Origin: Desulfobacterales bacterium
GTDB taxonomy: Bacteria > Desulfobacterota > Desulfobacteria > Desulfobacterales > UBA5852
Length of the DNA: 64,000 nucleotides
Assembly: GCA_963674755.2 (NCBI GenBank)
Contig: CAXXVS010000003.1
Span: forward strand, 2,739,925 to 2,803,924
Direction of reading: 5' to 3'
The notes under the pieces were generated by a model. The model ran no database searches, had not been told where the DNA came from, and saw nothing but the letters and a program-made list of their open reading frames with translations. The translations under genes were made by a program, and so were the position numbers. Shown piece after piece: positions 1-64,000 of the stretch; the first letter of the stretch is position 1, and the number at the start of each line of letters is the position of its first letter.

Positions 1-165
1 TCGAAGAATCCCTGGGGGATGCCGCCGTTTACGCCGGGCGCCAGGCTTTTGTCCGCCCGGTGCGATTTTGAAAACAGATTTTCCCATCGGGAATGTCAAT
101 GAGATGCATGCGTTCGCCTTGCCCGGGGCGGATTGATCGCATGGCGTAAACAAAGGAAAATAGCG

Positions 166-2685
166 ATGCATGAGCCGGAAGAACGACAACCAGGATCCAT
201 CGATAACCTCTGTGTGAATACCCTCCGTTTTTTGGCCGTCGATATGGTGCAGCAGGCCAACTCCGGGCACCCCGGTTTGCCGATGGGGGCCGCGGCCACG
301 GCCTACACCCTGTGGGACCGTTTTCTGCGGTTCAACCCCCGGGACCCGGCCTGGCCGGACCGGGATCGTTTCGTATTGTCGGCGGGGCACGGGTCCGCCC
401 TGCTGTATGCCCTGCTGCATTTGACCGGCTTCGACCTGCCGCTGGAGGAACTGCAACGCTTCCGCCAATGGGGCAGCCGCACCCCGGGGCACCCGGAGCA
501 CGGCCTGACGGCCGGCGTCGAGGCCACCACCGGTCCCCTGGGACAGGGCTTGTCCAATGCCGTGGGCATGGCGATTGCCGAAACCGCCCTGGGGGCGCGC
601 TTCAATCGCCCCGGTCACACGGTGGTCGACCACCATACCTATGCCCTGGCCAGCGACGGCGACCTGATGGAAGGGGTGGCCTCCGAGGCGGCTTCCCTGG
701 CCGGGCATCTGGCGCTGGGCAAGCTGATCGTTCTCTACGACGACAATCATATTTCCATCGAAGGCCAAACGACGCTGGCCTTCACCGAGGATCGCAAGGC
801 CCGTTTCGCAGCTTATGGATGGCACGTCCAGCAGGTCGACGACGGCAATGACATGGCTGCCGTGGCGGCGGCCATCCGGACGGCCCGGGAGGAGACGGCC
901 CGTCCTTCCTTCATCGCCATACGGACGCATATCGGCTACGGCAGCCCTCACAAACAGGATACGGCCGCAGCCCACGGCGAGCCCCTGGGGGAGGAAGAGG
1001 TGCGCCTGGCCAAAGAGAACCTGGGCTGGCCCACGGAACCGCCGTTTCTCGTCCCCCCGGAAGCCCGGGACCATTTTTGCCGGGCGCTGGACCGTGGAAA
1101 AGAGCGGCAGGCGGAATGGAACGCCCGCTTTCAGGCCTATGCCGAAGCCCACCCCGCGCTGGCCGCCGAGTTCAGCCGGGTCATCCGGGGCGCGCTGCCC
1201 GACGGCTGGGATGCCAACCTGCCCGTATTCGCTGCCGACCAGGGTGACGTGGCCACGCGGGTGGCCAACGGCAAGGCCATCAATGCCATTGCCGAACATC
1301 TTCCCGAACTGATGGGCGGGGCGGCCGACCTGGCGCCCAGCACCCACACCCTGATAACGTCCGCCGAGGGTTTCGCGCCGGAGCACCGCGAGGGACGGAA
1401 CATGCATTTCGGCATCCGCGAGCACGCCATGGGCGCCATTCTCAACGGCATGGCCCTGCACGGCGGGCTGCGGCCCTACGGGGCCACCTTCCTGATCTTC
1501 AGCGATTATATGCGGCCGCCGATGCGGCTGGCGGCCATGAACGGCCTGCCGGTGATCTACGTCTTTACCCATGACAGCATTGCCCTGGGGGAGGATGGCC
1601 CCACCCACCAGCCGGTGGAACAGCTCCTGGGGCTGCGTTCCATCCACGGCCTGACCGTCCTCCGGCCGGCGGATGCCAACGAAACCGTTGCTGCCTGGCG
1701 GTGGGCCGCGGCCCACCGCACAGGACCGGTGGCTCTGATCCTGACGCGTCAGAAACTGCCGATCCTGGCCCCTGCCGGTGAGCACGACGTCGCAGCCGGT
1801 GTGCGCGCCGGCGGCTATATCCTGACGCCCGCTGCCAAGGGCGCCAAACCCGACATCATCCTGGTCGCGACGGGCTCGGAGGTCCATCTGGCCCTGGCGG
1901 CATGGCAGAAGCTGGCCGACGAAGGGGTGGCGGCGCGGGTCGTCAGCATGCCCAGCATCGAATTGTTTCAGCAGCAACCGGCCAGCTACCGCAATCGGGT
2001 ATTGCCGCCGGGGGTGCCCCTGCTGGCCGTGGAGGCCGGTCTGCCCCTGGGCTGGCAGCCCTATTTGGGGCCCTGCAGCCGGGCGATCGGGGTCAAACGT
2101 TTCGGCGCCTCGGCTCCGGGGGCGGAGGTGATGCAGGCCTATGGCCTTACGGTGGACCATGTCTGCCAACAGGCCCGGGCCCTGCGGCAAAGCCCGGCCG
2201 ATCTGGGCAATCATTTGCTGGTGGCCATGAACGACGATCAGGACAGTCTGGACCTGGTGCGCCGTGTGGCCCAATGCCTGCCGGACCCGGCGGAAACGGA
2301 GATCACCCTGATCCATTACCTGGCGCCTATGGTTTGGGCCACCGGTGTCGGTGATATCAACGACGCACTGTTGGCCTATGATTGGGACGAGATCGCCAAG
2401 CTGGAAAAGATGGAAGCCGACATCACCGAAGAGATCTTTGCCCAGGCCCGGGAAGTCCTCCAGGAAGCGGGAGTTGCCACGGTTCACATTCACGCCAAAA
2501 CCACGCCGGTTCCCTATCCCAGCGTGACACGAGAGGTTTTGGAAGCGTTGGAAGAGGGGCTTTATTCGGCGGTGGTGGTGGGACGCCACCATCATAACGC
2601 CCTGACCCGGCTGTTGCGCCGCGATCCGGGTGCCGCTATAAGCAAGCGGGCCCGGGGGGTGACCGTTTGGGTTGTCGAACAATAG
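166..2685 (+). CDS. tkt: Transketolase with C-terminal universal-stress-protein (USP)-like domain
   Basis: [40 protein letters not shown] and [18 protein letters not shown] motifs. About 160 extra C-terminal residues (HLLVAM...ITLIH...AVVVGR...VTVWVV). ATG at 166 follows AAGGAAA. Confidence 0.95.
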
Positions 2686-2801
2686 CCTCACCTGCGCCCT
2701 ATAGGGCGGGGGAAGAAGACCGTTGTGAATTCATGGGACGACCGGCCGGCACCCTTCGCGGCCCGGGACCGTTCCGTCAACGCTTAAAGGGAGAACCATC
2801 A

Positions 2802-4448
2802 ATGGAGACCATACGACCCGCACTTACCCGTACCAAAGCCTGGCAGGCGCTGCAGGCCCACGGCCGGGACATCCAGGCGCTTCACCTGCGGGAGTTGTTC
2901 CGGGGCGATCCCGGACGGGCAGCGCGGTTTACGGTGGCGGCGGCGGGGTTTTATCTGGATTATGCCAAGCAGCGCGTCACGGAAGAGACCCTGGGGCTGC
3001 TCGTGGATCTGGCCGTTGAGTGCGGCCTGCCGGAACGGCGGGCCGCCATGTTCGAGGGGGAGAAGATCAATGCCACCGAAAAGCGGGCGGTGCTGCACAC
3101 CGCCCTGCGGGCCCGGCGGGATGCCCGCATCGTCGTGGACGGCCGGGATGTCGTGCCTGACGTGCACGCCGTTCTGGACAAGATGGCGGATTTCGCCGAG
3201 CGTGTCCGCAGCGGGGCCTGGCAGGGCTACACCGGCCGACCCATCAAAAATGTCATCAATATCGGTATCGGCGGTTCGGACCTGGGACCGGTCATGGCCT
3301 ACGAAGCCCTGCGATTCTATGCCCGCCGCGACATGACCTTCCGTTTCGTTTCCAATGTGGACGGGACTGATTTCGCCGAGGCCACCCATGGCCTGGAGGC
3401 CGCCGAGACCCTATTCATCGTTTCTTCCAAGACTTTCACCACCCTGGAGACGATGACCAACGCCCACACGGCCCGGGCCTGGCTCCTGGAACGCCTGGGG
3501 GACGAGGCGGCCGTGGCCCGCCACTTCGTCGCCGTGTCCACCAACCAGGAGGCGGTGGCGAAATTCGGCATCGACACCGCCAATATGTTCGGATTCTGGG
3601 ATTGGGTCGGTGGGCGCTACTCCATGGATTCGGCCATCGGCCTGTCCACCATGATCGCCGTGGGTCCGGAGGCCTTCGGGGCCATGCTGTCCGGCTTCCG
3701 TGGCATGGACGAGCATTTCCGCAACGCCCCGCTGGATCGCAACCTGCCGGTCCTGATGGGGCTCCTGGCGGTCTGGAACACCAATTTCCTGGGCGCCCGG
3801 ACCATCGCCGTGCTGCCCTACGACCAATACCTGCACCGTTTTCCGGCCTATCTCCAGCAATTGACCATGGAGAGCAACGGCAAGCACGTCACCCTGGACG
3901 GCAGCCGGGTGGACTACAGCACCGGCCCGGTCTACTGGGGCGAGCCGGGCACCAACGGGCAGCATTCCTTCTACCAGCTCATTCACCAGGGGACCGACCT
4001 CATCCCCTGTGATTTTATCGCCTTCCGCCAACCGCTGAACCCCCTGGGCAAGCATCACGACCTGCTGATCGCCAATGTCATCGCCCAGGGCGAGGCCCTG
4101 GCTTTCGGCAAAACCACCGAAGAAGTCCGGGCCGAAGGCATTCCGGACGAGTTGGCCGTCCATCGCACTTTCGAGGGCAACCGGCCCTCCACGACCCTTT
4201 TTACGGAGAAGCTCACCCCGGAAACGCTTGGTGCACTGGTGGCGCTCTATGAACACAGCGTTTTTACCCAGGGCGTCGTCTGGGGGATCGATTCCTTCGA
4301 CCAGTGGGGGGTGGAGCTGGGCAAAGTGCTGGCCACGCGTATCGTGCAGGAGATCGACGGATCGGATTCCGGCGTCCGTCACGACAGTTCCACCGAAGCC
4401 CTTATCCGCTACTACCGGACCGGTGCCCCGCCGAAGTCCGGTCAATGA
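2802..4448 (+). CDS. pgi: Glucose-6-phosphate isomerase
   Basis: [40 protein letters not shown] and [10 protein letters not shown] motifs. ATG 2802 follows AAGGGAG. Confidence 0.97.
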
Positions 4449-4568
4449 ACACAGTGGGCCGGCCGGCCGCCGAGACGTTCCGGATCGAAGATCCCGGGGA
4501 CGGGGCGGCGGTTTGGATGACAGGGCAGGAAACGCCAGCGTATCGGCTTTCAAAAGTTGGAGACCGTG

Positions 4569-7100
4569 ATGGCTCAAAAGGGAAAAGCGATCAACGCGCC
4601 GGTTCTCAGCGCTGAACTCGACGCGTTGATGGAGATTGCCTGTGACTTGCGCTGGTCCTGGGACCACCGCGCCGATGATATCTGGCATGCCCTGGATGCG
4701 GATCTATGGGATTCCACCCGGAATCCCAAGCTGATCCTGCAGTCCGTCGCAACCGAGAAAGTGGCCCGCCTGGCCAATGATGCCGCCTTCCGGGAACGGG
4801 TGCAGAAGCTGACCCGCGCGCTGCGGGCCGAGCGCAAGGCCTCCCTCTGGTTTCAGCAAAGGCACTCGGACGCGCCCCTGACAGCCATTGCCTACTTCAG
4901 CATGGAATTCATGCTGGGCGAAGCCCTGCCCATTTATTCGGGCGGCCTGGGCAACGTGGCCGGGGACCAGCTCAAGGCCGCCAGTGATCTGGGGGTCCCC
5001 GTCGTGGGGGTGGGCCTGCTGTACCAGCAGGGCTATTTTCGCCAGATGATCACCGCGGACGGCGTCCAGGAAGCGCTCTATCCCATCAACGATCCGGGAC
5101 AGCTGCCGATCACTCCGGCGCGGGACGGGGAGGGACGATGGGTGCGCTTCCAGGTGCCGTTTCCCCACTATCCGATCTGGGTGCGGGCCTGGCAGGCCCA
5201 GGTGGGGCGCCTGCAGCTTTACCTGCTGGACAGCAACGATCTCGCCAACCCGCCCCTGGAAAGCGGCCTCACGGCCCAGCTCTACGGGGGCGGAACGGAA
5301 ACCCGCATCGCCCAGGAATTCATCCTGGGCATCGGCGGCTGGCGGCTGTTGCAGCTGCTGGGATTGCAGCCCGAGGTGTGCCACCTGAACGAGGGCCACG
5401 CGGCCTTCGTGATCCTGGAAAGGGCCGCCGCCTTCATGGAAGCCGTCGGCGGCAACTTCCCGGTGGCCCTGCAGGCCACCCGCGCCGGCAATCTGTTCAC
5501 CACCCACACACCCGTCGCCGCAGGGTTCGACTGTTTTGCACGGGATCTCATGCAGCGTTATTTCGATGGATACAGCCGGGATCGTCTCGGTATCCCCCTA
5601 TCCGATTTGATGGCCCTGGGCCGGCAAAACCCGGCCGATGAGAACGAACCCTTCAACATGGCCTATCTGGCGGTGCGCGGCAGCGGCGCCGTGAACGGCG
5701 TCAGCCGCCTGCACGGCGAGGTCAGCCGGGCGATTTTCGAAAGACTGTTTCCGCGCTGGCCGCGCCACGAAGTCCCGGTGGGGCATGTGACCAACGGCAT
5801 TCATGTGGGCACCTGGGATTCCGAGGCCTCCGACGACCTCTGGACGCGCTATGGGGGCCGCACGCGCTGGCTGGGCGAGACCGATACGCTGGCGGAAGCG
5901 ATCAGACAGGTGCCGGCCAAGGCCTTGTGGAAAATGCGCAGGGACTCCCGCCATGCCCTGGTGGCCTTTGTGCGGGCCCGTTATGCGCGCCAGGTCGCCA
6001 TATGGGGCGCCAGCGCCGAAGCGGTGCAGCAGGCCCGGCAGGTGCTGGACCCCGACGCATTGACCCTGGGCTTTGCCCGGCGCTTTGCGACCTACAAGCG
6101 GCCGACGCTGTTGCTAAGGGATCCGGCGCGCCTGCTGCGCCTGGTGACCGATCCCGAGCGTCCCGTGCAGCTCATCGTGGCCGGCAAGGCCCATCCGGCC
6201 GACCAAGCCGGTCAGGACATGATCCGGCAGTGGATCGACTTCGCCCGCCGTCCGGAGGTTGGCAACCGTGTGATTTTCCTGAGCGACTACGACATGCTGC
6301 TGACCGAACAGCTCGTGTGCGGGGTGGATGTCTGGGTCAATACGCCGCGCCGGCCGTGGGAGGCCTGCGGTACCAGCGGGATGAAGGTTCTGGCCAATGG
6401 CGGCCTCAATCTGTCGGAGCGCGACGGCTGGTGGGCCGAAGCCTATACGCCCCGGGTCGGCTGGGCGATCGGCGAGGGAAGCGGGCCGGGCGGCGACGGC
6501 GCCCGGGATGCGGCCGACGCCGAAACCCTCTACACCCTGCTGGAGCAGGAAGTCGTGCCGCAGTTCTACCAGCGCGATGCCGCAGGGATTCCGACCCGGT
6601 GGCTGGAGAAGGTGCGGGAAAGCATGGTAACCCTCACGGCCCGCTTTTCGAGCAACCGCGCCGTGCGCGAATATACGGAGAGCTACTACCTGCCCGCTGC
6701 CGAAGCCTACCGGCGGCGCAGCGCGGACAAGGGCCGTCTGAGCCGCCAGCTCGTGGACTGGCAGACCGCCCTCCGCCGGCACTGGTCCGAATTGCGATTC
6801 GGCGAGGTCCAGGTCCTCAGCCGCGGGGGCTTCCATGCCTTCCGGGTGCCGGTCTTTCTGGGCGGGCTGGCGCCGGCGGCCGTTGCCGTGCAATTGTACG
6901 CCGAACCCCAGGCCGCCGGTGCGCCGTCGATCTGGCCGATGCGCTGCGAGAAGGCCCCATCCGATGGAAAGGAGGGGCTGCTTTACCAGGCTCGGGTCCC
7001 CGACCAACGTCCGGCATCCGACTATACCGCCCGGATCGTCCCGGCCCATCCGGCGGCCGTCCTGCCGCTGGAAACGGAATTGATCTTCTGGCAGCACTGA
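4569..7100 (+). CDS. glgP: Alpha-glucan (glycogen) phosphorylase, DUF3417-type
   Basis: AYFSMEF, YSGGLG, HLNEGH, GFARRFATYKR and PLP-site EACGTSGMK. Confidence 0.95.
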   Translation: MAQKGKAINAPVLSAELDALMEIACDLRWSWDHRADDIWHALDADLWDSTRNPKLILQSVATEKVARLANDAAFRERVQKLTRALRAERKASLWFQQRHSDAPLTAIAYFSMEFMLGEALPIYSGGLGNVAGDQLKAASDLGVPVVGVGLLYQQGYFRQMITADGVQEALYPINDPGQLPITPARDGEGRWVRFQVPFPHYPIWVRAWQAQVGRLQLYLLDSNDLANPPLESGLTAQLYGGGTETRIAQEFILGIGGWRLLQLLGLQPEVCHLNEGHAAFVILERAAAFMEAVGGNFPVALQATRAGNLFTTHTPVAAGFDCFARDLMQRYFDGYSRDRLGIPLSDLMALGRQNPADENEPFNMAYLAVRGSGAVNGVSRLHGEVSRAIFERLFPRWPRHEVPVGHVTNGIHVGTWDSEASDDLWTRYGGRTRWLGETDTLAEAIRQVPAKALWKMRRDSRHALVAFVRARYARQVAIWGASAEAVQQARQVLDPDALTLGFARRFATYKRPTLLLRDPARLLRLVTDPERPVQLIVAGKAHPADQAGQDMIRQWIDFARRPEVGNRVIFLSDYDMLLTEQLVCGVDVWVNTPRRPWEACGTSGMKVLANGGLNLSERDGWWAEAYTPRVGWAIGEGSGPGGDGARDAADAETLYTLLEQEVVPQFYQRDAAGIPTRWLEKVRESMVTLTARFSSNRAVREYTESYYLPAAEAYRRRSADKGRLSRQLVDWQTALRRHWSELRFGEVQVLSRGGFHAFRVPVFLGGLAPAAVAVQLYAEPQAAGAPSIWPMRCEKAPSDGKEGLLYQARVPDQRPASDYTARIVPAHPAAVLPLETELIFWQH

Positions 7101-7249
7101 CGGCGGCGGCGCCCGATTCTAAGGGGCCATCATGATTCCATAGGATGCGGTGGCCTAAGCATTTGGGCTTCGTCCGCATCGGCAGGTTAATCCCACCGAT
7201 CCGCTTATCTTGGGTGCGTTGGGGCAGGCCGGTTGTATCGGGTATACGC

Positions 7250-7561
7250 CTACTTTTTTACGAAATCGATGACGTCGAACGTCCGGCGGATTATCTCGCC
7301 CTTAAACCGGAGGGAGCGCTTGGAATCCTCGGCCGCGGCCGCGCGCTCCGGGGAGCCGAGGGCGGCCTCCATTTCCGTGCGGTTGTCAAAATACAGCTCG
7401 GTAATCTGGTAAAGGCCTTCCTCGGGCTGCCCCTTGCTGATCACAATGCGTTTGATCCCGGGGAAGCGCGTGACCATGGGGAGGTGATGGTCCCAGTAGT
7501 GTTTATCGAAGGCGGCGGAATCTTCGGGGTTACCGTAGTAGAAAACACAGAACTTGACCAT
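7250..7561 (-). CDS. EthD-family protein
   Basis: AFDKHYWDHHLP and ELYFD...MEAALGSPE pattern. AGGAGG RBS upstream of ATG 7561. Confidence 0.85.
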   Translation of the reverse strand: MVKFCVFYYGNPEDSAAFDKHYWDHHLPMVTRFPGIKRIVISKGQPEEGLYQITELYFDNRTEMEAALGSPERAAAAEDSKRSLRFKGEIIRRTFDVIDFVKK

Positions 7562-7683
7562 TTGGCTCCTCCTCATTCAGAGATGGCGGCACGGGCGTCG
7601 CGCTTGGGATGTCGACCGTCCGGTGCGCCTCACCCAGATCCGGACGCGTAAATTTTTCCGTTTCCGGATTTTCGATCATGCAA

Positions 7684-8676
7684 TCAATTGTTGGCTTTGC
7701 CCGCTTTTATTCGTTCTTCCGACCGATCGGTTGCCGATGGAGGGGTAGGTGACATCTCCGCTATGGCATCATAAAGCTGATCGGTCAGGTCGATGTCTAC
7801 GGACCGTAGGGAATCTTCGAGTTGCGCGACACTGCGGGCCCCGATAATCGGTGCGGTGACGGCGTCGTTTCGGCCGACCCAGGCGACGGCCAGGCTGACA
7901 GGGTGATACCCGGCTTTCACGGCGAACGCGCAAAACTGCCTTGCGGTGTCAAACATCCAGCGATCATGGTAGCGCTTTTGATACTTGCCGCTGGTGGTCA
8001 GTCGGCCGTTGCCCGTCGTATGGTCCGTGCCGTATTTTCCAGCCAACAGTCCGGCGCCAAGGGGATTATAGGTTATGGCACCGATGTTTTCCGACTTCGC
8101 CATCGGCAAAATCTCAACTTCGGCCTGGCGCTTGACCAGGTTGTACATGGGCTGGATGCAGTCCACCGGGACCCAGTCGTGCAGGGTGCTTATTCCGCGG
8201 GCTTTCATGACTTGCCAAGCGGAGAAGTTGCTGACGCCGATGTAGCGTACCTTGCCCTGTCCAACCATATCATTCAGCGCGCGAAGAGAAACCTCCAACG
8301 GTGTAAATGGATCGAATTTGTGCAGAAAATAAATATCGATATAATCGGTTCCGAGCCGCTTTAGGCTGGCCTCAAGGGATGCCATAATGTTGCGCCGGGA
8401 GCCACCCTGCGCATTCATCTCGGACCCGAATGGTGACCCGCATTTCGAAGTGACGATGAGGTGCTGCCGATGGCCCGCTATCAGTTTCCCCAAAATCGTT
8501 TCGGCGATTCCGTCTCCGTAGACATTGGCGCAATCAAAAAAATTGATGCCGCTGTCCAGACAGCGCCTGAAAATCGCTTCCGATGCAGCTTCGTCGGCTT
8601 CATTGCCAAACGTCATCGTCCCCATACAAAGTTGCGAAACCCGAAGGCCTGTGTTGCCCAAAAATCTATAATTCAT
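7684..8676 (-). CDS. Aldo/keto reductase
   Basis: LGNTGLRVSQLCMGTMTFG, FFDCANVYG, SLKRLGTDYIDIY, GKVRYIGVSN and PIIGARS motifs. Start at MNYRF. Confidence 0.93.
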   Translation of the reverse strand: MNYRFLGNTGLRVSQLCMGTMTFGNEADEAASEAIFRRCLDSGINFFDCANVYGDGIAETILGKLIAGHRQHLIVTSKCGSPFGSEMNAQGGSRRNIMASLEASLKRLGTDYIDIYFLHKFDPFTPLEVSLRALNDMVGQGKVRYIGVSNFSAWQVMKARGISTLHDWVPVDCIQPMYNLVKRQAEVEILPMAKSENIGAITYNPLGAGLLAGKYGTDHTTGNGRLTTSGKYQKRYHDRWMFDTARQFCAFAVKAGYHPVSLAVAWVGRNDAVTAPIIGARSVAQLEDSLRSVDIDLTDQLYDAIAEMSPTPPSATDRSEERIKAGKANN

Positions 8677-8878
8677 GGTGTCCGCCTTTGCCATCGAATC
8701 GGCCGTATTCCCGAAAGGCCGCCTGTGCCAACCGCATGGCTTGTTCGACCTCTGTGACCGTTGCCGCGGCAAACGTTTCCGGAAGGGCACGGCCGGCCGC
8801 CGGATTGACCGCCTGCAGTCGATCCCTGCCTTGGGCGGATCGGGCAACCCCAATGACGTTTTCTCCTGTAATCGGCAA
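8666..8878 (-). pseudogene. N-terminal remnant (~60 aa) of an aldehyde dehydrogenase, 2,5-dioxopentanoate/KGSA dehydrogenase-like
   Basis: TTG start after AAGGAGAGG. (M)PITGENVIGVARSAQG...AVNPAAGRALPETFAAATVTEVEQAMRLAQAAFREY matches the typical KGSADH N-terminus, then the frame ends inside the start of the next gene. Confidence 0.72.
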
Positions 8879-8975
8879 TTCCCTCTCCTTGTGGTTTCCT
8901 CTCGCGGGATGGAACGACAAGCTTTGTGCGGCAGGCAGCGTCTACCAAGCGCCGCTCATGCCTGTTCGGCAATCT

Positions 8976-10154
8976 TCACAACAGCCCCCGCGAGGCCAGG
9001 TTGCGCATCAGCTGAATGACCCCAAAACGCCAGGGGGGGATTTCGTGGCATAACCCCACCCGGTTGATCAACGCGCCCAGCCGGGGACTCGCAATTTGGA
9101 CCACGTCCCCTGTTTTGTGGGTAAACCCTTCACCGGCCCGGCCGCGGTCTTGGGTGGGCGAGAACAAGGTGCCTGTGTAGAGCATCAAACCGTCGGGGTA
9201 TTGGTGGTGTCTGTCAATGGTCTGGCAAACCAACGCTTCAATATCACGGCTTATTTGGGCCATATTGCTCCGGTCCTGTAAAACGAATCCGTCGCTGCCG
9301 CGTACTTCGACGGTCACCGTGGCCCGCCGTAGGTCGTCGATCGTAAAATGCTCATCAAAAAGCCTGATAAAGGGCCCTATAACGCTGGACCCGTTGTTGT
9401 CCTTGGCTTTGCCCAGAAGCAGGGCGCTGCGCCCTTCAAAATCGCGCAGGTTGACGTCGTTGCCCAAAGCGGCACCGACGATGGCCCCCCGATCCGTCAC
9501 GGCCAGCACCACCTCGGGCTCCGGATTGGTCCAGTGTGAGTCGTCGCGTATGCCGAGGGTTTCACCGGTTCCGAGGCTGGCCATGGGCGGCGCTTTGCTG
9601 AACACTTCGGCATCCGGGCCGATGCCTACCTCCAGATATTGGGACCACAGCCCCTTTTTGACGAGGACCGCCTTGATGGCCGTTGCCGCCGCGCTACCCG
9701 GTTTTATCGCGGCAAGGTCGAATTGCAGCTCTTGGCTCAGTTCCTCGCGGAACGTCTTGGCGGCCTGGGGGTCACCCTTGGCCTGTTCTTCCACCAGCCG
9801 CTCGATCATGGAGCTTGCAAAGGTGACGCCGCAGGCCTTCACGGTTTGCAGGTCGCAAGGGGCCAGAAAATACGGGCGGGATAGATCGCGCACCGCGGGG
9901 TCGCTGTTGGCCAGAATATCCTGAACGTCACCGAGTTCTTCACGTTGATACCCCGCCAAGCGGGCGGTCAGGTCGGGGAGGTTGCAGAGCTCGGCCATGA
10001 TCGGACAGGACCGGCTGATATCGTAAACATGACCCTCCCCGATGATCACCACACTGGGGCCGGCCACCGGACCTGGCCGCCAAACGCGGCCCAGGAGCAG
10101 GGCCTGTTCCCAATCTTCGGGAAGACAGGCCCGCATGTCGATTTGAGACCTCAT
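8976..10154 (-). CDS. Fumarylacetoacetate hydrolase family protein, XylX-like 2-keto-3-deoxy-pentonate dehydratase type
   Basis: LLGRVW, APCDLQTVKACGVTFA, WSQYLEVGIGPDAEVFSK, NPEPE, GNDVNLRDFEGRSALLLGKAKDNN and GTLFSPTQDR motifs. Confidence 0.88.
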   Translation of the reverse strand: MRSQIDMRACLPEDWEQALLLGRVWRPGPVAGPSVVIIGEGHVYDISRSCPIMAELCNLPDLTARLAGYQREELGDVQDILANSDPAVRDLSRPYFLAPCDLQTVKACGVTFASSMIERLVEEQAKGDPQAAKTFREELSQELQFDLAAIKPGSAAATAIKAVLVKKGLWSQYLEVGIGPDAEVFSKAPPMASLGTGETLGIRDDSHWTNPEPEVVLAVTDRGAIVGAALGNDVNLRDFEGRSALLLGKAKDNNGSSVIGPFIRLFDEHFTIDDLRRATVTVEVRGSDGFVLQDRSNMAQISRDIEALVCQTIDRHHQYPDGLMLYTGTLFSPTQDRGRAGEGFTHKTGDVVQIASPRLGALINRVGLCHEIPPWRFGVIQLMRNLASRGLL

Positions 10155-10202
10155 TTTACCCCTCGATTTGAATTCACAGGTTGAGCACCGGCCTCACAGG
10201 TG

Positions 10203-10832
10203 TCAGACTTTTTCCATCATGGCTTCGATTCGCTTTTGGGCGCGGTCGGTGTTGAAGATGCCGCATTGGCAGGGCCGGAACAGGCGCTCGCTGGCTTCCG
10301 CCAGGGACATGGCGCCCCGTTTCACCTGATCCAAGGTATCGAGTATCAGATCGACGGATACCATCCCATGGCCGCACATGGACTGGATTTCCATCACTTC
10401 CGTGGCGGGAAGTTTGTGGGTGGCCCCCCAACGTCCTAAAGAGGTATTCACCGTATGGACTTTTTGGCCGGCGGCATGGCAGCATTCCTTTACGCGATCA
10501 AACAGACCGCTGACCACGATGGACATGCCGAAGTCGCCGGCCTTGATGGCTTTCAGCGCATTCACCAACTTGTCTTGGTCGTTGAAGACCGCCGTCACCA
10601 CGGCGCGGTCCTCAATGTTCCGGATCATGGTCTCCAGTCCGCCCTGATGGTATTCATTGCCCAGGCGGGCGTCGCCTGCTTTTACAGCACCCTCTTTCAG
10701 GCAGATGCGGATGATCTCCTGCAGTTTGGGACCGCTGCCTTCATGGTTGATATCTTTACTGGGCATGGCCAGTACAACGAAATCTTCGCGCAGGTTTTCG
10801 TCGCTGCCCACCCGATGCAGAGTATGAGTCAT
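10203..10832 (-). CDS. Conserved hypothetical protein with MCGHGM and CxCGIFN motifs (copy 1)
   Basis: Clear paralog of 27891..28523; both start MTHTLHR. AAGGAGG RBS lies in the end of the upstream gene. Confidence 0.85.
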   Translation of the reverse strand: MTHTLHRVGSDENLREDFVVLAMPSKDINHEGSGPKLQEIIRICLKEGAVKAGDARLGNEYHQGGLETMIRNIEDRAVVTAVFNDQDKLVNALKAIKAGDFGMSIVVSGLFDRVKECCHAAGQKVHTVNTSLGRWGATHKLPATEVMEIQSMCGHGMVSVDLILDTLDQVKRGAMSLAEASERLFRPCQCGIFNTDRAQKRIEAMMEKV

Positions 10833-10836
10833 TGTT

Positions 10837-11559
10837 TTAAGCCTCCTTGGCCAGGGGACGTCCCAGGCCGATATTGGTCTTGCCGTTGGGCGCATACCAC
10901 ACACCGGCTTTGTCCAGATATTGATACGACGCTATATTTTCGTTTTCATCGGCCTTGCAGGCCACGCAAACCGTAAAGACGCTGTCTACCTTTCCGGCGA
11001 CATCCTTCAGGGCATCAAGCACATCGGGCAGGGCTTCCTGGGGAACGCAGAACTCCAGGATCGCCGAGAGCACCTTCTCGTTCAGCAGTTCGTCCTTGAA
11101 CTTGCCGGTGGCCGGATCGGACATCAGCGACGTCGTGGGGTTACAGACCTCGAATTGAACGCCGAAGGCCGCCATGGCCTGGGCGATCTTTTCGACATCC
11201 ACAAACCGCGTCCCGGTTACCGGTCGACCAACCTCGATACCGATTCCGACCTGACCTTCCCTGAAGCGTGCGGTTACCTCGTTGGTCTTCATCTCCTCGG
11301 TGCCGCGACCGCTGATACCGGATTCGGTGGCAATGGTCAATGGATCGCTGAGAATGCTGCGCACGGTGCGGGGGTACACCATTTCCTGCTGGTATAGGGC
11401 ATCCACCGGGCAATCCGCGCAGCGTAAACAACATCCGCATTCGGCACATTCATCCAGGTCGATCACCGCCGTATCATCCAGTGATATCGCCCCCACCGGA
11501 CAATAGGGCACGCACTGGCCGCATCCGACGCATAACTCCTGATCAATCTGCATTGTCAT
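10837..11559 (-). CDS. 2x[4Fe-4S] ferredoxin-domain protein with uncharacterised C-terminal domain (copy 1)
   Basis: CVGCGQCVPYCP and CAECGCCLRCADCP. Paralog of 27133..27894. AGGAGG RBS. Confidence 0.88.
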   Translation of the reverse strand: MTMQIDQELCVGCGQCVPYCPVGAISLDDTAVIDLDECAECGCCLRCADCPVDALYQQEMVYPRTVRSILSDPLTIATESGISGRGTEEMKTNEVTARFREGQVGIGIEVGRPVTGTRFVDVEKIAQAMAAFGVQFEVCNPTTSLMSDPATGKFKDELLNEKVLSAILEFCVPQEALPDVLDALKDVAGKVDSVFTVCVACKADENENIASYQYLDKAGVWYAPNGKTNIGLGRPLAKEA

Positions 11560-11627
11560 CCTCCTTGACGATTAACTTTAAGCTGTGGTCTAAACCCAGC
11601 CCCATTTCACCATGTTTCGCTCTTGGG

Positions 11628-12503
11628 TCATCTCTCGATCATGCGTTGCAGAACGCCCTGCAAAAGGGCCGAATCCTCGTTCGCCAATCCCTGACTCACC
11701 GCCATGTTGAAGTACTGGGCGGCAGCATTCGCCACGAGAAGCGGCAAGTTGTGTTCGCGGGAAGAGGTAACGACAATGTTGACGTCTTTCCAGAGCTGGC
11801 CCATACCGCCCGGCGAAGCCGATTGATCCAGAATTGCTTTTGACAAGAGGCGGAAATAGTCGTTGCCACCGATACCGCTGCCCACAACCTCGCAAACCTG
11901 CTTGGGGTCGGCGCCTGTCTTTTCGGCCAGCGCAATCAGTTCGATGGTGGCGGCGTGAATGGCACAGACCAGGAGCTGGTTGCAATGTTTGACCGCCTGG
12001 GCCATTCCGGGCATCGCCCCTGCGTTGGTAATCTTGCCGATCACTTCAAGATACGGGCGGGCCCGTTCCATGACGGCGGGTTGAGCGGCGCAGATGAGGG
12101 TCAGGGTGCCGTTGGCCACACGGGCCGGACCGCCCGTGAAGGGGCTGTCCACAAAGTCCACCTTCTTGGCGGTGCAGCGGTCATGGATTTCCTGCAAATT
12201 ACGCCGGTTGATCGTGCTCATGCAGATAACCAGATCGCCGGGCTTGGCACGCTGCAGGATGCCCTCAGGGCCACTGACAACCTCGAAGACCTGCTCATCG
12301 TTCAATACGATCACAATGACCACATTGGCCTTTTCAGCCACCTCTTGGGGGCTGGCGACGTGCAGGCCGCCCAGTTTTTCGAAAGCCGTGATGACCTCCG
12401 GCCGGCGCGCGTAGCCAATCACTTCATATCCGGCCTTGAGGAATCCTGCCGCGGCCGGCATACCGCAGCGTCCCAATCCGATGATCCCGATACGTTTCGT
12501 CAT
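11628..12503 (-). CDS. Beta-hydroxyacid dehydrogenase (tartronate semialdehyde reductase / 3-hydroxyisobutyrate dehydrogenase family)
   Basis: IGIIGLGRCG Rossmann motif, VICMST, FVDSPFTGG, catalytic K in VKHCNQ, KDV motif. Confidence 0.9.
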   Translation of the reverse strand: MTKRIGIIGLGRCGMPAAAGFLKAGYEVIGYARRPEVITAFEKLGGLHVASPQEVAEKANVVIVIVLNDEQVFEVVSGPEGILQRAKPGDLVICMSTINRRNLQEIHDRCTAKKVDFVDSPFTGGPARVANGTLTLICAAQPAVMERARPYLEVIGKITNAGAMPGMAQAVKHCNQLLVCAIHAATIELIALAEKTGADPKQVCEVVGSGIGGNDYFRLLSKAILDQSASPGGMGQLWKDVNIVVTSSREHNLPLLVANAAAQYFNMAVSQGLANEDSALLQGVLQRMIER

Positions 12504-12590
12504 TTTTTTCTCCTTTGGCCCGCAGTATCCCGGGCGAAACCTGGTCGGCAATCGCATGCGGGCCTGCGGTTTTGGTAACGATTGATTTGT

Positions 12591-13766
12591 CTAAGACCGT
12601 GAAGGGGCGGCCTTGACGACCCGGCCGCCTTGAATCACGGTTTGAACCTGACGCAACGCGGACACGTCCTGCAGCGGATCGCCTTCCACGCCGATGACAT
12701 CGGCCAGTTTGCCCTTTGCCAGGCGTCCGATGTCTTCTGCCAAACCGCAGAGCTCGGCCGCCCGTGTCGTTACACCGGCGATGGCATCGGCGGGCTTGGC
12801 CCCAAAGCCGACGACATGCGCCACCTCGACGGCCAATTGGCCATGCATACCGTCCGTGCCGATGGCCCAGCGGATGTCAGCGTTTGCGACCTGTGCCATA
12901 ACGGAAGCGACTTCGCTCCGTTGTTCGAGGTGAAGCTCCTGCAGGTTGCCGTGCAGGGTTTCCAAGCGCGCATCCGTGAAAAAGATGCTCGGGGTCAGTA
13001 CCAGCCAAGCCGGACCGCCGGCCATGACCGCGATCTGCTGCGGTGTCATGAAGTAGCCGTGCTCGATGACGTCAATGCCGCACGTGAGCGCCAGGTCCAG
13101 GCCGGGACCGCCGATACAGTGGGTGGCCACGGGAACGCCGGCGCGGTGGGCCTCGGCCACCAGCATTTTGACCTCGGCCTCCGAAAAGGTGCAGGGAAGG
13201 CCCTTGGGCCCTTTCAAGGAGCCGGTCAAATAGATTTTGATCAAGTCCGCGCCGGCCAGCAAGTTTTCGCGCACGACCGTCCGCAATTTCTCGGGCCCGT
13301 CAAAGGCATACCCCACAAAGCCATGGCCGTGCAGCGCGCGGATGCCCCGCGTGGCGACTTTCAGCCGTGGTCCTGAAAGTCGGCCCTCCTCCTGTGCCTT
13401 CCGGCAATGCACGTCCAGAAAGGCCTTGTCGCCCAGACAACGGGAGGTGGTCACCCCGCTCATCAGGTCCATTTCCATCGTTTGGACCGCCCGCAGGGTG
13501 AGTTCCGGCAGGGGGTCGTTCATGCCGAGAAGATAATTCGGCAGCTCGGGATCCAGGGAAAGATGGTTGTGGCAGTCGATCATGCCGGGCATCAGCGTCT
13601 GGCCCGGGCAGTCGATCACGTTTACGTCCGCGTCGGCCGCCGCCAGCGCTTCCCGCCCCAAACAAAGGATGCGCTCCCCGGCGATCAAAAGGGCGGCCGG
13701 CTCATCCCTCAGGTATTGCTCCCCGTCGTATAACGACTGGCCACGAATCAGCGTATGGTCCATCAT
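12591..13766 (-). CDS. Metal-dependent amidohydrolase family protein
   Basis: TLMPGMIDCHNH, SGVTT, GADLIKI, ATHC, IEHG, IGTDG and GKLADVI motifs. Confidence 0.9.
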   Translation of the reverse strand: MMDHTLIRGQSLYDGEQYLRDEPAALLIAGERILCLGREALAAADADVNVIDCPGQTLMPGMIDCHNHLSLDPELPNYLLGMNDPLPELTLRAVQTMEMDLMSGVTTSRCLGDKAFLDVHCRKAQEEGRLSGPRLKVATRGIRALHGHGFVGYAFDGPEKLRTVVRENLLAGADLIKIYLTGSLKGPKGLPCTFSEAEVKMLVAEAHRAGVPVATHCIGGPGLDLALTCGIDVIEHGYFMTPQQIAVMAGGPAWLVLTPSIFFTDARLETLHGNLQELHLEQRSEVASVMAQVANADIRWAIGTDGMHGQLAVEVAHVVGFGAKPADAIAGVTTRAAELCGLAEDIGRLAKGKLADVIGVEGDPLQDVSALRQVQTVIQGGRVVKAAPSRS

Positions 13767-13809
13767 TCTCCTCTTCCTTCAGGCGGCCTTGGCCACCCAT
13801 CTTTTCAAC

Positions 13810-15087
13810 TTATAGACCGGCCGGCCACATGGTCATGTGAGGAAAAAAGATGACCGCCAGGACAACGAGTACGATGGCGATCAGAAACCAGATAATGTCG
13901 CGGCTGACTTGCTCGATGGGCGTTTCCGCGATCAGGGCGGATATATACAACGTCTGCCCCACCGGCGGCGTGAACAGCCCCACGGCCAGCACCATGACGA
14001 TGACCACACCCAGTTGGACCGGATTCACCCCGAATTTCAGCGCCAGGGGATAGAGGATAGGCGTGAAGATCAGCAGGGAGGGGGCCAAATCCAAAAAACA
14101 GCCGGTAATCATCAGGACGCCGGCGATCGCCAGCAGAGCCACTGTACCATTCGGTAAAATGGCCTGTAATTCATTGCTGAGGACCACCGGAACCCGGCTG
14201 ATCATAATCAGGTAGGTGAGCATGAAGGAGGTGGCGATGAGAAACAGCACGACCCCGGTCATTTTGGCCGAGTCCACGATAATGCGATACAGCTGACCCA
14301 GGCTAATCCCCTTGTAGATAAAAAGCTCAATCAAAATCACGTACAACGCCCCAAAGATCGCGGCTTCCGTGGTGGTGTAAACACCGCCCAGGATGCCGCC
14401 CATTACGAGGATTGGCGTAATCAGGGCAGGAATACTTTTGATGAACTGACGGAAGATCTCCTGGCGGCAAGGACGTTCGGCGATATAATACTTGCGCTTG
14501 TAGCCCAGCCAGGCCGCGATCGCCATTTGCAGCCCCCCCACCAGGATTCCCGGGATGAGACCTGCCAGAAACATGTCGCGAATGGACACCTCGGTAATCC
14601 AGCCATAAAGAATCATGGGGATGCTGGGGGGGATGATGATGCCGATCGTGGAGGAAGCCGCATTAACCGCGGCGGCATAGCCTTTCCCATAGCCCCGTCG
14701 CGTCATTTCGGGAATGAGCACGGTACCGACACTGGAGGCGTCGGCTACGGCCGACCCGGAACAGCCACCGAAGAACATGCTGACCACGATGGATACCGAG
14801 GCCAGACCGCCCCATATGGAGCCAACCAGGGAGTTTGCCAGGTCCATCAGGTTTTTGCCCGAGCGCCCCTGATTGAGCGCGTTGCCCATCAGCACGAAAA
14901 AGGGCACGGCCATGATGGGCCAGGACTCCGTTGCCAGCGTCATACGATGCACCATGGCCTGTATGGGGATGCTCCCGCTGATGAGTCCGTAAAACAAGGC
15001 ACACATACCCACCGCAAAGGCCACGGGAATCCGCAAAAACATGGCAAAGAAGATAAAGCTGACGCCACAGATGATCACCACGTCCAT
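13810..15087 (-). CDS. dctM: TRAP transporter large permease
   Basis: AVPFFVLMG, FFGGCSGSAVADA, IIIPPSIPMI, TTTEAA and GLFTPPVG motifs; hydrophobic 425 aa. Confidence 0.95.
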   Translation of the reverse strand: MDVVIICGVSFIFFAMFLRIPVAFAVGMCALFYGLISGSIPIQAMVHRMTLATESWPIMAVPFFVLMGNALNQGRSGKNLMDLANSLVGSIWGGLASVSIVVSMFFGGCSGSAVADASSVGTVLIPEMTRRGYGKGYAAAVNAASSTIGIIIPPSIPMILYGWITEVSIRDMFLAGLIPGILVGGLQMAIAAWLGYKRKYYIAERPCRQEIFRQFIKSIPALITPILVMGGILGGVYTTTEAAIFGALYVILIELFIYKGISLGQLYRIIVDSAKMTGVVLFLIATSFMLTYLIMISRVPVVLSNELQAILPNGTVALLAIAGVLMITGCFLDLAPSLLIFTPILYPLALKFGVNPVQLGVVIVMVLAVGLFTPPVGQTLYISALIAETPIEQVSRDIIWFLIAIVLVVLAVIFFPHMTMWPAGL

Positions 15088-15144
15088 AGTTTCAATACCT
15101 ATCTATTTCGACCGAAACGGTTGGCGGTTAGAATTGATCTGCTT

Positions 15145-15669
15145 TCAGAGACTTTCCTGGCCCGGCATTTGATCTCGCCCATCTTCGGGGAGCTTCGGGT
15201 TTTTGGTCATTATCTTCTCGATGATAAAAAGGGCGAACAGGATGCATGAAACCGGTATGCCTACATAACAGCTTGCCTTGGAAACCTTCATGACCACAAA
15301 GGTGCTGTTGCGTGCCGCCAAGGTCATCAGTCCTTCATAGTAGCCAAGGGTCAATACGAACCCCAAAGACAGGACCAGATTGATGTAATAGATCGCAAAC
15401 CGCACTTTTTTGGGAAAAAGGGCTACGATAAAATCCACGCTAAGATGGCTTCCGTCGCGATAGGCAATGGCCGCTGCCAGAAAGCTGACCCACAGGAACA
15501 AAAATATGGGCAACTCCTCACCCCAGCCAAATGCGAGGTTGAAGAAATACCGCGCAATGACCTGAACGGTTACGCTTAAACAAAGCAGGATAAACAAGAT
15601 GGCGGTTAATAGTTCGGCAAGTTTGTAAACGATGTCGAAGGTACTTTTCCGTTTGCTTTGGGTTTCCAT
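15145..15669 (-). CDS. dctQ: TRAP transporter small permease
   Basis: QVIARY, WGEEL and HLSVD motifs; four hydrophobic segments; lies between dctP and dctM. Confidence 0.93.
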   Translation of the reverse strand: METQSKRKSTFDIVYKLAELLTAILFILLCLSVTVQVIARYFFNLAFGWGEELPIFLFLWVSFLAAAIAYRDGSHLSVDFIVALFPKKVRFAIYYINLVLSLGFVLTLGYYEGLMTLAARNSTFVVMKVSKASCYVGIPVSCILFALFIIEKIMTKNPKLPEDGRDQMPGQESL

Positions 15670-15838
15670 CGGTTGTCCTATGCCATGGACTGCTGGCCGG
15701 AAGGGATTTTCAGAGGCGAGACGCTATCGTCTCGATCTCCTCACGGGCCCCGATCCGGGAGAACCAGGGCCCGTCAAGCGGGCTTTGTGTTTACGTCGCC
15801 GATAAAACCAATTGAACGCTGAGTATTTGAATTCGGAA

Positions 15839-16894
15839 TTACTGGGCTTCGATGCCGATATAAGAACCTTCTTCGGGATATTGTTTTCGAACGGTTTCCA
15901 CTCTTTTCAAGATATCATCCACCTTATCGGTGCCCCATTTGTCACGGGCCCAGGTATAGACCTGCTGAACGGATTCTCGGAAGGGGGTCAGATCAGGGAT
16001 ATCGTTGATTTGCATGCCGGCTTCTTCCATCGCGGCCCGCTGATTGCCCTCGTTGGCCAAAACCTTCTTACGCATGAAAGCCGCGGTTTCCAAGGCAACC
16101 TGCTTGATGGCTTTACGCTGCTCTTCGTTCAATGTCTGCCACCGCTGCTCACTGAAGATGAGGGGCAGGGTGCTGTACTGGTGCTTGGTTAAGGACATGT
16201 ACTTCTGCACTTCATAAAACTTGGAAGCGTAGATATTCATGAAAGGATTCTCCTGGCCGTCCACCACGCCCGACCCCAAGGCGGTGTAAAGCTCGGAATA
16301 CGCCATCGGCACGGCGTTGGCCCCCATGGCGGATATGATCTTGATCGACATCTCGGATTTGACCACACGCACCTTGAGTCCCTTCATGTCTTGTACGGTG
16401 AAGATGGGGCGCTTGGAGTTGGTCATGTGGCGGAAACCATTATCCCATGTGGCCAGATAGCGGATACCCTTTGCCTGCAGAGGCTTGTATATTTGGGCGA
16501 CGAAATCGGAGTCCATGAAAGCATAGGCTTGCGCATAGTTGTCAAACAGGTAGGGCAGTTCGATCAATTCCTGTGTTCGATTATCGTCGAAAACCGACAC
16601 TAAACCAGCGGTCGTAGGATAAATATCCAGCGCCCCCGTTGCGACCATCTCCTGGCATTGCGTGTGCGTGCCCATCTGGCCGGCGGGGTATACTTCCACC
16701 TTGAGATCGCCATTGGTAAGCTTCTCCAACCGTTCCGCGAAATACAGGGCGGCCTCGTGCCGAATGTTGGTGGTGGACTCTGAATGGGCGAACCTGAGGG
16801 TGGTGGCCGCTTGCGACGGCTGGACCATTGCCAGCATCCCCAACAGAATGATCCCGCCAACAGCGAATACCGCAATGCCTTTCAATCCTCTCAT
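15839..16894 (-). CDS. dctP: TRAP transporter periplasmic solute-binding protein
   Basis: Signal peptide, LPYLF, NGFRH, DMKGLKVRV (carboxylate-binding Arg) and ELYTALGSGVVDGQENP. Confidence 0.95.
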   Translation of the reverse strand: MRGLKGIAVFAVGGIILLGMLAMVQPSQAATTLRFAHSESTTNIRHEAALYFAERLEKLTNGDLKVEVYPAGQMGTHTQCQEMVATGALDIYPTTAGLVSVFDDNRTQELIELPYLFDNYAQAYAFMDSDFVAQIYKPLQAKGIRYLATWDNGFRHMTNSKRPIFTVQDMKGLKVRVVKSEMSIKIISAMGANAVPMAYSELYTALGSGVVDGQENPFMNIYASKFYEVQKYMSLTKHQYSTLPLIFSEQRWQTLNEEQRKAIKQVALETAAFMRKKVLANEGNQRAAMEEAGMQINDIPDLTPFRESVQQVYTWARDKWGTDKVDDILKRVETVRKQYPEEGSYIGIEAQ

Positions 16895-17000
16895 TTTCCA
16901 ATCCTCCCTATTTGATTGAGTGAGTTGGGCACCGAATGAGCGCAACTTTAGACAAAACGTCAGATAAAACATCAAAAATTATTTGCGCTCATGTGTTACG

Positions 17001-17015
17001 GTATTCGTGTATACA
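17001..17015. promoter_or_regulatory. Candidate GntR/FadR operator overlapping the dctP promoter
   Basis: GTATTCGTGTATACA matches 14/15 with the site at 18496-18510. Minus-strand TTGACT at 17037-17032. Confidence 0.5.
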
Positions 17016-17452
17016 TAGCTGGCAGCGGCAAAGTCAAGAGGAAACTAGCCGGGCGATACCCTCCGGCAAACCCGGCTAATCCCCTCAGAAGTATCATTCG
17101 ATCAGATCGACGCTGACACGACGGTCAGGCCCGTTTTGTTGTTCCCAGGGCCTCTCGATTCGTTGCCGCAATTCACGTTTTGTATTTGCGCCGGAATCAT
17201 CGATATGAGGGCGCATGGCCAATTCCGTGCATCACGAACGGAATTCGACGTTGAACGGGCCATCCCGTCAGATCCATGGGGGCCCGTTGCCCTCGCATTA
17301 AACCATCAGATCGCTTGACCAGAGGGAGGGCCTTATGTATATGTGTATTCATAAAAACAATGCCAACGCATGATGCCCCTTTGTTCCGGCGCATCCCGGC
17401 GTCCATGAAGGGGATACCCAAAACCTTAACCAATTTTGAGTAATATCAGGAA

Positions 17453-18148
17453 ATGATAACCAATAAAAATGCCCTTCCCATAATGCCTTCCCGTTCCATT
17501 GCGGATCAGATCTACGAGCGCACCAAGCGCGATATCCTCAACGGCGTTATCAAACCCGGCCAGCGGCTGCATGAGGTTGATGTCGCCAATGCCGTCTCGG
17601 CCAGCCGCACGCCGGTTCGGGAGGCCTTCCGTCGACTGGAGCAGGAAAATCTGGTGGAGCGGGTGGCCCGGGGTGGCGTGCGTGTCATCCAGTTGGAATG
17701 GGAGGCGGTAAAGGATCTGTACGATCTGCGAACCGTCCTGGAGACGTATGCCATTAAACTGGCTTGTGAAAAAATCACTTCTGAACAAATCGTCACCCTT
17801 AAACAGATCAAGGCCCAGGCCATGGAGTTGCTAAGCTCTCCGGAACTTAGCAGCGACTACGTGTTCAGTCGTTTTATGGATCTTAACGCCCAGTTCCACG
17901 AAACCATCTATCAAGCCACCGGTTCGCATTTTCTGATGGTCATTATCAATCAATTAAGGGGCATCGTTCAAGTCATGCGGTCCATGAGCCTGCAGGTCGA
18001 ACAATCATCCACCCGTGCCTGGGCAGAACACAACCGCCTGATCCAATACCTGGAAAAACACGATGTCCAATCCGCTCAGGATCTGATTCAACAGCACGTG
18101 CAGAACGCCGCCCAGGAAGTTCTTTCGGTCATGAAACGCAAAACATGA
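17453..18148 (+). CDS. GntR-family (FadR/FCD) transcriptional regulator
   Basis: PGQRL, SRTPVREA helix-turn-helix, FH and EH motifs of the FCD domain. Confidence 0.95.
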   Translation: MITNKNALPIMPSRSIADQIYERTKRDILNGVIKPGQRLHEVDVANAVSASRTPVREAFRRLEQENLVERVARGGVRVIQLEWEAVKDLYDLRTVLETYAIKLACEKITSEQIVTLKQIKAQAMELLSSPELSSDYVFSRFMDLNAQFHETIYQATGSHFLMVIINQLRGIVQVMRSMSLQVEQSSTRAWAEHNRLIQYLEKHDVQSAQDLIQQHVQNAAQEVLSVMKRKT

Positions 18149-18474
18149 TCAAGCGCCAAAACACCATAATCTGATTCGCGCCACTCCCCTCGAACCGAAA
18201 AATCCCCCCGGTACCTACCCAAGGTCAGCGGAATGAAAAGCGTCTGGTTATGCATCCGCTGACACCCAGGCCGGCGTCTCACCGGACGACGAACCCTGTC
18301 GTCACGTCCGATGCCGCCCGCCCGATGAAGCTTCCAAGACAGCCGGCGAGCCCTCCCCTGAGTTCCCTAAGACATCTGTAACGGACACGGACGAAGACAA
18401 CGACGCAATGAACGTTTGAATGCTCCGCCCAAAGAGCATTACCGGTCGATGTGCTGCCGTGGGTCAAAAAATGA

Positions 18475-18515
18475 TTGACAGGGATTTGGATTCCTGTATT
18501 CTTGTATACAAGAAT
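18475..18515 (+). promoter_or_regulatory. Sigma70-type promoter with overlapping perfect 18-bp palindromic operator
   Basis: TTGACA at 18475-18480. ATTCTTGTATACAAGAAT (18498-18515) is its own reverse complement and covers the expected -10 region. Confidence 0.7.
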
Positions 18516-18552
18516 GCTGAATATCGATTTCATCATCTGAAATCAGCGGGCC

Positions 18553-19275
18553 ATGGGGGTTGAAATGATCGGGAGAACCGGAAGAAAGATCTATTCGATT
18601 GAAGTTCCGCGATCCATGTCGGACCAGGTTTATCAAATCCTTCGCGACGCGATAATGGCCAACGAATTCAGGCCTGGAGACCGTTTGGTGGAACTGCAGC
18701 TGGCCGAGCTCTTAAAAGCCAGCCGTACCCCGATTCGGGAAGCGATCCGACGACTGGAACATGATGGCCTGGTCGAGCGTCTGCCTCAGGGAGGCGTCCG
18801 AGTGAAACCGGTGACCATCGAATCGGTGCGACAGGTCTATGGGTTGCGAGGGGTGCTGGAGGCTTACGCGGTCATCCAGGCCTGCGACCGGATCACCGAG
18901 GAGGATTTTTCCGCGCTGGACCAGATCCGGAATCAAGCCCTTGAATTGATGAAAAACAAAACGATGGACAGCGTCGAAAAAACACACAGGATTTTGGCCC
19001 TCAACACGGACTTTCATGACACGCTGAATCAGCTCTGTGAAGATGCCTACCTGCTCAAGATGCTGGATGTGGTGCATCAGGAAGTGGTTCGTATGAGAGG
19101 CTTGGCCCTTCAGGACAAAGCCAACTGGGAAGAGGTTTGGGATCAACATAAGGAACTGCTGAAGCTAATGCGGACCGGCGAGAAGAAAAAACTGGATGAA
19201 TTCGTGAAATATCATGCCGCCAGGGGCGCGGAATACGTCATGAATGCCCTTAAGAAGACCCACAAAACGGATTAG
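18553..19275 (+). CDS. GntR-family (FadR/FCD) transcriptional regulator
   Basis: PGDRL, SRTPIREA and FH motifs. Start could be 18565. Confidence 0.95.
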   Translation: MGVEMIGRTGRKIYSIEVPRSMSDQVYQILRDAIMANEFRPGDRLVELQLAELLKASRTPIREAIRRLEHDGLVERLPQGGVRVKPVTIESVRQVYGLRGVLEAYAVIQACDRITEEDFSALDQIRNQALELMKNKTMDSVEKTHRILALNTDFHDTLNQLCEDAYLLKMLDVVHQEVVRMRGLALQDKANWEEVWDQHKELLKLMRTGEKKKLDEFVKYHAARGAEYVMNALKKTHKTD

Positions 19276-19340
19276 CGCTCGCGGCGGGCATGGGCACGAC
19301 GCTGAAGCCGGTACCTTCATCAACCACAAGGAGGAACACA

Positions 19341-20318
19341 ATGGACCGAAGACACGCTTGGATCTGGATCGCAACGCTGATTGCCCTCTTCTGCCTGGCA
19401 GGGTGGACGACTGTGTCGGCCGGACAATGGCCGACGGAAACACTCGAAATCGTTGTCCCCTGGAAGGCCGGCGGCGGAAGCGACACCATGGCCCGTTTTA
19501 TCGCCAAATCCATCAAGGACAACAATCTCTGTGCAGAACCTGTCGTTGTGGTCAACAAACCGGGCGGAAACGCCCAAATCGGCTCAGCTTACGTGATGAG
19601 CAAGACCGGTGATCCCAATATTTGGATGACGCTTTCTTCCGCGCAGATTCTCAGCCCCATCGCCGGCATGGGAACGATCAAGGCTTCGGATCTGACCCCC
19701 CTGGCCCAAATGGCAGCGGACAGCTTCATTCTGGTGGTCAAGGCCGACTCCAAGTACAAGACCGTCGACGATGTGGTGGCCGCCGCCAAAGCCAATCCGG
19801 GCAGTATCAACATTGGCGGGACCGGTCGTGGCGCCGACGATCATCTGTGTACATTTCTCCTGGAGAGCGCTGCCGGGATCAAGCTGAACTATATCGCCTT
19901 TAGCGGCGGCGGGGAGGTCATGAGCAACCTGCTGGGCGGTCATATCGACATGGCCTGGGCCAACCCGAACGAATGCCTCAGCCAGGTCGAAGGCGGTCTG
20001 GTGCGGACGATTGCCGTCACCACGCAAGAGCGTCTGGGCGGTACTATGGACTGCCCCACATTCCAGGAAGCCGGATACGATGTGGTCTTCATCGGTGTCC
20101 GTGGTATCCAGGGGCCACCGAATATGCCGGAAGCGGCCGTTAAGGCCAGCATCGATTTGCTGCGCAAGGCCAGCGCAACGGCGGAATGGCAAAAAGGCTA
20201 CATCGAGGCCAAATATCTGCAGCCCAAATTTATTGCCGGCGAGGATTATCGGAAGGTCATCGAACGCAATGAGGAGATTGCCAAGAAAGCCCTGAAAGAG
20301 ATGGGCATTATTAAATAA
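19341..20318 (+). CDS. tctC: Tripartite tricarboxylate transporter substrate-binding protein
   Basis: Signal peptide, IVVPWKAGGGSD, VVNKPGG and FSGGGEVMSNLLGGHID. AGGAGG RBS. Confidence 0.93.
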   Translation: MDRRHAWIWIATLIALFCLAGWTTVSAGQWPTETLEIVVPWKAGGGSDTMARFIAKSIKDNNLCAEPVVVVNKPGGNAQIGSAYVMSKTGDPNIWMTLSSAQILSPIAGMGTIKASDLTPLAQMAADSFILVVKADSKYKTVDDVVAAAKANPGSINIGGTGRGADDHLCTFLLESAAGIKLNYIAFSGGGEVMSNLLGGHIDMAWANPNECLSQVEGGLVRTIAVTTQERLGGTMDCPTFQEAGYDVVFIGVRGIQGPPNMPEAAVKASIDLLRKASATAEWQKGYIEAKYLQPKFIAGEDYRKVIERNEEIAKKALKEMGIIK

Positions 20319-20328
20319 GTTTTATTAG

Positions 20329-20363
20329 AAACGGCCGGACGGGAATAGTCCTCCGGCCGTTTC
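20329..20363 (+). other. Intercistronic hairpin after tctC (mRNA stabiliser or partial terminator)
   Basis: AAACGGCCGGA...TCCGGCCGTTT inverted repeat. Confidence 0.5.
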
Positions 20364-20386
20364 TCTTCTACCAAAAGGATTGCATC

Positions 20387-20839
20387 ATGCGGCGCGCTGA
20401 AATCATCGGTGCCATTGTCAGTACAATCGTCGGCTTGGCAATCGTTAGCCAGGCCGCACAACTGGAATACTGGATGCCCCTGGGGCCCGGGCCGGGCTTC
20501 GTTCCCCTATGGGCCGGAATCACCATCGCCCTGGCCGGGATCGTTCTCCTTATCCAGGTGCTGCGGTCTCCGCGCAGCCCTGAGGAGCCGCCACCTGAGA
20601 AGGGCCGTTCCGGTATGGTTTGGGTTGCCGCTGCCCTGACGGTGCTCGCTGCCCTGGGCATGAATTTCATCGGCTTTTCAGCGACGTCCTTTCTATTTAT
20701 GGCGGTTCTGATCGGGATCAGCGGCAGTCATCGCTGGACAACGACGATCGGTATCGCCGCAGTCGCCACCGTTGTCTTTTTATTGGTCTTCAAATGGGGA
20801 CTCCAGGTCCCGTTGCCCACTGGTGTTATCGGTATCTAA
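20387..20839 (+). CDS. tctB: Tripartite tricarboxylate transporter small subunit
   Basis: GPGPGFVP motif, C-terminal LQVPLP, hydrophobic. Confidence 0.92.
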   Translation: MRRAEIIGAIVSTIVGLAIVSQAAQLEYWMPLGPGPGFVPLWAGITIALAGIVLLIQVLRSPRSPEEPPPEKGRSGMVWVAAALTVLAALGMNFIGFSATSFLFMAVLIGISGSHRWTTTIGIAAVATVVFLLVFKWGLQVPLPTGVIGI

Positions 20840-20878
20840 GCATTCGAAATGCCGATAAACACGGCAGAAAGATGACAA

Positions 20879-22423
20879 ATGGACTTCTTCTCCTCCCTGT
20901 TCTCAAATCTTGGCATGGGGTTCGGCGTGGCACTCAGTCCGATGAACCTCCTTTTTTGCGGTCTGGGGGTCACGCTGGGCACCTTGCTGGGTGCTCTGCC
21001 GGGAATCGGTGCGGTCACGGGCGTTGCCATTCTCTTGCCGCTCACTTTCGGCATGGACCCCACCACAGCCATCATCATGTTGGCCGGAATCTATTACGGC
21101 GTCATGTACGGCGCCACCATCAGTTCCATCCTGTTGAACACCCCCGGAGACGCCGCGGTCGTCATCAGCGCCATCGAAGGATATCCCATGGCCAAGGCTG
21201 GCCGTGCCGGGGCGGCCTTTTCGATGAACGCTATCGCTTCCTTTATCGGCGGAACCTTCGGGGCGGTGATGCTGAACATCGGCGCCCCTGTGGTCGCCAT
21301 GGCCGCATTGAAGTTCGGACCGCCGGAATATTTCTCACTGATGATCATGGCCATGCTGTCGCTGGCCGGCTTGGCGGGGGATGCACCCGCCAAAGGCATC
21401 ATCATGGGCGCCCTTGGGGTGTTTCTGGCGACGATCGGCGTGGATGTCGTGCATGGTGCCTTGCGATTTACTTACGGCAGCATCGCCATGATGAACGGGA
21501 TCGATTTTCTCCCGGTCGCGATCGGTGTATTCGGGGTTGGCGAAGTCCTGGTGCAGTTTGAAACCCTGCGCGAACAAAATGCCCTGAACGTCAATTTGAA
21601 ACTCAGGGAATTGCTTCCGACCAGCGCGGATTGGGTCCGCTCCCGGTTCGCCATCCTGCGCGGTTCCATCATCGGCTTCGTGATCGGGGTCCTGCCGGGC
21701 GCCGGCGCCACCCTGGCATCCTTCCTTTCCTACGCCACGGAGAGCAAGCTGACCTGCCACAAGGACGAATTGGGCAAAGGGGCCATCGAAGGGCTGGCCG
21801 GTCCCGAGGCGGCCAACAACGCCGCCGCCGCCGGTTCCCTGGTGCCGATGATGACGCTGGGCGTACCGGGCTCCGGCACTACGGCAGTCCTCCTGGGCGC
21901 CTTCATGATGTACGGCATACAGCCCGGTCCGTTGCTCTTCCAGAATCAGCCCAAACTGGCCTGGGGCGTGATCGCCAGCATGTATATCGGCAATGTGATG
22001 CTCGTCGTGTTGAACACGGTGTTTATCCCGGCATTTGTCCGGGTGATGAAGGTGCCCACGACCTTGTTGCTGCCGATCATCCTGGTGCTGTCCGTCGTGG
22101 GAGCCTACAGCCTGCAGAACTCCATGGTGGATGTCTGGATCATGATCGCGGCCGGTATCGGCGGCTACTTCATCAAGAAGTATAAATACCCCGCCGCGAC
22201 CCTGATTCTCGGGCTGGTGCTGGGGCCGCTGGCCGAAGTCAACTTCGTCCGGTCGTTGAGTATATCGCACGGCGAGCTATCGATTTTTTTCACCCGGCCG
22301 ATTTCGATGATTTTACTGGCAGTTGGTGTGCTGAGCATTTTCGCACCGTCGCTCAAGAGTGCCGCCATGAAATGCTGGGACCGTGCGGTCGAGAAATTGG
22401 CCCGGCCCGACAGCTGCGCCTGA
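20879..22423 (+). CDS. tctA: Tripartite tricarboxylate transporter permease
   Basis: [28 protein letters not shown] and LGVPGSG motifs. Confidence 0.96.
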
Positions 22424-22498
22424 GCGCATCGGATTAACAGTGCAATGAATGGTGGGAATGTCTTGGATTCCCGCTGAAGCGTAAAAGGAGAAGGTACG

Positions 22499-23491
22499 TT
22501 GAAAACGAGAAGTGTCTGCCTGACCGGCATCGAGCAGGTGGGGATCCAAACGCGGGATCTGGACATCGCCGAAGATGAAGTCCTCGTCAAAAGCCATATG
22601 AGCGGTATTTGCGGCTCGGACAAAAACCTGTATCAGGGGATCGTTCCGCCCGGCGGTGGATTGAATACGGAAATGCGCAAAGCCTTCGTGTATCCGTTCT
22701 TCATCGGCCACGAGGGCGCCGGGGAAGTGGTTGCCGTTGGAAAAGCGGTGCGGAAGCTGTCCGTCGGTGACCGGGTCATGTCCTTTGGATGGATCGAAAC
22801 CTGCTCCGAGTATTTCAAGGCCCTGGAGGAAGACCTGGAAATCGTGCCCGGCGGATTGGACATGGACCTGGCCAGCCTGGGAGAGCCGACGGCCTGTGCG
22901 GTGTTTTCGGCCCTCAACTCGGGGGTGCAATTGGGCGATGTGGTGGCCGTCGTGGGAATGGGTTTTGCCGGGCAGATCATTGCCCAGGCGGCGAAGAAAA
23001 AGGGCGCTTACCAGACCATCGGGGTCGATGTCGTGGACGGGAAACTGGAACTGGCACGCTCCCTCGGGCTAGACCATGCGATCAACGCCGCCAAGGACGA
23101 TCCCCTGGCGGCTATTCTGGACATCACGGACGGCAAGGGCGCGGACGTTGTCGTTGAAGCGGCCGGTACCCAGGACGCCGTCAATCTCTGCTCTACCGCC
23201 GTTCGCCACAACGGAACCATCGTGTTCTACAGCTGGATTACGCAGGACATCACGGTCAATATTTCGCGCTGGCACAACAACAGCCTGACCGTGGTCAACA
23301 CCGGCCTCGTCCATCACGGCATCCGCCAGCGCAGCATCTGGACGCCCTCGGCCTTGCGGCCCGTCCTTCAAGCGCAACTTAATATTGATGCCCTGATCAC
23401 GCATCGGTTCCCCCTGAGTCAGGCCCAGGAGGCCTTTCGAACGGCAGCCGAGGATTCGTCGGCCATCAAGGTCATGGTGGTTCCCGACTGA
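22499..23491 (+). CDS. Zn-dependent medium-chain dehydrogenase (threonine/sorbitol DH-like, no structural-Zn loop)
   Basis: GICGSD, GHEGAG, GDRV, EP and VVGMGFAG motifs. TTG start after AAGGAG. Confidence 0.9.
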   Translation: MKTRSVCLTGIEQVGIQTRDLDIAEDEVLVKSHMSGICGSDKNLYQGIVPPGGGLNTEMRKAFVYPFFIGHEGAGEVVAVGKAVRKLSVGDRVMSFGWIETCSEYFKALEEDLEIVPGGLDMDLASLGEPTACAVFSALNSGVQLGDVVAVVGMGFAGQIIAQAAKKKGAYQTIGVDVVDGKLELARSLGLDHAINAAKDDPLAAILDITDGKGADVVVEAAGTQDAVNLCSTAVRHNGTIVFYSWITQDITVNISRWHNNSLTVVNTGLVHHGIRQRSIWTPSALRPVLQAQLNIDALITHRFPLSQAQEAFRTAAEDSSAIKVMVVPD

Positions 23492-23645
23492 GCCCGCTTA
23501 GAAAAACCGTACGCCAATGATCGGTTCGTGCAGGACATCGGGAGGTGCCCTGGGCACGAACCTTCAGACCACACGCCCAAGGGCTTCACAGCGTCCGTGT
23601 TCGCCGAGCGCCTTCGGCGGCAACGGTGGCGGAATCCACTCATAA

Positions 23646-24659
23646 ATGAAATCAAGGCCCTCATATTTGCCGGACTGGATCGTTCGGTACTGGTTTTTTC
23701 TGGGCATCGCCCTGGTGGTGCCGGCGGCGCTTGCGATTCCCGAGGCCGGCACCTGGCTGCGACGCTGGCATATTCTGCAGATCGGCATATTCAGCGTATT
23801 TTTGATCACCGGATTGACCATCGAGTTTTCACTCGCCAAGGGCGCCGGGAAGCACTTGACAGCCGTAACGGCTTCGCTCTTCTCTTCGCTGGTGATGTTT
23901 CCCGCGCTGACATGGCTGCTGTCCCGGGGCTTCTTCGCCGGCATGTCCGATTTCATGGTGGGTGCCCTGATCCTGGCCGTCGCGCCGGCGACCATCGCCT
24001 CCGGGGCGGTGATGACCGGCCTCGCCGGCGGCAACATTCCCCTGAGCCTGTTTATCTGCATTGCGGGCAATATCGCCGCCATCTTCACGGTACCGGTTTC
24101 GCTCGATATCCTGATCCATGGGCAAGCGGCGGTTGCCCTGCCGGTGGTCCGGATGATCAGCAATCTGTTCATGATCATCATTGTGCCCATCGCCATCGGG
24201 CAGGTTCTGCGGATGCGCCTGAAAGATTCGCTGGCCCCTTTTCGGAAGGGCTTTTCGGTCTTCTCCCAGTTGGTCGTCCTGATGATCATTTTCAATGCGG
24301 TGACCAGTTCGGCGGCGCGCCTGGGCTCGGCAGGCGCCCAACTTGGATCGCTACTGGCATTTGTGGTTTTGCTGCATGGGATGGTCCTGGCATTGAATTT
24401 TGGAATCTCGCGCTTGATTGGCCTGGACCGTCCGGCCACAGCGGCATTCACCATCCAAACCTCACAAAAGACGCTGACCGTTTCCTACCTCGTGTGGGCC
24501 GGCTATTTTGCCGTCGACTATCCCATGGCGGTGATACCCGCTATCGGCTACCATTTGACTCAGATGGTGGCCGATACGCTCCTGGCCCATCGTTTGCGAA
24601 GTTGGATTGGCAGCCGAGGTACGTCCGCGAACAGCCGCCTGCCGGCGGATACCCGGTAA
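23646..24659 (+). CDS. Bile acid:sodium symporter (BASS/SBF-like) family transporter
   Basis: FLITGL, PATIASG, AGGN, SQKTL and YHLTQM motifs; polytopic membrane protein. Confidence 0.88.
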   Translation: MKSRPSYLPDWIVRYWFFLGIALVVPAALAIPEAGTWLRRWHILQIGIFSVFLITGLTIEFSLAKGAGKHLTAVTASLFSSLVMFPALTWLLSRGFFAGMSDFMVGALILAVAPATIASGAVMTGLAGGNIPLSLFICIAGNIAAIFTVPVSLDILIHGQAAVALPVVRMISNLFMIIIVPIAIGQVLRMRLKDSLAPFRKGFSVFSQLVVLMIIFNAVTSSAARLGSAGAQLGSLLAFVVLLHGMVLALNFGISRLIGLDRPATAAFTIQTSQKTLTVSYLVWAGYFAVDYPMAVIPAIGYHLTQMVADTLLAHRLRSWIGSRGTSANSRLPADTR

Positions 24660-24720
24660 CGCTGTGGCCCGTCCGAGGATTTTAGGTAAAGCAGGGTCGG
24701 GAAAAAGGGATTGGAAGAAA

Positions 24721-26079
24721 ATGACCGAACCTTGGGGAAAAAAGACCGGCGATCAGTTGCAGCGACTGCGCGCGCATGCACGATTCATTTTCGAGGCCGG
24801 CCTCGAAGCAGTGAATCCCCGCACCTGTGTTGAACGCGCGTTGCAGCCGACGATGGCGGTCGGCTTGCAGGCCGCCATGGCCGAAGCGGCCGCGCGCGGT
24901 CGAATCTTCGTGGTCGGCGGAGGGAAAGCATCGGCCCTCATGGCACAGGCGATCGAAGAGCGGTTCGGCAACGGCATCGCCGGCGGTGCGGTGGTGGTCA
25001 AGTACGGCCACGGCGTGCCGCTCAAGCATATCCAGGTGATCGAGGCCGCGCACCCGGTACCTGACCGCGCGGGGCTGGGCGGCGCCGAAGCGGTGCTGGA
25101 TATGGCATATCGGGCGGCGGCCGGTGACCTGCTACTGTGTCTGATATCGGGCGGTGCATCGGCGTTGCTGCCGCTGCCCGCCAGTGGCATCACGCTGGCG
25201 GACAAACAGAAGACGACCTCGCTCCTGCTGGCTGCCGGCAGCACCATCCATGAAATCAATGCCATCCGCAAGCACCTCTCGCGCATCAAAGGCGGCGGCC
25301 TTGCCCTGGCAGCGGCCCCGGCCCGGGTGCTGTCCCTCATCCTGTCGGATGTGGTCGGCGACGATCTCGACGTGATCGGGTCGGGCCTGACCGTGCCGGA
25401 CCGTACCACCTTTGCCGACGGACTCCGGATTCTGGACAAATACGCGCTCCGCGACGCGGTCCCGCCGCCGGTCCGGGAGCGGTTCGTGCAAGGCGCTGCC
25501 GGACGGATCCCCGATACTCCCAAGCCGGGCGCCCCGGATTTTGCAAACGTGGTCAATCAGATCATTGGCAGCAATTTTCTTGCCCTGGAGGCCGCCGCCG
25601 CCAAAGCGGAAGAACTGGGCTATCGCCCGTTGATTCTGTCGTCCATGATCGAGGGCGATGCGCGTCAGGCAGCCCTTTTTATCAGTCGCATCGCCCGCGA
25701 GGTCCGGCGTTCGAGAAACCCGGTCGCGCCTCCGGCCTGCATTTTATGCGGCGGCGAAACCACCGTGAATGTGCAAGGCGGCGGCCTGGGTGGGCGCTGC
25801 ACGGAAATGGCCCTGGCGGCGGCCCTGGATCTGGCCGGTCTGGCCGGAACTGTCATGCTTTGTGCCGGGACCGACGGTACGGACGGGCCCACCGATGCGG
25901 CCGGGGCGTTCGTCGACGGCGCGACCGTCGAACGGGCGGCTGGCCTGGAAATGCGGCCGGCGCCGTATCTGGCCGACAACGACGCTTATCGGTTCTTTCA
26001 TCGGCTGGAAGACCTGCTCGTCACCGGCCCGACACGTACCAATGTCATGGACCTCCAGATCGTGCTCGTCGATGCCTGA
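24721..26079 (+). CDS. Glycerate 2-kinase (TtuD/MOFRL family)
   Basis: VVGGGKAS, AAHPVPD, ISGGASAL, RKHLSRIKGG, GGETTV, GTDGTDG and TGPTRTNVMD motifs. Confidence 0.93.
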   Translation: MTEPWGKKTGDQLQRLRAHARFIFEAGLEAVNPRTCVERALQPTMAVGLQAAMAEAAARGRIFVVGGGKASALMAQAIEERFGNGIAGGAVVVKYGHGVPLKHIQVIEAAHPVPDRAGLGGAEAVLDMAYRAAAGDLLLCLISGGASALLPLPASGITLADKQKTTSLLLAAGSTIHEINAIRKHLSRIKGGGLALAAAPARVLSLILSDVVGDDLDVIGSGLTVPDRTTFADGLRILDKYALRDAVPPPVRERFVQGAAGRIPDTPKPGAPDFANVVNQIIGSNFLALEAAAAKAEELGYRPLILSSMIEGDARQAALFISRIAREVRRSRNPVAPPACILCGGETTVNVQGGGLGGRCTEMALAAALDLAGLAGTVMLCAGTDGTDGPTDAAGAFVDGATVERAAGLEMRPAPYLADNDAYRFFHRLEDLLVTGPTRTNVMDLQIVLVDA

Positions 26080-26261
26080 TGGCCGCGCCCGCGCGGCTGC
26101 AGGCCACCGCCCATGAAGTGATCATGACCGATCTGCACATGTTTGTGTATGGCATTATTGACTCTGTTTGTGTTTGCTTTGCCGTTCTGTGGAAGAGGGG
26201 CTGAACAATTTGGAAAATTGATTTTGTAAACAATCGACTCAACAAGCGAAAGGATCGAAGA

Positions 26262-27119
26262 ATGAAGCAAAAGAAATTGACCCGTTTCGACCTCCAGTCC
26301 ATGAAGGAAAAGGGCGAACCTGTCGCCTGGCTCACCGCCTATGACTTTCCGACGGCGCAACTTGCGGAAGCGGCCGGCCTCGATATGCTCCTGGTCGGGG
26401 ATTCCCTTGGCATGTGCGTCTATGGGTATCCGGGAACGGTCGGCGTAACCATGGACCAATGCCTGTGCCATTGCGAGGCGGTACGGCGCGCCGCGCCGAA
26501 CACCTTTATTATCGGCGACATGCCTTTTCTTTCCTACCAGACCAGTGTTCCCGATGCCGTGACCAACGCCGGCATGTTTCATAAAAAGGCCAACGTCGAT
26601 GCCATCAAACTCGAAGGTGGGCGCCGGGTTTGCCCCCAGATTCAGGCCATTTCAGACGGCGGCATGCTCGTTATGGGGCATATTGGGCTCACGCCCCAGA
26701 GTTCCGGGCAATTGGGCGGATTCAAAGCCCAGGGGAGAACCATGGAGACCGCCCGGGAACTGATCGAGGATGCCAAGGCCATCCAGTCGGCCGGCGCATT
26801 TGCCCTGCTGGTGGAGGCGGTGCCGCCGGAAGTCTGCCGCATCATTCGGGACACCCTCACCATACCGGTCTACAGTATCGGCGCCGGCGTGGAAGCGGAC
26901 GGACAATTGATGATCGTCAGCGATCTTCTGGGGGTATTCCAGGCCTTCACTCCCAAATTCGTTAAAAAATACGCGGATGTCGCCGGTGTGATGACCGATG
27001 CTTTTGCGGCGTATGTCAAAGATGTCCGCGATCGCTCGTTTCCCGCGGCCGAACACACCTACCGAATGGTGGCGGGTGAACTGGAGAAACTCGATTCCTG
27101 CCTGAAAACGAATCAATAG
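26262..27119 (+). CDS. panB: 3-methyl-2-oxobutanoate hydroxymethyltransferase (or a paralog)
   Basis: LTAYD, LLVGDSLG, DMPFLSY, KLEGG, MGHIGLTPQ, IGAG and PKFVKKY motifs. Confidence 0.93.
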   Translation: MKQKKLTRFDLQSMKEKGEPVAWLTAYDFPTAQLAEAAGLDMLLVGDSLGMCVYGYPGTVGVTMDQCLCHCEAVRRAAPNTFIIGDMPFLSYQTSVPDAVTNAGMFHKKANVDAIKLEGGRRVCPQIQAISDGGMLVMGHIGLTPQSSGQLGGFKAQGRTMETARELIEDAKAIQSAGAFALLVEAVPPEVCRIIRDTLTIPVYSIGAGVEADGQLMIVSDLLGVFQAFTPKFVKKYADVAGVMTDAFAAYVKDVRDRSFPAAEHTYRMVAGELEKLDSCLKTNQ

Positions 27120-27132
27120 AAAGGTACGATTA

Positions 27133-27894
27133 ATGTTAATTGACGCAGAAAAGTGCATTGGCTGTGGCAATTGTGTTGCCTATTGTCCGGTTGAAGCGAT
27201 CAGCCTCAGCAAGCGACCTGAGCCGCAAAGCGCAAAAGGGAAGGATCGCCTGGCGGTCATCGATCTTGAAGAATGCGCTGAATGCGGCGTCTGCCTGCGG
27301 TCCGCCAAATGTCCGACCGACGCCATCTACCAGCAACCGCTGGTCTATCCGCGAACCGTCCGCAGCCTGATGAGCGACGTGTTGACCATTGCCGAGGAGT
27401 CTCAGATTTCCGGCCGGGGCACCGAAGAGATGAAGACCAATGAGGTGACCGGCCGGTTCAAGCCCGGAATCGTCGGTGTGGCCATCGAGGTCGGACGACC
27501 CATAACGGGCACACGCATGGTCGACGTGGAAAAGATCGCCATGGCGGTCTGCGCCCTGAATGTCGATTTTGAGTCGTGCAATCCGGTGACCAGCATGATG
27601 ACCGATCCCCGGCGCGGAAAGTTCAGGGACGATCTGCTCAATGAGAAGGTGCTCTCCGCCATCCTTGAGTTTGCCGTGAAGCTGGAACAGCTGCCCGAAT
27701 TGTTTTCAATCTTGAAAAAAGTGGAAAAGGAGATCGATTCGGTCTTCAGTCTCGATCTTGCCTGCCGGCTGGATGCGGACGGCTCCAATCCCACGCGGCC
27801 TTATATCGCAGACGCCGGACTCTGGGTCGCGCCGAATGGGAAAACCAATGTCGGTCTGGGACGGCCGCTACTCGTGGAGGATGAACAGAGATGA
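27133..27894 (+). CDS. 2x[4Fe-4S] ferredoxin-domain protein with uncharacterised C-terminal domain (copy 2)
   Basis: CIGCGNCVAYCP and CAECGVCLRSAKCP. Paralog of 10837..11559. Confidence 0.88.
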   Translation: MLIDAEKCIGCGNCVAYCPVEAISLSKRPEPQSAKGKDRLAVIDLEECAECGVCLRSAKCPTDAIYQQPLVYPRTVRSLMSDVLTIAEESQISGRGTEEMKTNEVTGRFKPGIVGVAIEVGRPITGTRMVDVEKIAMAVCALNVDFESCNPVTSMMTDPRRGKFRDDLLNEKVLSAILEFAVKLEQLPELFSILKKVEKEIDSVFSLDLACRLDADGSNPTRPYIADAGLWVAPNGKTNVGLGRPLLVEDEQR

Positions 27895-28523
27895 CCCATA
27901 CACTGCATCGATTGGGCACGGATGAAAGTATACTGAAACAAGACTTTGTAATGCTGGCGATGCCGTCCAAGGATATCAACCATGTCGGATCCGCGCCGAA
28001 ACTGAGACGCTTTTTTGAAATTGCCTTGGAAGCGGGTGCGATAAAAATAGGCGATTGTCGTAGCGGCAATGAGTACTATCAGGGCGGTGTCGATAAGATT
28101 CTGGAAAATGTCGAAGACCGTGCCGTCATCCACGCTGTTTTCAAGGACAAAGACGCGGTTATTGCCGCGTTGAAGCAGTTGAAAAAAGAAGATCTGGGAA
28201 TGTCGATCGTGGTTTCCGGACTTTTCAGTGAGGTCGACACGATCTGCCAATGCGCCGACCTAAAGCCGCACACGATTAACCAGTCGCTGGGGCGCTGGGG
28301 CAAAACGGATAAACTGCCCCAAACCGAGATCGTTGAAATTCAAACGATGTGCGGCCATGGAATGGTTTCGGTCAATCTTATCAACAAGGCCGTGGATCGG
28401 ATCAAGGCCGGTAAGACAACGCCTGAAAAAGCGGCCGAAACGCTTTTCAAACCCTGCATGTGCGGCATTTTCAATCCCCACCGGGCCGCATTGTTGCTCC
28501 GGTCGCTCGCTTCGGGGGAATGA
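27891..28523 (+). CDS. Conserved hypothetical protein with MCGHGM and CxCGIFN motifs (copy 2)
   Basis: ATGA overlap with the upstream gene. Paralog of 10203..10832. Confidence 0.87.
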   Translation: MTHTLHRLGTDESILKQDFVMLAMPSKDINHVGSAPKLRRFFEIALEAGAIKIGDCRSGNEYYQGGVDKILENVEDRAVIHAVFKDKDAVIAALKQLKKEDLGMSIVVSGLFSEVDTICQCADLKPHTINQSLGRWGKTDKLPQTEIVEIQTMCGHGMVSVNLINKAVDRIKAGKTTPEKAAETLFKPCMCGIFNPHRAALLLRSLASGE

Positions 28524-28569
28524 GAAGAACATTTTGCCGTCGTAGCATGTAACGCTAAAATCTGACCTC

Positions 28570-28700
28570 GAATTTTGCTCCCGCTGCTTGCCGCGGCGGG
28601 ATCAGAATTCCGCTGATCCGTGCAAAGCGCCAGGCAGAGGCTGGAGGTCGGAGCCGGAATTCCTAAGTCCCCGGCAGCTTGCTGCCGGGATTGGAATTCC
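28570..28700. repeat. Pair of related GC-rich hairpins (REP/MITE-like)
   Basis: 28570-28610 GAATTTTGCTCCCGCTGC-TTGCC-GCGGCGGGATCAGAATTC and 28656-28700 GGAATTCC...CCCGGCAGC-TT-GCTGCCGGG...GGAATTCC. Confidence 0.5.
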
Positions 28701-28790
28701 AGTGTTTTGCTGCTTTAGTCGTCGCGCGGACCCCCCGCCGGATCCCCTAAGCGCTTTATCCTCAACGTTAAATTACCGACAACCAGTCGC

Positions 28791-28925
28791 AAAACTTGTC
28801 GACCCCCTTTGTCAGGATTTTCTGCCAAACCCTTCCCGGATGATAACCGCCTAAAAAAGCGGCCACCCCTTGAGGTGTACCGCTTTGTTGTTAAACTTGA
28901 TGGAGGGTTGGAGCGAGCGGATTTC
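28791..28925. repeat. Degenerate direct repeat of the tRNA-Pro 3' end, terminator and flank (att-like scar)
   Basis: AAAAAAGCGGCCACCCCTTGAGGTG is identical at 28853-28877 and 33399-33423, with weaker similarity on both sides. Confidence 0.8.
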
Positions 28926-28961
28926 GCTTGCTGAACGGTCGTTTAACGATGGAGGTCTTTC

Positions 28962-30140
28962 ATGAATGCTGCCTCATCAACGGTAATTGAAACCAAAATC
29001 AATGCCTTTCAGAAAATCCATGCCGAGTTTAAAGACATTTTAAAGCACGAGAAGTGTCGTACCTGTTCATGCCTGCATGCCGACGTGCTGAATATTCTTC
29101 TCGAAAAGATCAGGACATTTCGAAAAAGCGAAGCGGATCGTCGTTTGGTCGTGATCGAAAATGATTTCGAGCGCTGGGCCAATGATGCCGACATGTTGAA
29201 GATGCATGGCTGACTGGGGTGCCGCCCCTGTCTGCCGGTTCCGGCATACAACACCTTCAACGCGCTATTTGATGGCCTCAATGGGGAAGCTTATGCGCCC
29301 GCTCCGCCCTTGCGGACCGAGCGAATCCGGCCGGATGAATTTGCGGCCGATAACTGGCCGGTGCAGCCCGGGGATTATGTCGTGTTAAATCCCAAAAAAT
29401 CGGCGGCCATAGCTGTATTGGGAGGCGTCGATTTCGATGGGCCGGCATCGGGCTTGGTTGGATCCGAGATCGCCATCATGGGCGGCATCACCACGGAAAA
29501 CCTGGGTGTGGAGCACCTTGTCAAAAACATCATCGCGAATCCCTTCATCCGCCATCTGGTGATATGGGGCGAGGATGTGGACGGTCATCGGCCCGGCGAT
29601 GCGCTGCTTTGCTTGTCACACAACGGCATTGATAAGCCCGGGAGAATCATCGGTGCCCATGGGGCCAGGCCGGTCTTGAAGAACATCACGGACCAAGAGG
29701 TTGCCCATTTCAGGCGGCAGATTACGATTGTTGATTTGATCGGCAGGAAAGAAGTGGACGACCTGACCGGACAGTTTGCCGCGTTGCGGCGCCGGCCGGT
29801 CCAACCTTACGAGGCCGGCCTCAAAGTCGACTCGGTCGAGATCCGGAGGGCCGCGCCCGCCCGGCGCCTGAAACTCGATCCGAACGGCTATTTTGTCGTC
29901 ATGGTGATGAAGAACAGGGAACATCCTTTGCTGGTGGAACATTACGGCAACGACGGCATTCTCCGAAACCTGATCGAAGGCAAGGATGCCGCGAGTATCT
30001 GTGCCACATTGATTGAGAAGAACCTTCTCTCCCAACTGGACCATGCGGCTTACCTGGGCCGGGAGCTGGCCAAAGCCGAGCTGTCCATCCACATGCAATC
30101 CCGCTATACGCAGGACCGGGCGCAGGGCGAATTGCTTTAA
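28962..30140 (+). CDS. Predicted selenoprotein (392 aa, Sec84): Cys/Sec-rich N-domain + MtrA-like corrinoid-binding domain + DUF4346-like domain
   Basis: ORFs 28962..29213 and 29310..30140 are in one frame, separated only by TGA 29211-29213. Read-through gives HG-U-LGCRPCLP. GGAGG RBS at 28951. MtrA-like TENLGVE/IIANPFIR/GH/NGID..GRIIGA.GA motifs and DUF4346-like LDPNGYF...HAAYLGRELAKAE. Confidence 0.82.
29218..29255 (+). promoter_or_regulatory. Bacterial SECIS-like hairpin
   Basis: TGT-C-TGCCG-[GTTC]-CGGCA-T-ACA (29229-29250), apical loop starting with G 24 nt after the UGA, plus possible GGTG/CACC lower pairing. Confidence 0.65.
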
Positions 30141-30448
30141 GTTGCCCGACCACAACGCAGGACAAGTAAGCAAGGCGTCAATAATCTTGTCGGCATAGTT
30201 TTGACAACCCCCTGAATAATTGCTTAAATGCCCAAGATGTTCGGCCATCCGACGATCCACATCGCCCACCTCATATCAGGGTGCCCGCTGTGGACAAAAA
30301 GCAGATGTCAGAGCAGGACATATGCTCCAAGTTCATCCCCCAGCCATTTCCGACGCCGGCTGGGACCTCCAGACCCAAATCCGTGAGGAAGTCACCTTCA
30401 CCCAGGGCCTCATCATTGTCCGGGGTAAATTTATAGAAGGAGTCCATC

Positions 30449-31336
30449 ATGCCTGAAATCACCCGCCAGAGAGTTGGAGAGCTTGTCAGAGGCGTTTTCC
30501 AGATTCTGATGGAAAATCCTGAGGGTCTGAAGGCGAAAGAGGTTATTCAAAAGCTCGAAGCCCTTGTCCCACCAACCCCATTCGAAGACTCGGTCTATCC
30601 GAACAACCCGTCAGTCAGACGCCGTGATAAGATCGTCCGCTTTTCGACAATTAATCCGGTGAAGGCAGGATGGATGACGAAAGATAGGGGGCTTTGGTCC
30701 ATCACCGAGGACGGCATAAAGGCCTTTGATGAATTCACTGTCCCTGAGACATTCGCAAGGGAAGCGGGGCGCCTGTACAAGAAATGGAAGGATCAACAGC
30801 CCGATGAGGAAGAGGTCCCAGATCCCGACGAAGGTGAAACCGGCGCCGCACTGACGCTTGAGGAAGCCGAGGAAGCCGCCTGGAGCGAGATTGAAGCGCA
30901 TCTGAGCGAAATGAACCCATATGAGTTTCAGGATTTGGTGGCCGGTCTACTAAGGGCAATGGGGTACCATGTTGCTTGGGTTTCACCACCAGGACCGGAC
31001 AAAGGGCTGGACATTCTCGCCCATACGGACCCGCTTGGGATTGCCGGAGCAAGGATAAAGGTTCAGGTAAAACGCCATGCTGACCGTGCTCCTGTCCAAG
31101 ATATACGCTCATTCATGGCCATCTTGGGTGACGGTGATGTGGGTATTTTCGTTTGCAGCGGCGGTTTCACCAAGGACGCTGAGCAGGAAGCACGGGGGCA
31201 GGAAAGGCGCCGAATCATGCTTTTGGATGCCCGCCGACTATTTGACCTGTGGGTTGAGCATTACGAGAAGATCCCAGAGCGGCAGCGGCGCCTTATGCCT
31301 TTGAGACCGATCTATTTTCTTGCGCCTGATGAATGA
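30449..31336 (+). CDS. Mrr-family (type IV, modification-dependent) restriction endonuclease
   Basis: N-terminal winged-helix-like region (GWM...RGLWSITEDG), acidic linker, Mrr catalytic domain PYEFQDLVAGLLRAMGY...DKGLD...VQVKR...GIFV...FTKDA. Confidence 0.88.
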   Translation: MPEITRQRVGELVRGVFQILMENPEGLKAKEVIQKLEALVPPTPFEDSVYPNNPSVRRRDKIVRFSTINPVKAGWMTKDRGLWSITEDGIKAFDEFTVPETFAREAGRLYKKWKDQQPDEEEVPDPDEGETGAALTLEEAEEAAWSEIEAHLSEMNPYEFQDLVAGLLRAMGYHVAWVSPPGPDKGLDILAHTDPLGIAGARIKVQVKRHADRAPVQDIRSFMAILGDGDVGIFVCSGGFTKDAEQEARGQERRRIMLLDARRLFDLWVEHYEKIPERQRRLMPLRPIYFLAPDE

Positions 31337-31400
31337 GACGGCTGTTTACATTCACTCTTAAATAGTCTCCTATTAAACGAATGGGAAAAAGGAAGAAAGC

Positions 31401-32672
31401 ATGATCACACGGATCCAAGCATTAAATTATCGATGCTTAAAGTACGTAGACCAAGCTTTGGGTCCGTTTCATGTCCTTGTCGGCCCCAATGCTACGGGTA
31501 AGACTACATTTCTTGATGTGGTTGGGCTTCTTCATGATGTTGTAAATAATGGCCCAGCCCAGGCTCTCAACGAGCGAACAAGAGACTATAAAGATTTGCT
31601 ATTTGGTGGCACTGGCAATTGTTTCGAATTAGCTGTTGAAGCTCAAATTCCAGAAGATCGTAGAAGGAAAATAGAGAAGCCTGAATTAGATACAGCTCGA
31701 TATGAACTCTCTTTGGGATTTTCTGAGGGTTCGGAGGAGGCATCAATTCTCGCTGAGAAACTGCTGATCCTCAAGTCAAAGCCAAAAGAAAGAGTTTGTC
31801 AAACCGAACTTTTTCCATGTTCAGTTGATCCACCTAAAACCATCATATCTCCTAAAACCGTTATTGGGGCCAAGACTATTCTGAATAAGATGCCGGGAGG
31901 AAATGATAATTTTCAACCAGAAACAGAAAGTGCAAAAGGCAAACGATGGGTCTATTCTTTTAAGCTCGGCCCAGGCAAATCATCGCTTGGTAATTTACCA
32001 GAAGATGAAGAGAAGTTCCCTGTCGCAACTTGGTTTAGAGACCTTCTTGGTGAAGGCGTGCAGCGCTTCATTCTTAATAGTACCTTAATGAAGAAGGCCA
32101 GCCCTCCAAGCAAAACGAAGGGTTTTCTTACCGATGGTTCAAATTTGCCTTGGGTAATTGCCAGGTTAAAGTCGAGATCACCCGAGCTTTATAAGGACTG
32201 GATAAGCCATTTACAAACTGCTTTACCTGATTTGGAAGGGATCAAAACGATAGAACGAGAAGATGATAGACACTGCTATTTGGTGTTTAAATATAAGGGT
32301 GGATTTCAAGTTCCATCTTGGGTCGCATCAGATGGTACTTTGCGACTATTGGCCCTCACCTTGCCAGCATATATGGGCAACTTCAGAGGTGTGTATCTTA
32401 TTGAAGAGCCCGAAAATGGTATACATCCAAAGGCTGCAGAAACTGTATTTCAGTCCCTTTCATCTGTTTACGACGCCCAAATTTTGCTTGCTACACATTC
32501 ACCGGTCATCCTTAGCCTTATTGACAAAGATGAGGTGAAGAAAGTGCTCTGTTTTGCAAAGACACCCCAAGGGGCAACCGACATTGTTACAGGTGATAAA
32601 CATCCAAAGCTTAGAGATTGGACCGGTGATCCAAATATCTCTCTGCTATTTGCCGGCGGAGTACTCGGATAA
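31401..32672 (+). CDS. ABC/AAA_21-type defence ATPase (MADS MAD3-like)
   Basis: Walker A GPNATGKT, signature ASDGTLRLLAL, Walker B/D-loop LIEEPENGIHP, switch ATHSP; visibly AT-richer DNA. Confidence 0.85.
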   Translation: MITRIQALNYRCLKYVDQALGPFHVLVGPNATGKTTFLDVVGLLHDVVNNGPAQALNERTRDYKDLLFGGTGNCFELAVEAQIPEDRRRKIEKPELDTARYELSLGFSEGSEEASILAEKLLILKSKPKERVCQTELFPCSVDPPKTIISPKTVIGAKTILNKMPGGNDNFQPETESAKGKRWVYSFKLGPGKSSLGNLPEDEEKFPVATWFRDLLGEGVQRFILNSTLMKKASPPSKTKGFLTDGSNLPWVIARLKSRSPELYKDWISHLQTALPDLEGIKTIEREDDRHCYLVFKYKGGFQVPSWVASDGTLRLLALTLPAYMGNFRGVYLIEEPENGIHPKAAETVFQSLSSVYDAQILLATHSPVILSLIDKDEVKKVLCFAKTPQGATDIVTGDKHPKLRDWTGDPNISLLFAGGVLG

Positions 32673-33295
32673 TGGATCTTGTGGCTCTCGTGCCTGATCA
32701 AGATTATGAGAAAGCTCTTGAGGGATTATTTCTGAGGCATCAGGCTCTTGGGATACGGCCTATTACCTTTACCTACTATCGCCATCCCAATCGTGATGCG
32801 GGATGCAGAGCTAAGTGTACCTCCTTTCTTCGGCCTTTTATAGATCAATTTGATTATGCTCTCGTTATGTTCGACTTTGAAGGTTCAGGGGCTGAAAACC
32901 ATGCTCGGGAACACATTGAAATTGGCATCGAAACTGACTTAGCCCGTAATGGTTGGGCTGAACGCTCTGCAGTCATTGTTGTTGAGCCAGAAATAGAGGC
33001 TTGGGTATGGAGTGACTCCTGTTCTGTCGACGAAATCTTGAATTGGCGAGGGCACCAGCCAGAAATTCGGACAATGATAAAGGATCGAACTGCTTACTGG
33101 ACAGACGAGAACCCGAAGCCTCACAGACCGAAAGAGGCGCTGAGATGGGCATTGCGGCATGCTGAAAGACCAAAGCCTTTTTCGTCTGCAATATTCAAGG
33201 ACTTGGCCACAAAGGTGAGTTTCAATCGTTGTATTGATCCTTCATTTGACAAGTTAAGGACCACTCTGACAGCTTGGTTTGGAAATGAGGTGTAA
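32672..33295 (+). CDS. ATPase partner protein (MADS MAD4-like / DUF4276-TOPRIM-like)
   Basis: TAATG coupling to the ATPase. DLVALVPD, ALGIRPI, HPNRDAGC, VMFDFEG, EPEIEAWVW, PKE and CIDPSF motifs. Confidence 0.7.
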   Translation: MDLVALVPDQDYEKALEGLFLRHQALGIRPITFTYYRHPNRDAGCRAKCTSFLRPFIDQFDYALVMFDFEGSGAENHAREHIEIGIETDLARNGWAERSAVIVVEPEIEAWVWSDSCSVDEILNWRGHQPEIRTMIKDRTAYWTDENPKPHRPKEALRWALRHAERPKPFSSAIFKDLATKVSFNRCIDPSFDKLRTTLTAWFGNEV

Positions 33296-33398
33296 ATATA
33301 GGGGTACTAAAAAATCCCGGCGGTACACGTCGACAAAATGTCGGCCTATTTGTCAAGTTTCAAGACAAACCACGCCCGGACCTGAAGAACCCACAAAC

Positions 33399-33431
33399 AA
33401 AAAAGCGGCCACCCCTTGAGGTGAGCCGCTT
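33399..33431 (-). terminator. Rho-independent terminator of tRNA-Pro
   Basis: Minus strand AAGCGGCTCACC-TCAAGG-GGTGGCCGC followed by a T6 tract. Confidence 0.75.
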
Positions 33432-33447
33432 ATTTGTTTAAACTGAA

Positions 33448-33525
<78 letters not shown>

Positions 33526-33576
33526 ACGCAAAGAGGCCATTTAGCACTTCGACCTATGGCTGTCAACCGGAGAATC

Positions 33577-34509
33577 ATGCCATTCAAATCGCAGACCGAT
33601 AACCTGAATCACCCCGTCCTGCCGCCGCGCCTGAAAGCCGGCGACACCATCGGCATCGCGGCGCCTTCCGGCCCTTTTGACAAATCGCTTTTTGAAAAGG
33701 GCATGGACGTCTTGCGGGGCATGGGCTTCAAGGTCCATGTGCCGGAGGCGGTATACCAGCGGGAGGGCTTTTTGGCCGGACCGGACGAGGTGCGGGCCAA
33801 AGTGCTCAACGCCCTTTTTGCCGACCCGTCCATCCAGGGGATCGTGTGCGCCCGGGGGGGCTACGGCGCGACACGCGTGCTGCCTCATCTGGACTGGGAA
33901 ACCATCCGCCGTCACCCGAAAGTGTTTGTGGGATTCAGCGACATCACGGTGCTGCACTGGGCCTTGCGGGCGCGGGCCGGGCTGGTGACTTTCCACGGTC
34001 CCATGGGCACCACCCTGGGGAAGACGCCGGAACACTACCGCGTCCTCCTGCGACAGGCCCTCATGTTCGATGCGCCGGTGGACCTGGCCCCTCCCAAAGT
34101 GACGGTGCTGAACCACGGCAAGGCGGCAGGGCCGGTGGTGGGGGGCAATCTGACTCTGCTCAGCCATTTGGTGGGAACGCCCTATCCGCCGCGTTTTGAT
34201 GGAAGCCTGCTGTTCATCGAGGATGTCAGCGAAGCGCCCTACCGTCTGGATCGCATGCTGGTGCAGATGACCCTGGCGGGCTGCTTCGAAGGGGTGGCCG
34301 GGCTCGTGCTGGGGAAGTTCCGGGATTGCGGTGCGGACGCGGAAATTCACGATGTCTTCATGCGGACCTTCGGCCCCCTGGGCATTCCGGTGGTGGCCGG
34401 GTTCCCCATCGGGCACGGGGAGAACAATGCGACCCTGCCCATGGGGCTGATCGCCCGTCTCACCACCCGGCCGGCGCGGCTGGCCTATCAGGAGGCGGCG
34501 ACGGTGTAA
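33577..34509 (+). CDS. ldcA: Muramoyltetrapeptide LD-carboxypeptidase (peptidase S66)
   Basis: LKAGDTIGIAAPSG, RGGYG, GFSDIT (Ser), GGNL, FIEDV (Glu) and IGHG (His) motifs. Confidence 0.92.
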   Translation: MPFKSQTDNLNHPVLPPRLKAGDTIGIAAPSGPFDKSLFEKGMDVLRGMGFKVHVPEAVYQREGFLAGPDEVRAKVLNALFADPSIQGIVCARGGYGATRVLPHLDWETIRRHPKVFVGFSDITVLHWALRARAGLVTFHGPMGTTLGKTPEHYRVLLRQALMFDAPVDLAPPKVTVLNHGKAAGPVVGGNLTLLSHLVGTPYPPRFDGSLLFIEDVSEAPYRLDRMLVQMTLAGCFEGVAGLVLGKFRDCGADAEIHDVFMRTFGPLGIPVVAGFPIGHGENNATLPMGLIARLTTRPARLAYQEAATV

Positions 34510-34635
34510 GCAAGGGGTCAAGGATTCGAGGATTCAAGTGAACCGATTAAAAGATATACGGACCATAGGCGTAAGGTGATGAAGCGCCTAAAGCCGCAAA
34601 ACTCTGACACCATAAAACGCTAAAACTTTCTTCCC

Positions 34636-35739
34636 ATGCCCCATTCCCTCCCACCCGATAAAAACGCCGTCCGAGGATTGATGCGCCAGGCCATCGCCGA
34701 CGGGATCTTTCCGGGGGCTGTGCTCCTGGTGGCCCGCGACGAAGAGATCCTTTTGCACGAGGCCTGGGGGACAGCCGACCTTTCCGCGGGGCGGGCGGTC
34801 ACCGTGGAAACCGTCTTCGATCTGGCCTCCCTTACCAAACCCCTGGCCACCACGCTGGCCGTGATGCGACTGGTCCGACAGGGCTTGCTGGAACTGGAAA
34901 CGCCCCTGGCGACCGTGCTGCCCGTCATGGCGGGCACCGCTAAGGCCGGGGTGACCGTGCGCCAGTTGCTGAGCCACGCTTCGGGCTGGCCGGCCTGGCA
35001 GCCCTATTTCGAGCGGCTGCGCGCGCTGCCGGAAGGAGAGCGCCGTGCGCGGCTGGCCCGCTACCTGGCCGAAGAGCCCCTGGCGGCGGCGCCGGGAGAG
35101 GTTTTTTTGTACAGCGATCTTGACTTCCTCGCGTTGGGCCTGATGGTGGAGGCCTGCAGCGGCATGCGTCTGGATCGTTTTGTCCGGCAGGCGGTTTACC
35201 GGCCATTGGGCATTGACGACCTTTTCTTCAATCCGCTGGACGAAGCGCCGGCCGCGCGGCGTTATGCCGCCACCGAGCAATGCCCCTGGCGGGGCCGGGT
35301 GCTGAGCGGCGCCGTGCACGACGACAACGCCTATACCCTCAACGGCGTGGCCGGCCATGCCGGTCTTTTCGGAACAGCCGCGGCTGTCTGGAGCCTGCTG
35401 CAGGCGCTGCTGCGCATCTATCGTGGCGAGGACGATGCCGCCTGGATTCCCCGATCCCTGGTGCAGACCATGTGGACACGGATGGACCGTTCCGACTGGG
35501 CTCTGGGATTCGATACCCCCGCGGCGCACGGCTCGAGCAGCGGCCGCCATTTTTCATCCCGCAGCGTGGGGCATCTGGGGTTTACCGGGACCTCCTTCTG
35601 GCTGGATCTCGACCGCAGAATTGCCGTAATGCTCCTGACCAACCGGGTGCACCCCTCCCGCGCGAACGTGCGGATCAGGGAATTCCGTCCCCGCATCCAT
35701 GATGCTATTATGGAATGGTTGTTGCAGCTTGCTCCCTGA
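34636..35739 (+). CDS. Serine hydrolase, beta-lactamase/AmpC-like family
   Basis: FDLASLTK (SxxK), LLSHASG, YSD, VHDDNA, AGHAGLF, GHLGFTGT and LTNRVHP motifs. Confidence 0.92.
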   Translation: MPHSLPPDKNAVRGLMRQAIADGIFPGAVLLVARDEEILLHEAWGTADLSAGRAVTVETVFDLASLTKPLATTLAVMRLVRQGLLELETPLATVLPVMAGTAKAGVTVRQLLSHASGWPAWQPYFERLRALPEGERRARLARYLAEEPLAAAPGEVFLYSDLDFLALGLMVEACSGMRLDRFVRQAVYRPLGIDDLFFNPLDEAPAARRYAATEQCPWRGRVLSGAVHDDNAYTLNGVAGHAGLFGTAAAVWSLLQALLRIYRGEDDAAWIPRSLVQTMWTRMDRSDWALGFDTPAAHGSSSGRHFSSRSVGHLGFTGTSFWLDLDRRIAVMLLTNRVHPSRANVRIREFRPRIHDAIMEWLLQLAP

Positions 35740-36069
35740 CATTGTCGGAAATACCAGCTTGAACGCCTCGTGGGACAGGTGGGGCAGGGCGTGCCGGGTT
35801 CTTGCTAATCAGGCCTCAGGCGCGATCAAGATAACCCCCAATCCTTTGCGGAAGTTCTAAGCGAGCGTCATTCCATTGACCTTTGGTGCGGCGATTCTGA
35901 CACGATAATAAGTGTTGTAACCCCGGATAATTTTTGCTATCAATTCAGGGTTATATTATGATTTTATATAAAAAAGTATACGGCGTTAGACAGCCATGCG
36001 GCCGCGCAGGCCGCCTTAACCTTTGAGCGTTTCCGGCCGCCACCATCGGCGCGGCGGCCCGAAAGGTGA

Positions 36070-37116
<1,047 letters not shown>

Positions 37117-37121
37117 CTTTC

Positions 37122-37955
37122 ATGTTTTCAAAAAAGACGGTGGTGATCATCGGCGTTTTTTTTCTGATCATCGCCAACATCCTGATTCTGTCCATTATCG
37201 GTCAGCGCTACCCGACGTCCGGTCCCGGTGGTTTTACCATTTCCCTGCTGGCGCCCTTCCAGGAGGCGATCGCCAGTTCTTCCCGTTTTATCAAAGGCAT
37301 CTGGCGGCATTACTTTAGTCTCGTTCAGGCTTCGGAAGAAAACGACCGGCTCAAAAAGCAGCTCAACCGGGCCGAGGAAATGAAAAACGCGTGGGTCGAA
37401 GCCCGCCTGGCCAACGACCGCCTGCGACGGCTGATGGGCATGGGCCAGGCCTTTGCCCAGCAGGTGGTCTACGCCGAAGTCATCGGCCGGGATCCCACGG
37501 CCTGGTTTAAAACCATCATCATCGACAAGGGCGCCAAGGACAATGTGGCCGTGGGCATGCCGGTGGCGGTGCCCGAAGGGATTGTCGGCCAGATCGTGGA
37601 TGTTTCCGGCCATTATGCCAAAGTGCTCCTGATCGTGGATCAGAACAGCGCCGTGGACGCCCTGGTGCAGCGCACCCGGGCGCGGGGGATCCTCAAGGGC
37701 GAGTTTGCGGATCAATGCCGGCTGGAGTATGTGCTGCGCAAGGAAGACGTGCGGATGGGAGACGTGATCGTCACGTCGGGTCTGGACGACGTCTTCCCCA
37801 AAGGGCTGCGCATCGGGGAGATCAAGGATATTTCCGGCGCGCCCACGGAAATGTTTTACACGATCACGGTGGCGCCCTTCGTGGATTTCGAGAAGCTGGA
37901 GGATTTGTTGATCCTGCCGGCACCCGAAAAGATGGTTCCGGGGGACAACAAGTGA
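37122..37955 (+). CDS. mreC: Rod shape-determining protein MreC
   Basis: N-terminal TM, coiled coil, IIIDKG and VTSGLDDVFPKG; follows mreB. Confidence 0.95.
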   Translation: MFSKKTVVIIGVFFLIIANILILSIIGQRYPTSGPGGFTISLLAPFQEAIASSSRFIKGIWRHYFSLVQASEENDRLKKQLNRAEEMKNAWVEARLANDRLRRLMGMGQAFAQQVVYAEVIGRDPTAWFKTIIIDKGAKDNVAVGMPVAVPEGIVGQIVDVSGHYAKVLLIVDQNSAVDALVQRTRARGILKGEFADQCRLEYVLRKEDVRMGDVIVTSGLDDVFPKGLRIGEIKDISGAPTEMFYTITVAPFVDFEKLEDLLILPAPEKMVPGDNK

Positions 37956-38482
37956 CCTACCTGTTCCATATCGGGGTCTGTCTGATGCTGGTCATTTTCC
38001 AGACGGCCGTTAAGCCCCAGATCCTTCTGCTGGCCGGTTTCTATGATGTCTTGACGGCCTATGTCATCTACCTGGGGCTGTTCCACCGGGTGCGGGAGGT
38101 TTGGCCGATCATCCTGATATCGGGCCTGGTCATGGACACCATCTCGGGAGGTCCCATGGGCTTGTTCCTGACCTCCTATCTCTGGATATTTTTGTTGACG
38201 CGCTGGACCACCCGCCTTCTCCATCAGGATAATCTGGTCCTGCATATTTTTATCGTGGCGGCGGGTGTCGTTTTCCAGACCGGGGTCTATGTGGGCACGA
38301 CCTTTCTCCTGGACAAGGCGACCCTTTTTGCGGCCCCGACGCTGGATGTCGCCCTGACCCAGGTCCTGTGGGCGCTGGGGACCGGCGCGATTTTGTTACA
38401 GCTTTTTCGTCGCTCCCACCGTGTGTGGGAGCAGTTTTTGAATGCCTATTTCGTACGCGAATCGGCCCAGGGGAGCGGATGA
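37952..38482 (+). CDS. mreD: Rod shape-determining protein MreD
   Basis: Hydrophobic ORF with GTG overlapping the mreC stop; GLVMD..SG motif; operon position. Confidence 0.85.
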   Translation: MTYLFHIGVCLMLVIFQTAVKPQILLLAGFYDVLTAYVIYLGLFHRVREVWPIILISGLVMDTISGGPMGLFLTSYLWIFLLTRWTTRLLHQDNLVLHIFIVAAGVVFQTGVYVGTTFLLDKATLFAAPTLDVALTQVLWALGTGAILLQLFRRSHRVWEQFLNAYFVRESAQGSG

Positions 38483-38536
38483 GCCCCCGGATAGCACCAT
38501 CAGCCATCGGCAGCGCGAGCGGAGGCTGCGATAGCC

Positions 38537-40405
38537 ATGTCCAAATATCTTAAAACCGTCGACAGCGAGTGGTTTCGACAACGCCTGACCCGGGTCATGC
38601 TGTGCGTCAGCCTGGCCGCCCTGATTTTGGTGCTGCGATTGATCTACCTGCAGATCATCAAGGGGCAGGAATACCGTCGCATGTCGGTCAACAACAGTAT
38701 TCGACTGCAGAGCATCGATGCGCCGCGCGGCCTCATTTTCGACCGGCAGGGCAACCTGCTGGTCGAAAATCGGCCGTCCTTCGACCTTTACATCAGCCTC
38801 AAGGATGCCCGCCCGGTGGGCCAGACCCTTGACCGCCTGGCCGTGCATGCCGCCTTGCCGGTGGACGAACTGGCCGCCCAGGTGAGCGGCGTGCGGGGGG
38901 CGGCCTATTACCAGCCCCAACTCCTCAAGCGCGACATCGGCCGCGACAAACTGGCGGTGGTGGCCTCCCGCCGTTACGATCTGCCCGGTATCGACATCCA
39001 GATTCAGCGGCTGCGCAATTACATTCACAGCGGCCTGGCGGCCCATCTGTTGGGCTACATCGGTGAGATCAGCACCAAAGAGCTTCAGCGCGGCGTCTAT
39101 GCCGGCTGCCGGGCCGGCGACCTGATCGGGAAATTCGGTGTTGAAAAATCCCTGGGATCCTACCTGCGGGGTGAGCGCGGGGGGCGCCAGGTGGAGGTAA
39201 ACGCCAACGGCCAGGTCGTGCAGGTGCTCCGGACGGTGCCCGCCCGCAACGGCCACAATGTTTTCCTCACCATCGACAGCCGCCTGCAGCAGCGGGCGGA
39301 AGAGCTGCTGAAGGACAGCGCCGGCGCGGCCGTGGCCCTGGACCCCAACACGGGCGAAGTCCTGGCCCTGGCCAGCAGCCCGGCCTTCGACCAGAACGAT
39401 TTCATCACCGGCCTCAGCCGCGACAAGTGGAATGCGCTTGTCAACAATCCTCTGCGTCCGTTGGAAAACAAGGCCATCCAGGGGGAATATCCACCAGCCT
39501 CGACCTATAAGATCCTCGTGGCCATGGCCGGGCTCCAGGAGGGGGTCATCGCCGCCAATGACATTCTTTTCTGCCCCGGCTATTATCATTTCGGCAACCG
39601 TAATTACCGCTGCTGGCGACGCGGCGGCCACGGCTCGGTGGACCTGAACAAGGCCATTGCGCAATCTTGCGACGTTTACTTCTACCAGGTCGGTCAACGC
39701 CTCGGTATCGACCGGCTGGCTTGGTATGCCAAGGCTGCCGGCCTGGGGTCGAAGACCGGTATCGAACTCGATCATGAGGGCAACGGCCTGGTGCCTACGG
39801 CGGCCTGGAAGAAGAAGCGCACCGGCATAGCGTGGCAGCCCGGGGAGACCTTGTCCGTGGCCATCGGACAGGGCTTCAATCTGGTCACCCCGCTCCAGAT
39901 GGCGGTTTTTTCGGCGGCCGTGGCCAATGGCGGGGTGCGCTACCGACCGACCCTGGTCAAGCGCGTGGTGTCCTGGGACGGTCAGACGGTTTTGGAAAAT
40001 GCCCCCCGGGTGGCCGGCCGTCTGCCCGTATCGGCGGCGAACCTCAATCTGGTGAAGCAGGGGATGTGGGAGGTGGTGCAGGGCGACCGCGGCACGGCCC
40101 GTATTGCTCGGCTGAAAGGAATCGATGTCAGCGGTAAAACCGGCACGGCTCAGGTGGTGAACAGGGAGACGGCCGAAGAGAGCGAAGGTGGTGAGAAAGT
40201 CCGCAAATACCTGGATCATGCCTGGTTTATCGCCTACGCCCCCTCTGAAAAGCCCCAGATTGCGATCGCGGTCATCGTGGAGCACGGCGAACACGGCTCC
40301 AGTGCGGCCGCCCCCGTGGCACGGGAGCTGATCAAAACCTATCTCGAAGAAGGACCCGCAGCGCCGGTGGTGGCCGGTGGCGCAGGGAAACCGAACCATG
40401 GTTGA
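38537..40405 (+). CDS. mrdA: Penicillin-binding protein 2
   Basis: APRGLIFDR, PASTYK (SxxK), SCD, IGQG and KTGTAQ motifs. Confidence 0.96.
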   Translation: MSKYLKTVDSEWFRQRLTRVMLCVSLAALILVLRLIYLQIIKGQEYRRMSVNNSIRLQSIDAPRGLIFDRQGNLLVENRPSFDLYISLKDARPVGQTLDRLAVHAALPVDELAAQVSGVRGAAYYQPQLLKRDIGRDKLAVVASRRYDLPGIDIQIQRLRNYIHSGLAAHLLGYIGEISTKELQRGVYAGCRAGDLIGKFGVEKSLGSYLRGERGGRQVEVNANGQVVQVLRTVPARNGHNVFLTIDSRLQQRAEELLKDSAGAAVALDPNTGEVLALASSPAFDQNDFITGLSRDKWNALVNNPLRPLENKAIQGEYPPASTYKILVAMAGLQEGVIAANDILFCPGYYHFGNRNYRCWRRGGHGSVDLNKAIAQSCDVYFYQVGQRLGIDRLAWYAKAAGLGSKTGIELDHEGNGLVPTAAWKKKRTGIAWQPGETLSVAIGQGFNLVTPLQMAVFSAAVANGGVRYRPTLVKRVVSWDGQTVLENAPRVAGRLPVSAANLNLVKQGMWEVVQGDRGTARIARLKGIDVSGKTGTAQVVNRETAEESEGGEKVRKYLDHAWFIAYAPSEKPQIAIAVIVEHGEHGSSAAAPVARELIKTYLEEGPAAPVVAGGAGKPNHG

Positions 40406-41504
40406 TCGTCGTTATCTGACCTATTTTGACTGGGGCCTGCTGGCCCTGACCTTTCTGCTGGCCACCTTCGGGTTGATCACCCTCTACAGTGCGGTGATGG
40501 CCGGGGTTCCGACCCCCCAGGAAGCGCTTTTTAGCAAGCAGCTCATATGGTACGGCATCGGGCTGGTGGTGATGCTCGTGTGCGTGATTTTCAACTATAA
40601 ACTGATGGAACGCTATGCCTGGCTGATATACAGCGGTGCGGTGGGGCTCCTCCTGTGGGTCATGTTTTTCGGCCGGTATGTCAGCGGGTCCCAGCGCTGG
40701 ATTGTCCTCGGGCCGTTGTCGCTGCAACCTTCGGAATTGGCCAAGATCGCCGTGATTATTATCCTGGCCCGCCACTATGCCAAATTCGTGTCCGGCCGCG
40801 GCTTTTCGTTGAAAGGTCTGCTCGTCCCGGTCCTCATGACCATGGTGCCCTTCCTGCTCATCGTCCGTCAGCCCGATTTGGGCACGGCCGGATTGATCGG
40901 CCTGATCGCGGCCTCCATGACCCTGTTTGTGAAGATCGAAAGGCGCTCCCTGATGGTCATTGTCGGCAGCGGCATTGCCATGGCGCTGCCCATGTGGTTC
41001 TTTTTTCTGAAAGAGTACCAGCGCCAGCGCATCCTTACCTTTATAAATCCCGATCGGGATCCCCTGGGAGCCGGCTACCATATCATCCAGTCCAAGATTG
41101 CCATCGGATCCGGTTTTTTAACTGGGAAGGGGTTTCTGCAGGGCACCCAGAATGCCCTGTCTTTCCTGCCTGAACAGCACACCGATTTCATTTTTTCCGT
41201 GCTGGCTGAGGAGTGGGGCTTCATGGGCGCCATGATCCTCATTTTGGCGTTCCTGGCATTCATCTTCTGGAGTTTGAACATTGCTTACAGCTGCCGTGAT
41301 CCCTTTGGGACGATCCTGGCGGTTGGCATTACCGCGATGCTTGCCTGGCAGGCGGTGATCAATATGGGCATGGTGATGGGGCTGATGCCGGTGGTGGGGG
41401 TGCCGCTGCCGTTTATCAGCTATGGCGGCTCGTCGCTGCTGACGACGATGATTTGTGTCGGGATTTTATTGAACATCAGCATGCGCCGGTTTATGATTGA
41501 ATAA
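40398..41504 (+). CDS. rodA: Rod shape-determining protein RodA
   Basis: QPSELAK, QPDLGT, IAIGSG, LPEQHTDFIF and LPFISYGGSS motifs. Confidence 0.96.
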   Translation: MVDRRYLTYFDWGLLALTFLLATFGLITLYSAVMAGVPTPQEALFSKQLIWYGIGLVVMLVCVIFNYKLMERYAWLIYSGAVGLLLWVMFFGRYVSGSQRWIVLGPLSLQPSELAKIAVIIILARHYAKFVSGRGFSLKGLLVPVLMTMVPFLLIVRQPDLGTAGLIGLIAASMTLFVKIERRSLMVIVGSGIAMALPMWFFFLKEYQRQRILTFINPDRDPLGAGYHIIQSKIAIGSGFLTGKGFLQGTQNALSFLPEQHTDFIFSVLAEEWGFMGAMILILAFLAFIFWSLNIAYSCRDPFGTILAVGITAMLAWQAVINMGMVMGLMPVVGVPLPFISYGGSSLLTTMICVGILLNISMRRFMIE

Positions 41505-41549
41505 TTTTTTGGGGGTTCGTCAGGCGGACGCCAATCTGGAGAGCGAGTC

Positions 41550-64000: not shown

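Follow-up and report, generated by a model that had tools for sequence, protein, structure and literature searches.

A single in-frame TGA in a gene of a Desulfobacterales bacterium most likely encodes selenocysteine (Sec), so that the product of this gene would be a B12-type selenoprotein split in two by gene callers. The gene lies in a stretch of 64,000 nucleotides (the window; assembly GCA_963674755.2, contig CAXXVS010000003.1, positions 2,739,925 to 2,803,924 of the forward strand), and all coordinates are given within this stretch. Judging from the sequence and its homologs, we consider it highly probable that a single gene encodes a cytoplasmic selenoprotein of 392 amino acids, with Sec at residue 84, a SECIS-like hairpin, and three parts: an N-terminal domain with six Cys/Sec residues (the N-domain), an MtrA-type cobamide-binding domain, and a DUF4346 domain.

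The coding sequence runs on the plus strand from the ATG at 28962 to the TAA stop at 30138-30140, and a Shine-Dalgarno sequence, GGAGG (28951-28955, plus strand), can be read directly in the sequence 6 nt upstream of the start. As the original prediction had it, the 83-aa open reading frame with the GGAGG ribosome-binding site (28962-29213) and the 276-aa open reading frame that starts with TTG (29310-30140), upstream of which no ribosome-binding site is seen in the sequence, share one frame. The TGA at 29211-29213 is the sole interruption of this frame between 28962 and 30140, with no other stops or frameshifts, and read-through gives the predicted 392-aa product, containing ...KMHG-U-LGCRPCLPVPAYNTF... 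and CRTCSC. The NCBIfam model NF002128 aligns residues 11-390 with profile positions 8-373 of 390 in one unbroken stretch, at 294 bits against a cut-off of 568 bits. The two halves might have been separate genes elsewhere; instead they are fused in one gene in the full-length Cys homologs P0034 (387 aa), P0138 (370 aa), and P0152 (417 aa).

Comparison with homologs shows that the TGA (codon 84, 29211-29213, plus strand), which would form the first position of a U-x-x-C-x-x-C motif, recurs at the homologous codon in other loci. Among 85 sources surveyed, 29 carry TGA at this position (28 loci besides the one studied here) and 41 carry TGC or TGT, while the site is uncovered in 15; the motif pattern used in this survey accepts Cys or TGA only, so another residue would go undetected in loci beyond the 26-row full-length alignment. 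Within that alignment the site-84 column (Cys/Sec) is invariant. A protein search with the N-domain found Cys at this site in all 15 uninterrupted homologs, so that the homolog comparison proposed originally returns Cys in 41 of 41 non-TGA loci with the motif, under the restriction of the pattern, and in 15 of 15 proteins. Codon 84 is TGA in each of the four related genome loci, which share 64-68% identity. Directly 3' of the TGA, the 29 TGA loci encode LGC-x-PCLPVPA(Y/F)N, in which C87 and C90 do not vary, and the N-domain 5' of the TGA is likewise conserved across these loci. In a quick IQ-TREE tree the Sec forms make up a single group of 18 rows, which range over 53-79% in their identity to the window protein, and this group is sister to a Cys form.

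The relatives came from scans of genome and metagenome contigs; among 201 genomes of the same order, the gene was found in its own genome alone. A word-indexed search with residues 1-125 returned 65 candidates, none at E <= 0.001, and an exhaustive phmmer search was used instead. The expectation that standard gene callers would split the gene is borne out by the databases, where 119 of the best 120 homologs are cut to 240-324 aa. Several of the cut homologs that were aligned begin 2-7 codons past the TGA and others further downstream; NCBI names the cut forms of 302-304 aa 'DUF4346 domain-containing protein'. The complementary pieces are also present: N-domain homologs fall into eleven 50%-identity clusters of proteins of 78-114 aa whose ends lie exactly at query residues 81-83.

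Immediately downstream of the TGA there are two hairpins. The putative lower element, a UGA-proximal hairpin (29212-29232, plus strand), includes the G and A of the UGA and appears in minimum-energy folds; in relatives a hairpin forms in a shifted register, and its conservation is below that of the apical hairpin. The apical, SECIS-like hairpin, GU-C-UGCCG [GUUC] CGGCA-U-AC (29230-29249, plus strand), has its core stem at 29233-29237 and 29242-29246 and its loop at 29238-29241, exactly 24 nt from the UGA, as claimed in the original prediction. The bacterial SECIS model summarized in the Fig. 2 legend of PMC13188914 describes an apical loop of 3-9 nt with G in one of its first two positions, an upper stem of 4-16 bp, a distance of 16-37 nt from the UGA, and a minimum free energy of -7.5 kcal/mol or lower. 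The loop (GUUC, 4 nt, G first and then U), the stem (5 bp), and the spacing (24 nt) all fall within this model, and the predicted fit to it therefore holds for these features; the energy is -7.4 kcal/mol against the limit of -7.5 when the 20-nt hairpin is folded alone, and 3 of 200 shuffled sequences are as stable. The outcome on energy depends on the span scored: a span of 39 nt counted from the UGA reaches -19.3 kcal/mol, a stability matched by 4 of 200 shuffles, and over 65 nt the fold does not stand out (z = -1.6; 15 of 200). In those relatives that have CCA in place of CCG and so lack the closing pair, the hairpin is weaker (-5.2 to -5.6 kcal/mol). Similar small G-initiated hairpins follow the TGA of both selD genes in this genome, at a distance of about 18-20 nt. 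Rfam at gathering thresholds gave no match in 28500-30200.

The nucleotide sequence of the hairpin is conserved beyond what it encodes. Codons 93-95 (GTT CCG GCA), which lie in the hairpin, are identical in all 16 unique diverged Sec-form genes; among the 47 invariant four-fold-degenerate columns of these 16 genes, only three use a single codon, and these are the same consecutive codons 93-95. The minimum of synonymous entropy over the whole gene falls in the windows at codons 90-100. In the Cys clade, 10 of 51 such columns use a single codon, which makes for a weak control because this clade is less diverged (73-96% identity). Evidence for the stem takes the form of conservation, without compensatory covariation. 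The decisive support for the selenoprotein assignment is thus comparative rather than thermodynamic, consisting of a TGA that recurs at the homologous codon together with frozen synonymous sites in the hairpin.

The genome holds the machinery that Sec insertion would use, and the check for it called for at the outset found every component: selA (604.8 bits), selB (346 bits), a tRNA-Sec that has G73 and a UCA anticodon, and two selD genes that both contain a TGA in frame. All four other genomes with the TGA form have selA. In addition, the genome carries a second tRNA-Sec-like gene, selC* (Rfam 57.8 bits), with a UCA anticodon, an 8-bp acceptor stem starting from A1:U72, and a U73 discriminator; it is followed directly by a gene for a SelB paralog (251 bits) and, after this, by a second cysS (403 bits), on the minus strand of contig 1 (C1:787903-791366). 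The arrangement selC*-selB*-cysS* has been described in Desulfobacterales, the system occurs also in Syntrophobacterales, and decoding of opal codons as Cys by such a tRNA was shown in E. coli (PMC5389517). This operon, proposed in print for the placement of Cys at UGA (PMC5389517), is a candidate UGA-to-Cys system by which residue 84 could sometimes be Cys, and it makes the identity of this residue conditional.

An alternative to Sec is accordingly that the UGA is recoded to Cys, with the selC* tRNA(Cys) charged by the cysS* product and brought by SelB* to the same hairpin, either always or when selenium is scarce. The UCA anticodon, A1:U72 pair, and U73 of the second tRNA gene, the SelB paralog and cysS directly downstream, and the published precedent in both gene order and decoding (PMC5389517) all speak for this reading. 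However, the genome has the full canonical Sec system and uses it, both selD genes carrying TGA, and if Cys were always made, TGC or TGT would serve, yet TGA has been kept across the 18-row group at 53-79% identity. Furthermore, the second cysS matches all 465 model positions, whereas the published CysRS* is without the anticodon-binding domain (PMC5389517). We consider recoding to Cys improbable as a replacement for Sec, and note that the two readings are compatible and may alternate.

It is very improbable that the TGA is a true stop, separating an 83-aa gene for a Cys-rich peptide from a 276-aa MtrA/DUF4346 gene that starts at TTG 29310, or marking a nonsense pseudogene. Gene callers yield exactly such pieces, the databases hold many products of 240-324 aa and 78-84 aa, and at loci L050 and L051 MtrA/DUF4346 genes occur in which the N-domain is not detected. 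Against a true stop, the MtrA match starts as early as residue 128, near the TTG, and NF002128 spans the junction. A true stop would also mean that the 32 codons lying between TGA and TTG go untranslated, yet the first 16 of these are highly conserved as protein and contain two invariant Cys, and the TTG has no ribosome-binding site. As for a pseudogene, 29 sequences of the 18-row group are unlikely to share a nonsense mutation at one codon without decaying further, and the frame has no other stops or frameshifts. An error of sequencing or assembly in place of TGC or TGT is barely credible and has nothing in its favor beyond being possible a priori. A contig of depth 17 from the best-matching sequencing run, which may be the assembly's own data, shows 0 differences over 28940-30140; the contig of a second organism has 53 differences in 1201 nt, with none at 29211-29213 among the differences listed; and 28 independent loci, drawn from collections of genomes and metagenomes, share the TGA at this codon. 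Among 23 sequencing runs listed for this sequence there was none of RNA, and contigs from four runs were compared. Each of the refuting outcomes named in the original prediction was checked for, and none came out.

With the TGA read as Sec, the C-terminal two thirds of the protein is recognizable from profile and fold matches as an MtrA/DUF4346 corrinoid-type protein. Residues 128-277 (29343-29792, plus strand) match the MtrA-type cobamide-binding domain (Pfam PF04208, 124.4 bits against a cut-off of 25), and profile comparison finds the solved MtrA structures 5LAA and 5L8X at E 1e-49. Foldseek matches to 5L8X, 5LAA, and 9QTR have E-values of 5e-15 to 3e-13 and 32-36% identity, with target TM-scores of 0.84-0.90 (0.65 for 9qts_A); the protein model used in this comparison has a mean pLDDT of 78.8. 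In MtrA, His84 is the lower axial cobalt ligand and Glu54 its hydrogen-bond partner (PMC4915002). H209 (29586-29588) and E179 (29496-29498), both on the plus strand, align with these residues, with chain numbering offset by 3 in the profile alignment, and both are invariant in the 26 rows. The scores remain under the NCBIfam cut-offs for the MtrA equivalogs (117.6 against 249 for TIGR01111; 294 against 568 for NF002128). Residues 305-385 (29874-30116, plus strand) match the PterinBD-DUF4346 domain (Pfam PF14251, 78.2 bits against 29.6), in which the DHAAYLGRELAKAE segment is largely invariant over the 26 rows: D360-G366, E368, L369, and A372 are invariant and E373 is nearly so. A search of the genome, which is 97.4% complete, for MtrH (PF02007) gave no match, while controls matched in two methanogens. 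As MtrH was not found and the C-terminus is a DUF4346 domain rather than a transmembrane helix, the protein is not a member of an Mtr complex (MtrA-H).

The N-domain (residues 1-110; 28962-29291, plus strand) is predicted to be a helical bundle, and none of its six Cys/Sec positions varies among the 26 rows. They are arranged in a C32-x-x-C35-x-C37 motif (29055-29072, plus strand) and, with the C-x-x-C-x-C motif 50 residues upstream of it, the U84-x-x-C87-x-x-C90 motif (29211-29231, plus strand). Pfam at curated thresholds assigns no family to this domain. Its AlphaFold model is mostly helical (pLDDT 86.8), and comparison with the PDB finds generic helical bundles only: the best Foldseek match has E 0.6, and the best VIA-align hit, a designed three-helix bundle with Z 8.2, is within the range that the tool deems uninformative for helical models. 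For residues 1-100 of the Cys homolog P0138, the ESM Atlas gave no usable feature match, and its structure search returned nothing beyond unrelated helical proteins and additional MtrA/DUF4346 clusters. Fer4-type matches were seen only below threshold, in 7 distinct rows of the 26, at E 0.005-0.14 (Fer4_2 three times, Fer4_21 and LdpA_Fe-S-bd twice each, Fer4_22 once, with row 11 matching twice).

No conserved partner gene was found in the 27 related loci scanned or in the window, and clear metal-related neighbors are present at 2 of the 27 loci, with none in the window. At L059, the gene is preceded, at a distance of 9 nt, by a P-type ATPase with HMA domains; at L086, an ArsR-type regulator and FeoB follow the gene, and parts of an ABC exporter lie upstream. 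At L050 and L051 the MtrA/DUF4346 gene stands without a detected N-domain.

We propose that the ribosome would reach the UGA at 29211-29213 within the coding sequence, where the small G+C-rich hairpin 24 nt downstream, itself inside the coding sequence, would act as a bacterial SECIS and recruit SelB carrying Sec-tRNA(Sec), with Sec then inserted as residue 84. Sec insertion at this position is what we infer from the comparative data. In the protein, the MtrA-type domain is predicted to take up a cobamide, with the lower ligand of the cobalt supplied by His209, and the N-domain may hold a metal or Fe-S/redox center that serves the corrinoid, through its reductive activation or through the binding and activation of a methyl acceptor. 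The enzyme would transfer methyl groups or play a corrinoid redox role, an assignment drawn from domain identity only. A bolder reading, which we consider improbable, makes the N-domain more than an Fe-S module for electron entry: the protein would be a corrinoid methyltransferase complete in itself, with the N-domain as its acceptor site, in which a soft metal(loid) or thiol/selenol substrate would sit on U-x-x-C-x-x-C and C-x-x-C-x-C and the selenolate would bind the substrate or take the methyl group from methyl-Co(III); a Sec/Cys switch through selC*/SelB*/CysRS* would be possible in this organism. Were the methyl-acceptor reading true, the protein would be an accessory, horizontally moving enzyme that methylates or demethylates metal(loid)s by a logic analogous to that of HgcA/HgcB.

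The original prediction did not place the protein in an established selenoprotein family, and this stands as far as the catalogue reaches: the family is absent from Table 1 of a 2026 review that lists 119 prokaryotic selenoprotein families and subfamilies (PMC13188914); supplementary tables of selenoproteome papers could list it. Literature searches on MtrA/DUF4346 proteins, judged mostly at the level of listings or passages, gave nothing on the family as a selenoprotein. Recognition of the gene would add one selenoprotein family to the catalogue of 119 and would place Sec beside a cobamide cofactor. With 119 of the best 120 database entries cut, and the pieces of 302-304 aa named after DUF4346, the true architecture and the invariant six-Cys site are invisible in databases. 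The exchange of Sec and Cys points to a chemically important site in the N-domain and offers an entry point to the role of bacterial MtrA-like proteins.

Like bacterial selenoprotein genes with a SECIS inside the reading frame (PMC13188914), this gene has a UGA aligned to a homolog Cys, a G-first 4-nt loop 24 nt downstream, a complete set of selA/selB/selC/selD in its genome, and a predicted Sec in a U-x-x-C context. It differs in its combination of N-domain, PF04208, and PF14251, which is not in Table 1 of that review, and in that U-x-x-C is here part of U-x-x-C-x-x-C in a six-Cys site of a helical bundle rather than a thioredoxin fold. Among proteins that bind or handle cobamides, Table 1 also lists the Sec-containing HgcA (with a CU motif), HgcB, BtuF, and a CobW-related selenoprotein (PMC13188914); these are precedents for Sec in such proteins, but belong to other families and folds (NF040863, NF040864, cd01144, NF041053), and Pfam, NCBIfam, and structure-profile searches found no sequence relation to them. 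With MtrA of the methanogen Mtr complex and its cytoplasmic homologues (5L8X, 5LAA; PMC4915002), the window protein shares the Rossmann-type cobamide-binding fold, the cobalt-ligand His, and its Glu partner, whereas the meander consensus of MtrA, GAIPF-Y/F-X-EN, survives only in part, as GARPVLKN. Unlike MtrA, it is bacterial, has no membrane anchor and no Mtr partner found in its genome, is encoded by a solitary gene, and carries the additional N-terminal six-Cys/Sec domain and C-terminal DUF4346. Finally, the genome agrees with the published selC* tRNA(Cys)-SelB*-CysRS* system (PMC5389517) in gene order, A1:U72, U73, and UCA anticodon, with the difference that the operon lies on contig 1, outside the window; since a Sec pathway and a candidate UGA-to-Cys pathway coexist in this genome, the gene provides a natural test of one UGA and SECIS site read in two ways.

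The window holds one open frame at 28962-30140 (+), whose sole break is a TGA at 29211-29213. A GGAGG read in the sequence stands six bases ahead of the ATG at 28962 on the same strand, and no ribosome-binding site precedes TTG 29310, where the downstream table-11 ORF would start. Reading through the TGA as codon 84 yields a 392-aa product that contains ...KMHG-U-LGCRPCLPVPAYNTFN... and carries CRTCSC at residues 32-37; the hairpin UGCCG[GUUC]CGGCA lies at 29233-29246 (+), 24 nt past the UGA. When the coordinates were re-read, the original prediction proved to have described the frame with its single TGA, the ribosome-binding site, the TTG start, the motifs and the hairpin correctly in every detail.

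Homologs carry either Cys or a conserved TGA at residue 84, a point that the original prediction had marked for checking. An exhaustive phmmer search of 1.84 billion representatives with residues 1-125 returned 33 matches, and all 15 N-domain matches that span the site have Cys there (C-[LAP]-G-C-x-x-C), including the full-length proteins P0138 (370 aa) and P0152 (417 aa). Eleven of the 33 are proteins of 78-114 aa with C-termini exactly at query residues 81-83, and these are the footprint of gene calls halted by the same TGA; the others comprise three shorter fragments and four unrelated repeat proteins (P0134, P0137 and P0148, which were inspected, and P0123). The N-terminal fragments P0127, P0129, P0130, P0132, P0133 and P0141, 36-41% identical to the window N-domain, end in L-H-[EQKH], not M-H-G, and their sequences suggest further, more distant TGA-bearing lineages beyond the analysed clade. 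With the full-length query, 119 of the best 120 matches are shortened to 240-324 aa, such forms being named 'DUF4346 domain-containing protein' by NCBI; several begin at a Leu codon seven codons past the TGA and one begins two codons past it. Only P0034 (387 aa) is whole among these 120, with Cys at the site.

At the nucleotide level we compared 85 sources: the window, four genome-collection loci and 80 metagenome loci. The site reads TGA in 29 (the window and 28 others, with 20 distinct downstream sequences) and TGC or TGT in 41, under a motif pattern for those loci that admitted only Cys or TGA, such that other residues would go unseen; in the remaining 15 the site is not covered or the N-domain is absent. 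Codon 84 is TGA in all four genome-collection loci (64-68% identity), and the site column is invariant (Cys/Sec) in a 26-row full-length alignment. A quick maximum-likelihood search with 46 distinct proteins, in which long branches were flagged, gave a tree that unites the 18 Sec rows in a single group with one change of label (SH-aLRT 84); this group is sister to the Cys-form locus L045, and both fall within a 19-row clade with a support of 100.

The bacterial SECIS model, as outlined in a 2026 review, has an apical loop of 3-9 nt with a G among its first two positions, an upper stem of 4-16 bp, a spacing of 16-37 nt from the UGA, and a minimum free energy no higher than -7.5 kcal/mol (PMC13188914). 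The predicted SECIS-like element agrees with this model in its loop (GUUC, 4 nt), stem (5 bp, extended by two more pairs on the far side of a 1x1 mismatch) and spacing (24 nt); the 20-nt hairpin folds at -7.4 kcal/mol, and the 39 nt from the UGA at -19.3 kcal/mol. Of the 20 distinct relatives, 7 have CCA in place of CCG as the Pro codon, and there the closing pair opens to give a 6-nt loop with G second and -5.2 to -5.6 kcal/mol. The strongest SECIS evidence is synonymous-site conservation. Among 16 distinct Sec-form genes aligned by codon (53-79% protein identity to the window), 3 of the 47 invariant four-fold-degenerate amino-acid columns use a single codon, and these are the consecutive codons 93-95 (GTT CCG GCA), frozen throughout, which make up the hairpin loop and 3' arm; across the whole gene, synonymous entropy is lowest in the windows at codons 90-100. 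The signal in these 16 genes is conservation only, with no compensatory covariation in the hairpin. A Cys-clade control of 16 genes has 10 of 51 single-codon columns, scattered, and at 73-96% identity is little diverged and offers a weak contrast.

The expected selenocysteine genes are present in the same genome: selA (604.8 bits), selB (346 bits), a tRNA-Sec with UCA anticodon and G73, and two selD genes on separate contigs (C1:776949-777875 and C3:2083622-2084545), each with an in-frame TGA within a G-U-A motif. In both selD genes a comparable small hairpin, its loop starting with G, lies about 18-20 nt past the TGA. The selA gene is also found in all four other genomes carrying the TGA form.

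Other readings of the TGA bear on this interpretation. ALTERNATIVES Were it a true stop, the frame would represent two genes or a pseudogene; this is argued against by the conserved, Cys-bearing codons past the TGA, by the want of a ribosome-binding site at the downstream start, and by the fact that a diverged group shares the TGA. A sequencing error, which the original prediction had marked for checking, is excluded by the TGA at 28 independent loci, and a depth-17 contig agrees without difference, its run possibly being the assembly's own source.

A second, candidate UGA-to-Cys recoding system is a serious qualifier of the Sec reading, and because it is present residue 84 may be either Sec or, in certain conditions, Cys. 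The selC*-selB*-cysS* operon lies outside the window at C1:787903-791366 on the minus strand (L002, L011 and L110). The acceptor stem of its tRNA-Sec-like selC* gene is 8 bp long and starts with A1:U72, and the gene also has a U73 discriminator, a UCA anticodon and an encoded CCA; a SelB paralog follows directly downstream, and then a second cysS, which matches the full-length cysS model. This arrangement is described for Desulfobacterales, and in E. coli a tRNA of this kind reads opal as Cys (PMC5389517).

Residues 1-110 match no Pfam family at curated thresholds. Six positions of this N-domain are invariant (C32, C35, C37, U/C84, C87 and C90), and modelled alone it forms a confident helical bundle (pLDDT 86.8, pTM 0.80) with both Cys motifs between and after helices; neither Foldseek nor VIA-align found an informative solved relative. 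Sub-threshold matches to 4Fe-4S families in 7 of 26 N-domain sequences (E 0.005-0.14) give a weak hint only of a 4Fe-4S relation. The domain also makes up free-standing proteins of ~84-160 aa and is part of MtrA proteins, both those with DUF4346 and those lacking it.

The remainder of the protein comprises, by Pfam, an MtrA domain (PF04208, residues 128-277, 124.4 bits) and a PterinBD-DUF4346 domain (PF14251, residues 305-385, 78.2 bits). The 390-position NCBIfam model NF002128, 'tetrahydromethanopterin S-methyltransferase subunit A', aligns residues 11-390 as a single stretch across the TGA at 294 bits, short of the 568 set as its equivalog cut-off. Searched with a profile built from 26 full-length relatives, the solved MtrA structures 5LAA and 5L8X give matches at E about 1e-49, and the AlphaFold model (mean pLDDT 78.8) has target TM-scores of 0.84-0.90 on them. 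The lower cobalt ligand of MtrA is His84, with Glu54 as its hydrogen-bond partner (PMC4915002); profile alignment places H209 and E179 at these positions, both invariant in all 26 rows. Because of these structure matches and aligned residues, the prediction of a cobamide-binding, His-on middle domain is well supported. Membership of an Mtr complex is ruled out: MtrH was not found in the genome, and the window gene is its only MtrA-like gene.

Two MtrA/DUF4346 genes (L050:3082-3873 and L051), 57% identical to the window protein, have no detected N-domain; they match the MtrA profile only from position 41 on, the upstream neighbour in L050 is on the opposite strand, and they may be truncated copies. 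In a metagenome locus (L086:2323-4113) a 596-aa frame joins an ABC-transporter ATPase domain to a Cys-form N-domain/MtrA/DUF4346, and could be a true fusion or reflect a mere upstream in-frame start; its neighbours are a MacB/FtsX-type permease on the upstream side and, downstream, an ArsR-type regulator and FeoB.

The gene is solitary, with no neighbour conserved among 27 related loci scanned. Mobile or defence-type neighbours (transposase, integrase, recombinase, TumE, PIN, Fic) occur in six of these, and the window itself has Mrr and AAA_21; two of the 27 loci (L059 and L086) have clear metal-related neighbours. Roughly 26400-33330 of the window is absent at the DNA level from three same-genus genomes, G+C drops to 0.43-0.47 at 31200-33400, and synteny resumes at ~33330, just before a tRNA gene (33452-33525, minus strand). 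This segment looks like a strain-specific island beside the tRNA gene, and besides the selenoprotein gene it contains genes for a restriction endonuclease of Mrr type (30449-31336) and for an AAA_21 ATPase and its 207-aa partner (31401-33295). With one occurrence among 201 genomes of the order, the selenoprotein gene behaves as accessory and horizontally moving. Two genes at 27133-28523 overlap at an ATGA junction, the first (253 aa) starting with a 2x[4Fe-4S] ferredoxin domain ahead of an unassigned C-terminal region and the second (210 aa) matching no Pfam or NCBIfam family; ahead of the pair stand a PanB-like gene and one for a DUF4147/MOFRL glycerate-kinase-like protein, with TctCBA transporter genes and two GntR/FCD regulators further upstream. 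The window also contains a 6S RNA (49948-50127) and two tandem rRNA operons (16S, two tRNAs, 23S, 5S; 53620-64000), the second cut by the window end.

Sequence comparison and modelling reveal SelB-type recoding signals, a predicted cobamide domain that has the expected ligand residues, and a site of six invariant Cys/Sec positions. On the Sec reading, we propose a soluble corrinoid protein whose N-domain would hold a metal or Fe-S/redox centre. In corrinoid iron-sulfur proteins a cluster domain re-reduces Co(II) to Co(I); the putative centre might do the same here, or might bind and activate the methyl acceptor. Sec would take the place of the first Cys because the position is chemically active. 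Replacement of a reactive Cys is the usual pattern, and the tabulated selenoproteins are dominated by U-x-x-C and C-x-x-U (PMC13188914).

Table 1 of that review lists 119 prokaryotic selenoprotein families and subfamilies, and PF04208, PF14251, NF002128 or an MtrA-like name is absent from all 119 entries of this main table (PMC13188914); a literature search limited to main papers found nothing published on the family as a selenoprotein. Recoding follows the established mechanism, and what is new to the selenoprotein catalogue is the family. The selC*-selB*-cysS* operon of this genome matches the published candidate UGA-to-Cys system of Desulfobacterales, as described in PMC5389517.
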